Origin: a virus | Taxonomy: Duplodnaviria > Caudoviricetes | Virus record (IMG/VR): IMGVR_UViG_3300020042_005881 | Coordinates: 1 to 36,360 of that record | DNA: 36,360 nt | Direction: 5' to 3' (one strand) | In this document: piece after piece, positions 1 through 36,360 of the stretch | How the letters are laid out: the number at the start of each line of letters is the position of its first letter | How positions within the stretch are numbered: the stretch's first letter is position 1 | The notes under the pieces: model-generated | What the model was told of the DNA's origin: nothing | Database searches by the model: none | The model's input: only the letters and a program-made list of their open reading frames with translations | Position numbers and translations under genes: made by a program

Positions 1-50
1 ATGTTCGGCTTTTGATCCTCCGGCTTTGCGGGACTCCTTGAGTGCCTAAT

Positions 51-140
51 ATGGACACCCTCCTTCTCCTTAAAACCATATTTGCCCTCTCAGTAGCATT
101 CTCCTTAGTTTCCACCGTTTACGCCTTGTTTTCCGAATGA
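51..140 (+). CDS. 29-aa hydrophobic microprotein (MDTLLLLKTIFALSVAFSLVSTVYALFSE)
   Basis: Read manually (below ORF-track cutoff); ATG at 51, TGA overlaps next start as ATGA at 137-140; single hydrophobic stretch. Confidence 0.55.
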   Translation: MDTLLLLKTIFALSVAFSLVSTVYALFSE

Positions 141-322
141 AAATTCCATCACCGTATAAAATAGGCAGGAACGGGACAGGCTACCTGTCCAAACTCCGCA
201 AGCTAAAAAGCGGCGCGTGGAGCGCAGTGATTACGGCCACGGGCAAGGCTGGCCAGCCTCTATGGGAAGAGCGCCGCACGTTTACCCCGGGGCAAATCAA
301 AGCAGCAAGGGACGCCAACTAA
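137..322 (+). CDS. Hypothetical basic protein, 61 aa
   Basis: ORF coupled at both ends (ATGA upstream, TAATG downstream). Confidence 0.65.
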   Translation: MKIPSPYKIGRNGTGYLSKLRKLKSGAWSAVITATGKAGQPLWEERRTFTPGQIKAARDAN

Positions 323-486
323 TGACCGCCACCCTCTACCGTTCCGGGTCGCTCTGGCGGGTTGCCTTTTATGTTTGCGGCGAGTTCGACCACAGTTTGC
401 TTTTTGATCGTGCGAGTGATGCTCGCCTATGGTGCACCCGGCAAGGGTACAAGCTGACACGCTCAAAGCATTTAGACCGCCCCTAA
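322..486 (+). CDS. Hypothetical protein, 54 aa (MTATLYRSG...)
   Basis: ATG at 322 in TAATG overlap; followed by terminator. Confidence 0.65.
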   Translation: MTATLYRSGSLWRVAFYVCGEFDHSLLFDRASDARLWCTRQGYKLTRSKHLDRP

Positions 487-516
487 GGGCAAACACAACT
501 AAGCGCGAAGCCGAAC

Positions 517-552
517 AAGGGCGCCTCCGAAAGGGGGCGCCCTTTCTTGTTT
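517..552 (+). terminator. Rho-independent terminator
   Basis: AAGGGCGCCTCC-GAAA-GGGGGCGCCCTT hairpin followed by TCTTGTTT, just after the 322..486 stop. Confidence 0.85.
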
Positions 553-735
553 TCACGCGCCCAGCTCCACCCCTTCGCACCCCTTTTCCCTATACGCACC
601 CAGAACGTACAGAATGCCCTCTTAAAAGCCCTTTGCCCTCTTTCTGCTATCATGTCATTGCCAGCAAACAAACTGCCTTGGAAACCGCCTCCTAGCTCGC
701 CTAAAGGGCGGTTCAATACGCGCTTAAAACGCAAA

Positions 736-826
736 CACGCGCGCCCACCCCCATGCGCCTACACGCCTACACGCGCCCACGCGCACGCCCACGCCCACGA
801 GCCCGCGCACGCGCACACGCACACGA
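736..826. repeat. Degenerate CACGCS hexamer tandem repeat, rich in alternating purine-pyrimidine steps
   Basis: ...CACGCGCCCACGCGCACGCCCACGCCCACGAGCCCGCGCACGCGCACACGCACACG... Confidence 0.75.
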
Positions 827-832
827 GAGGCC

Positions 833-1181
833 AAAATCCTAAAATCCAAAATCGGTAAAACCATTTCTCAAAAGTCATTTTACTCGGAAAAAGGGGACCC
901 GCCTGGCTTGTGCCTGGAGCTGGCTGGCTTGGATCATATCGGTGCCTTCACCGATATGGTTCACCGAATCTCCTAGGAGCTGGCCCCATAAACAAAGCAG
1001 CCCCGCCCCGCAGCAAACGGGAACGGAGCGTGCAAAGTAGCTGGCTTAGACACCGCTATATTGAACAGCCAGGTGCAGTTCGTCAACCAGCAATCTTGCG
1101 CCTGCACGAAGATTTCCCTAAACCTCCCGCTTCCTTTTGCCGAATCCTTAAATTGAAAATTGGAAAAACCATTTCTCAAAA
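833..1181 (+). repeat. Imperfect 41-bp direct repeat (833-873 and 1141-1181)
   Basis: 34/41 identical by manual alignment, with identical 17-bp core AAAACCATTTCTCAAAA at 857-873 and 1165-1181. Confidence 0.85.
935..958. repeat. Perfect 10-bp inverted repeat (hairpin or operator)
   Basis: CATATCGGTG-CCTT-CACCGATATG. Confidence 0.75.
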
Positions 1182-1224
1182 CTGAACTTACCCCGTGAAA
1201 ACGGACCCATGCCAACCATACCCC

Positions 1225-1530
1225 ATGAAACTAACTGACACCCAAGTAAACGAACTCATCACCGCAACCAAGAGCCGCCTCAAGAAGCAGGTGCTTTCTT
1301 CCAAGAAGACCATTAACGCCATTGCAACCCTGTGCGATCCACAGAGCATCGAAAACGCTGTGTGTGAGACAGGTCTGTGGGACGAACTAAACACGCTGGA
1401 GCCTTACATGAACCCAAAACAAGTCAACTGGTACAGTGACGAGGTCAGCATGGAGATTTACATGGCTTTTGCCCGCGAAGTCCGCAATTCCAACCCTCTC
1501 CTCGCAAAAGCCTTCGACCTTACCAAGTAA
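1225..1530 (+). CDS. Hypothetical protein, about 101 aa
   Basis: ORF track 1195..1530; ATG at 1225 (MKLTDTQV) preferred; tightly packed with downstream genes. Confidence 0.7.
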   Translation: MKLTDTQVNELITATKSRLKKQVLSSKKTINAIATLCDPQSIENAVCETGLWDELNTLEPYMNPKQVNWYSDEVSMEIYMAFAREVRNSNPLLAKAFDLTK

Positions 1531-1532
1531 TT

Positions 1533-1790
1533 ATGAGCACATCACGCTACTCCAAACCTGACACCTCACCGTCTCGCACAGACGACTACCCAGAACGCCA
1601 CATGAAACTACAGTTCCCTCCGCACGCCACCCTTCCCCGTTACAAAGGACTGCTCTTTAAGGCGGGCTTCTGGGCACTGCTTCTTGTCGATGCCTTGGCC
1701 CTTGGTGGCTCAAGCGACTTTGTCGAAGCAGTCACCTTCTCTGCTCTCACTATCATCAACGTAGCTGTCATGCTACACATCACTAAGTAA
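1533..1790 (+). CDS. Hypothetical membrane protein
   Basis: Two hydrophobic segments in C-terminal half; 2-nt and 1-nt gaps to neighbours. Confidence 0.65.
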   Translation: MSTSRYSKPDTSPSRTDDYPERHMKLQFPPHATLPRYKGLLFKAGFWALLLVDALALGGSSDFVEAVTFSALTIINVAVMLHITK

Positions 1791-1791
1791 T

Positions 1792-2376
1792 ATGAGCACA
1801 ATGAACGGTAGCGCCTATCACTGTCCACCCTCTAGGCACACTCGCTGTCTTGGAGATCGGTTCATCGAAGGCGATGCCCCCAAGGAGAGAACAAACTTGG
1901 AAGAGTTCCCGTTTCTAGTCGCAAAAGCGATAGCCGCCGGGCTGATTCGGTTACCGGGGCTAGGAGACCTGTTGGAAATTAAGCCTGTGGAAAAGCCCAT
2001 CGCTGACTGGCGCAAGAGCAGTTGTATCAAGTGTGGAGAAGTGTTTATACGAGGGCACCACCACATTGAGGCGTGTGCAGTGTGCCGGCTGGACGAACGT
2101 AAGTGCGCTTTCTGCCAAAAGCAGTTCCAGCCCACTGAGCGAAAACAAACATGCTGCTCTTCTGTCTGTCAGGAAAAGAAGATCAGTTTGCCAAAAGTTC
2201 CAACTAGAGTGCTCCCTACTCACATCTGTAAGGCGTGTGAGCAGCCCTATCTGGGGCGACTATCCGGTGCCGGCTGGGCCAAGACCTGTTCTGAGGCATG
2301 TGCCAATACCGCTAGGTCACAGCGCTATGCCCAGATGCGTGCAGCTAGGCTCGCTGTAAAGGCGAAGAAGCCTTAA
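1792..2376 (+). CDS. Cys-rich putative multi-zinc-finger protein
   Basis: CIKC, CAVC, CAFC, CCSSVC, CKAC, CSEAC motifs; basic C-terminus. Confidence 0.75.
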   Translation: MSTMNGSAYHCPPSRHTRCLGDRFIEGDAPKERTNLEEFPFLVAKAIAAGLIRLPGLGDLLEIKPVEKPIADWRKSSCIKCGEVFIRGHHHIEACAVCRLDERKCAFCQKQFQPTERKQTCCSSVCQEKKISLPKVPTRVLPTHICKACEQPYLGRLSGAGWAKTCSEACANTARSQRYAQMRAARLAVKAKKP

Positions 2377-2394
2377 GCCTTCCCCCCGCAGAGC

Positions 2395-2436
2395 AAAGAG
2401 GGCGTCCCAGTCTCCCGGGGCGCCCTCTTTTTGTTT
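2395..2436. terminator. Terminator between convergent gene blocks, probably bidirectional
   Basis: AAAGAGGGCGTCCC...GGGGCGCCCTCTTT hairpin with T tract on + strand and short A tract on the other side. Confidence 0.85.
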
Positions 2437-2452
2437 CTCGATTTCTACACGA

Positions 2453-2635
2453 CTACTGTTCGCCTTTCGGCTGCAACTCGTCCAGACCCTCCTGCGTCCA
2501 GCCCTCCCTGCGCATCTGTTGCTCTAGTGCTGCCGCCTTAACCTCTGCCCGCAGTGCACGAGCTTTGGCCTCTTGCAGGTGCATCTTGAGAGCCTCGATA
2601 AGGTAATGGCTTTCTAGGCGTTCGATGGGGGTCAT
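2453..2635 (-). CDS. Hypothetical coiled-coil protein, 60 aa
   Basis: ATG at 2635 in ATGA overlap; last gene before terminator. Confidence 0.65.
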   Translation of the reverse strand: MTPIERLESHYLIEALKMHLQEAKARALRAEVKAAALEQQMRREGWTQEGLDELQPKGEQ

Positions 2636-2961
2636 AGCAATTGTGTCCTCGCCCATGCCTCGCGGATTGCCTGCACTCTAGCAGCTTTCTCCGCATTCAG
2701 GCTGTGCAATTTGTTTTGCTGATACTCTTTTGCGCGCACAGATTTTTCAGCCCGTAACCCGGCAAAGAATTGATGTCGCACTGCACGTTTGTATTCGTGC
2801 TTGTTCATTGCCCCAATAGTGTCGCCGGTATCTTTTGCGATCTGTTTTACAGAGGCGCGCAACTTAATGAGGTCGGCCTTTACCCGCTTGATTTCAGTCT
2901 GCCCGAGATTTTCAAGTCTCGCGCCTGTTGCTGGTCCACGTAATGGACAATGCATGCTCAT
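2632..2961 (-). CDS. Hypothetical basic protein, 109 aa
   Basis: ATG at 2961 in ATGA overlap with upstream gene. Confidence 0.65.
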   Translation of the reverse strand: MSMHCPLRGPATGARLENLGQTEIKRVKADLIKLRASVKQIAKDTGDTIGAMNKHEYKRAVRHQFFAGLRAEKSVRAKEYQQNKLHSLNAEKAARVQAIREAWARTQLL

Positions 2962-3287
2962 TTCCTTTCCTCCCATTTACCCAACGTGCGTAAAAAAGCC
3001 TCTGCGCGTTGGCGTGCAGTTGCGTGCACATGCGCAAATGACCCGGCTGCGTACCAGACCCCAGGACCAGCGTCACGGCTGACAATCTCTAAAAGCTGCC
3101 GCGCAAACTCGGGCTTCATTTGATACAGTATGCTTTCGGCATCGTGCATAGCATTGAGATCACCGCACCAGTCCCACAACTGTGGACAAGTGCAGTCAAT
3201 CAAGTTGACCGTCCACATGTACACGCCGTCTTCTTTGCGCCAGCCACACTGCACGGCAATGGCTTGGTTAATTTGTTCTTCAGTCAT
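2958..3287 (-). CDS. Phage ABA-sandwich-like protein, paralog B
   Basis: MTEEQINQAIA...DWCGDLNAMHDAE...ATARQRAEAFLRTLGKWEE; family resemblance from memory; ATGA coupling. Confidence 0.65.
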   Translation of the reverse strand: MTEEQINQAIAVQCGWRKEDGVYMWTVNLIDCTCPQLWDWCGDLNAMHDAESILYQMKPEFARQLLEIVSRDAGPGVWYAAGSFAHVHATARQRAEAFLRTLGKWEERK

Positions 3288-3580
3288 TTCCCCTCCTCCC
3301 ATTTGCCTAGTGTCCGCAGAAACGCTTCTGCGCGTTCGCGGGCTGTTGCTCGCAATAAATACTCGTAGTGATGAGAGTTTGATATGTGCATTCCATATTC
3401 AAAGAGCAGTTCTTTGTCTCTCAGCACCTTCTCAGCCTCATGCATCGCGTTAAGGTCTGTGCAGTAGTCTGGGCAATCCAACACCCATCCTTGTGGCGTC
3501 TTATACATAGGGACAACTTTAGCCACATGACAAATGCCACACGCCTTGGCAATTGATTGGTTAATTTGTTCGTCAGTCAT
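3284..3580 (-). CDS. Phage ABA-sandwich-like protein, paralog A
   Basis: MTDEQINQSIA...PDYCTDLNAMHEAE...ATARERAEAFLRTLGKWEE. Confidence 0.65.
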   Translation of the reverse strand: MTDEQINQSIAKACGICHVAKVVPMYKTPQGWVLDCPDYCTDLNAMHEAEKVLRDKELLFEYGMHISNSHHYEYLLRATARERAEAFLRTLGKWEEGK

Positions 3581-4191
3581 TTATGCACCTCACGCTTGAG
3601 GATATCTACGGCTACGGAAAGCTGACTCCATGTTATTAAATTCTGCCGGTTTCGTACCTGAGGCTGCCCAAGTCTGAGTAACTCAGAAGCCGTCAAAGTT
3701 GCAATGTTCAACGCCTCCAGCAGGTCAGTAATCTCAGAATCTAATTGCGCCTTCGTTTTTGAAGAATGAAGTTTCTTTTTTATATCGTCCGATGTGGGCA
3801 TGTTTGCAGGCCGCACAAACTCATAAGTAGTAAATCTGTGCTTACATATTAAACACTCTCTCCTTCTTCGTGTTTTAGAGTCGCGAAAATCGGGCCTGTT
3901 ATCGACAGTTTTATTTTTTTGCGAGCCACATTTTTCACAACGAAGAGCCGAAAGCCCGTTACGCTTTTGGTTTTTGATAATTTTTTTTGTAAGCACCATA
4001 TTGCTACAAGTTGTTTTTGCCTCCAACCAATCAGCCGGAAGCCTTAACTTTTTTGCTATAATTGCACATGCTTCCGTTGGGCTTTCTGCTTCAAGATTCC
4101 AATGTTCACCGGGATAAGGGTCACCTTCACGATTCATGCCGTGGGTTCTGACTGAATACTCTTGTTTTTTTGATGTGTCTGCTGTGGTCAT
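3577..4191 (-). CDS. Protein with internal NrdR-type zinc ribbon
   Basis: CEKCG...TVDNR...RRRRECLICKHRFTTYE matches the NrdR N-terminal motif; no ATP-cone evident; ATG at 4191 chosen. Confidence 0.75.
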   Translation of the reverse strand: MTTADTSKKQEYSVRTHGMNREGDPYPGEHWNLEAESPTEACAIIAKKLRLPADWLEAKTTCSNMVLTKKIIKNQKRNGLSALRCEKCGSQKNKTVDNRPDFRDSKTRRRRECLICKHRFTTYEFVRPANMPTSDDIKKKLHSSKTKAQLDSEITDLLEALNIATLTASELLRLGQPQVRNRQNLITWSQLSVAVDILKREVHK

Positions 4192-4192
4192 A

Positions 4193-4492
4193 TTACTCGA
4201 TGGTATCAGGCGCCTCCACGGGGCCGCCAAGGGCCTCTATGGGCAGTTTAGTAAGCTGCTCAAAGTTGTGATTCAGTTCCATGCGGTCTGCAATGAACTG
4301 ACTGACCCGTCCCCAGTGCAGCATCACACTGGTGGCGTCTACGTGGTCGAGGAGGCAGAGAGCGCCCCTGAGTTCCCCTTCGAGTTCGTTGGCCCGCTGG
4401 GCAAGCCTGGTGATGGTGCGTTTGAGCACCGCGATCTCCTCGGGGATGATTACGTCCCGGATGAGCGATTGAGTGTAGTGGGTTTCTTTCAT
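4193..4492 (-). CDS. Hypothetical protein, 99 aa
   Basis: ORF in operon orientation, short coiled-coil segment. Confidence 0.65.
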   Translation of the reverse strand: MKETHYTQSLIRDVIIPEEIAVLKRTITRLAQRANELEGELRGALCLLDHVDATSVMLHWGRVSQFIADRMELNHNFEQLTKLPIEALGGPVEAPDTIE

Positions 4493-4525
4493 CAAAGTCT
4501 GTATCGGCTTGGGTCGGCTTGGACT

Positions 4526-5197
4526 TTAGGAATTTCTTTCAGCCGCCCGCTTTTTGCGAATCTGCTCTGCGATCTCAGCGTCAGCCTCGGCAGCAATTGC
4601 ACGCATGGCCACCATGTACGCCCTGTCACGTTCTGGCAGGTGGGAGAAATCATGGATGATCTCTGGGTTCTCTCGTGGACCACTGCCGCCCGTCAAGGGC
4701 GAGCAAGTGGGCTCACTTTTCTCCTTCTCTGATTTAACGGCGGGGGCTTGGGGCCCCGCCTTAAATCTGTTCTCTTTATCTCTAAAGCACGCCTGTGGGG
4801 CGTTCACGTGCCACGCCTCACAGGCGTTCACGAGCCGCGCCTGTGGGGCGTTGCCATGCGCCTGTGGGGCGTGGCTAATCGAGGTCAAAAAAAAGGCATT
4901 ACGGGTTGCTCGATAACCTCCGTTTGCGCCGGAAAAGATGCGCACTAGACCAGCCTTTTCAAGCTCAACCAGAGCCCTGCAAACGGTCCGTTGAGAGCAT
5001 CCCACATGCTCTGCGAGCTGCTCGTATGACGCCGAAAAACGTCTCTTGTGGTCAGTCGCTGCCGCGCTTTGGAAGTGGGTAAGTGCGCAGTAAATGGCAT
5101 AGGCATTGATGCCCAGCTTGCCGGCTTCAACGGCAGCATCACGAGTCTGCCAAGCAAACGGACCTTCGTCTTTTGGGTTCTCAGAACGTGGATTCAT
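4526..5197 (-). CDS. Helix-turn-helix replication initiator (lambda O-like organisation)
   Basis: FSASYEQLAEHVGCSQRTVCRALVELEKAGLV winged-HTH motif; internal iteron-like repeats; ATGA-coupled start at 5197. Confidence 0.75.
   Translation of the reverse strand: MNPRSENPKDEGPFAWQTRDAAVEAGKLGINAYAIYCALTHFQSAAATDHKRRFSASYEQLAEHVGCSQRTVCRALVELEKAGLVRIFSGANGGYRATRNAFFLTSISHAPQAHGNAPQARLVNACEAWHVNAPQACFRDKENRFKAGPQAPAVKSEKEKSEPTCSPLTGGSGPRENPEIIHDFSHLPERDRAYMVAMRAIAAEADAEIAEQIRKKRAAERNS
4790..4871. repeat. Four 13-bp iteron-like repeats, putative replication origin
   Basis: CGCCTGTGGGGCG at 4790, 4838 and 4859, inverted variant CGCCTCACAGGCG at 4814; spacing 24/24/21; AT-rich tract at 4761-4786. 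Confidence 0.8.
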
Positions 5198-5742
5198 TTC
5201 TCGCAACTGTACACGGTTTCCTGCAATTTCAACTTTGGGAGCACGTCCGTCGTGAAGCTGTGGTCGATGAAGCGCACCCTGTTTGTGGGCTGGATCGTCA
5301 GCCGGCCACACTCTAGTTTCACAAAGATGAACTCCTTGTCTTGCTCTGGCGCGTCTGACCAGCCGTCGTGCAAATGGGCAGTCGAAAACAAGTATTCCCC
5401 GTGTGAAATAGTGCCGTCTTTGAGCCTCACACTCACCTCCATTCCGCGCATAATTGGGTTCTGAAGGACTGTGAAATCATAGCTGTAACAGTCCCAAAGC
5501 TGGGCATCTTTGATGCTCCAAGGATCAGGATCTTTACTAAACGCCACTGCATGAGGCGGGATATTACGGTACAAAGCGCCCCCGTCTCGCAGGATGACGT
5601 TAATGCCCCACGCTCGTCCAGGGATGGATGTCAGGCCCACCCACATGGCTTCTACAAAGCCCACAGGCTCCTCGTGCGTGTAGGCACTGTCTACCCAGAT
5701 GTATCTGTGCGTTTGTAGTGCTCCGATCTTTGTGTAGTTCAT
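5194..5742 (-). CDS. Phage protein of unknown function, 182 aa
   Basis: ATGA-coupled at both ends; aromatic-rich globular sequence (QLWDCYS, GEYLF, QPTNR). Confidence 0.75.
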   Translation of the reverse strand: MNYTKIGALQTHRYIWVDSAYTHEEPVGFVEAMWVGLTSIPGRAWGINVILRDGGALYRNIPPHAVAFSKDPDPWSIKDAQLWDCYSYDFTVLQNPIMRGMEVSVRLKDGTISHGEYLFSTAHLHDGWSDAPEQDKEFIFVKLECGRLTIQPTNRVRFIDHSFTTDVLPKLKLQETVYSCEK

Positions 5743-7073
5743 TTCCTCTTCTTTGGTTTCTCTTCTACTGGTTCTGGCTTGTAACACTGTTGCCAAATCA
5801 TTCCGTGTTTGTCAGGTGTAGGACTGTGTCGAATGTAGATCTTCGACGTAGGCGCCCCCTTCTCGAAGCACTTGATGTTCGAGCGTAGCCGGCGCTTCGT
5901 CATAGTCAGACTACATGTCAAAGGCTGGTTATCCTCAGTCTCGACTCGCTGCAACGTGATGACTTCCCGTGCCCAGTTCGTCAGCGCAGACGAGCCAAAG
6001 CCACTGTAAGCGAGGTCAGAATCAGTCCTTGCAGATGTCTCCTTGGGCTTTGGTAAGTGATGAATGATTGCCAACAGCACCCCGGTCTTCGAGCTGATTC
6101 GATTCAACTCATTACAGAACTTTGTCACTACGGCCTGGCCGCTGATGTCATCGCCTAGGTAACACATCAGCGGGTCAATCCAGACAACGTCCGGGGAGTG
6201 CTTAAGCACTAGCGTCTCCAGTACTCGCAAGAAGTCCGGCCCGGAGTGAATGTTGTCTCTATAAAAGATCACTCGTTCGTTTAGAAGCTCTCTTTCAGCC
6301 TCTCCACACTGGCTCTTCCCGTACTTGCAAAACACCGATTGCAAGATCTCAGCTTGGTCGCCTTGGTCGTTCTCGGCTTGGATAATCAGGCTCTTAAGAG
6401 GTTTGACTGGTATCAGGCCAAAGGTCAGGACTTCAGAGAAAGCACCGATCCCGTGGAGCGCCCAGCCGATTGCCAGCTGCATCGTCAATGAACTCTTCCC
6501 AATACCGCTCTGAGCATTTATGAGCACGCTACCACCCTTACACAGCCAGCGATTCCCGATCAGTGTGTTCTTATCGCACTCTGTATCATAGGACAGCAGG
6601 TCATTGAAGGTGCTGTGTACTATAGAACCTAGGCCGCGTTCAGCGTTGGCAGTCAAAGCCGCTACACTCAGGCCGGCTACGACCTGTTCTGTGGCCTCTC
6701 CAGTCGAGATGGCGTTGGTTGCCTTGAAAAGGGTAGTCAGCAGTTCCCGGCGCCGGGCTGCGTCCTGCACCAGTCCGCACCAGTCCCGCAGCGGTTCGAG
6801 TGAAGACATACCGGCAGCCAAGTCGGACAGGATGCTGTACGGGATGCCAGTCTTGGCAAGCCGGGTGAACAGCACGATGGGGTCCGTACTCAGACCCGCT
6901 CGGGCAGAGTCTTGGATACCGGCAAATATGGCCCCGAACTGGGGATTATGAAAGTCGCCTAGGGTGATCCCTGTAGCGGCGACAGTTGGCAGTGCAAGGG
7001 ATGGCGCAAAAAGTAGACACCCCAGCACTGCCCGCTCGGCTTGTTCAGCCTGCGGGATTATTGGCTCTCTCAT
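5739..7073 (-). CDS. Replicative helicase: DnaB-like N-terminal domain plus RecA-fold (RepA/AAA_25-like) ATPase
   Basis: PQAEQAERAVLGCLL DnaB-N motif; Walker A AQSGIGKS; Walker B VVWIDP; IIHH and GSSA motifs. Confidence 0.85.
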   Translation of the reverse strand: MREPIIPQAEQAERAVLGCLLFAPSLALPTVAATGITLGDFHNPQFGAIFAGIQDSARAGLSTDPIVLFTRLAKTGIPYSILSDLAAGMSSLEPLRDWCGLVQDAARRRELLTTLFKATNAISTGEATEQVVAGLSVAALTANAERGLGSIVHSTFNDLLSYDTECDKNTLIGNRWLCKGGSVLINAQSGIGKSSLTMQLAIGWALHGIGAFSEVLTFGLIPVKPLKSLIIQAENDQGDQAEILQSVFCKYGKSQCGEAERELLNERVIFYRDNIHSGPDFLRVLETLVLKHSPDVVWIDPLMCYLGDDISGQAVVTKFCNELNRISSKTGVLLAIIHHLPKPKETSARTDSDLAYSGFGSSALTNWAREVITLQRVETEDNQPLTCSLTMTKRRLRSNIKCFEKGAPTSKIYIRHSPTPDKHGMIWQQCYKPEPVEEKPKKRK

Positions 7074-7076
7074 TGC

Positions 7077-7292
7077 CTAGAGAGTCGCCTCTAATTCTCG
7101 CTGCGCTCGCGCCACGCTCGAAAGTGGCTTCGCCTCCAGGGTCCCCTGAAAAATCTGCACTGCCTTTGCCAAAGTCAGCATCTCCAGCCCGCCCACCTTC
7201 AACCCTCCCTGCCCGGTCCTCTTAAAGTCCTTGTCCACCTGCAACAACTCCTCTGCAATCCGCGCCGCCTCCAACAAGTCTGCTTTCATCAT
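7077..7292 (-). CDS. Hypothetical protein, about 71 aa
   Basis: ATG at 7292 (MMKADLL); ends 3 nt before helicase start. Confidence 0.6.
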   Translation of the reverse strand: MMKADLLEAARIAEELLQVDKDFKRTGQGGLKVGGLEMLTLAKAVQIFQGTLEAKPLSSVARAQRELEATL

Positions 7293-7348
7293 GGCATCGC
7301 TTTCGTAAAGTGTGTGCGTGATCGGATGCGCACCCCCCAATCGTTGGC

Positions 7349-7747
7349 TCAGAACGGGATCTCGTCCCCGCTCACATCTGTCGAGTCCAGCGGCAGCCAC
7401 CGCTTAATCTCAAGGTAAGCCTTGCCGGTCTTCTCAGAGATCTTGTCTCCCGGTGCGAGTACTACCTTCGCCACCTTGCCGACACAATCGTCGATCTCAA
7501 TGGCAAGCGGCTTCCCGTCTTCCACCTTGATCCCGATAGCATTGGCAAATTCAGCCAAGTTCTGGCTGTTCTTGGTCGTGAACACTACCCACGAGTTGAA
7601 CTTGAGGGGTCCAACTGCGACTTCAAGTTTAAGCATGTCGTTGCCAGCTTTGCTGATGGCTTCGACTGCGGACTCAATCTTGGCGATGTGAATCCCTGCT
7701 TCAATTGCTTGTTTCTGTTCGCCTAGTTCAATTTTTACGGATGGCAT
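7349..7747 (-). CDS. ssb: Single-stranded DNA-binding protein (DUF669-like)
   Basis: Acidic C-terminal tail ending DEIPF; directly downstream of annealase. Confidence 0.75.
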   Translation of the reverse strand: MPSVKIELGEQKQAIEAGIHIAKIESAVEAISKAGNDMLKLEVAVGPLKFNSWVVFTTKNSQNLAEFANAIGIKVEDGKPLAIEIDDCVGKVAKVVLAPGDKISEKTGKAYLEIKRWLPLDSTDVSGDEIPF

Positions 7748-7765
7748 GGTTTTGTTAGTTTTGGG

Positions 7766-8512
7766 TTAAATTCCGAAAGCGGCAAAGAACCTCTCAGGGA
7801 AAGCTGTAGCCTGCATAGCAATGTCGGCGGGTATGTCTAGGAAGGTCTCACCTTCCTTGATCCAGCCCTTCTTGATAGCGCCGGCAGTGACCTTGTCACG
7901 CTGTGCCTGACTCTTCTCAGCAAGAAGGCGTTCCATAGGATTGATGCGCTCGATCTTCTTAGGCACTTCCTTGGGCGCCTCAATCTGAAGTTGCTTTGGT
8001 GCTTCAATCTGGATTGACTGCACAGTTTCAACAACCACTGGCAGGTTCATGTCAGCAATTTCCTCGGGCGTGTAACATCCAGACAAGACGCCTGGATAAG
8101 TTGAACGTATGCCCTCTGCGGTAACGCGATTACGAAGCATCTGCCTAGGATACTTTTGCCAAGTTGGATTACCAAGGAGGCAAGCCCGCTTTGCGTCTTG
8201 GATCGTCCAAGTTACCTTCAAGCTGCCAGCCTGAGGATGAGTGAATGTTCCAGAAACTGACTCAATGGTATATTCATGCCATTCCACTTTGCCGCCAGCA
8301 GCTTGAAAACGTGCAAGCATGGCTTCAGACTTCAAGGTTGGTTTGCCACTGATAATGTGGTAGTCCCTTCCAACTTCTCCGATATGCCTGCCTTCTGCTT
8401 GGCACAGAATACCAAGAGCAAGAGCTTGTTTTGCGTTTTGAATGCCGAAGCATTTAGAGTCAGCAATGACTTCTGCCATCATTGCCAGTTGATCGAACGG
8501 TATTAGTTGCAT
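7766..8512 (-). CDS. RecT/Red-beta-like single-strand annealing protein
   Basis: YHIISGKPTL, TWQKYPRQMLRNRV, YTPEE motifs; clustered with nuclease and SSB. Confidence 0.8.
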   Translation of the reverse strand: MQLIPFDQLAMMAEVIADSKCFGIQNAKQALALGILCQAEGRHIGEVGRDYHIISGKPTLKSEAMLARFQAAGGKVEWHEYTIESVSGTFTHPQAGSLKVTWTIQDAKRACLLGNPTWQKYPRQMLRNRVTAEGIRSTYPGVLSGCYTPEEIADMNLPVVVETVQSIQIEAPKQLQIEAPKEVPKKIERINPMERLLAEKSQAQRDKVTAGAIKKGWIKEGETFLDIPADIAMQATAFPERFFAAFGI

Positions 8513-8985
8513 TTGGTTTTCATTTTTAGCCCAGCCTCAAGGATGAGGAGTGCGTCTGCGGTTTTTAGGGTAACTGACAGGTTTGGGTACAGGGCTTGCG
8601 CCCTGCCTTTGAGATGAGCTTTCCAGCGGTTGCCGTGCGTCTTCTTGTCGCCCAGTCCGAGAGCCTGCTGCCACTTCTTGGGCGGCAAATACTCGATCCG
8701 CGCACCGTAGGCGGCAAGGATTCCTTCGATGCGCCCGTAGTTGCGGAACATTGTTGCCATGCTTGAGCCGCTCATTTTCCCAGCAAACTTCGGCAGTTCT
8801 TCGAGAAACACAATGGAAGTTGGAAAAAACGGGCCAGCTGTACTGGTGACAAGAATCTGAAACTGCGTGTCGAGGTCGTGCAGCGTTGCAGGCATCGACA
8901 ACGCGTGCGTGCTGCCGTCGGTGTCAATGTAGGCAATCCCGCCGCCCACGCCTGGGTCAATGGCGATGTAGTTTTGAGTGCTCAT
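8503..8985 (-). CDS. RuvC-like Holliday junction resolvase
   Basis: IAIDPG, FLEE, ADALLI acidic catalytic motifs; ATGA-coupled start at 8985. Confidence 0.85.
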   Translation of the reverse strand: MSTQNYIAIDPGVGGGIAYIDTDGSTHALSMPATLHDLDTQFQILVTSTAGPFFPTSIVFLEELPKFAGKMSGSSMATMFRNYGRIEGILAAYGARIEYLPPKKWQQALGLGDKKTHGNRWKAHLKGRAQALYPNLSVTLKTADALLILEAGLKMKTKCN

Positions 8986-9146
8986 GCTTTTGGATTGCAA
9001 CGCTCGCGCAAAGCGCGTGCTTTTACTGCGCGGGCTGCACGTTCCGCTAGTTTTTCTTCACGGGTGCGAAATTTGTCCGTTACTCGCGTTCCGTTGCGAC
9101 TTCCTTGATATTTCCCCCCGCCTATTGTGTATGTTCCTTGACTCAT
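8982..9146 (-). CDS. Basic 54-aa protein (MSQGTYTIGGGKYQGSRNG...RCNPKA)
   Basis: Read manually; ATGA overlaps at both ends. Confidence 0.65.
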   Translation of the reverse strand: MSQGTYTIGGGKYQGSRNGTRVTDKFRTREEKLAERAARAVKARALRERCNPKA

Positions 9147-9478
9147 GCCCAAACCTCCCAGTCGTTTGCCGACAAATCTTCGTAGTGGAGAATGATTTCA
9201 TCATCAATTTCGTAGCCAGTACTATCCTCCCAGATTTTTCTGCGCACCATTTTTGCCTCATTTTTATGCAGTTCTGTAAACGCAAAAACACAATGGCAAT
9301 TTGTAAAACGCTGAAAAAGCGGAGGAGTCCCCTGCCAATCGTTAGCAAGCAATTCCTTCATTTTAATAGATATATCGTCGTTTTTGTCCGCCAATTCAAC
9401 TTCGTGCCAATCTTTGCGCCGCACTTGCCATCCAGCGTCCAGTTTGTCGAGCAGTTCATTTCTAGGTATGTCTTGCAT
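9143..9478 (-). CDS. 111-aa protein with internal duplication, DUF2829/Tad2-like
   Basis: Two copies of V-RRK-x-W ... ANDW; ATG at 9478 is 1 nt after upstream stop. Confidence 0.6.
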   Translation of the reverse strand: MQDIPRNELLDKLDAGWQVRRKDWHEVELADKNDDISIKMKELLANDWQGTPPLFQRFTNCHCVFAFTELHKNEAKMVRRKIWEDSTGYEIDDEIILHYEDLSANDWEVWA

Positions 9479-9479
9479 A

Positions 9480-10469
9480 TTATTTAGCCTGCACCAAAGG
9501 AGCCTGCCCAACCTTGCGCTGCACCAGCTCATCCGGCAGCACTGCACCCGCAGCACTCCAAAGAGCCTCGGCCTTTTTGGCGCTCATCGAGCCCTGCGCC
9601 CGTATAGCGTCGCCTGCACCGATCACGCCGTTAGCCACAGCCTGGGCAAGGTGCTCGGCCTCGATGTACTCGGATGCGCGTGGTTTTTGCAATCGCCAGC
9701 CGTGTACTTGCACGCCAGCCTCGAGGAGCCCGCGCGCCTTGGCTTTGGCGGCGTCGCGGAAGTCGTCCAACGTCTGGCAAGCTGCGAGGAACTGGCCCAG
9801 CCTGTCAGGGTCGTTAAGGAGCGACAGGAAAGCCTCGTCCTGCACCGTAGGAGCCAACCCGGCCACAGTGACCAATGCAGAATCCTTGCTAGCAACACGG
9901 GCAGGGCAAGTCAGACTTTTGGCGCACCAGTTGCAATAGTCATTTTGAGCGGGGGCGGTCCCTACGTTGTCCAAGATACGCTGCACAGTCTCCTTGGCAC
10001 TTGTGTAGGTCCAGTGCTGAGTCACCATCTTCTGTTGGTCGCAAAACAGCAAGTGAGTGGTCCACGTCTGCTCGAAGTGTGTCTCCATCAGGCCCAGCGC
10101 GTAGGCTGCCATTTGCCCTTGGTAGTCGTATATCTGCCCCGACTTGAGGTCCATGCTCCAGTTTGCCCGAGCGGCAACGCCGTCCACGGTGCCAGTGTGC
10201 TCCAGCCCCGCCGTCTGCACCCGACAATCTGCGTCCGCTGTCAGGAGCCCGTCTGCGCCTCCACCGAGTTGAATGCATTGAGCCAGCGCCCAGTTGATTG
10301 CGGCGGCGTCCTCGTCGCAGAGGTCCCGCGGGATCTCGCCGCTGGTCCAGGCGTCTCGGAAGACGCGGTCTAGCATTGTGCCGCGGGAGGCTGCACTGCT
10401 GGTGCCGGCTGTGCCTTCGTACTGACCACAGAGGGCCAGCTTAGGCAGGGAGGAGTGTCTAATTTTCAT
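9480..10469 (-). CDS. Cas4-like PD-(D/E)XK exonuclease
   Basis: N-terminal HSSL..LALC, GTVD, DLKSG, QMAAY and C-terminal CNWC-x5-C (four-Cys Fe-S staple pattern). Confidence 0.85.
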   Translation of the reverse strand: MKIRHSSLPKLALCGQYEGTAGTSSAASRGTMLDRVFRDAWTSGEIPRDLCDEDAAAINWALAQCIQLGGGADGLLTADADCRVQTAGLEHTGTVDGVAARANWSMDLKSGQIYDYQGQMAAYALGLMETHFEQTWTTHLLFCDQQKMVTQHWTYTSAKETVQRILDNVGTAPAQNDYCNWCAKSLTCPARVASKDSALVTVAGLAPTVQDEAFLSLLNDPDRLGQFLAACQTLDDFRDAAKAKARGLLEAGVQVHGWRLQKPRASEYIEAEHLAQAVANGVIGAGDAIRAQGSMSAKKAEALWSAAGAVLPDELVQRKVGQAPLVQAK

Positions 10470-10684
10470 TTGAGATGGTTTTCCAGCTTGAGTTTAAGAC
10501 CGTTGGCCTTCGCCACGGCCACCAGTTCGATGAATCGGTTCATGGGAATCGTCCCATGGTAGATCCAGTTGTCTATTGTGCGGTGGGATAGTTCCACATG
10601 TGCCGCACTGAGCTTCCTAAAAAGCTCACCACGTCCTCCGAGGAACTTCACCACGCTGGTCACATCCAGTGTCGGTGTTTTCAT
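10466..10684 (-). CDS. Cro-like helix-turn-helix regulator
   Basis: 72 aa; FLGGRGELFRKL...LSHRTIDNWIYHGTIP pattern; heads the recombination genes. Confidence 0.75.
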   Translation of the reverse strand: MKTPTLDVTSVVKFLGGRGELFRKLSAAHVELSHRTIDNWIYHGTIPMNRFIELVAVAKANGLKLKLENHLK

Positions 10685-10694
10685 TTCCAGATAA

Positions 10695-10709
10695 TGCGTA
10701 TTGTACGCA
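10695..10709. promoter_or_regulatory. Palindromic operator-like site upstream of Cro-like gene
   Basis: TGCGTA-TTG-TACGCA, overlapping a TACAAT -10-like hexamer on the minus strand, 10 nt from the ATG. Confidence 0.55.
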
Positions 10710-10741
10710 GATCAGACGCGCAATAAAAAACGTACTCTTTT

Positions 10742-11059
10742 TTATAAGTTATTTTTTGCCCTGCGTAACTTATTGAGCTCAATGGAATTAGGACGCGGTT
10801 TGCTGGCATTTTGACGCGCTGCTGCTGTTTTTCTTTCACTCCTTACCTTGCCTCCAAGGCTGGCAATACGACGACAATGCTCGGCAAGCGTAACAGGATG
10901 TTCTGGATCTTCTTTTGGTCTTTCTATAACTGGCTTCTTCTTAACAGGCGCTGGAAAAACATGCATCTCTTCTGATGGCTCGTCGGGAAACTTAACCAGT
11001 CCCTTTTTGAAGGCATCCATCATCAATCTCCGAAACTCTCTAGCGTCAGCGGTTTTCAT
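10742..11059 (-). CDS. Basic hypothetical protein, 105 aa
   Basis: ATG at 11059; SLGGKVRSERKTAAARQNASKPRP basic motif. Confidence 0.7.
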   Translation of the reverse strand: MKTADAREFRRLMMDAFKKGLVKFPDEPSEEMHVFPAPVKKKPVIERPKEDPEHPVTLAEHCRRIASLGGKVRSERKTAAARQNASKPRPNSIELNKLRRAKNNL

Positions 11060-11064
11060 GTTTA

Positions 11065-11307
11065 TTAAGTGCTTGAGATACAACTGGATCCAGTCTGTGC
11101 AGGCTGAATGCGGTTGATCTCACGCTCGATGTACCAGATCGCCTTGCGCAGGTCTTGCACCGCGTCGCCTTTTTGACCTGCTCGCCATAAGTATTTGATG
11201 GCGTTGCCAATGCAAAAGTTATGGTGCTCGCAGATAGTGATGCACTCCACCCGGGACGGGTGGCCTGTGTAATGAGCGGGATGGTTGACGGGGTCAGGCG
11301 GCTTCAT
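11065..11307 (-). CDS. DUF3310-family protein (family includes T7 gp1.7 nucleotide kinase), copy 1
   Basis: DPVNHPAHY, ECI, GNAIKYLWRAGQK, DLRKAIWY. Confidence 0.85.
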   Translation of the reverse strand: MKPPDPVNHPAHYTGHPSRVECITICEHHNFCIGNAIKYLWRAGQKGDAVQDLRKAIWYIEREINRIQPAQTGSSCISST

Positions 11308-11313
11308 GCCACC

Positions 11314-11341
11314 ATCCTAACCAAGCCCGCTTGGTTGTCAA
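11314..11341 (-). promoter_or_regulatory. Sigma70-like promoter with palindromic spacer
   Basis: TTGACA (11341-11336), 16-nt spacer, TAGGAT (11319-11314); AACCAAGC-GG-GCTTGGTT palindrome; ATG 6 nt after the -10. Confidence 0.7.
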
Positions 11342-11456
11342 ATTAGCGTCGCAAGTGCCTTTGTTTCATGAGGATAATCCAAAACCCCCTCGCAGGTTCT
11401 CCCTGCGCAGCATACGGCAGTTGCGTGGGATCGTTGGCGCCATCCCAGCGCCTACG

Positions 11457-12059
11457 CTACTCGCCGGCTGGAATTAGTCCACCTTGGAATAACTCGGCCT
11501 CTTCCGCTCGCCGCCGTCTAAGTCCCTTGCTATTAGGCCACAGCCGCGCCATTTCGCGGAACTGGTTGGGGATTTCCTTGAAATTGCCGGTCTTGAGCAG
11601 CGCCTGAATGTTACACATTTCCCGCCTGCGCTCGCCGGTCAGAGATGCCCCACGATTAAAAACCAGCGAGACCAGCGCCGCAGTGCAGTCCCCGGGCAGC
11701 TCCTCGGCCTGCGGATAGATCCTGAGCGTGCGCAAATACCAGGTCGGAAGCGTGGTCGCCTCAAATACGGCCAGCGCCGCCGCCCACGGAATGGCAAGGT
11801 GTCGGACGTAGGGCAACACCGTCTGAGCGGCCTCACCAGTCCGACCAGAGACTCCGACCAGCGCGGCCAGCGTCGAGGCTGGCAAGTGCGGTGCCCAGGC
11901 TCGGGCGGTCTCGGTCGCAGAAGTCATGCCGAGGTCCCAGCCGATGCCAATCGTCACGCCGCTGCTCTCACCCGGCCACTCGGGCTGCGGGTCGTACTCG
12001 TGCTCCCCGCCGGTCTCCCAGCCTATGATTGCTTTGATGCCGCGCGGTGAGAGATTCAT
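11457..12059 (-). CDS. Endolysin, lysozyme fold (GH24/pesticin-like)
   Basis: IIGWE catalytic Glu, PGESSGVTIGIGWDLG, ALVSLVFNRG, GLRRRRAEEAELF. Confidence 0.9.
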   Translation of the reverse strand: MNLSPRGIKAIIGWETGGEHEYDPQPEWPGESSGVTIGIGWDLGMTSATETARAWAPHLPASTLAALVGVSGRTGEAAQTVLPYVRHLAIPWAAALAVFEATTLPTWYLRTLRIYPQAEELPGDCTAALVSLVFNRGASLTGERRREMCNIQALLKTGNFKEIPNQFREMARLWPNSKGLRRRRAEEAELFQGGLIPAGE

Positions 12060-12229
12060 TTTCGCAGGCTGCGTATCGTCTCAATAATTTTAAGCGCCGT
12101 AAAAACTCCTGCCAACAAACAGCCCGCCACCCGAATCCACTGCTCAACCTCGCTTAACGACAACGCCAATGCGCTGATGTTAGCCAGATTGACGGTTGCA
12201 AGGTCCAGCAGATGGCGGTGGCTAGACAT
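12056..12229 (-). CDS. Putative holin, 57 aa
   Basis: Two hydrophobic segments, basic C-terminus, ATGA-coupled to endolysin; ATG at 12229. Confidence 0.6.
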   Translation of the reverse strand: MSSHRHLLDLATVNLANISALALSLSEVEQWIRVAGCLLAGVFTALKIIETIRSLRK

Positions 12230-12455
12230 GTGCAAGGAAAGTTGTGCCTGGTCCTGGTACTTGAGGAAGTCTTCCGGTGGCGTCATAAATTCCAGAATAG
12301 GGCATGATTTTATCGGCGGGAAGCCCCACGCCGTCAGTGCTTCCTGGGGGCAGCATCCGCTTTACGTTTGCCAGCACCTGGAGCCCGGCGGGCGGCGTTG
12401 CGCCTAGGTAACGGGCCTGCATTGCTGGTATTGTCGGGACGGGCAGTACGGTCAT
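12222..12455 (-). CDS. Pro/Gly-rich hypothetical protein, 77 aa
   Basis: ATG at 12455 (MTVLPVPTIP); stop overlaps next start. Confidence 0.55.
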   Translation of the reverse strand: MTVLPVPTIPAMQARYLGATPPAGLQVLANVKRMLPPGSTDGVGLPADKIMPYSGIYDATGRLPQVPGPGTTFLAHV

Positions 12456-12579
12456 AAAATTGTTTGCCAAAGAATCCCACAGCAACGCCAGCAACACCAG
12501 CAACAAGCGCCCAAGCGCCGGGGGCAATAGACGATGCAATAGCGAGTAGCATGGAGAGATTGCCGGGGGTGAGGGTCAT
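12334..12579 (-). CDS. Membrane protein with basic tail, 81 aa
   Basis: ATGA-coupled start; hydrophobic N-terminal half. Confidence 0.55.
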   Translation of the reverse strand: MTLTPGNLSMLLAIASSIAPGAWALVAGVAGVAVGFFGKQFYDRTARPDNTSNAGPLPRRNAARRAPGAGKRKADAAPRKH

Positions 12580-13064
12580 TTGCCTGGCTCCTGTTGCTTG
12601 TGCGACGCGCCAAAGTAAAACCCAAGCACTGCCGTAAAGCCAGACGTAAGTCCGCCCAGCAGCAGCGTCAGCGTCGGATCACTCCACAGCTTCATGTCAC
12701 CGGTGAGCAGGGCGCAAACGATCCCTAAGTACGAAATAGTCAGCGTCATCGCCAGCGCCGGCGGCACCCAAGAGCCCATCGAGGTCTGCATCGCCCTAGC
12801 GTCTGCGCGGTCTTTACCGGATAGCTCCTCGGCTTTGATGCCCATCTCTGCCAGCTTTAGCTTTAGGTCAGCGTCAGCCTGCTTAAGGGCCGCCATGCCT
12901 TCAGCGGTGAGAGCACCCGATGCCAGAGCAGCTTTGACCGAATCTTGGGTCTTATCAGCTAACCCTAGCGCATTACCCACAGCCTCGATGGCAGCGCCTA
13001 CCAGTGGCCCACCGGGCACCAGCAGACTACCAATTGTCGGCAGTATGGTCTTTATCCAATCCAT
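12576..13064 (-). CDS. Holin-like membrane protein (3TM holin type)
   Basis: N-terminal amphipathic segment, coiled coil, DRADARAM, two C-terminal TM segments ending LGFYFGAS. Confidence 0.75.
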   Translation of the reverse strand: MDWIKTILPTIGSLLVPGGPLVGAAIEAVGNALGLADKTQDSVKAALASGALTAEGMAALKQADADLKLKLAEMGIKAEELSGKDRADARAMQTSMGSWVPPALAMTLTISYLGIVCALLTGDMKLWSDPTLTLLLGGLTSGFTAVLGFYFGASHKQQEPGK

Positions 13065-13342
13065 TTTGCTAAGAGTGCTACTATTGTGACGGCCACGCTA
13101 GGGTAAACAAAATCGGTGAGGCCTTTCAGCGTCCAAGCCCGAGGCTCTAGGCCACCGAAGTACGGCATGTTGCGTCGAAAGCCGCCGTAGTTGTGCTCGA
13201 TGTTGCGGTACTCGGCCTGTGCGTATTCACGGCCTACGAAGTAGAACGAGCCAGCGGCAGCACCAGTCCACCAGTCACCGCTGGCAAGGCCGATGATGGC
13301 TTGCAGGACGAGAGCAATGACTGGGTGGGCGAGGTGGTTCAT
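13052..13342 (-). CDS. Phage membrane protein, 96 aa
   Basis: Hydrophobic termini; GREYAQAEYR motif; TAATG-coupled. Confidence 0.7.
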   Translation of the reverse strand: MNHLAHPVIALVLQAIIGLASGDWWTGAAAGSFYFVGREYAQAEYRNIEHNYGGFRRNMPYFGGLEPRAWTLKGLTDFVYPSVAVTIVALLAKWIG

Positions 13343-13413
13343 TAGTTCCTAGGATCAAACCAAAGGATCTCGATGTCGATTGGAGGCGGATCTTGTTGAG
13401 GCGCGTTGTTCAT
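13342..13413 (-). CDS. 23-aa micro-ORF (MNNAPQQDPPPIDIEILWFDPRN)
   Basis: ATGA overlap upstream, TAATG overlap downstream. Confidence 0.5.
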   Translation of the reverse strand: MNNAPQQDPPPIDIEILWFDPRN

Positions 13414-13493
13414 ACGTCGTACCCATGCCGGAGCCAGTGCTCGTGGAGTTGCTGGTAAACAGGAGTTTCTAGGCAGTAATCGTATGGGTTCAT
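13410..13493 (-). CDS. 27-aa micro-ORF (MNPYDYCLETPVYQQLHEHWLRHGYDV)
   Basis: ATGA overlap with tailspike 2 stop and with next ORF. Confidence 0.5.
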   Translation of the reverse strand: MNPYDYCLETPVYQQLHEHWLRHGYDV

Positions 13494-14938
13494 GCGCTTC
13501 TTCCGATTTCGTACCACTGCGTTCCGTTGTGTTGAAGCGTAAGAGTAGATCCTGCCACGGCAGAGAAGTTTGCACCTCCACTTAAACGCATATTTGATGC
13601 AGTGCCTGTTCCGTTAAACACTGTCAGTGATCCTGTAAAAAGAAGTGTTATTTTTCTGCCAGCCCATCCACCAGCAAGTCCACCAAATCCAGTAGTGCCA
13701 ATAACATTAAAACCATCTCCAAGATTAGGTATCGGCAAAGGATCAGCGGAAGTTACCCCAGGAGAAAGAATATTAGGACCACTTGCAAACGAAGAAGTAG
13801 CATTATCAATTGCAAAGTTGTTTGCTCCAATTTTAATATTTACAGTGGACACAGCGCCGTAAACAAAATTTGTAACAGAAGCGAGCGTGTTAAAATCAAA
13901 CTTTACAACAGATAAACTTGCAGCAACAGAAACCGCTGTTGGCGTTGTTGTTATATAGTTGTAAGCGATATCTGCGTGGCCAAGCGTTATTTCAATTGCG
14001 TTATATGTGTGACCTGCAATGAAGAAATTATGGATTGGAACAAATTGAGTAGAAACAGTATTAACAACAATTCCATTTCCACAACTGTACGAAGCAGCGG
14101 ACGAACAGTTGAATCCATTTATATTCCCTTCAAATCTCCATCCGGTAGATGTTGGATACAGTGTAGTGTTATCTGCAACGCAGTTTGTTGCGTTTGAAAT
14201 AGCGCAGTTTTTGAAGTAAAAACCGTTTAGGTAACCATAACTAAAGCAGTTAGAAAGATTCGTTCCATCTGCATTATCGTGTATGTAAAATGCGCTTCCA
14301 GAACGATGGTGCCTAACATTTGTTCCGCTTGCTGCAATAGTTGCGAAGGGCCAACACTGGATACTTTCAAGCCTAGGAACATCGTAGCAGTTGGTGATTT
14401 CAATCCCTGCCGAACAGTCGATGTTTAGATCCTTTGCTCGAAGTCTCTGGTAGCCATCTGACAGAACTGCTTTTGCGAAACCAAGGATCATGCAGCTTTT
14501 CAGAGAAGCGTCATCCCCAGCCACCGTAATGGCCGTGCCTGCAAACGCTGTGGCGTCAGCAGCAGGGAACGTCATTCCGCTCCTGTAAATAAGCACACCG
14601 TTCAGAGAAGCCCCACTGTTGAGCGTTATGGTTCTGGATGAGTTCAGAATCAAAGCACCACCCATGCTTCCGTATGGAGCAGACGAGTTGTTTCCGGGCG
14701 TGCCAGTAAATTGGTGTGGCCCTACAAGCGAAACACTGGGATTAATTGTAAGGTCGCCATCAATTAAAAACTTGCCAGCGGCTCCAAGGCTTACACTGCC
14801 ACCAGCGGCCCCTAGCGAGTCAATAGCAGCCTGAATAGCCGACGTATCATCAGTGACCCCGTCTCCCACCGCCCCAAACTGGAGCACTGAGACGATGCCG
14901 TTTAGCTTTGATGCGTTTTGAAAAGATTTGCTGCTCAT
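13490..14938 (-). CDS. Tailspike 2, pectate-lyase-like beta-helix, no head-binding domain
   Basis: VSVLQFGAVGDGVTDDTSAIQAAID cap motif at residue about 17; Asn/Cys-rich beta-helix rungs; WYEIGRS end. Confidence 0.85.
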   Translation of the reverse strand: MSSKSFQNASKLNGIVSVLQFGAVGDGVTDDTSAIQAAIDSLGAAGGSVSLGAAGKFLIDGDLTINPSVSLVGPHQFTGTPGNNSSAPYGSMGGALILNSSRTITLNSGASLNGVLIYRSGMTFPAADATAFAGTAITVAGDDASLKSCMILGFAKAVLSDGYQRLRAKDLNIDCSAGIEITNCYDVPRLESIQCWPFATIAASGTNVRHHRSGSAFYIHDNADGTNLSNCFSYGYLNGFYFKNCAISNATNCVADNTTLYPTSTGWRFEGNINGFNCSSAASYSCGNGIVVNTVSTQFVPIHNFFIAGHTYNAIEITLGHADIAYNYITTTPTAVSVAASLSVVKFDFNTLASVTNFVYGAVSTVNIKIGANNFAIDNATSSFASGPNILSPGVTSADPLPIPNLGDGFNVIGTTGFGGLAGGWAGRKITLLFTGSLTVFNGTGTASNMRLSGGANFSAVAGSTLTLQHNGTQWYEIGRSA

Positions 14939-14942
14939 AGTG

Positions 14943-17096
14943 TTAAGGAACGATGTTGATTGCTGTTCCGTTTATCCAAAGATCACCAGACACCAGCCCG
15001 ACACTGGAAGTTGGAAGGTTTGGCAAATTAAGTGTTCCGTCGTATTTTAAGGCCATCCTCTTGACCAAGGAACCATTTCGATTGACGTAAAAGTCTAGCG
15101 TAACAGCTTCATTTGCGGCAGTTGCAGACACAAGATTTGCTGCCAACTTAAAGGAATCTTGTTTGCCAGCAGCAAACAACTGCGAACCAAAAACCTCAGG
15201 GCCAACTCCACCAGCTATTGTTTGCCTGTCAAAAACTTCAAATTTCGCAGCCGTGTTCTGTACTGTAAAATTGTTATTTACAATTCGCTCTGGAATGCCA
15301 GCACTAACTGTTACTGTGTTATATGTATTTGCAATTATGGATGTTTGAAACTTTGTTGTGTCACTAGAAAACACAAAGTCTTGAATAACTCCATCTAGGA
15401 TACATCCAACAATAGAACTTGCATCTGCTCCGGCCTGAAATGATGCAGCATAAGTTCCAGAATTAAATGTGCTGCCAACACAAGTGATGTTGCCGTTTGA
15501 AACCAAGATGCATTCAGCACTGTTTGCAAACAGACATCCATTTACCCTGATTGCCGAATCACTTGCAGCACCTCCTGTCGTGTCTGCAATCAGCCCATTG
15601 ACTCCTGCAATGCTAGTACAATCAACAAGCGAGCAATAAGTGGATGTGCCGTCAATTTTGAAGCCGCAGACAGACCCAGTGTTTGGATTTGTGTAGTCAG
15701 CTTGGCAGCGGACAAAAGAAATGTTTGATGCACTGCTCGCCCAAAACCCGGTTGCGTACCCATACGCAAAACAATCAGTCAGCGTTGACCAGTCGCAATA
15801 GTTTGTCAGCTTGAACCCGTACCCAGAGCGACGATTGGGAGCTGGATTATCTGGAGTGTTCCCTACGCCGGGCACCTGTGCTGTCAAAAACGGCCAGCAG
15901 TGAACAGAGTAAATTCTGTTGATGTCAAATGATGTATCTATGCTGAACCCGTTAGTACAGTCGATCAATGTAGAGCCAACGGTCACCCTGTTTGAGTTTG
16001 TTGCCACGATTCCGTTGGTGTGACCAAGAATCATGCAAGACACAACAGAAGCGTCGTCTCCAACACCCTGTACTCCAGATCCAATCTGGACTGCTGTGCC
16101 AGAGAATGCGGCAACAACAGCTTGCGCTTGTGTGGCGTTTATAGGAACCGTTGAGTAAAGGTTCTTCCGAATAATCAACAGCCGTTCAAGTGCTGCATTT
16201 CTTTGCAGATTGATTGTAGCACCTGTGTTCAGAAGAAGCTGCGAGCCAAAGCTGTAATAGTTTTGAGTCGTGTAGTCTGCAATCCCGTGATCTATCTCGC
16301 CAAACAAACGCACATTTGGCTTAACAGTTATAGAGGAAGCGAGATAAATTCGTGCGTTGCCGGGGACTAAAACTGCTCCACCCAACGCTCCCAGAGAATC
16401 AATTGCTGCCTGTACTGCAACAGTATCATCTGTCACTCCGTCACCAATAGCCCCGAAGTCATTTACAGACACAATCTCACGAGCCTTGTCCTGCATGTTT
16501 CGCGTGACAGCGCCTGCACCGGCTTGGATGAACGAAACCTGCGATCCTGGCACTTGGTTGCCAGTGACTACTGTGCCACCTTGGAACAAGAACTGGTCAC
16601 CAGCAGCAGCCGGCGCAGTCAACGTAACAGTCGAGGAGTTCGTCTCTAGGTAGTCCAGACCAAGGTTTAGCCTGAGTCCGTTTCGAAAGACCTGCAACGT
16701 GTCAGTACCGGGCAGGTAGCTAAACACGGTCAGCGAAAACGTAGTCTGGCTCGCAGTCGCAGTAATGAGCTGCGTGGAGATGTCGAAGACTGACGTAGGC
16801 GAGTCAGACTGGTCGAACGCAGAGAAGACCAGCACACGGTTCTTGTTCCTGACAGTGATCGAGTAAGTGTCAGTCGAAGAGTAGAACCTGCTAGGCGTTC
16901 CCTGCCTGCTAGGATACCCACCAACAGTACGAACAGGCTGTGCAGCAGGAATGGTCAATGCAGCGTCCCAGAACACGTTTATAGGGGCTGTCTCTGGATT
17001 CAGGTTACTTTGTCCAATGTAGATGTAACCGCCCTCTAGCGGGGCTCCTGTCGTGTCAGTGAAGAACGGGAATGGTGATACGATGGAAGAGGACAT
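14943..17096 (-). CDS. Tailspike 1 with P22-type head-binding domain and beta-helix
   Basis: PFPFFTDTTGAPLEGGYIYIG...NPETAPINVFWD N-terminus; VSVNDFGAIGDGVTDDT cap motif. Confidence 0.9.
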   Translation of the reverse strand: MSSSIVSPFPFFTDTTGAPLEGGYIYIGQSNLNPETAPINVFWDAALTIPAAQPVRTVGGYPSRQGTPSRFYSSTDTYSITVRNKNRVLVFSAFDQSDSPTSVFDISTQLITATASQTTFSLTVFSYLPGTDTLQVFRNGLRLNLGLDYLETNSSTVTLTAPAAAGDQFLFQGGTVVTGNQVPGSQVSFIQAGAGAVTRNMQDKAREIVSVNDFGAIGDGVTDDTVAVQAAIDSLGALGGAVLVPGNARIYLASSITVKPNVRLFGEIDHGIADYTTQNYYSFGSQLLLNTGATINLQRNAALERLLIIRKNLYSTVPINATQAQAVVAAFSGTAVQIGSGVQGVGDDASVVSCMILGHTNGIVATNSNRVTVGSTLIDCTNGFSIDTSFDINRIYSVHCWPFLTAQVPGVGNTPDNPAPNRRSGYGFKLTNYCDWSTLTDCFAYGYATGFWASSASNISFVRCQADYTNPNTGSVCGFKIDGTSTYCSLVDCTSIAGVNGLIADTTGGAASDSAIRVNGCLFANSAECILVSNGNITCVGSTFNSGTYAASFQAGADASSIVGCILDGVIQDFVFSSDTTKFQTSIIANTYNTVTVSAGIPERIVNNNFTVQNTAAKFEVFDRQTIAGGVGPEVFGSQLFAAGKQDSFKLAANLVSATAANEAVTLDFYVNRNGSLVKRMALKYDGTLNLPNLPTSSVGLVSGDLWINGTAINIVP

Positions 17097-20000
17097 TACT
17101 GGGACTCCTGTTGAGGTGTTATAGATGGTGCTGTAGGAGGAACCGTCAAGGGCCGCCTAGGCATGTATTCTCGAAATCTGTTGTATGCCCTAGAGATGTT
17201 TAATCTGTTCCTAGCGCGTGTAGACACTTCTCCAGTCTGGGCCATTTCGCGTATCAAGCCCTTAAACGCTGGATCAGAAAGCAAGTCTCCAGCACGTTTT
17301 ACTCCCTCCTTGCTTCCTTTGGAAATAAGATTCTGAATAGCAACGCCAGCACCGGCTCCGATTGGACCTCCAAGCAAAGCACCACCCACAGCAGTGGTTG
17401 CTTTCCCTGCCGTTGTTGAAAGTGCCTTTGTAAACAATCCTTCAGCGTTCAACGCATCACTCAAGACCTGATTTGCTTTTCCAGTGTGCTTCACATTCGT
17501 TTGCGACTCAGCAATTATTTCTGCGGCAACAGAAAGATCCTGAAGCATTGATGTGGCTTCTGGTCCTATCTCTCTTGAGACAACTCTTAAAACTTCAGAG
17601 TTTCTTCTGATGCCATCCCATGTGTCTGCAAATTTTTGGAAACTAATGTTTCCCCTATTATTTCCTGTTTTCGACAAGGCCAAATCATTGATTGCGGTTG
17701 AAACAACGCTTTTTCTTAACGCTGCGTCTTCTTTTGGGATCAATTTTAGCAGCTTGTTAAGTGCTGCTATATCTCCTCCCTTTGAGCCAGTTTGTATGGC
17801 GTTTTTCATCAATGCAGCAATGCTGCCAGCCTCATCCTTTCCAAAGATGCTGGTGATTCTCTCACCCATTGCACGATTTTTAGCCCACAAAAAGTTAGCC
17901 CCTCGAAGTTTCACGCCTTCTTCTGCGCCGGCTACCCTTGAAACATTTTCAATCTGATCCTTTGATAAGGCGCTATAGAGTTCCTTGAGATCTGACTCAA
18001 GCATGCTTCCGTATGGAGACTCTTGCTTTTGAAGGGCCTTAAATACTAGATCCTTTTCTCTTTTTAGAGTCCCATAAGAAACATCTCCCTCTGAAATAAT
18101 TGAAGCAAGCCGTCTTTCCTCTTTGTGCAAAGATGCCTCTTTGCCTCCTAGATTTGCCTTTACTTGATCCAGAAGAGACTTCGTATTGCCAAGTTCAACC
18201 TTTGTTGTTTGTGGAACCTTTTTGTTTACCTCGTTGTAAATTTTGGTGGCGTCTTGTGCTAGAGACTGCCTAGTTGACACCATTTTTCTTTTAACGCTCT
18301 CAGATATAGAGGAAATATCCTTGGAGCCATCAATAGACGCAATAAGTGTGTCAAATCTTTTTGTAGCAGGAATAAGAGTTTGAAGATACTCAGCTTCAGC
18401 AGCAGATCCAACTTTTGATCTAGTCAAGCCAATCGCTGCCCTGACTTGCTGGTTGTCAGACAGCCAATCTATGGTGGGTTCAATGCCCAGCCTTCCAAAC
18501 GTGTCCTTTAGCCGGGGATCTTCACCAATTAAGGTCGCCAGTTCTTCTTTTGCTTTAGTGGACCCAATCTCATTGCTTGATGCCTTCCTGAGAAGCTCTC
18601 CAAGCTCTGCCTCGTCCATTATGCCAGCCCTAAGACGTTCGGCTGCATTTAATGATGCTGCCAGAGCTGGTGCTGCCGGTGCTGCTGCGGCTATTGGCTT
18701 GGCTGACTTCTTTACATAATTTGTGACATCTACCCATTTTCCGTTTTCAGATTTTAATACCTGCAATAACTCAGAGGCAGGAAGACCCCCTTGTAGGCCA
18801 TTGATATCGGAAGGTGTAACCAAGATAAAACGCCCATCGTTTCCAGTAGCCCTATAACCAAGCGACTCATGCCCGCGTGACCATTGAGTCTCACCAGACC
18901 TTCCCCCGCGCATTTTGCCTTCCTTTGCGCGCACAACACCAGATTCAATGATGTCTGCAATTTGAGATTCACCAGTTATGCGGTATGCAAGCTCAGGCTG
19001 CTTGGCTGGAAAAACTCCTTCTCCAGTTACTCGAATAACTTGACCTCCCTCAAATACACGATGAAGCGTTGGTCTAGTATCAGCTTCTACTTGAGTAGCA
19101 GCCTGTGCTGCGCCGGCAACAGGAGTTGGAGCTACTGCTACAGCTTGAGGTTCCAATACATTTGCGTTTCTTGCCGCAAACGTGTCAAACAACCCCCCGG
19201 CGGATTCGCGCTGCATAGCTGCCGGCATCTGCGTAGTCGCCTCTCCAGTTGGACTGATAAACTGAGGAGCAGCAGGAGCCTCTCTCGAAAGAGCGCCACC
19301 CATCTCAGCTCGAATGTTTGCCGGGATCTCAGCGGTCATCCCGCCAGTTGGCGATGGGAACCGTTGAGGAGGCGCTGTCAATGCCCCGCCCATTTCTGCT
19401 CGAATGTTGGCTGGCGCAGCAGGAGTAGGTGCGCCTTCTGGAGATATGAACCGTCCTTCAGGATAGCCAAGTGCTCCACCAGCTTCTGCTGCCATTGCCT
19501 GAGAAGGAACAGCAACTCTTTCGCCGGTGGGAGAAATGTACTGACCAAGCCTTGAAGCTCTAGCCTGAGCATCAAGTGCCCCGCCCATCTCTGCTTGCAT
19601 CTGAGCAGACACCAATGCTGCCTGTGTGGGCGAAAGTGCGCCACCCATCTCTGCTGCGATGTTGGCGGGAATAGCGGATGCAGCCTGCCCGGTCGGGCCA
19701 ACATACCTACCAGGTATTGCTGCCTGCTCTTTCTGAAGCAGACCACCAAGAAGCTCTCCAACAGACTGCTTGATTGCATTCCTAGCAGCAAACGCTTCAA
19801 AGGCGCCCTGCGTAACAGCCGCAATGGGAATGTCAGCAGCGTTGAACTCGCCACCTACTGCTGCCTGTCCAGCTTCGATGCCGGCCTGTGTTAAGCCAGT
19901 GCCAATGATCCTGCCGGCTGCTGTTCTTGCCATGGCAGCAGGCGCAAATTCGGCCATGGTAATCAGTGTTCTGGGAATATCAGTAGCACCAAAGCCTGGA

Positions 20001-20494
20001 GGAATGGCGTAGACCTTCTTGTCGATACCAGACTCAAAGAAGAAGTTCCCTTTGTCGTCCTGAAGCACGTTCACATCTGGATATTGTGCTTTGACGATCT
20101 TTGCTGTCTCCTCAGGAGAAGCAGTCATGGTAGCCGCAGCCACCTTAATCGCTTTGACTGCGCTTGGACCTTGAGTCAGCGAGAACTCAGGCAGATTGTT
20201 TCTCCAGTCTGGAAAGAACTGGCTTGCTTCTGTCTTCCTCTGCTCTCCAGTGAAAGACTCTGCAATAGCCCCAGGGATATTAGCAACGGCTGCCAGCGGG
20301 CTTTCCTGCCTCTGGCCTACACCGAAGTCAGTGCTAGGCCCGCTCTGAATGGTCTGCTGCTGTCCTTGCAGTTGAATCCGTTCTGGATTCGGCTCCATCC
20401 TTGCAAGCTCTGCGCCAAGTATTCTGACAGCATTTCCATCACCAGCAGCACCGGCCCGCCGAATCCCTTCATAAAGCTCTTCGAGAGTAGCCAT
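17096..20494 (-). CDS. Large ejection (DNA injection) protein, P22 gp16 position
   Basis: 1132 aa, Ala/Gly-rich helical character; last of three genes before the tailspike; internal repeats and inserted domain. Confidence 0.75.
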   Translation of the reverse strand: MATLEELYEGIRRAGAAGDGNAVRILGAELARMEPNPERIQLQGQQQTIQSGPSTDFGVGQRQESPLAAVANIPGAIAESFTGEQRKTEASQFFPDWRNNLPEFSLTQGPSAVKAIKVAAATMTASPEETAKIVKAQYPDVNVLQDDKGNFFFESGIDKKVYAIPPGFGATDIPRTLITMAEFAPAAMARTAAGRIIGTGLTQAGIEAGQAAVGGEFNAADIPIAAVTQGAFEAFAARNAIKQSVGELLGGLLQKEQAAIPGRYVGPTGQAASAIPANIAAEMGGALSPTQAALVSAQMQAEMGGALDAQARASRLGQYISPTGERVAVPSQAMAAEAGGALGYPEGRFISPEGAPTPAAPANIRAEMGGALTAPPQRFPSPTGGMTAEIPANIRAEMGGALSREAPAAPQFISPTGEATTQMPAAMQRESAGGLFDTFAARNANVLEPQAVAVAPTPVAGAAQAATQVEADTRPTLHRVFEGGQVIRVTGEGVFPAKQPELAYRITGESQIADIIESGVVRAKEGKMRGGRSGETQWSRGHESLGYRATGNDGRFILVTPSDINGLQGGLPASELLQVLKSENGKWVDVTNYVKKSAKPIAAAAPAAPALAASLNAAERLRAGIMDEAELGELLRKASSNEIGSTKAKEELATLIGEDPRLKDTFGRLGIEPTIDWLSDNQQVRAAIGLTRSKVGSAAEAEYLQTLIPATKRFDTLIASIDGSKDISSISESVKRKMVSTRQSLAQDATKIYNEVNKKVPQTTKVELGNTKSLLDQVKANLGGKEASLHKEERRLASIISEGDVSYGTLKREKDLVFKALQKQESPYGSMLESDLKELYSALSKDQIENVSRVAGAEEGVKLRGANFLWAKNRAMGERITSIFGKDEAGSIAALMKNAIQTGSKGGDIAALNKLLKLIPKEDAALRKSVVSTAINDLALSKTGNNRGNISFQKFADTWDGIRRNSEVLRVVSREIGPEATSMLQDLSVAAEIIAESQTNVKHTGKANQVLSDALNAEGLFTKALSTTAGKATTAVGGALLGGPIGAGAGVAIQNLISKGSKEGVKRAGDLLSDPAFKGLIREMAQTGEVSTRARNRLNISRAYNRFREYMPRRPLTVPPTAPSITPQQESQ
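19188..19715 (-). repeat. Six degenerate 20-27-aa repeats inside the ejection protein
   Basis: Consensus approx. [RQ][FY]ISPTG-x6-7-PANIxAEMGGAL seen in translation. Confidence 0.85.
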
Positions 20495-21936
20495 TATCTT
20501 GGTAAGTACTGTTGCAGAATTGCATCAACGTCAGTAGGCGTTCCTTGGAATGTGCTGCCTTGAAACGGAATCTGCGAAGGAGTCATCGTGTTGCCAAACC
20601 CGGCAGCGGGACGGAGCATTGCACGGACTCTCTGTTCTTCTGAAGACATCTGGGATTCAGCAGCTTGACTCTTGGCGTTCTCAAGAAGCTGCTCGCTACT
20701 GGGAAGTACAAATATGTTTTCAGGATTAAGCCCTTGCTTTCTATACACAGGCTCAAGTTTTCCTTGGTACTCTTTGTATTGTTTCTGTGGAGCCTGAAGC
20801 ATCTTAAATGCTGCATCCTTTAACTCTTTGCGCTTCGCATCGCCAAGCGAGCCTTCATTCATTACTTTTGCCTGAAGTGATCTCATGTAATCACTAATTG
20901 TAACATTTCTGGTTCCTCCTTTTTCTGTAACACTAACAACAGATCCGGGATCGCCCATTTTTACAAACTGAGTCAAAAGCTCTTCGTCTCCAGATGCGTT
21001 TGGAGGAGCATCTTTCATCATCTCAAAGGCCGTGCGGCTGTCAATGTACTTGCGCACAAATGGATTAGATTCAATGTGAGCACGTTCTGCTGCTTCAAGT
21101 TCAAATTTCTTCTCTTTATTTTTCTGAATATCTTTCAGAGAGATCCCGTTGTCTGCCTCGTACTGCTTGATCCTGTTGTCGAGCAATTGGTTCTCTGTGG
21201 CGGCTTTTTCTTTTTTGGTCTTTTCTTGTGTCTCTTTAATTTCAGCCTGTTTTGCCAAAACATCAGTGATGGCCTTTGCGTTATCAGGTGCAAAGAACGT
21301 CTGTCCAACAGTAGCAATAGCAATAGTTTGATCTGGATTATCAATGAAGCTTTGCTTTAGCTGCTCAAGCTGTGGCACAAAACTTTTAAGTTCAGGAGTG
21401 TTGTTGGCTGCCTCCAACCGCTTATCTAGCTGCTTGATTGCTGCTTCAAAATCTCCAGTTACGCTTGTAATAATTAGATCTTTGGCAGTATTGTCTCCGA
21501 AAATCTTTGCCTGATCTGGTAGACTTTTCCGCATTTCTGCAGCACGCACCAAAAGAGTTGGATTTTTTCTATGAAACCTAAGTGCGAGTTTTTCTATATT
21601 GTCTGCTGTAAACTTTGATGGGTCTGAAGATATGTTAAGCAATTCAGTATCCAGGGCCTTTTGCTGCGTCAACTCATAGTCGTTAGCGGCTGTCACGGAC
21701 TGTGAGCTTGCCGCAGAAGCTAATGCAGACTTCTCTGTCGCTCTCATTGTGGCTAACTCAAGAGGCTGTTTTTCCTGCGCAAACTGGGCCTGTTGCATCT
21801 GAATGCCAGCCTGCTGCTGCGAGATCGCGCTCTGCTCCTGCATCTGCTTGAGCTGCTGGATGCCCAACAGGCTCTGAAGAAAGTTCTGAGCCGGAGGCTG
21901 CGGGATATTGACGGTGTAGTCGTAAGGTCCAGCCAT
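20494..21936 (-). CDS. Ejection protein, P22 gp20 position
   Basis: Gln-rich helical protein between gp7-like and gp16-like genes; ATG at 21936 (MAGPYDY). Confidence 0.75.
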   Translation of the reverse strand: MAGPYDYTVNIPQPPAQNFLQSLLGIQQLKQMQEQSAISQQQAGIQMQQAQFAQEKQPLELATMRATEKSALASAASSQSVTAANDYELTQQKALDTELLNISSDPSKFTADNIEKLALRFHRKNPTLLVRAAEMRKSLPDQAKIFGDNTAKDLIITSVTGDFEAAIKQLDKRLEAANNTPELKSFVPQLEQLKQSFIDNPDQTIAIATVGQTFFAPDNAKAITDVLAKQAEIKETQEKTKKEKAATENQLLDNRIKQYEADNGISLKDIQKNKEKKFELEAAERAHIESNPFVRKYIDSRTAFEMMKDAPPNASGDEELLTQFVKMGDPGSVVSVTEKGGTRNVTISDYMRSLQAKVMNEGSLGDAKRKELKDAAFKMLQAPQKQYKEYQGKLEPVYRKQGLNPENIFVLPSSEQLLENAKSQAAESQMSSEEQRVRAMLRPAAGFGNTMTPSQIPFQGSTFQGTPTDVDAILQQYLPR

Positions 21937-21940
21937 AAAA

Positions 21941-22780
21941 TTAGTACCCGCTAACAATCATTCCTTCTTGTCCCATTCCGGTTCCTGGGCCTTGTCCGGT
22001 GCTCGGATTGTACACGTTTCCACCGCTTCCGCCTCCAAAGCCACCACCTCCGTTATTCAAAGCATTATATAGCATGTAGTTCTGAACGCCTCCACCAATT
22101 GCGTTACTAACTCCACTGGCGCCCTGAGCATAAGCATTAGCAGCCCCTATCTGTCCAGCAGCACGAGCTTGTCCCTGACCAACCATCAAGTTACCAATGT
22201 TCTGTGCAGATTGCTGACCGGCAGCTCCAACTCCAGCCGCAGATGCTTGACCGAGGCGCAACAAGTTCTCAGCAGAGGTCGATCCAAGCTGAGTTAAGCC
22301 AGCTAGTTTGCCATACTGGGACTCAATAAGTTGGTTTAGCAATGCAGGACGAAACTGTGCAAGTGCAGCCTGCACATTCCCGCCTCGAAGCCCTCCAGTG
22401 GCAGCAGCATTCTGAAGGATGCCTTGCTCGCCCTGACGCGCCAACTCTTGGAACTGTGCCCCCTGTTGAATCTGATTGATAGCAGCCTGTTGTTCGCCAG
22501 CACCACGAAGTCCAGCAAGTCCCTGCATGGCTTGTAGCGCACCAGGTCCAGCGCCAATATATGGCTGCGTTAGGTCTACCTTTCCAGCTTCGACATATGG
22601 CCTTAACGTCTCTTGAAGTTGTTTAAACTGAGATCTTTGCTCTTCAATAGCTCGATCTTGTGCTGCGGCCTGTGTGTTTGCTGCTTCCTTTGATGCCTTC
22701 GCACCTTTACTGGCCGAACTGCTTGACACAACACCACCAATAACTGCACTTCCTATTACTGCTGCGGCAATCCATCCCAT
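21941..22780 (-). CDS. Ejection protein, P22 gp7-like
   Basis: Hydrophobic Gly/Ala N-terminus, PYVEAG, NAAATGGLRGGN, Gly/Ala/Gln-rich. Confidence 0.8.
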   Translation of the reverse strand: MGWIAAAVIGSAVIGGVVSSSSASKGAKASKEAANTQAAAQDRAIEEQRSQFKQLQETLRPYVEAGKVDLTQPYIGAGPGALQAMQGLAGLRGAGEQQAAINQIQQGAQFQELARQGEQGILQNAAATGGLRGGNVQAALAQFRPALLNQLIESQYGKLAGLTQLGSTSAENLLRLGQASAAGVGAAGQQSAQNIGNLMVGQGQARAAGQIGAANAYAQGASGVSNAIGGGVQNYMLYNALNNGGGGFGGGSGGNVYNPSTGQGPGTGMGQEGMIVSGY

Positions 22781-22781
22781 A

Positions 22782-23312
22782 TCAAAAATCCTTTCTATTT
22801 TTTAGAAAAATATCACTCCATGCCTCTAGCCTCGAGCGAATAAATAAAACTGGAACAACCTCTTTAGGTAACTTTATTGCATGAGCAACCGCAGCGGTAT
22901 AAATGCTTGGGTTTGGATATATTTTCTTTCCAAGGTTATGTAGCTCTTTTGTTTTTAAGCAAATCACAGAGTAAATTGAGGGCCAGTTTTTCTCCAGCAG
23001 CAAATCAACCTTGCTCCAAGCGGCATCTGGTTCTCCTTTTACAAAGGAATTGCCCCATCCTGGCTGCGTTCCAGTAAAAGTTTTCCCCGATAAAAGGTCA
23101 TAAGACTGAAGTAGTGGGCCATGAACTCCTCCAAGCATCATTAATGCTGCGGCCATTGCCTGAAAATAACTTCCTGAACCGGCAGCAGAGTTTGCCACAG
23201 CAATGCTTGAGGCATTGTTTCTAAAAGCACTGATCGCATGTGCAGCATGAAGCTCATTGAGAAGTTCTATCTCCTCAACTGATGCGGGTTCATCTCTCCA
23301 AAAGAAAATCAT
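22782..23312 (-). CDS. Truncated citrate-synthase-superfamily protein with altered active site
   Basis: NASS..V...AAAL..LGGVHG, PGWGN, YPNPSIY, LFIRSRLEAW are collinear with citrate synthase NAST, LxGxxHG, GFGH, PNVDFY, FaxsRxxGW. Confidence 0.75.
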   Translation of the reverse strand: MIFFWRDEPASVEEIELLNELHAAHAISAFRNNASSIAVANSAAGSGSYFQAMAAALMMLGGVHGPLLQSYDLLSGKTFTGTQPGWGNSFVKGEPDAAWSKVDLLLEKNWPSIYSVICLKTKELHNLGKKIYPNPSIYTAAVAHAIKLPKEVVPVLFIRSRLEAWSDIFLKNRKDF

Positions 23313-23800
23313 ACCGTTCCTGCGGCCTTTTTGATTAAGAATGGAACATGCTGAATGTTAAGTGCTTCCATTCTTTTTGCTTTTTGCTCGTTGAATTTCT
23401 CGCCGGGACGGCACCATTCCCAGATCTCTTTAACCCTCAACACAACCTCTGAAAAATTAATCCGAAGTGCCGGCACAATCCTAGGCAAACATTCCTCAAT
23501 GTGACAAAAAAATGGAGCACACTTTTGTCTACTAAGGGAAGACACATTGCAAAATGCCTGAATAGCTTCTTCCTTATCTCTTTCAATAACTACCCACCTT
23601 GCATCTGGATACCGAGCCTTGATTATATCATACGACATGGATGCGGTTGAATCAGAATTTCCAATCTGAACTCCAGATTCAAGTTCACGCATGAACTCGT
23701 CCAGAGATTTTCCATCTCTATCATGAGCGCAATCCAAAGCAACAGATAGCCATGCTGTCATGCTTCTAGGATACCCAGTAATAAAGAACGGCTGAGTCAT
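23309..23800 (-). CDS. Sulfotransferase-like P-loop protein
   Basis: FFITGYPRSMTAWL resembles the 5'-phosphosulfate-binding loop; YPDARWVVIERD resembles the 3'-phosphate-binding motif. Confidence 0.7.
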   Translation of the reverse strand: MTQPFFITGYPRSMTAWLSVALDCAHDRDGKSLDEFMRELESGVQIGNSDSTASMSYDIIKARYPDARWVVIERDKEEAIQAFCNVSSLSRQKCAPFFCHIEECLPRIVPALRINFSEVVLRVKEIWEWCRPGEKFNEQKAKRMEALNIQHVPFLIKKAAGTV

Positions 23801-24135
23801 TAGGTCACTTCTCTTCCAGATGCGGTAAAGGTGAGTGCTGATGCCGTCCCTGCCAGCGTAGAGATGAACCCACCAGACTCAAGCACCTGCCCAACCAGTT
23901 CAGGGCACAGGTAAGTCTCCCCAGGCACAATCGAGCGGGTCTTGACGATCAGGTTAGAGTTGCCGGCAGAACCACTAGACACGATCAGGTTGACGCTCAA
24001 CGTCACATTGACAGTGTTCGTGTTCGTCACAGTCGCCTTGTCAATAATGGTCTTGCAGTTGACAGCGGTGTACTGCGCAGTCTGAGTGTTCTCAAGCTGC
24101 TTAGGAGGAACGATGTTTTTGACTGTAACAGCCAT
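23800..24135 (-). CDS. Putative virion protein, 111 aa, beta-rich
   Basis: Thr/Val-rich sequence in tail module; TAATG-coupled downstream. Confidence 0.7.
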   Translation of the reverse strand: MAVTVKNIVPPKQLENTQTAQYTAVNCKTIIDKATVTNTNTVNVTLSVNLIVSSGSAGNSNLIVKTRSIVPGETYLCPELVGQVLESGGFISTLAGTASALTFTASGREVT

Positions 24136-24137
24136 AA

Positions 24138-24923
24138 TTAAGAGATGTTGTCTGTGACTGTAAGAATTAACGAAGGAAGAGCAGGAACTGGTGCGCTGGC
24201 CGGCAGTGCTAATATCTCACAACTCGTGTCATCTGTGCTCCAAACCAACTCGAAGTAATCTCCTGCGTTAATTGGTAGAACAAAGTTCCAAGCAGCAGCC
24301 GTCTCTGCATTGTTGCCTTGAATACGCATCTTAGTTGCGCTGTCTGGAATGTCAACGCCGTTGACTCTAGCCCAAATATAAATAGCGCCAACTCCACCAG
24401 CCGTTTTGTGAAGCTGTGCTGAAAACTGAAAGTTATAAATGCCTTCCGTGTCAACGTAAACACGACTATTGGGAGTGCCGGTGTACACGCCAAAAGAAAG
24501 GGCAGTCGTATTCAGCGTCATCGGATACGCCGTGTTGATGACAGCAGCGTTCTGAGTTTGCGTGTCATAAAACGCTCCGTAGCGTTTTCTGCGCACTTCA
24601 GGTGTGGCCGGTGGCAAAATGTCTGCCTGTGCAGTGAACTGCACAAATGGAGGAGAAATGTCTACGTTCTGATTTTCTGGCGACCTCACAGGAGCCAACG
24701 CAAGCAACTCTACTGCGTCAGCCAACCTCACGATAGCCGAGACGGCCTCCTGAGCCCTAGAATCGGCATTCTGTGCGTTTATCGAGGCTTCCTCAATTAG
24801 CGTCGTGTTTGAGTCCAGACTAGAAGGGATCAGGTCGAATAATTGTTCAAAAGCCCGGATCGCACGTTGCGACGGGAGGAACTGGGCCAGTTCGTTTCGC
24901 GTGATCTTAAATGGTCCGGTCAT
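24138..24923 (-). CDS. Tail needle-like protein with C-terminal TNF/C1q-like knob
   Basis: Follows gp10-like gene; helical N-terminus then GIYNFQFSAQL...AGDYFELVW beta domain. Confidence 0.6.
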   Translation of the reverse strand: MTGPFKITRNELAQFLPSQRAIRAFEQLFDLIPSSLDSNTTLIEEASINAQNADSRAQEAVSAIVRLADAVELLALAPVRSPENQNVDISPPFVQFTAQADILPPATPEVRRKRYGAFYDTQTQNAAVINTAYPMTLNTTALSFGVYTGTPNSRVYVDTEGIYNFQFSAQLHKTAGGVGAIYIWARVNGVDIPDSATKMRIQGNNAETAAAWNFVLPINAGDYFELVWSTDDTSCEILALPASAPVPALPSLILTVTDNIS

Positions 24924-26323
24924 ACTGCAAGCGGTTCAACTCTGGCTTCAAGTCTAGCCACAGAAAGCTGGGCGTCGCTGGTGCCACGGAACTTCTGCGC
25001 TCTCCACTGGCGCATACGACCCTGCCGGAGCCATGACAACCGTTTGCCGCGCACGCCGGTCATGCCGGCCTTGCAGACTCGTTCCTGTCCCCAAGTTAAA
25101 CCGTCCTCGGTGTACGATGTCCAGATGCTGGGATCAGCGCCAAAGATTGAGTTGCCGGTGAGGGCGATAAGTTCCAGCTCATGGAAGACGAGGCCCCTGC
25201 TTTCGTTGTACAGAATGATGGTGGCGAACTCCCAGCCATTCAACACACCCCAGTGTGACGATAAAGACTCAGACAGGTAGCCAAACGCAGTGCTTGCCGG
25301 GTCTCCCACGTTCCAGCGGTTATAGGTCCAAACCAAGTTGCGAGCGCGATACTGGGCGTCCCCTACGATGCTAGTTGCCAGCGTAAACCAGACCGGGGCG
25401 CCGGCACCAGTAGTCGCAGCCGCGTCAAACACGAGCGTCTGATTGGGCAGATGGATATACAGTTGTCTATAGCCCTTATCTACGCGGGCCTCAACAAGCA
25501 CGTTAGACAACTCTTCCTCTGTAAATTCAGTAAGCAGTTGGTCAATCTCCCTGGTTGCAATCCGTTCTGCGTTGCTGCCGGAGATCAGCCAAACTGAAGG
25601 TGCCTCGTTCCGGCCGCCACCAATGAACGCGATGGACTCCATGAACACGCAGCAGGCATGAGTGCCGATTGCACCGCGCTGGACCTGGGCACCTTCTACG
25701 CGCTGAAACGGAAACAACTGCCCACCCACGTTGTCAAACACTTCGATAGTGTTCCTGTTGAGCGCATAGACCTCGTTGCGGACCTTCAGGAGGGCCACGA
25801 TAGGGTCAGGATCAGCTTCAGATGAACCGTACTTGAGCGGATTCACTGAGAACGGATCATTCAGTTCCGTGACGATCAAGAACTCTCCGTCAGTCGTCAT
25901 GAAGTAGCCATCCACCCAGACGACATCGACGACAGTGCCTAGATCAGGATCAGTGACCTGTTGCAGCCCTGTGCTTGGACGATAGAGGAACAGGTTTCCG
26001 CTCGATGCGATTGCCAAGTAATCGAACGAGTAATCAAACGTAACCTGTCCCGTGCCACCCACATTGCCTATGACAGTGACGACGTTAGTACTAGAGATTG
26101 ACACCAGATTAGTGCCCATCACGCGGTACAGCAGTCCTTGCCACTCAATCCCACCGCGGTTGATCCCGGGACCAGTGCCTAGGCTTACGATTCCATCAGC
26201 GGGACGGAAGTAGCCATCAGAGATCCCTGACTTGAGTATGACAGGAACCATGTTGCGCGGGTATTCCACGCGGAAATCCCCAGCGGTGCTCGTGTAAATA
26301 CCGTTGAGGATAGGGACTTGCAT
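24920..26323 (-). CDS. Tail hub / packaged DNA stabilization protein, P22 gp10-like
   Basis: 467 aa; YPRNMVPV, DGYF, SEADPDPIV, TIEVF motifs; synteny. Confidence 0.85.
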   Translation of the reverse strand: MQVPILNGIYTSTAGDFRVEYPRNMVPVILKSGISDGYFRPADGIVSLGTGPGINRGGIEWQGLLYRVMGTNLVSISSTNVVTVIGNVGGTGQVTFDYSFDYLAIASSGNLFLYRPSTGLQQVTDPDLGTVVDVVWVDGYFMTTDGEFLIVTELNDPFSVNPLKYGSSEADPDPIVALLKVRNEVYALNRNTIEVFDNVGGQLFPFQRVEGAQVQRGAIGTHACCVFMESIAFIGGGRNEAPSVWLISGSNAERIATREIDQLLTEFTEEELSNVLVEARVDKGYRQLYIHLPNQTLVFDAAATTGAGAPVWFTLATSIVGDAQYRARNLVWTYNRWNVGDPASTAFGYLSESLSSHWGVLNGWEFATIILYNESRGLVFHELELIALTGNSIFGADPSIWTSYTEDGLTWGQERVCKAGMTGVRGKRLSWLRQGRMRQWRAQKFRGTSDAQLSVARLEARVEPLAV

Positions 26324-26469
26324 TACTTCTTCTTGGCAGTCTTCGCAGAAGCCTTAAATGCGGCAGCGGTTGGTGCCCCCTTAGAACCCGGCTTGCGCAT
26401 CTTCTCCTTGCTGCCGGCTTCGATACGTTCGCGTTTAGCTGCGATGTTAGAATAGAGTCCGTCTTTCAT
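26323..26469 (-). CDS. 48-aa basic protein (MKDGLYSNIAAKRERIEAGSKEKMRKPGSKGAPTAAAFKASAKTAKKK)
   Basis: Read manually; ATGA and TAATG overlaps. Confidence 0.75.
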   Translation of the reverse strand: MKDGLYSNIAAKRERIEAGSKEKMRKPGSKGAPTAAAFKASAKTAKKK

Positions 26470-26738
26470 TTGCAGTTCCAGCGTTTAAGTGAAGCAGCCT
26501 TGCGAGTAGGATTGCCCTTCTCGTCCTTCATTGGACCGGGCATCCCGCCCATACGAGCACAGAAAGACTTCTTGCGCCCTTCGTCTGCCTTGGTCTTTGG
26601 ACTTGGAGCAGGAGCCTTGAGATTGCTCCCGGTGGCCGCATTGTACTTGGCCCTGCCCTTTGCTGTAAGCCCGGCCCCTTTGGAGACAGGTAGCTTCTCG
26701 CCGCGGCCAACGGATAGGGAGGTGGATTTACGAGGCAT
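26466..26738 (-). CDS. 90-aa basic protein (GLTAKGRAKY...RKKSFCARM...LKRWNC)
   Basis: ATG at 26738; motif pattern I recognise from small environmental-phage proteins. Confidence 0.75.
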   Translation of the reverse strand: MPRKSTSLSVGRGEKLPVSKGAGLTAKGRAKYNAATGSNLKAPAPSPKTKADEGRKKSFCARMGGMPGPMKDEKGNPTRKAASLKRWNCK

Positions 26739-26871
26739 CTTCAGACAAGTCTCTTTGAAGTTCTTGGATCTCGCAGCCAGCATGGCGCTCGTTGCGATAT
26801 GCCTCTGCCTCTGCTTGGTCTAAAAACTCAACCCAACCAAATTGGTGAACAATGCGGTAAATTGTAGTCAT
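26728..26871 (-). CDS. 47-aa acidic protein (MTTIYRIVHQFGWVEFLDQAEAEAYRNERHAGCEIQELQRDLSEDAS)
   Basis: Read manually; starts 3 nt after upstream stop and overlaps next start. Confidence 0.6.
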   Translation of the reverse strand: MTTIYRIVHQFGWVEFLDQAEAEAYRNERHAGCEIQELQRDLSEDAS

Positions 26872-26874
26872 TGG

Positions 26875-27894
26875 TTAGAAGTAAGGCGTTACAGGAGTAA
26901 TTTTGGAGTAAATAAAGTCCATATTCATCAGCACTGCGGTGCCGGTTGTGCTGACACGGGTGATGTGCGAAAGAAAGAACATTCTCGCTATCGGTATGTT
27001 TGTGTCGTGCGTTGCAACAATTGCGCCATCAATTTTTGCAACAACCTCAGTTCCAGCAGCATTGATGAGGATTTCCATTGCTTGAAATGTTCCGTTTGAA
27101 AATGAAACCCCAGTGTTTGTTGCAGCTTCTACCCCACCTGACTTGGTCACAAATTCAATGGTTTGGCTATTTACGAGACGGAAGTAAATTGCATTTGAAC
27201 TCTCTCCAGAGGTTGAGGATCCCCAGCCAAATCTTGCTGCGCCTGTCAGAGTTGCATCAAACCATGTTGCTCCATTTTGACCGGCTCTAAAAATTACTCG
27301 CGCACTTGAATTTCCAATCAAAGACGAGTCTCCTGCTTGTGTGAGCCTAGACTGTTGGTTTGCTACTGCTCCTGCTCCAGTGGACATGGAAGCCACACCA
27401 TAGCCAGTTAAAACCATAACAGTGACTCCTCCAGTGTTTGCAAATGCAAGGTTTCCGCTAAGTGAAGTGTTTGAAAGGAAATGCTCAAAAAACTCAAGGT
27501 AAGTGCCAGCAGCAGGTGCTCCTCCAACAGCAGCAAGGGTAATGGTTCCAGGCCCATTCGTGATGGTCACGTTTGTGCCAGCAGTCAGCGTGGTCTTCGC
27601 CAGCGTGTTGCCAGTGCTGTTTCCGATCAGAATCTGTCCATCTGTGTAGGTCGTCTGCCCAGTCCCGCCAGAACCAACAGCAAGCGTAGCACTTAGTCCC
27701 GCAGCAGTGCCTGTCGTGTTCTGATTCAAAGCAGGAACGTCTCCTGCCTGAATGGCAGACATCACAACGTCAGATCCATTCCCTCTCAGGTATTGACCTG
27801 AAGTTGTAGCGCCAGCGAGGTTGTCCATTGCCGCCTGCCTGCTTGCAGACTGGAGGAAAGAGTCGATGTCAGAAGAAACTGTAAGGTCAGCCAT
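26875..27894 (-). CDS. Fibre-like virion protein with C-terminal beta-sandwich domain
   Basis: GQYLRGNG, LNQNTTGTA, LAVGSGGTG fibre-type motifs; Thr/Gly-rich. Confidence 0.7.
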   Translation of the reverse strand: MADLTVSSDIDSFLQSASRQAAMDNLAGATTSGQYLRGNGSDVVMSAIQAGDVPALNQNTTGTAAGLSATLAVGSGGTGQTTYTDGQILIGNSTGNTLAKTTLTAGTNVTITNGPGTITLAAVGGAPAAGTYLEFFEHFLSNTSLSGNLAFANTGGVTVMVLTGYGVASMSTGAGAVANQQSRLTQAGDSSLIGNSSARVIFRAGQNGATWFDATLTGAARFGWGSSTSGESSNAIYFRLVNSQTIEFVTKSGGVEAATNTGVSFSNGTFQAMEILINAAGTEVVAKIDGAIVATHDTNIPIARMFFLSHITRVSTTGTAVLMNMDFIYSKITPVTPYF

Positions 27895-27896
27895 AA

Positions 27897-28049
27897 CTAG
27901 GGTCTAATGTAGTCTGAAGTGCCGTCAGGGCGTTTGTAAGTGTCCACTCCACCGGGACGCAGGTAAGTGAACGTCACTGGAGGAGGAGGTGTAACCCCTC
28001 CAACAGTAGCGGGCGTCTTTGACCGGCGTCTGGAGAGGAACCGAATCAC
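27897..28049 (-). CDS. 50-aa protein (MIRFLSRRRSKTPATVGGVTPPPPVTFTYLRPGGVDTYKRPDGTSDYIRP)
   Basis: Read manually; GTGA overlap upstream, 2-nt gap downstream; three YxRP repeats. Confidence 0.65.
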   Translation of the reverse strand: MIRFLSRRRSKTPATVGGVTPPPPVTFTYLRPGGVDTYKRPDGTSDYIRP

Positions 28050-28345
28050 AGGCCAATTCCTTGGAGGATGTGAAGTGAACCGGCGCCACCAGGGGAGATG
28101 AACGAGACAGTGTCGTCGTCCTGATCCTTGCCAATGCTCACCTGCGAGCCCACCAGCACCGGGTAGCCCGAGGTTGTGGCTGGTGCCCCGGTGGCCGCAT
28201 TCCCAACACGGACATAGACCACAGTGGCGCCAAGATTGGTGAACACCACAGATTCAGAGGTGAATCCCAGAGTGACAGAAGCTGAAGTGACATTCGGCGT
28301 GACGGTGACGCCGAGGCTGTAAGCAGGTTGAAAAGCAAGTCCCAT
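28046..28345 (-). CDS. Putative virion protein, 99 aa, beta-rich
   Basis: ATG at 28345; located in head-tail module. Confidence 0.7.
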   Translation of the reverse strand: MGLAFQPAYSLGVTVTPNVTSASVTLGFTSESVVFTNLGATVVYVRVGNAATGAPATTSGYPVLVGSQVSIGKDQDDDTVSFISPGGAGSLHILQGIGL

Positions 28346-28356
28346 AAATTTAGTAG

Positions 28357-28803
28357 TTAGCCAACACGATACCAAGTCTTGAGCACAGGCTCAAATTTGA
28401 GCCTAAAGAATCCTCCAGACACAATGGTCGTCGGAGCGCCAACAATTGACGCGCCATTCACATTCACAGTCAGTGTTGTAACCGTCTGTGAACTGGCCGC
28501 AAGAATCTCCTGATTCTCAACACAATTCGCCACAGCAGGGAGCACAAGTGTGCCGGCAGCAAGTGTGCCGCTAGGAGTCAACACAAGCCACACACTGGCG
28601 TCTCCGTCTAGGATATTGACAGTAAACCCTGTGGAGGTAGGTCCAGCGTACTGGATAACCTTCCCGTCCCCAGTGGCCCCAGTAGCCTGCACATAGTCAG
28701 CCACTGTGCCGGCAAGAACCCGATAGTCTTGGTTGTTGACGTTTACAGCAAAATTGGTCGATCCCGTGATCGTGTCGATTAGTGAAAGTCGTTCAATGGA
28801 CAT
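28357..28803 (-). CDS. Putative virion protein, 148 aa
   Basis: LTPSGTLAAGTLVLP and WYRVG motifs; follows gp4-like gene. Confidence 0.7.
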   Translation of the reverse strand: MSIERLSLIDTITGSTNFAVNVNNQDYRVLAGTVADYVQATGATGDGKVIQYAGPTSTGFTVNILDGDASVWLVLTPSGTLAAGTLVLPAVANCVENQEILAASSQTVTTLTVNVNGASIVGAPTTIVSGGFFRLKFEPVLKTWYRVG

Positions 28804-28804
28804 A

Positions 28805-29287
28805 CTAGGAGTTCCTGAAAAGGATTTGGCCGTTAGGCAGCACTTGTATTGGATCTAAATTTGGCATGTTCACAAATACACGCTCTGTGCGCTTGTATCG
28901 AGCCCCAAGTGGCAGGTTTCTATCGTACTGCAACTCAATTGGAGCCGCTGCTTGAATTAAAAGCTGATCGTATGTCAGCTTCGCGTTGGACTTAGTGTCA
29001 GGAGACAACGACTTTCCGTAAGCGGGCGCTAGGCGAACTGCGAGGTTAAGCACCAAAGCCTCGTTGGCTTGCATCGGCGTATCAACCTCTTGGTCGATAT
29101 TGCTGTTCTGCGGACTAATCGGCAAAGGATACCCAATACGGATGTTCTTCAGATACCAAGAAGCCACCATCAGATCAAGGCGCCTTAGTGCGCTCTCTAG
29201 CTGATCTGGGGTCAGATCAAAGATGTACGACGCAAGGCCCATTTCCTCAAAGGCCTGCTCAATGATCTGTTTCTTGGTGTAGCCCAT
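28805..29287 (-). CDS. Head-tail adaptor, P22 gp4-like
   Basis: TKKQII..AF, ALRRLDLMVASW, IGY, NLAVRLAPAYG. Confidence 0.85.
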   Translation of the reverse strand: MGYTKKQIIEQAFEEMGLASYIFDLTPDQLESALRRLDLMVASWYLKNIRIGYPLPISPQNSNIDQEVDTPMQANEALVLNLAVRLAPAYGKSLSPDTKSNAKLTYDQLLIQAAAPIELQYDRNLPLGARYKRTERVFVNMPNLDPIQVLPNGQILFRNS

Positions 29288-29288
29288 A

Positions 29289-29597
29289 CTATTTGAGTGC
29301 TTCTTCGATTAGCTGCGCGATTTTCTTATCAGAAAACCTGCCATCAAACTTAATGCCAAGCTGAGTAGCTTTTTCTTCAAGCTCCTGACGAGTAGGCGGT
29401 GCAATGTCATCTGTCTTTACAGCCTCCACTGTTGCTTCAACCTTTTTAGGCTCAATTGCTTCTGGCAATGTGCAAAACCAGCCATCTTTGAGCCTCACCT
29501 CTAGCTCTTCAGCGTTTTTGACGCCTGCGAAATCGTATGTTCCGTACGGGCGCACATGCTTCCCGGGAACCCTGTAAACTATCGTGGGATATTCCAT
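29289..29597 (-). CDS. Head-associated hypothetical protein, 102 aa
   Basis: Between coat and gp4-like genes; C-terminal TRQELEEKATQLGIKFDGR helical motif. Confidence 0.7.
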   Translation of the reverse strand: MEYPTIVYRVPGKHVRPYGTYDFAGVKNAEELEVRLKDGWFCTLPEAIEPKKVEATVEAVKTDDIAPPTRQELEEKATQLGIKFDGRFSDKKIAQLIEEALK

Positions 29598-29611
29598 TCC
29601 CAGATTAATTA

Positions 29612-29649
29612 CACAAAAGGGAGGGTGGAGTCAACCACCCTCCCCTGTG
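29612..29649 (-). terminator. Rho-independent terminator after coat gene
   Basis: GGGAGGGTGG-TTGACT-CCACCCTCCC-TTTT on minus strand. Confidence 0.85.
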
Positions 29650-29666
29650 CAATTAAGGACTAAACC

Positions 29667-30944
29667 TTAGGGCTGGTTGAACAGGATGATCCCTGTCATT
29701 TCGGGCTGCTTGTTGACGACACCGAAGATCGTATCCAAACGGTAACGAGTCTTCATGGTGTTGATGTCGTACTGCTTCTGCATGACCAGTTCGATGCCCT
29801 GATCGGTGGAAGCACGCATCACGTTTGCGCCGGCGTCCGTAGGCACTGCGTAGCGACCCGGGAGGATCTCAATCGCGTCCTTCTGCCAGAAGCAGTTGAT
29901 AGGAGCTGCCGCAGTGTTCATGAACACGATGGCGCTGGTCGCAGACTTCACGTTCACCACACAGTTCTGGTACTCAGCCGTGGCGGCTGTGTCGTTCTCA
30001 GACTGGTTGGAGGTAATAGGAGGGCTGATAACCAGCGAGACGCCACCAGCGGGCACGCTGATGACCCGGAAGGTCTTCAACTGACCAGTGTCCTGCTTGG
30101 TGATGTGATGCACTGCATTGACGCCGGCGATGGTAAAACAATCGCCCACAGCAACATTGGTGCTGCTAGACACTGTCACCGTCTGGTAACGGTTGTCCAC
30201 GTTGAGACGCTCAGAAGTCGTCGGGGACGAAGTTACAGCCTGAGGAATATAAGCATTCGCACCGGTTGAGGTGTTGATCGTGATGCTGCCACCGCCAGCG
30301 GCCACACCAATACGGTTTGCGTAGTCGAGCTTGAAGGTGTCGAAGCTCGCAACCTGGCCGATGAAGGCACGGTCATAAGCAGTCAACGTCTTACCCTGAA
30401 GCGTCTGACGACTAGCAAGGTTGCCCGCCATGCCGTTGTAGTCACGAGTGGACAGCGCCAAATAACGGCTATCGAAGTTCACGCCCTGCTCGTTGAAGAT
30501 GGCTTCGCACTGGGCGACATCATCAAAACCGCTAGCAGCAGCGAGACGCTTCACAACGAGCGTGCCCTGCGAGGAGGCCACGTTCATCACGGCGACGTTG
30601 ATGTCGGACGCGAGCTTCTGCTTGGCCGAATCACCAAGGCGCTGTTCCTGAAGAGCATCACGCAGTTCAGTCGCAGTCATGATCCACGGCACAGACTGGT
30701 TGAACCCGATTGTGGCGGGTACAGCAAGCTGCGTGTAATCAAGGAAGTTCGCGGTCATATCAGTGCCCGAGTACGAGCGGCTGATATAAGGCTGCGGACG
30801 CCAGATGGTGTTGTTGGTGCGCTCCATCATCGTCTGATCTGTGGTGTAGATCGAGACGTTGCGGGACAGGACAAGGGCGTCTTGGAAACCTTCAAGGAGG
30901 TTTTCAAAAGCTACCCGTTCTTCTTTACTAAATGCGTTAGCCAT
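29667..30944 (-). CDS. Major capsid protein, P22 gp5-like
   Basis: 425 aa; IWRP, KLASDIN, GDCFTIAGV, RLDTIFGV...PEMTG; follows scaffold, followed by terminator. Confidence 0.92.
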   Translation of the reverse strand: MANAFSKEERVAFENLLEGFQDALVLSRNVSIYTTDQTMMERTNNTIWRPQPYISRSYSGTDMTANFLDYTQLAVPATIGFNQSVPWIMTATELRDALQEQRLGDSAKQKLASDINVAVMNVASSQGTLVVKRLAAASGFDDVAQCEAIFNEQGVNFDSRYLALSTRDYNGMAGNLASRQTLQGKTLTAYDRAFIGQVASFDTFKLDYANRIGVAAGGGSITINTSTGANAYIPQAVTSSPTTSERLNVDNRYQTVTVSSSTNVAVGDCFTIAGVNAVHHITKQDTGQLKTFRVISVPAGGVSLVISPPITSNQSENDTAATAEYQNCVVNVKSATSAIVFMNTAAAPINCFWQKDAIEILPGRYAVPTDAGANVMRASTDQGIELVMQKQYDINTMKTRYRLDTIFGVVNKQPEMTGIILFNQP

Positions 30945-30947
30945 ATA

Positions 30948-31799
30948 CTAGGATTGGTTTTTTAACTGACGTTTGTAAGCGATAACTTTCGTCATGTCGC
31001 CGGTGCGCGCTGCTTCTTCACGCAACCGTTCCAACTGAGCGTTGGACGAGTCAAGACTACCGTTTCCGTTAATCTTTTTTTCAGGAGGAGGAGCTTGTTT
31101 TCGAGAGGTCACAGTCAATTGGGTTTCTAGTTTTGCTACAGCAAAGGCGAACTTAACGGGATCAGTAATCTCGCCCAGTTCTTTTGCTTTCTTTGGATTC
31201 TTACCCAAAGCATACACAACTATTGCCGGGTTTTGAGCGCCCTGAAGAATGATTCCCTGTTGAGTAATACTCAGAGTTTCAAGAACAGTTTCTTCAGCAT
31301 CTTCAAAATCAGAAACTTTTAATCCAGATTTAGACTGGGTATAGCCTTCCAACTTCTTTTGCCAAGATTCCTGTTCCACCTGCTGCTTGAGTCTTTGCTT
31401 GGCATCAGTCTCTTCAGACTGTCGCTTTCGCTCAAACCAACCAGCAAGTTCGTTCTCGAACTTATCTGAATCGTAATCACAGTCCTCAAGTGTCGGTTTC
31501 TTGCCAGTGACAACAGGATTATGCTCTGGTGCTGGATTAACCGCCTTGAGTTTTTCCTCAAGTTCGCGCTTTTCACGCTGCAACTCTCGGTAGTTCTTTC
31601 TCAGGTTACGCACCCATTCGGGCGCCTGCTTCTCTTCCTCTTCCTGGGGTGGCGATTCCCCTGCAATAATAACTACAGTTTCGTCTCCGGGATCTTCAGT
31701 TTTCTCAGGCTCTGTATTTTCTACAGCCTCTGTTACGACTTCAATCTTATCGAATGCTTCTGCTGTTGCCTTATCATCTGCCGGTGTGGTGCTATTCAT
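30948..31799 (-). CDS. Scaffolding protein
   Basis: Acidic N-terminus, coiled coil, KPTLEDCDYD, C-terminal TGDMTKVIAYKR; between portal and coat. Confidence 0.85.
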   Translation of the reverse strand: MNSTTPADDKATAEAFDKIEVVTEAVENTEPEKTEDPGDETVVIIAGESPPQEEEEKQAPEWVRNLRKNYRELQREKRELEEKLKAVNPAPEHNPVVTGKKPTLEDCDYDSDKFENELAGWFERKRQSEETDAKQRLKQQVEQESWQKKLEGYTQSKSGLKVSDFEDAEETVLETLSITQQGIILQGAQNPAIVVYALGKNPKKAKELGEITDPVKFAFAVAKLETQLTVTSRKQAPPPEKKINGNGSLDSSNAQLERLREEAARTGDMTKVIAYKRQLKNQS

Positions 31800-31833
31800 A
31801 TGTCTAAAACTGTCTCAGCGCAATAGAAATTAA

Positions 31834-33849
31834 CTATTGCATCGGCTGGGAGGGCTGAGTCAGGCGGTCAGCAAGCGCAAAGATGCGTTCTTGATCGGTT
31901 GTGCTAACCTTAGAAAGCGTCTCAGTCGTCTTGGCCCGCGCCTCTTCTGCCTTAGCCACAGCAAGAATACTGTCTGCCTGCGCTTTAGAAGCCCGTGCAA
32001 TGGCCTCTTCACTGGCTGCTTGCAAGTACTGCGCCTGCGGATCGGGCTGGGCGTTCTGGGCGGCCGCCGCCATCTCCTGCGCTTCTAGCTCTGTAGGTTT
32101 GAGCACTCCCATTGTAAGGAGCTTCTTACGGAAGTACTCGCGCACGTCGCTAATCCCTTCTCCTTCCATGTTGAGCATCGCCATAGCAGAGAGCACTTGA
32201 GTCATCTCCGGGTCCTGAGTCATCGTCATCATGTCAGTGAGCGCCCGGACAGTTGCCTGCCGCTTAGTGGCGCTACTGGGGCCTACAGAGACGACAACGT
32301 CATACTCAGCACTAGACATGTCATTTTCGTACTCAATCTCGCCTTCTTCATTCACCACAGGTTTAAGCAGCTCAATGGGCTCCATCTTACCGGACTCGTG
32401 GATGGTCTTCATCTTGCGGCCTTCCTCGATGAAGATGTCACGGGCGATAGACAACCAAACTTCGCCACAACGTTTCACAGCCTTTGCCATGTTGCTCATG
32501 TAGATGAAGGTCTGCATGTCAAGGCGCTGTTGGATCAACTCCACAGTCTTGCCACTCAAGTGACTAACCATCTTGTCCCCTTGCCCCGGGGAGCCTAGGA
32601 TCTCTTGCATGTCCACTTCAGTTAGCTGAAGCAGAGCAGCCATAGAGGGCGGCAGTGAAGGCGGCTTAGTGTAGGCCACGGGACCAGCCACCATAGGGCT
32701 GCCATTGGCGTCGGTAAGCGTGTTGATGAGGAGGTAAGGGTAGTTCTTGAGGTTATCCTCTGCCCACATCAACTGATGGCCGGCCACCTGTTCAGGGACC
32801 ATGATGGGCTTCTCCATGGCAGAGAGCGCACTGATCTCGCCCAGCTTACTTAGCTGCATGTTCTTAAGGCGCTGCGCATCCTTCGCCAGCCTGACGTGCC
32901 CCATGCACCGCTCTACGTTGTCAACAAACCAACGCTTCCCGTACACAGGGATGATCGGGATGTTTTTGCCGGCAATGTGTCCACAGTCCTCAAGGATCTT
33001 GGCCCCAGACATGATGTACTTACGGACCTTACGGGTCTTGATCTTCTTGCGCCTGACTTCCTTCCAGCCGGTCGCGAGCATCTCTTCTTCTTTGTCGAGT
33101 TCCTCGGGCCTGAGCGACTCTTCTTTGCCGTTGAAGTCCTGATAGATCCTGATCTGTTCAGCGACTTCCTCCACCTTGTAGTACTCAGCGACGTAGACGA
33201 CACTCGGAGTGTACCAGTCGAACTGGGAGCGGGTAATCGTCTTAGGCCAAGTCGAAGGGTCATCGTCGTACTCAGCCTTGTAGGCGTCCATTGTCATGCT
33301 GGTGAGCACGAAACACCGCTTGGCATCTGCCTTATCCTGTCGCTTGGCGCCTAAGTCAAAGTAGACGCTCGAATCGGCATCAAAGATCGGCTCAATGCAC
33401 ACCCGCTGTTTGTCGTCCTCGGGATCTTCTTCGTTCTGATACTCTGTCCTAAGCCGCCACGCCCCGAACCCGCCCATCACAGCCTCTTCAAAGGCGTTAT
33501 CGTAGGCCTCCTCCGCTCCTGAGTCCTGTTCGTCGGCTCGGTATAACCCGGCACAAGTGTCAGCGAGCCTGTCGTACTCTTCTCCTTCCTTGGAGGAGAA
33601 ATTTACTGTGATCCTGTTGTTGCGATACTCGTTAATGATTCGCAGCACCGCCATATGGATCTTATTGACCTCAAACCGTGGCTTGTTCTCGAACTGCTCG
33701 CCAAGAGGGCCTTCCCATTGGGCGCCGGCCAAGGAGCAAAACCTGCGATCCCCCACGCAGTTCATGCGCTCTTGGTACATCGTGCCTTGAATTTGATCGA
33801 ACTCTGCGCGGGCAGCTTGGTGAATTAGGGAAAGTTTGTCTTCAGTCAT
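31834..33849 (-). CDS. Portal protein, P22 gp1-like
   Basis: 671 aa; GAQW, GGFGAWR, IPIIPVYG, GHVRLAKDAQRLKN; Gln/Ala-rich C-terminal barrel. Confidence 0.93.
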   Translation of the reverse strand: MTEDKLSLIHQAARAEFDQIQGTMYQERMNCVGDRRFCSLAGAQWEGPLGEQFENKPRFEVNKIHMAVLRIINEYRNNRITVNFSSKEGEEYDRLADTCAGLYRADEQDSGAEEAYDNAFEEAVMGGFGAWRLRTEYQNEEDPEDDKQRVCIEPIFDADSSVYFDLGAKRQDKADAKRCFVLTSMTMDAYKAEYDDDPSTWPKTITRSQFDWYTPSVVYVAEYYKVEEVAEQIRIYQDFNGKEESLRPEELDKEEEMLATGWKEVRRKKIKTRKVRKYIMSGAKILEDCGHIAGKNIPIIPVYGKRWFVDNVERCMGHVRLAKDAQRLKNMQLSKLGEISALSAMEKPIMVPEQVAGHQLMWAEDNLKNYPYLLINTLTDANGSPMVAGPVAYTKPPSLPPSMAALLQLTEVDMQEILGSPGQGDKMVSHLSGKTVELIQQRLDMQTFIYMSNMAKAVKRCGEVWLSIARDIFIEEGRKMKTIHESGKMEPIELLKPVVNEEGEIEYENDMSSAEYDVVVSVGPSSATKRQATVRALTDMMTMTQDPEMTQVLSAMAMLNMEGEGISDVREYFRKKLLTMGVLKPTELEAQEMAAAAQNAQPDPQAQYLQAASEEAIARASKAQADSILAVAKAEEARAKTTETLSKVSTTDQERIFALADRLTQPSQPMQ

Positions 33850-35294
33850 CTCTTGAAAAAATTAAGCACTGGCATCGCAAATGAACTATTCTTCTTTATA
33901 CCATACTTAGACGGAATAGCAGCCCTACTCAAGCCACTTACTACTAAATACCGTGTCGCGTCCATCAAATGGTCGTTATCTTTTACCACACGCCCCTTTT
34001 CGTCTCTACGATAAAGGCGAAACTCTGACAACCAGTTCCGAAGATTCTGGAAAACACGCAGCTTCCCAGCCGACATCGTCTGCCAAACATTGTACAGCCC
34101 GCTCTCGACGGCGTTGTTCGCCAGCGTTATGTCGAGGCCGTGTCTGCGGTACATGCCAAGAAGCTGTTGCCCATCTGTCTGCGCTCGACCCCGACTGGCT
34201 GGATCAATTACCCCCGGCATCTCGCCCCGAGCTTTGATCGCTTCAGCATGTAGGATCGGCTCTGCTTGGCCACGGTAGTACTCCGAGTAGAGATACGTCA
34301 CCTCTGTATCCGGGTTAGTGGCGCCCCAGATAACCGCGGTACGGTTCCAACCTACGTCCATACCATAGCACCTCCTCCAGTGCTCTGGGATAGCAAACTC
34401 TTCACAAATCAGTTCACTCTCTGGCACCGGGTAAATAGCTCCCGCTCCAAGCTGTGGCACACCCTTAGAGCGGGCATCCCTTTGAAACGGCGGTATCGAC
34501 GCCCAAAGCTCTTCTTTTTGGATCTTAGTCAGATGCGGGACATCGTCCCAAGTCGCCATGCCAATGTACTTGCTCCCCGAAGCCTGTTCTTGCACCTCCC
34601 CATTCGGCATGAAAGACAACACTGTCTCACTCATCCCCATTAGAGGCGTGAACGTAAGCATTGTCATGCCATTGTTGGTCATCGTCCGAAGCAAACACTC
34701 TGTGTAGACATCCAACGGAGGCTCTTCGTCCAACCAGATCACATCCTGTTCAGAGCCTTGAAACGCTTCCCGGCGCTGGTCGTACGACTTGAATGTCAGC
34801 CTACTCTCGCCACCAGAAGCATGACGAACGGTAATAACTTCAATGGCCTCTGCTACGCCGGCTTTAGCAGTCGTCTTGAGGAGATCTGACTTAGGAATCA
34901 GACCCGTGCCAAACTCCCCGGGCGGTCCTAGCAACTTCATCTGGAGAATGTCGCGAGTTGTCTTGCCGGTGTCGCCGGCGGCCCAGGTGCTGACGGGGCG
35001 GTCGAACTTCCTCCCCTCCCACCAAGCGGGATATCTGCCTGTCATGTGCAGCACCATCTCGTACCCGCCAATGCTCTCAGTCTTGCCAATACGATTGGCA
35101 GCCATCATCAGCCGCTCCCTATACCGTGCCCCGGCCTTAAAGTAAGCGATGTGCTTAGGATACAGTTCGCGCCGATACTCGCCAGTGTCAGGGAAGTAGG
35201 TGCCAATCTTACGCTCCTTACGGCGCCTCAGAGACTCTTCCAGTAAGAGGGTCAGCTCTAGGCTCTTGTCGAGGCCGTCGAGAAGATCGCTCAT
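33846..35294 (-). CDS. terL: Terminase large subunit
   Basis: Walker A variant AANRIGKT, Walker B IWLDEE, LTFTP, nuclease GMDVGW and NDHLMDATRY. Confidence 0.96.
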   Translation of the reverse strand: MSDLLDGLDKSLELTLLLEESLRRRKERKIGTYFPDTGEYRRELYPKHIAYFKAGARYRERLMMAANRIGKTESIGGYEMVLHMTGRYPAWWEGRKFDRPVSTWAAGDTGKTTRDILQMKLLGPPGEFGTGLIPKSDLLKTTAKAGVAEAIEVITVRHASGGESRLTFKSYDQRREAFQGSEQDVIWLDEEPPLDVYTECLLRTMTNNGMTMLTFTPLMGMSETVLSFMPNGEVQEQASGSKYIGMATWDDVPHLTKIQKEELWASIPPFQRDARSKGVPQLGAGAIYPVPESELICEEFAIPEHWRRCYGMDVGWNRTAVIWGATNPDTEVTYLYSEYYRGQAEPILHAEAIKARGEMPGVIDPASRGRAQTDGQQLLGMYRRHGLDITLANNAVESGLYNVWQTMSAGKLRVFQNLRNWLSEFRLYRRDEKGRVVKDNDHLMDATRYLVVSGLSRAAIPSKYGIKKNSSFAMPVLNFFKR

Positions 35295-35458
35295 TGTGAC
35301 TTTGGCTCTTTTAACACAACAGCAAGTCCTTCAACCAATTCAGCACGCTCACTATCTACAATCACTGTAACGTGAGGGTGACAGTTTTCTTCCAGCCATT
35401 TCATCAGAGGTATAGCGGCTTCGCGAAGCTCTTGAATTTGTAATTTAGTTAGAATCAT
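35291..35458 (-). CDS. 55-aa protein (MILTKLQIQELREAAIPLMKWLEENCHPHVTVIVDSERAELVEGLAVVLKEPKSQ)
   Basis: Read manually; ATGA overlaps at both ends. Confidence 0.75.
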   Translation of the reverse strand: MILTKLQIQELREAAIPLMKWLEENCHPHVTVIVDSERAELVEGLAVVLKEPKSQ

Positions 35459-35670
35459 TGTCCTCTACTCCTGTGAATCCTAGCAATCTCAAACTTAATG
35501 TACTGAGCAGCCTTCTTGAGGTCCTCTACTGGGTCTTCAGTCTTGAGGCCAGCTCGCCAGATGTACTTGATGGCATTGCCGAGGTTGAAGTTAAACGCCT
35601 CTGCAATAGTCACACACTCCACGCCACTAGGGTGTTCAGTGTAGTGCTTGGGGTGGTAAACGTCGTTCAT
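35455..35670 (-). CDS. DUF3310-family protein, copy 2
   Basis: VYHPKHY, GVECV, GNAIKYIWRAGLK, DLKKAAQY; ATG at 35670. Confidence 0.85.
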   Translation of the reverse strand: MNDVYHPKHYTEHPSGVECVTIAEAFNFNLGNAIKYIWRAGLKTEDPVEDLKKAAQYIKFEIARIHRSRGQ

Positions 35671-35756
35671 AGAGAAACGAATCCCCGGACACCTACACAC
35701 ATAGGGCCGGGTATTTTCCGTTTCGCTCAGTCAAACCCCCGGAATGACTAGTGAAC
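35671..35756 (-). promoter_or_regulatory. Structured intergenic leader upstream of DUF3310 copy 2
   Basis: Minus strand: AGTCA/TGACT hairpin then nested GAAACGGA/TTCGTTTC, CCCGG/CCGGG, CCTAT/GTAGG stems ending 3 nt before ATG. Confidence 0.45.
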
Positions 35757-35966
35757 CTAAATGTTAAAAGGCTTTTCATTTTTGAGCAAGTCCTTAAACG
35801 CTTCTAGGGCATCATTTTTGTAAGAATAAGGTCCAACATAGCAGTCCCTCAAGACACTAGCCAAAAGCACAGCCATCTGTTTCCACGCCTCTGCTCTCTC
35901 TGTTTCATTGCATAAATCATTGGCAAGACTGAGGCTTAGAAAGGTGTCTTCAGAGAGATAACTCAT
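35757..35966 (-). CDS. Hypothetical protein, 69 aa
   Basis: ATGA-coupled start. Confidence 0.6.
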   Translation of the reverse strand: MSYLSEDTFLSLSLANDLCNETERAEAWKQMAVLLASVLRDCYVGPYSYKNDALEAFKDLLKNEKPFNI

Positions 35967-36130
35967 ACTTTCAGCATAATAACCTTGTACTCATCCCCGT
36001 CGTCTGGCCCGCCTTCCATTTGAAAAGTAAACTCTTCGTAGTCCATATCTCTACTCATGGAATCAAGTAAAAGTGCATAAGCAATTTCAGTAGCTTTCTG
36101 TGCTTCTTCAGGGATGGGGTCTAGTTCCAT
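35963..36130 (-). CDS. 55-aa acidic protein (MELDPIPEEAQKATEIAY...DEYKVIMLKV)
   Basis: Read manually; ATGA overlap downstream. Confidence 0.6.
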   Translation of the reverse strand: MELDPIPEEAQKATEIAYALLLDSMSRDMDYEEFTFQMEGGPDDGDEYKVIMLKV

Positions 36131-36146
36131 AAAAGAGCTTTCTAGA

Positions 36147-36360
36147 GCCCGCCAAGGCTAGACGCGAAAGCGTTCCTCAAACCGGCGGGCCACTCACTTT
36201 CGGGACGCCGAATCGGGAACGCCGCCAAGAGTCAATGGGCGTGACAACTGGGAGAGACCGGCACAGATGCGACACCTGCCTCCGGGATAGCCTGGCGAGC
36301 AAAGACCGGGTTTTCTTGGTCAAGCCGTGGTGTGACAGGCGTGAGAGACGGGCAACTCTT
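36147..36360 (+). ncRNA. Candidate structured RNA, unclassified, possibly truncated by window edge
   Basis: GCCCGCC/GGCGGGC stem enclosing ACGC-GAAA-GCGT; GACCGGG-TTTT-CTTGGTC; two copies of GTGACA-N5-GAGAGAC-N-GGCA. Confidence 0.4.

Follow-up and report, generated by a model that had tools for sequence, protein, structure and literature searches.

A sulfotransferase-like and citrate-synthase-like gene pair in front of a podovirus ejection gene: a candidate system for modifying the N-terminus of the ejection protein

We describe two adjoining genes of a P22-like podovirus, encoding a minimal sulfotransferase-fold protein (ST) and a minimal protein with the citryl-CoA-lyase/citrate-synthase fold (CSL), which may jointly modify the N-terminus of the gp7-like ejection protein encoded directly behind them: CSL would N-acylate Gly2 of this protein, and ST would add a sulfate. 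We assign this scheme as a whole a probability of about 45%. Across related phages, the type of enzyme in this slot goes along with the first residues of the ejection protein, a pattern which points to the N-terminal amine of that protein as the target of the genes in the T7 gp13/P22 gp14 slot.

The gene pair and its two folds

The window, that is, the whole stretch of DNA analysed, is a viral record of 36,360 nt with a CheckV completeness of 97%. Its minus strand carries a P22-like virion block with terminase, portal, scaffold, coat, gp4 and gp10 (Pfam, PHROG), and the phage is a P22-like podovirus. Downstream of the P22 gp10-like head-closure/tail gene (24920..26323; Pfam Phage_stabilise, E=3e-43), which we used as a marker of the phage backbone, follow on the same strand a gene of 261 aa, a conserved gene of 111 aa (23800..24135), ST (23309..23800; 163 aa), CSL (22782..23312; 176 aa) and the ejection gene (21941..22780; 279 aa). 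The last matches PHROG 598 (DNA ejection, E=8.7e-35) as well as Pfam T7_gp14 and P22_gp7, the P22_gp7 match (E=3.9e-6, 27.3 bits) lying slightly below the cut-off of 28, and its product starts MGWIAAAVIG, i.e., with Met-Gly followed by a hydrophobic Ala/Gly-rich segment. The tight coupling noted in the initial annotation is indeed present: the TAA of the 111-aa gene overlaps the ATG of ST (TAATG at 23800), an ATGA overlap joins ST and CSL (23312-23309), and a single base (22781) separates the CSL stop codon from the ATG of the ejection gene (22780). The pair had also been described as more AT-rich than its flanks. This is correct for overall GC content (42.5% for ST and 42.0% for CSL, versus 51.5% in the window as a whole, 52.4% in the gene upstream and 52.1% in gp7), but the low third-position GC of the pair (0.34-0.37) continues into gp7 (0.38) and the later ejection and tailspike genes, and the pair is thus not alone in having it. 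No signal for an internal promoter or terminator exceeded chance, and no tRNAs were found.

The two folds named in the initial annotation are supported by Pfam, profile and structural comparisons; both models cover their fold across nearly the whole length, and neither protein has a GNAT family match in Pfam or PHROG. ST matches Pfam Sulfotransfer_3 (E=4.4e-7, 30.8 bits, cut-off 27), and its AF2 model has a pLDDT of 91. A profile of the ST family (36 sequences) searched against the PDB retrieves human TPST1 first (E=1.2e-4) and then mostly other sulfotransferases, and the ten best Foldseek matches are all tyrosylprotein sulfotransferases, while in VIA the fit to TPST2 (Z 10.9) ties with that to P-loop kinases (Z 10.8). 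The protein contains (i) a 5'-PSB-like motif, G9-x-P11-R12-S13-x-T15-x-W17, (ii) an invariant H26, (iii) the motif G47-x-S49-D50, and (iv) a 3'-PB-like R74. When aligned with TPST, PRS-x-T corresponds to PRSGT, His26 to the first Glu of CGEE, and R74 with the position eight residues further on to RDGRASVHS. Within the ST family P11, R12 and T15 are found in 36/36 sequences and S13 in 33/36; the position of the PSB-loop Gly deviates in 33/36 (Arg in 23, Met in 10), and the Arg and Ser of the 3'-PB are present in 29/36 and 32/36, respectively, the copy in the window having R74 but Ala82 at R+8. Supply of PAPS by the phage is unsupported, APS kinase being encoded in only 1 of 34 ST-carrying records. 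Among 50,697 GenBank phages ST has a single weak match, in Pseudomonas phage Epa43, where it does not seem to belong to the virion genes.

CSL matches Pfam Citrate_synt just above the cut-off (E=1.7e-6, 27.7 bits, cut-off 27). Its AF2 model (pLDDT 92) superimposes on citryl-CoA lyase 6hxp from H. thermophilus over 174 residues (VIA Z 17.0, rmsd 2.6 Å); the top 11 VIA rows all belong to the citrate-synthase/citryl-CoA-lyase family, with ATP-citrate lyases and citrate synthases following 6hxp, and the Foldseek matches have the same fold. A profile search of 1.84 billion representatives yielded 221 clusters at E<=1e-30, and 462 with the limit relaxed to E<=1e-10. Most of the 150 relatives listed are ~185 aa long, and in the ESM Atlas the closest clusters, where their source is known, are viral to 96-100%. 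Exact peptide patterns, an insensitive tool, matched no CSL relative in GTDB genome contigs, and a pattern scan of 50,697 GenBank phages (INPHARED) found none either, hence no cultured phage with CSL.

Comparison with E. coli GltA and PrpC (hhalign; GltA numbered from Met1), in combination with column counts in a 150-sequence family alignment, indicates how far CSL departs from citrate synthase. Three GltA residues are kept: the catalytic His H265 (CSL H64), N233 (N33) and R388 (R161). Replaced in the window CSL are the catalytic Asp D363 (S136), as well as H306 (N88) and R315 (A98). The columns concerned are Ser 77, Ala 49, Gly 22 for D363; Asn 89, Ser 40, Gly 8 for H306; and Leu 41, Ile 30, Ala 18 for R315 (n=150 each). 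Of the oxaloacetate-binding set (H230, H306, R315, R388) only R388 is thus retained, with R161 in 149/150 sequences, whereas H230 aligns near F30/R31 of CSL. Near-invariant columns are H25 (145/150), R31 (146), S35 (149), H64 (149), N134 (150), T139 (146), R161 (149) and W165 (148), and in the CoA loop G85 and G87 are found in 150/150 sequences, with Lys or Arg at position 92 in 125/150 and at 129 in 129/150. In sum, CSL keeps H25, N33, H64, G85-W-G87, K92, D96, K129, N134 and R161, and gains R31, T139 and W165. Since the changes in the active site are common to a whole family that has invariant residues of its own, CSL is not decayed, and the label 'degenerate' given to it earlier has to be dropped. 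CSL is therefore not a citrate synthase, be it intact or in decay, but a member of a conserved family whose active site has been rewritten; judged by its sequence, it plausibly still binds a CoA thioester. We considered Ser136 as an acyl-enzyme nucleophile and rejected it: the column varies between Ser, Ala and Gly, and the D363 equivalent offers no conserved nucleophile.

Pairing, slot exchange and the second residue of the ejection protein

We collected 71 CSL loci, including the window, of which 50 are distinct. At 41/50 ST adjoins CSL or lies no more than 1.1 kb away, and at 37 of the 50 it belongs to the same ST clade, with ST first in 20, CSL first in 15, and both fused in 2 (363-364 aa); at one of the 20 ST-first loci the gp7-like gene sits between ST and CSL. 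A second ST clade adjoins CSL at 4/50 loci, and in the remainder ST lies elsewhere in the genome (1 locus), the contig ends within less than 200 nt (7), or no ST is visible (1). Longer fusions (385-2000 aa) were not found at E<=1e-15, which is weak evidence. When the sample is anchored on ST instead (best 80 of 305 viral loci, 65 distinct), CSL is present at only 7/65. The suggested co-occurrence of the pair therefore holds in one direction: CSL is rarely without ST, while ST is often without CSL. Five CSL loci lie outside virion genes (L016, L054, L055, L065, L070), as do some copies of ST.

Other partners of ST are a GNAT, AspH (Asp/Asn beta-hydroxylase, PF05118) and a helical domain. The ST-GNAT fusion shares size, position and Gly2 partner with the ST-CSL fusion; the evidence that the fused domain is a GNAT is weak (Pfam E no better than 0.006, PHROG 1249 E 0.002, PDB E 0.05). 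This GNAT was found in 0/16 CSL records in a search without positive control, as expected if GNAT and CSL replace each other. Exclusion of GNATs by the pair is incomplete, as one locus (L023) has a GNAT adjoining both CSL and ST. Two loci (L012, L030) contain an ORF of 121 aa whose resemblance to a GNAT was judged by eye and is not borne out by GNAT profiles.

The second residue of the next gene was surveyed at 111 distinct loci, a fixed rule being used to call the start of the next hydrophobic-tipped gene. At CSL loci it is Gly in 30/30 readable cases (no call at 9, cut at 13), so that the association with ejection genes anticipated in the initial annotation is supported in the form of a Gly-started gp7-like neighbour. 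Gly is likewise found at the ST-GNAT fusion loci (8/8 readable, 2 cut). Loci with ST alone have Ala 12, Pro 10 and Gly 2 (24 readable, 9 without call, 1 cut), those with ST and AspH have Pro in 9/9 readable cases (no call at 2), and the ST-helical fusions have Ser 3 and Ala 1. Contrasting CSL (Gly 30/30) with the other ST loci (2/37) gives a Fisher p=5e-17, uncorrected for kinship. Beside this constant Gly2, residue 3 takes 8 different amino acids over the 30 CSL loci, and gp7 length ranges from 221 to 456 aa. Among the nine CSL loci without a call, two show an ATC codon and then Gly downstream of what resembles a ribosome site, in two more a leader or an alternative start precedes a tip that contains Gly, one carries an inserted ORF before it ends, and four lie outside virion genes. 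In a complete genome of 78.6 kb (G001), CSL lies ~17 kb from ST, and the gene after ST begins MG. The two exceptional ST-alone loci with Gly are followed by genes closely resembling that of G001; their records are 38% and 84% complete, with no CSL visible. A search for CSL in 50 records matched only in the positive control, and among records at least 90% complete that have ST without adjacent CSL, a copy elsewhere was found in 0/14.

In order to compare slot contents independently of the module, relatives were gathered by their gp10 alone, as the 80 loci that best match that of the window (56-94% identity); they include 39 distinct loci with a readable gp7 start, of which those of L181 and L189 were set by hand. 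As had been proposed, the pair stands where close relatives have their usual acyltransferase: exactly the same slot holds GNATs (PHROG 1249, PHROG 651, DUF2824) or other enzymes. The start of gp7 varies with them. It is Met-Ala where GNATs of types a and b (PHROG 1249 type) are present (8/8), Met-Ser with the gp14-like GNAT (2/2) and with a cupin mostly fused to a SET domain (10/10), Met-[AP][DN]P with a DDxxD helical protein (PHROG 21390; 17/17), Met-Val with AspH plus GNAT (1 locus) and Met-Gly with ST plus CSL (1 locus), Gly2 being found in 0/38 of these loci without CSL. For the DDxxD helical protein, Pfam and PDB gave no match and the atlas none that is confident; that it may be prenyltransferase-like is suggested by the motif as seen by eye. 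Its nearest named atlas clusters include prenyl-synthase subunits (0.78-0.79), which is a lead only.

At the DNA level, homology between the window and all 15 of the other-enzyme relatives tested stops at 23795-23810, i.e., at the start of ST and the stop codon of the 111-aa gene, which forms the upstream border of the exchangeable cassette, and resumes at 22718-22435, 20-115 codons into gp7. With the two ST+CSL relatives tested it is unbroken. The exchanged block hence comprises the enzymes and the first 20 or more codons of gp7. On a gp10 tree of 47 rows (fragments <330 aa excluded; L006 and L008 added), at least 18 changes of slot type are required. The independent pairs of this tree agree in 7/7 cases for the helical protein (p=0.016), 7/7 for GNAT a/b (p=0.016), 5.3/6 for the cupin (p=0.06) and 4/4 for CSL and Gly (p=0.125, underpowered); the same test on the ST tree has one supported pair only and is uninformative. 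Tree-corrected support for the slot code thus extends to two members, the helical protein and GNAT a/b, and the link between CSL and Gly falls short of significance once kinship is corrected for. Because the enzymes and the first codons of gp7 move together, the clade-level result alone does not tell function and linkage apart. In favour of function are the deep conservation of Gly2 next to a free residue 3 and the unlinked arrangement in G001.

Proposed mechanism and competing readings

Gly, Ala, Ser, Pro and Val at residue 2 are all substrates of methionine aminopeptidase, and these are the residue-2 types observed. We propose that the pair is an exchangeable cassette in the T7 gp13/P22 gp14 slot which acts during assembly as follows: (i) host methionine aminopeptidase would remove Met and expose Gly2 of the gp7-like protein; (ii) CSL, in place of a GNAT, would acylate the Gly2 amine from an acyl-CoA, His64 acting as base on the thioester while Arg31/Arg161 bind an acyl group that is anionic or polar; and (iii) ST would place sulfate from host PAPS on a hydroxyl of the cap or beside it. 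Step (ii) would be the counterpart, on Gly2, of the acyl transfer from a CoA thioester that the GNAT fused to ST presumably carries out, and step (iii) would parallel the variant in which ST and AspH precede a Pro-started gp7. The modified, hydrophobic tip might then load into the capsid or insert in the outer membrane; alternatively, the cap could shield the tip from host peptidases or sensors. T7 gp14, the equivalent of gp7, forms the outer-membrane pore and, by the published description, is the first protein to be ejected (PMC8954989). A capped tip could therefore make a difference to loading, to insertion or to recognition by the host.

The steps of this scheme differ in strength. That Gly2 of gp7 is the target is, in our view, quite probable. 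If it is, the odds are about even that the acyl transfer falls to CSL, the thioester being placed at His64 and the acyl group at Arg31/Arg161; no enzyme of the citrate-synthase fold is known to us to act as a protein acyltransferase. Somewhat better than even are the chances that ST is a true PAPS-dependent sulfotransferase working in the same pathway as CSL.

Other chemistry might act on the same target. CSL could build or hold a donor, i.e., a condensed or sulfated acyl-CoA, from which the ST-fold protein would carry out the transfer with PAP as leaving group; the CoA-derived phosphopantetheinyl group would be one example, and activation by sulfate followed by N-alkylation another. ST being the constant partner of CSL, GNAT, AspH and helical domain would fit this assignment, as would the extra Arg in the PSB loop of 23/36 ST sequences and the anion site formed in CSL by Arg31, Arg161, His25 and His64 in the absence of a conserved nucleophile. 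We nevertheless regard it as unlikely, since ST stands alone before an Ala- or Pro-started gp7 in 22/24 readable loci, where no CSL-made donor is needed, and since the combination of ST, AspH and Pro fits plain hydroxylation followed by sulfation, as proposed for bacterial tail-collar operons (PMC2938197).

Gly2 could also be a mere passenger on the recombining block, the pair modifying a tail protein, a host surface polymer or a small molecule. Such linkage would agree with the joint swapping of the enzymes and the first codons of gp7, with the loss of significance of the CSL-Gly link after tree correction, and with the copies of CSL and ST outside the virion block. It would not lead one to expect that Gly2 persists in 30/30 cases, whichever of the two gene orders and of the two ST clades is present and despite the variation of residue 3 and of gp7 length, nor that it is kept with CSL ~17 kb distant, nor that every other slot enzyme has an N-terminal signature of its own; taken together, these observations render linkage a rather improbable account of the pattern.

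CSL might, instead, be a non-catalytic adaptor, a dead fold whose part would be to bind the peptide with the starting Gly and to serve gp7 as a chaperone on its way into the procapsid. The loss of the catalytic Asp, the His and the Arg of citrate synthase is what one would expect of such a protein, and T7 IVP-A is described as a morphogenesis factor that is not retained (PMC4819975). However, the near-invariant polar residues (H25, R31, H64, T139, R161) gather around the former active site, CSL has preserved the CoA loop, and GNAT, SET and AspH, which take the slot in its place, are enzyme folds, which makes this role doubtful indeed. Finally, that CSL is an auxiliary metabolic gene, i.e., a working citrate synthase or citryl-CoA lyase redirecting host carbon flux, can practically be dismissed, as the initial annotation had done: in its favour are a Pfam match barely above the cut-off and the name 'citrate synthase' given by JGI to several relatives; against it, the D363, H306 and R315 columns being lost across the family and the gene being translationally coupled in a virion operon and tied to ST and Gly2.

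Significance and relation to known systems

If Gly2 acylation followed by sulfation is correct, the long-unexplained slot gene represented by T7 gp13 and P22 gp14 gains a testable job, and the citrate-synthase fold gains a new activity as protein N-acyltransferase for Gly. More generally, and tentatively, the podovirus slot may be viewed as a swappable enzyme cassette (acyl, methyl, prenyl, hydroxyl, sulfate) that sets a code at the N-terminus of the protein injected first, each version being matched to the first residues of gp7 and passed between nearly identical phages, probably under pressure from the host, with the citrate-synthase fold turned into a Gly N-acyltransferase that builds an acyl-sulfate cap together with a miniature sulfotransferase. 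The frequent exchange of cassettes between phages with 86-94% gp10 identity suggests host selection on the modification of a membrane-penetrating tip. In addition, automatic 'citrate synthase' labels on such genes, which could be miscounted as auxiliary metabolic genes, can be corrected. A search of openly available full texts revealed no description of a phage sulfotransferase and citrate-synthase pair or of an N-terminal modification of ejection proteins.

The closest known counterpart is T7 gp13 (IVP-A)/P22 gp14, which is described as a non-structural assembly factor of the acetyltransferase family, in a section that names no substrate, and which some phages replace in the IVP-A slot by another family (PMC4819975). 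Like these genes, our pair sits between the tail-tube/gp10 genes and the IVP-B/gp7 gene; unlike them, it comprises two enzymes of unrelated, non-GNAT folds, and that section draws no link to the first residue of the ejection protein (PMC4819975). The pair likely works like IVP-A without being a member of that family, as it has no GNAT fold. Bacterial operons that combine a beta-hydroxylase with a sulfotransferase, for which hydroxylation and then sulfation of tail-collar or collagen-like proteins has been predicted, resemble the slot variant with ST and AspH in the hydroxylate-then-sulfate logic on a co-encoded protein; they are, however, bacterial and not concerned with podovirus ejection proteins, and no citrate-synthase fold is mentioned in the passages on them (PMC2938197).

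At the level of folds, the CSL core is like that of citryl-CoA lyase 6hxp, the CCL module of ATP-citrate lyase, and citrate and 2-methylcitrate synthases (PF00285), with which it has in common the catalytic His, the GxG loop, the Asn and one Arg. Unlike these enzymes, CSL is viral, only ~185 aa long, devoid of the Asp, the second His and the second Arg, and endowed with new invariant Arg31, Thr139 and Trp165. ST resembles TPST1/2, bacterial Sulfotransfer_3 proteins and PHROG 10855 in the 5'-PSB motif and, with its family more than in the copy of the window, in the 3'-PB motif, and its best sequence and Foldseek matches are found here; it is about half the size and has His in place of the TPST Glu, Ser in place of Lys, and Arg or Met in place of the loop Gly. 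For the proposed modification itself, a parallel is found in eukaryotic viruses, the N-terminal glycine of whose entry proteins is myristoylated by host NMT, a GNAT-fold enzyme. As in that case, an acyl cap would be placed on Gly2 of a membrane-penetrating virion protein; unlike NMT, however, the enzymes considered here are encoded by the phage itself and adopt another fold.

Other occupants of the slot in close relatives

In close relatives collected by gp10, the slot between the tail genes and the gp7-like ejection gene holds other proteins. One is a helical protein of ~150 aa with a DDxxD motif (PHROG 21390; loci L161:3436-3885, L170:7027-7476 and L208:6782-7243), for which the motif, judged by eye, suggests a putative prenyltransferase. 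Where it occupies the slot alone, the gp7-like protein starts with Met-[AP][DN]P (17/17 distinct loci), and protein and start agree in all seven independent pairs on the gp10 tree. The same protein is also found fused to the mini-sulfotransferase-fold protein, ST (L080, L090, L095, L127). In other relatives the slot holds a cupin-SET fusion or lone cupin (L175:4104-4955, L186:3995-4846, L201:7573-8436, L223:6994-7815); the gp7 downstream of every such gene starts with Met-Ser (10/10), and the PHROG label of tail fibre/adhesin on the cupin part is probably wrong. One clade additionally conserves a 133-aa ORF between a 111-aa gene and the slot enzyme (L208:6315-6716 and relatives).

Additions and irregularities at CSL loci

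Two loci encoding ST and the citrate-synthase-fold protein, CSL, carry an extra 121-aa ORF (L012:8522-8890, L030:6120-6485), GNAT-like by eye and without a profile match. In both, gp7 starts with MGCG, and they alone have Cys3 among the 30 CSL loci with a readable gp7 start. An APS-kinase-like gene occurs in one of 34 records searched, an ST+CSL phage (L239; G061:5904-6173). At L008:4598-5128 a single stop codon breaks the CSL frame, reflecting either an assembly error or a pseudogene. CSL lies away from the virion block in L016 (record G001), L054, L055, L065 and L070; in G001, ST precedes an MG-started gene ~17 kb from CSL. Apparent ATC starts followed by Gly, preceded by GGAG-type ribosome sites, were seen in gp7-like genes of L041 (near 5570), L052 (near 5576) and L045 (near 4271).

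Further genes of the window

Downstream of the ejection genes, third-position GC is low in a tandem pair of tailspike genes (13490-17096, minus strand), whose pectate-lyase-like products are 717 aa and 482 aa long. Upstream of gp10 lies a lysine-rich DUF6321 ORF (26466-26783, minus strand), adjoined by a small basic ORF (26323-26469).

ST with partners other than CSL

In nine loci, ST is followed by a separate Asp/Asn beta-hydroxylase gene (PF05118; L098, L109, L116, L117, L120, L128, L132, L145, L153), and gp7 starts with Met-Pro in all nine. Downstream of an ST-GNAT fusion of ~355 aa (about 3990-5070 in L111, L114, L118, L121, L123, L138, L144 and L152), gp7 is Met-Gly in 8/8, and this fusion is apparently the counterpart of ST+CSL.
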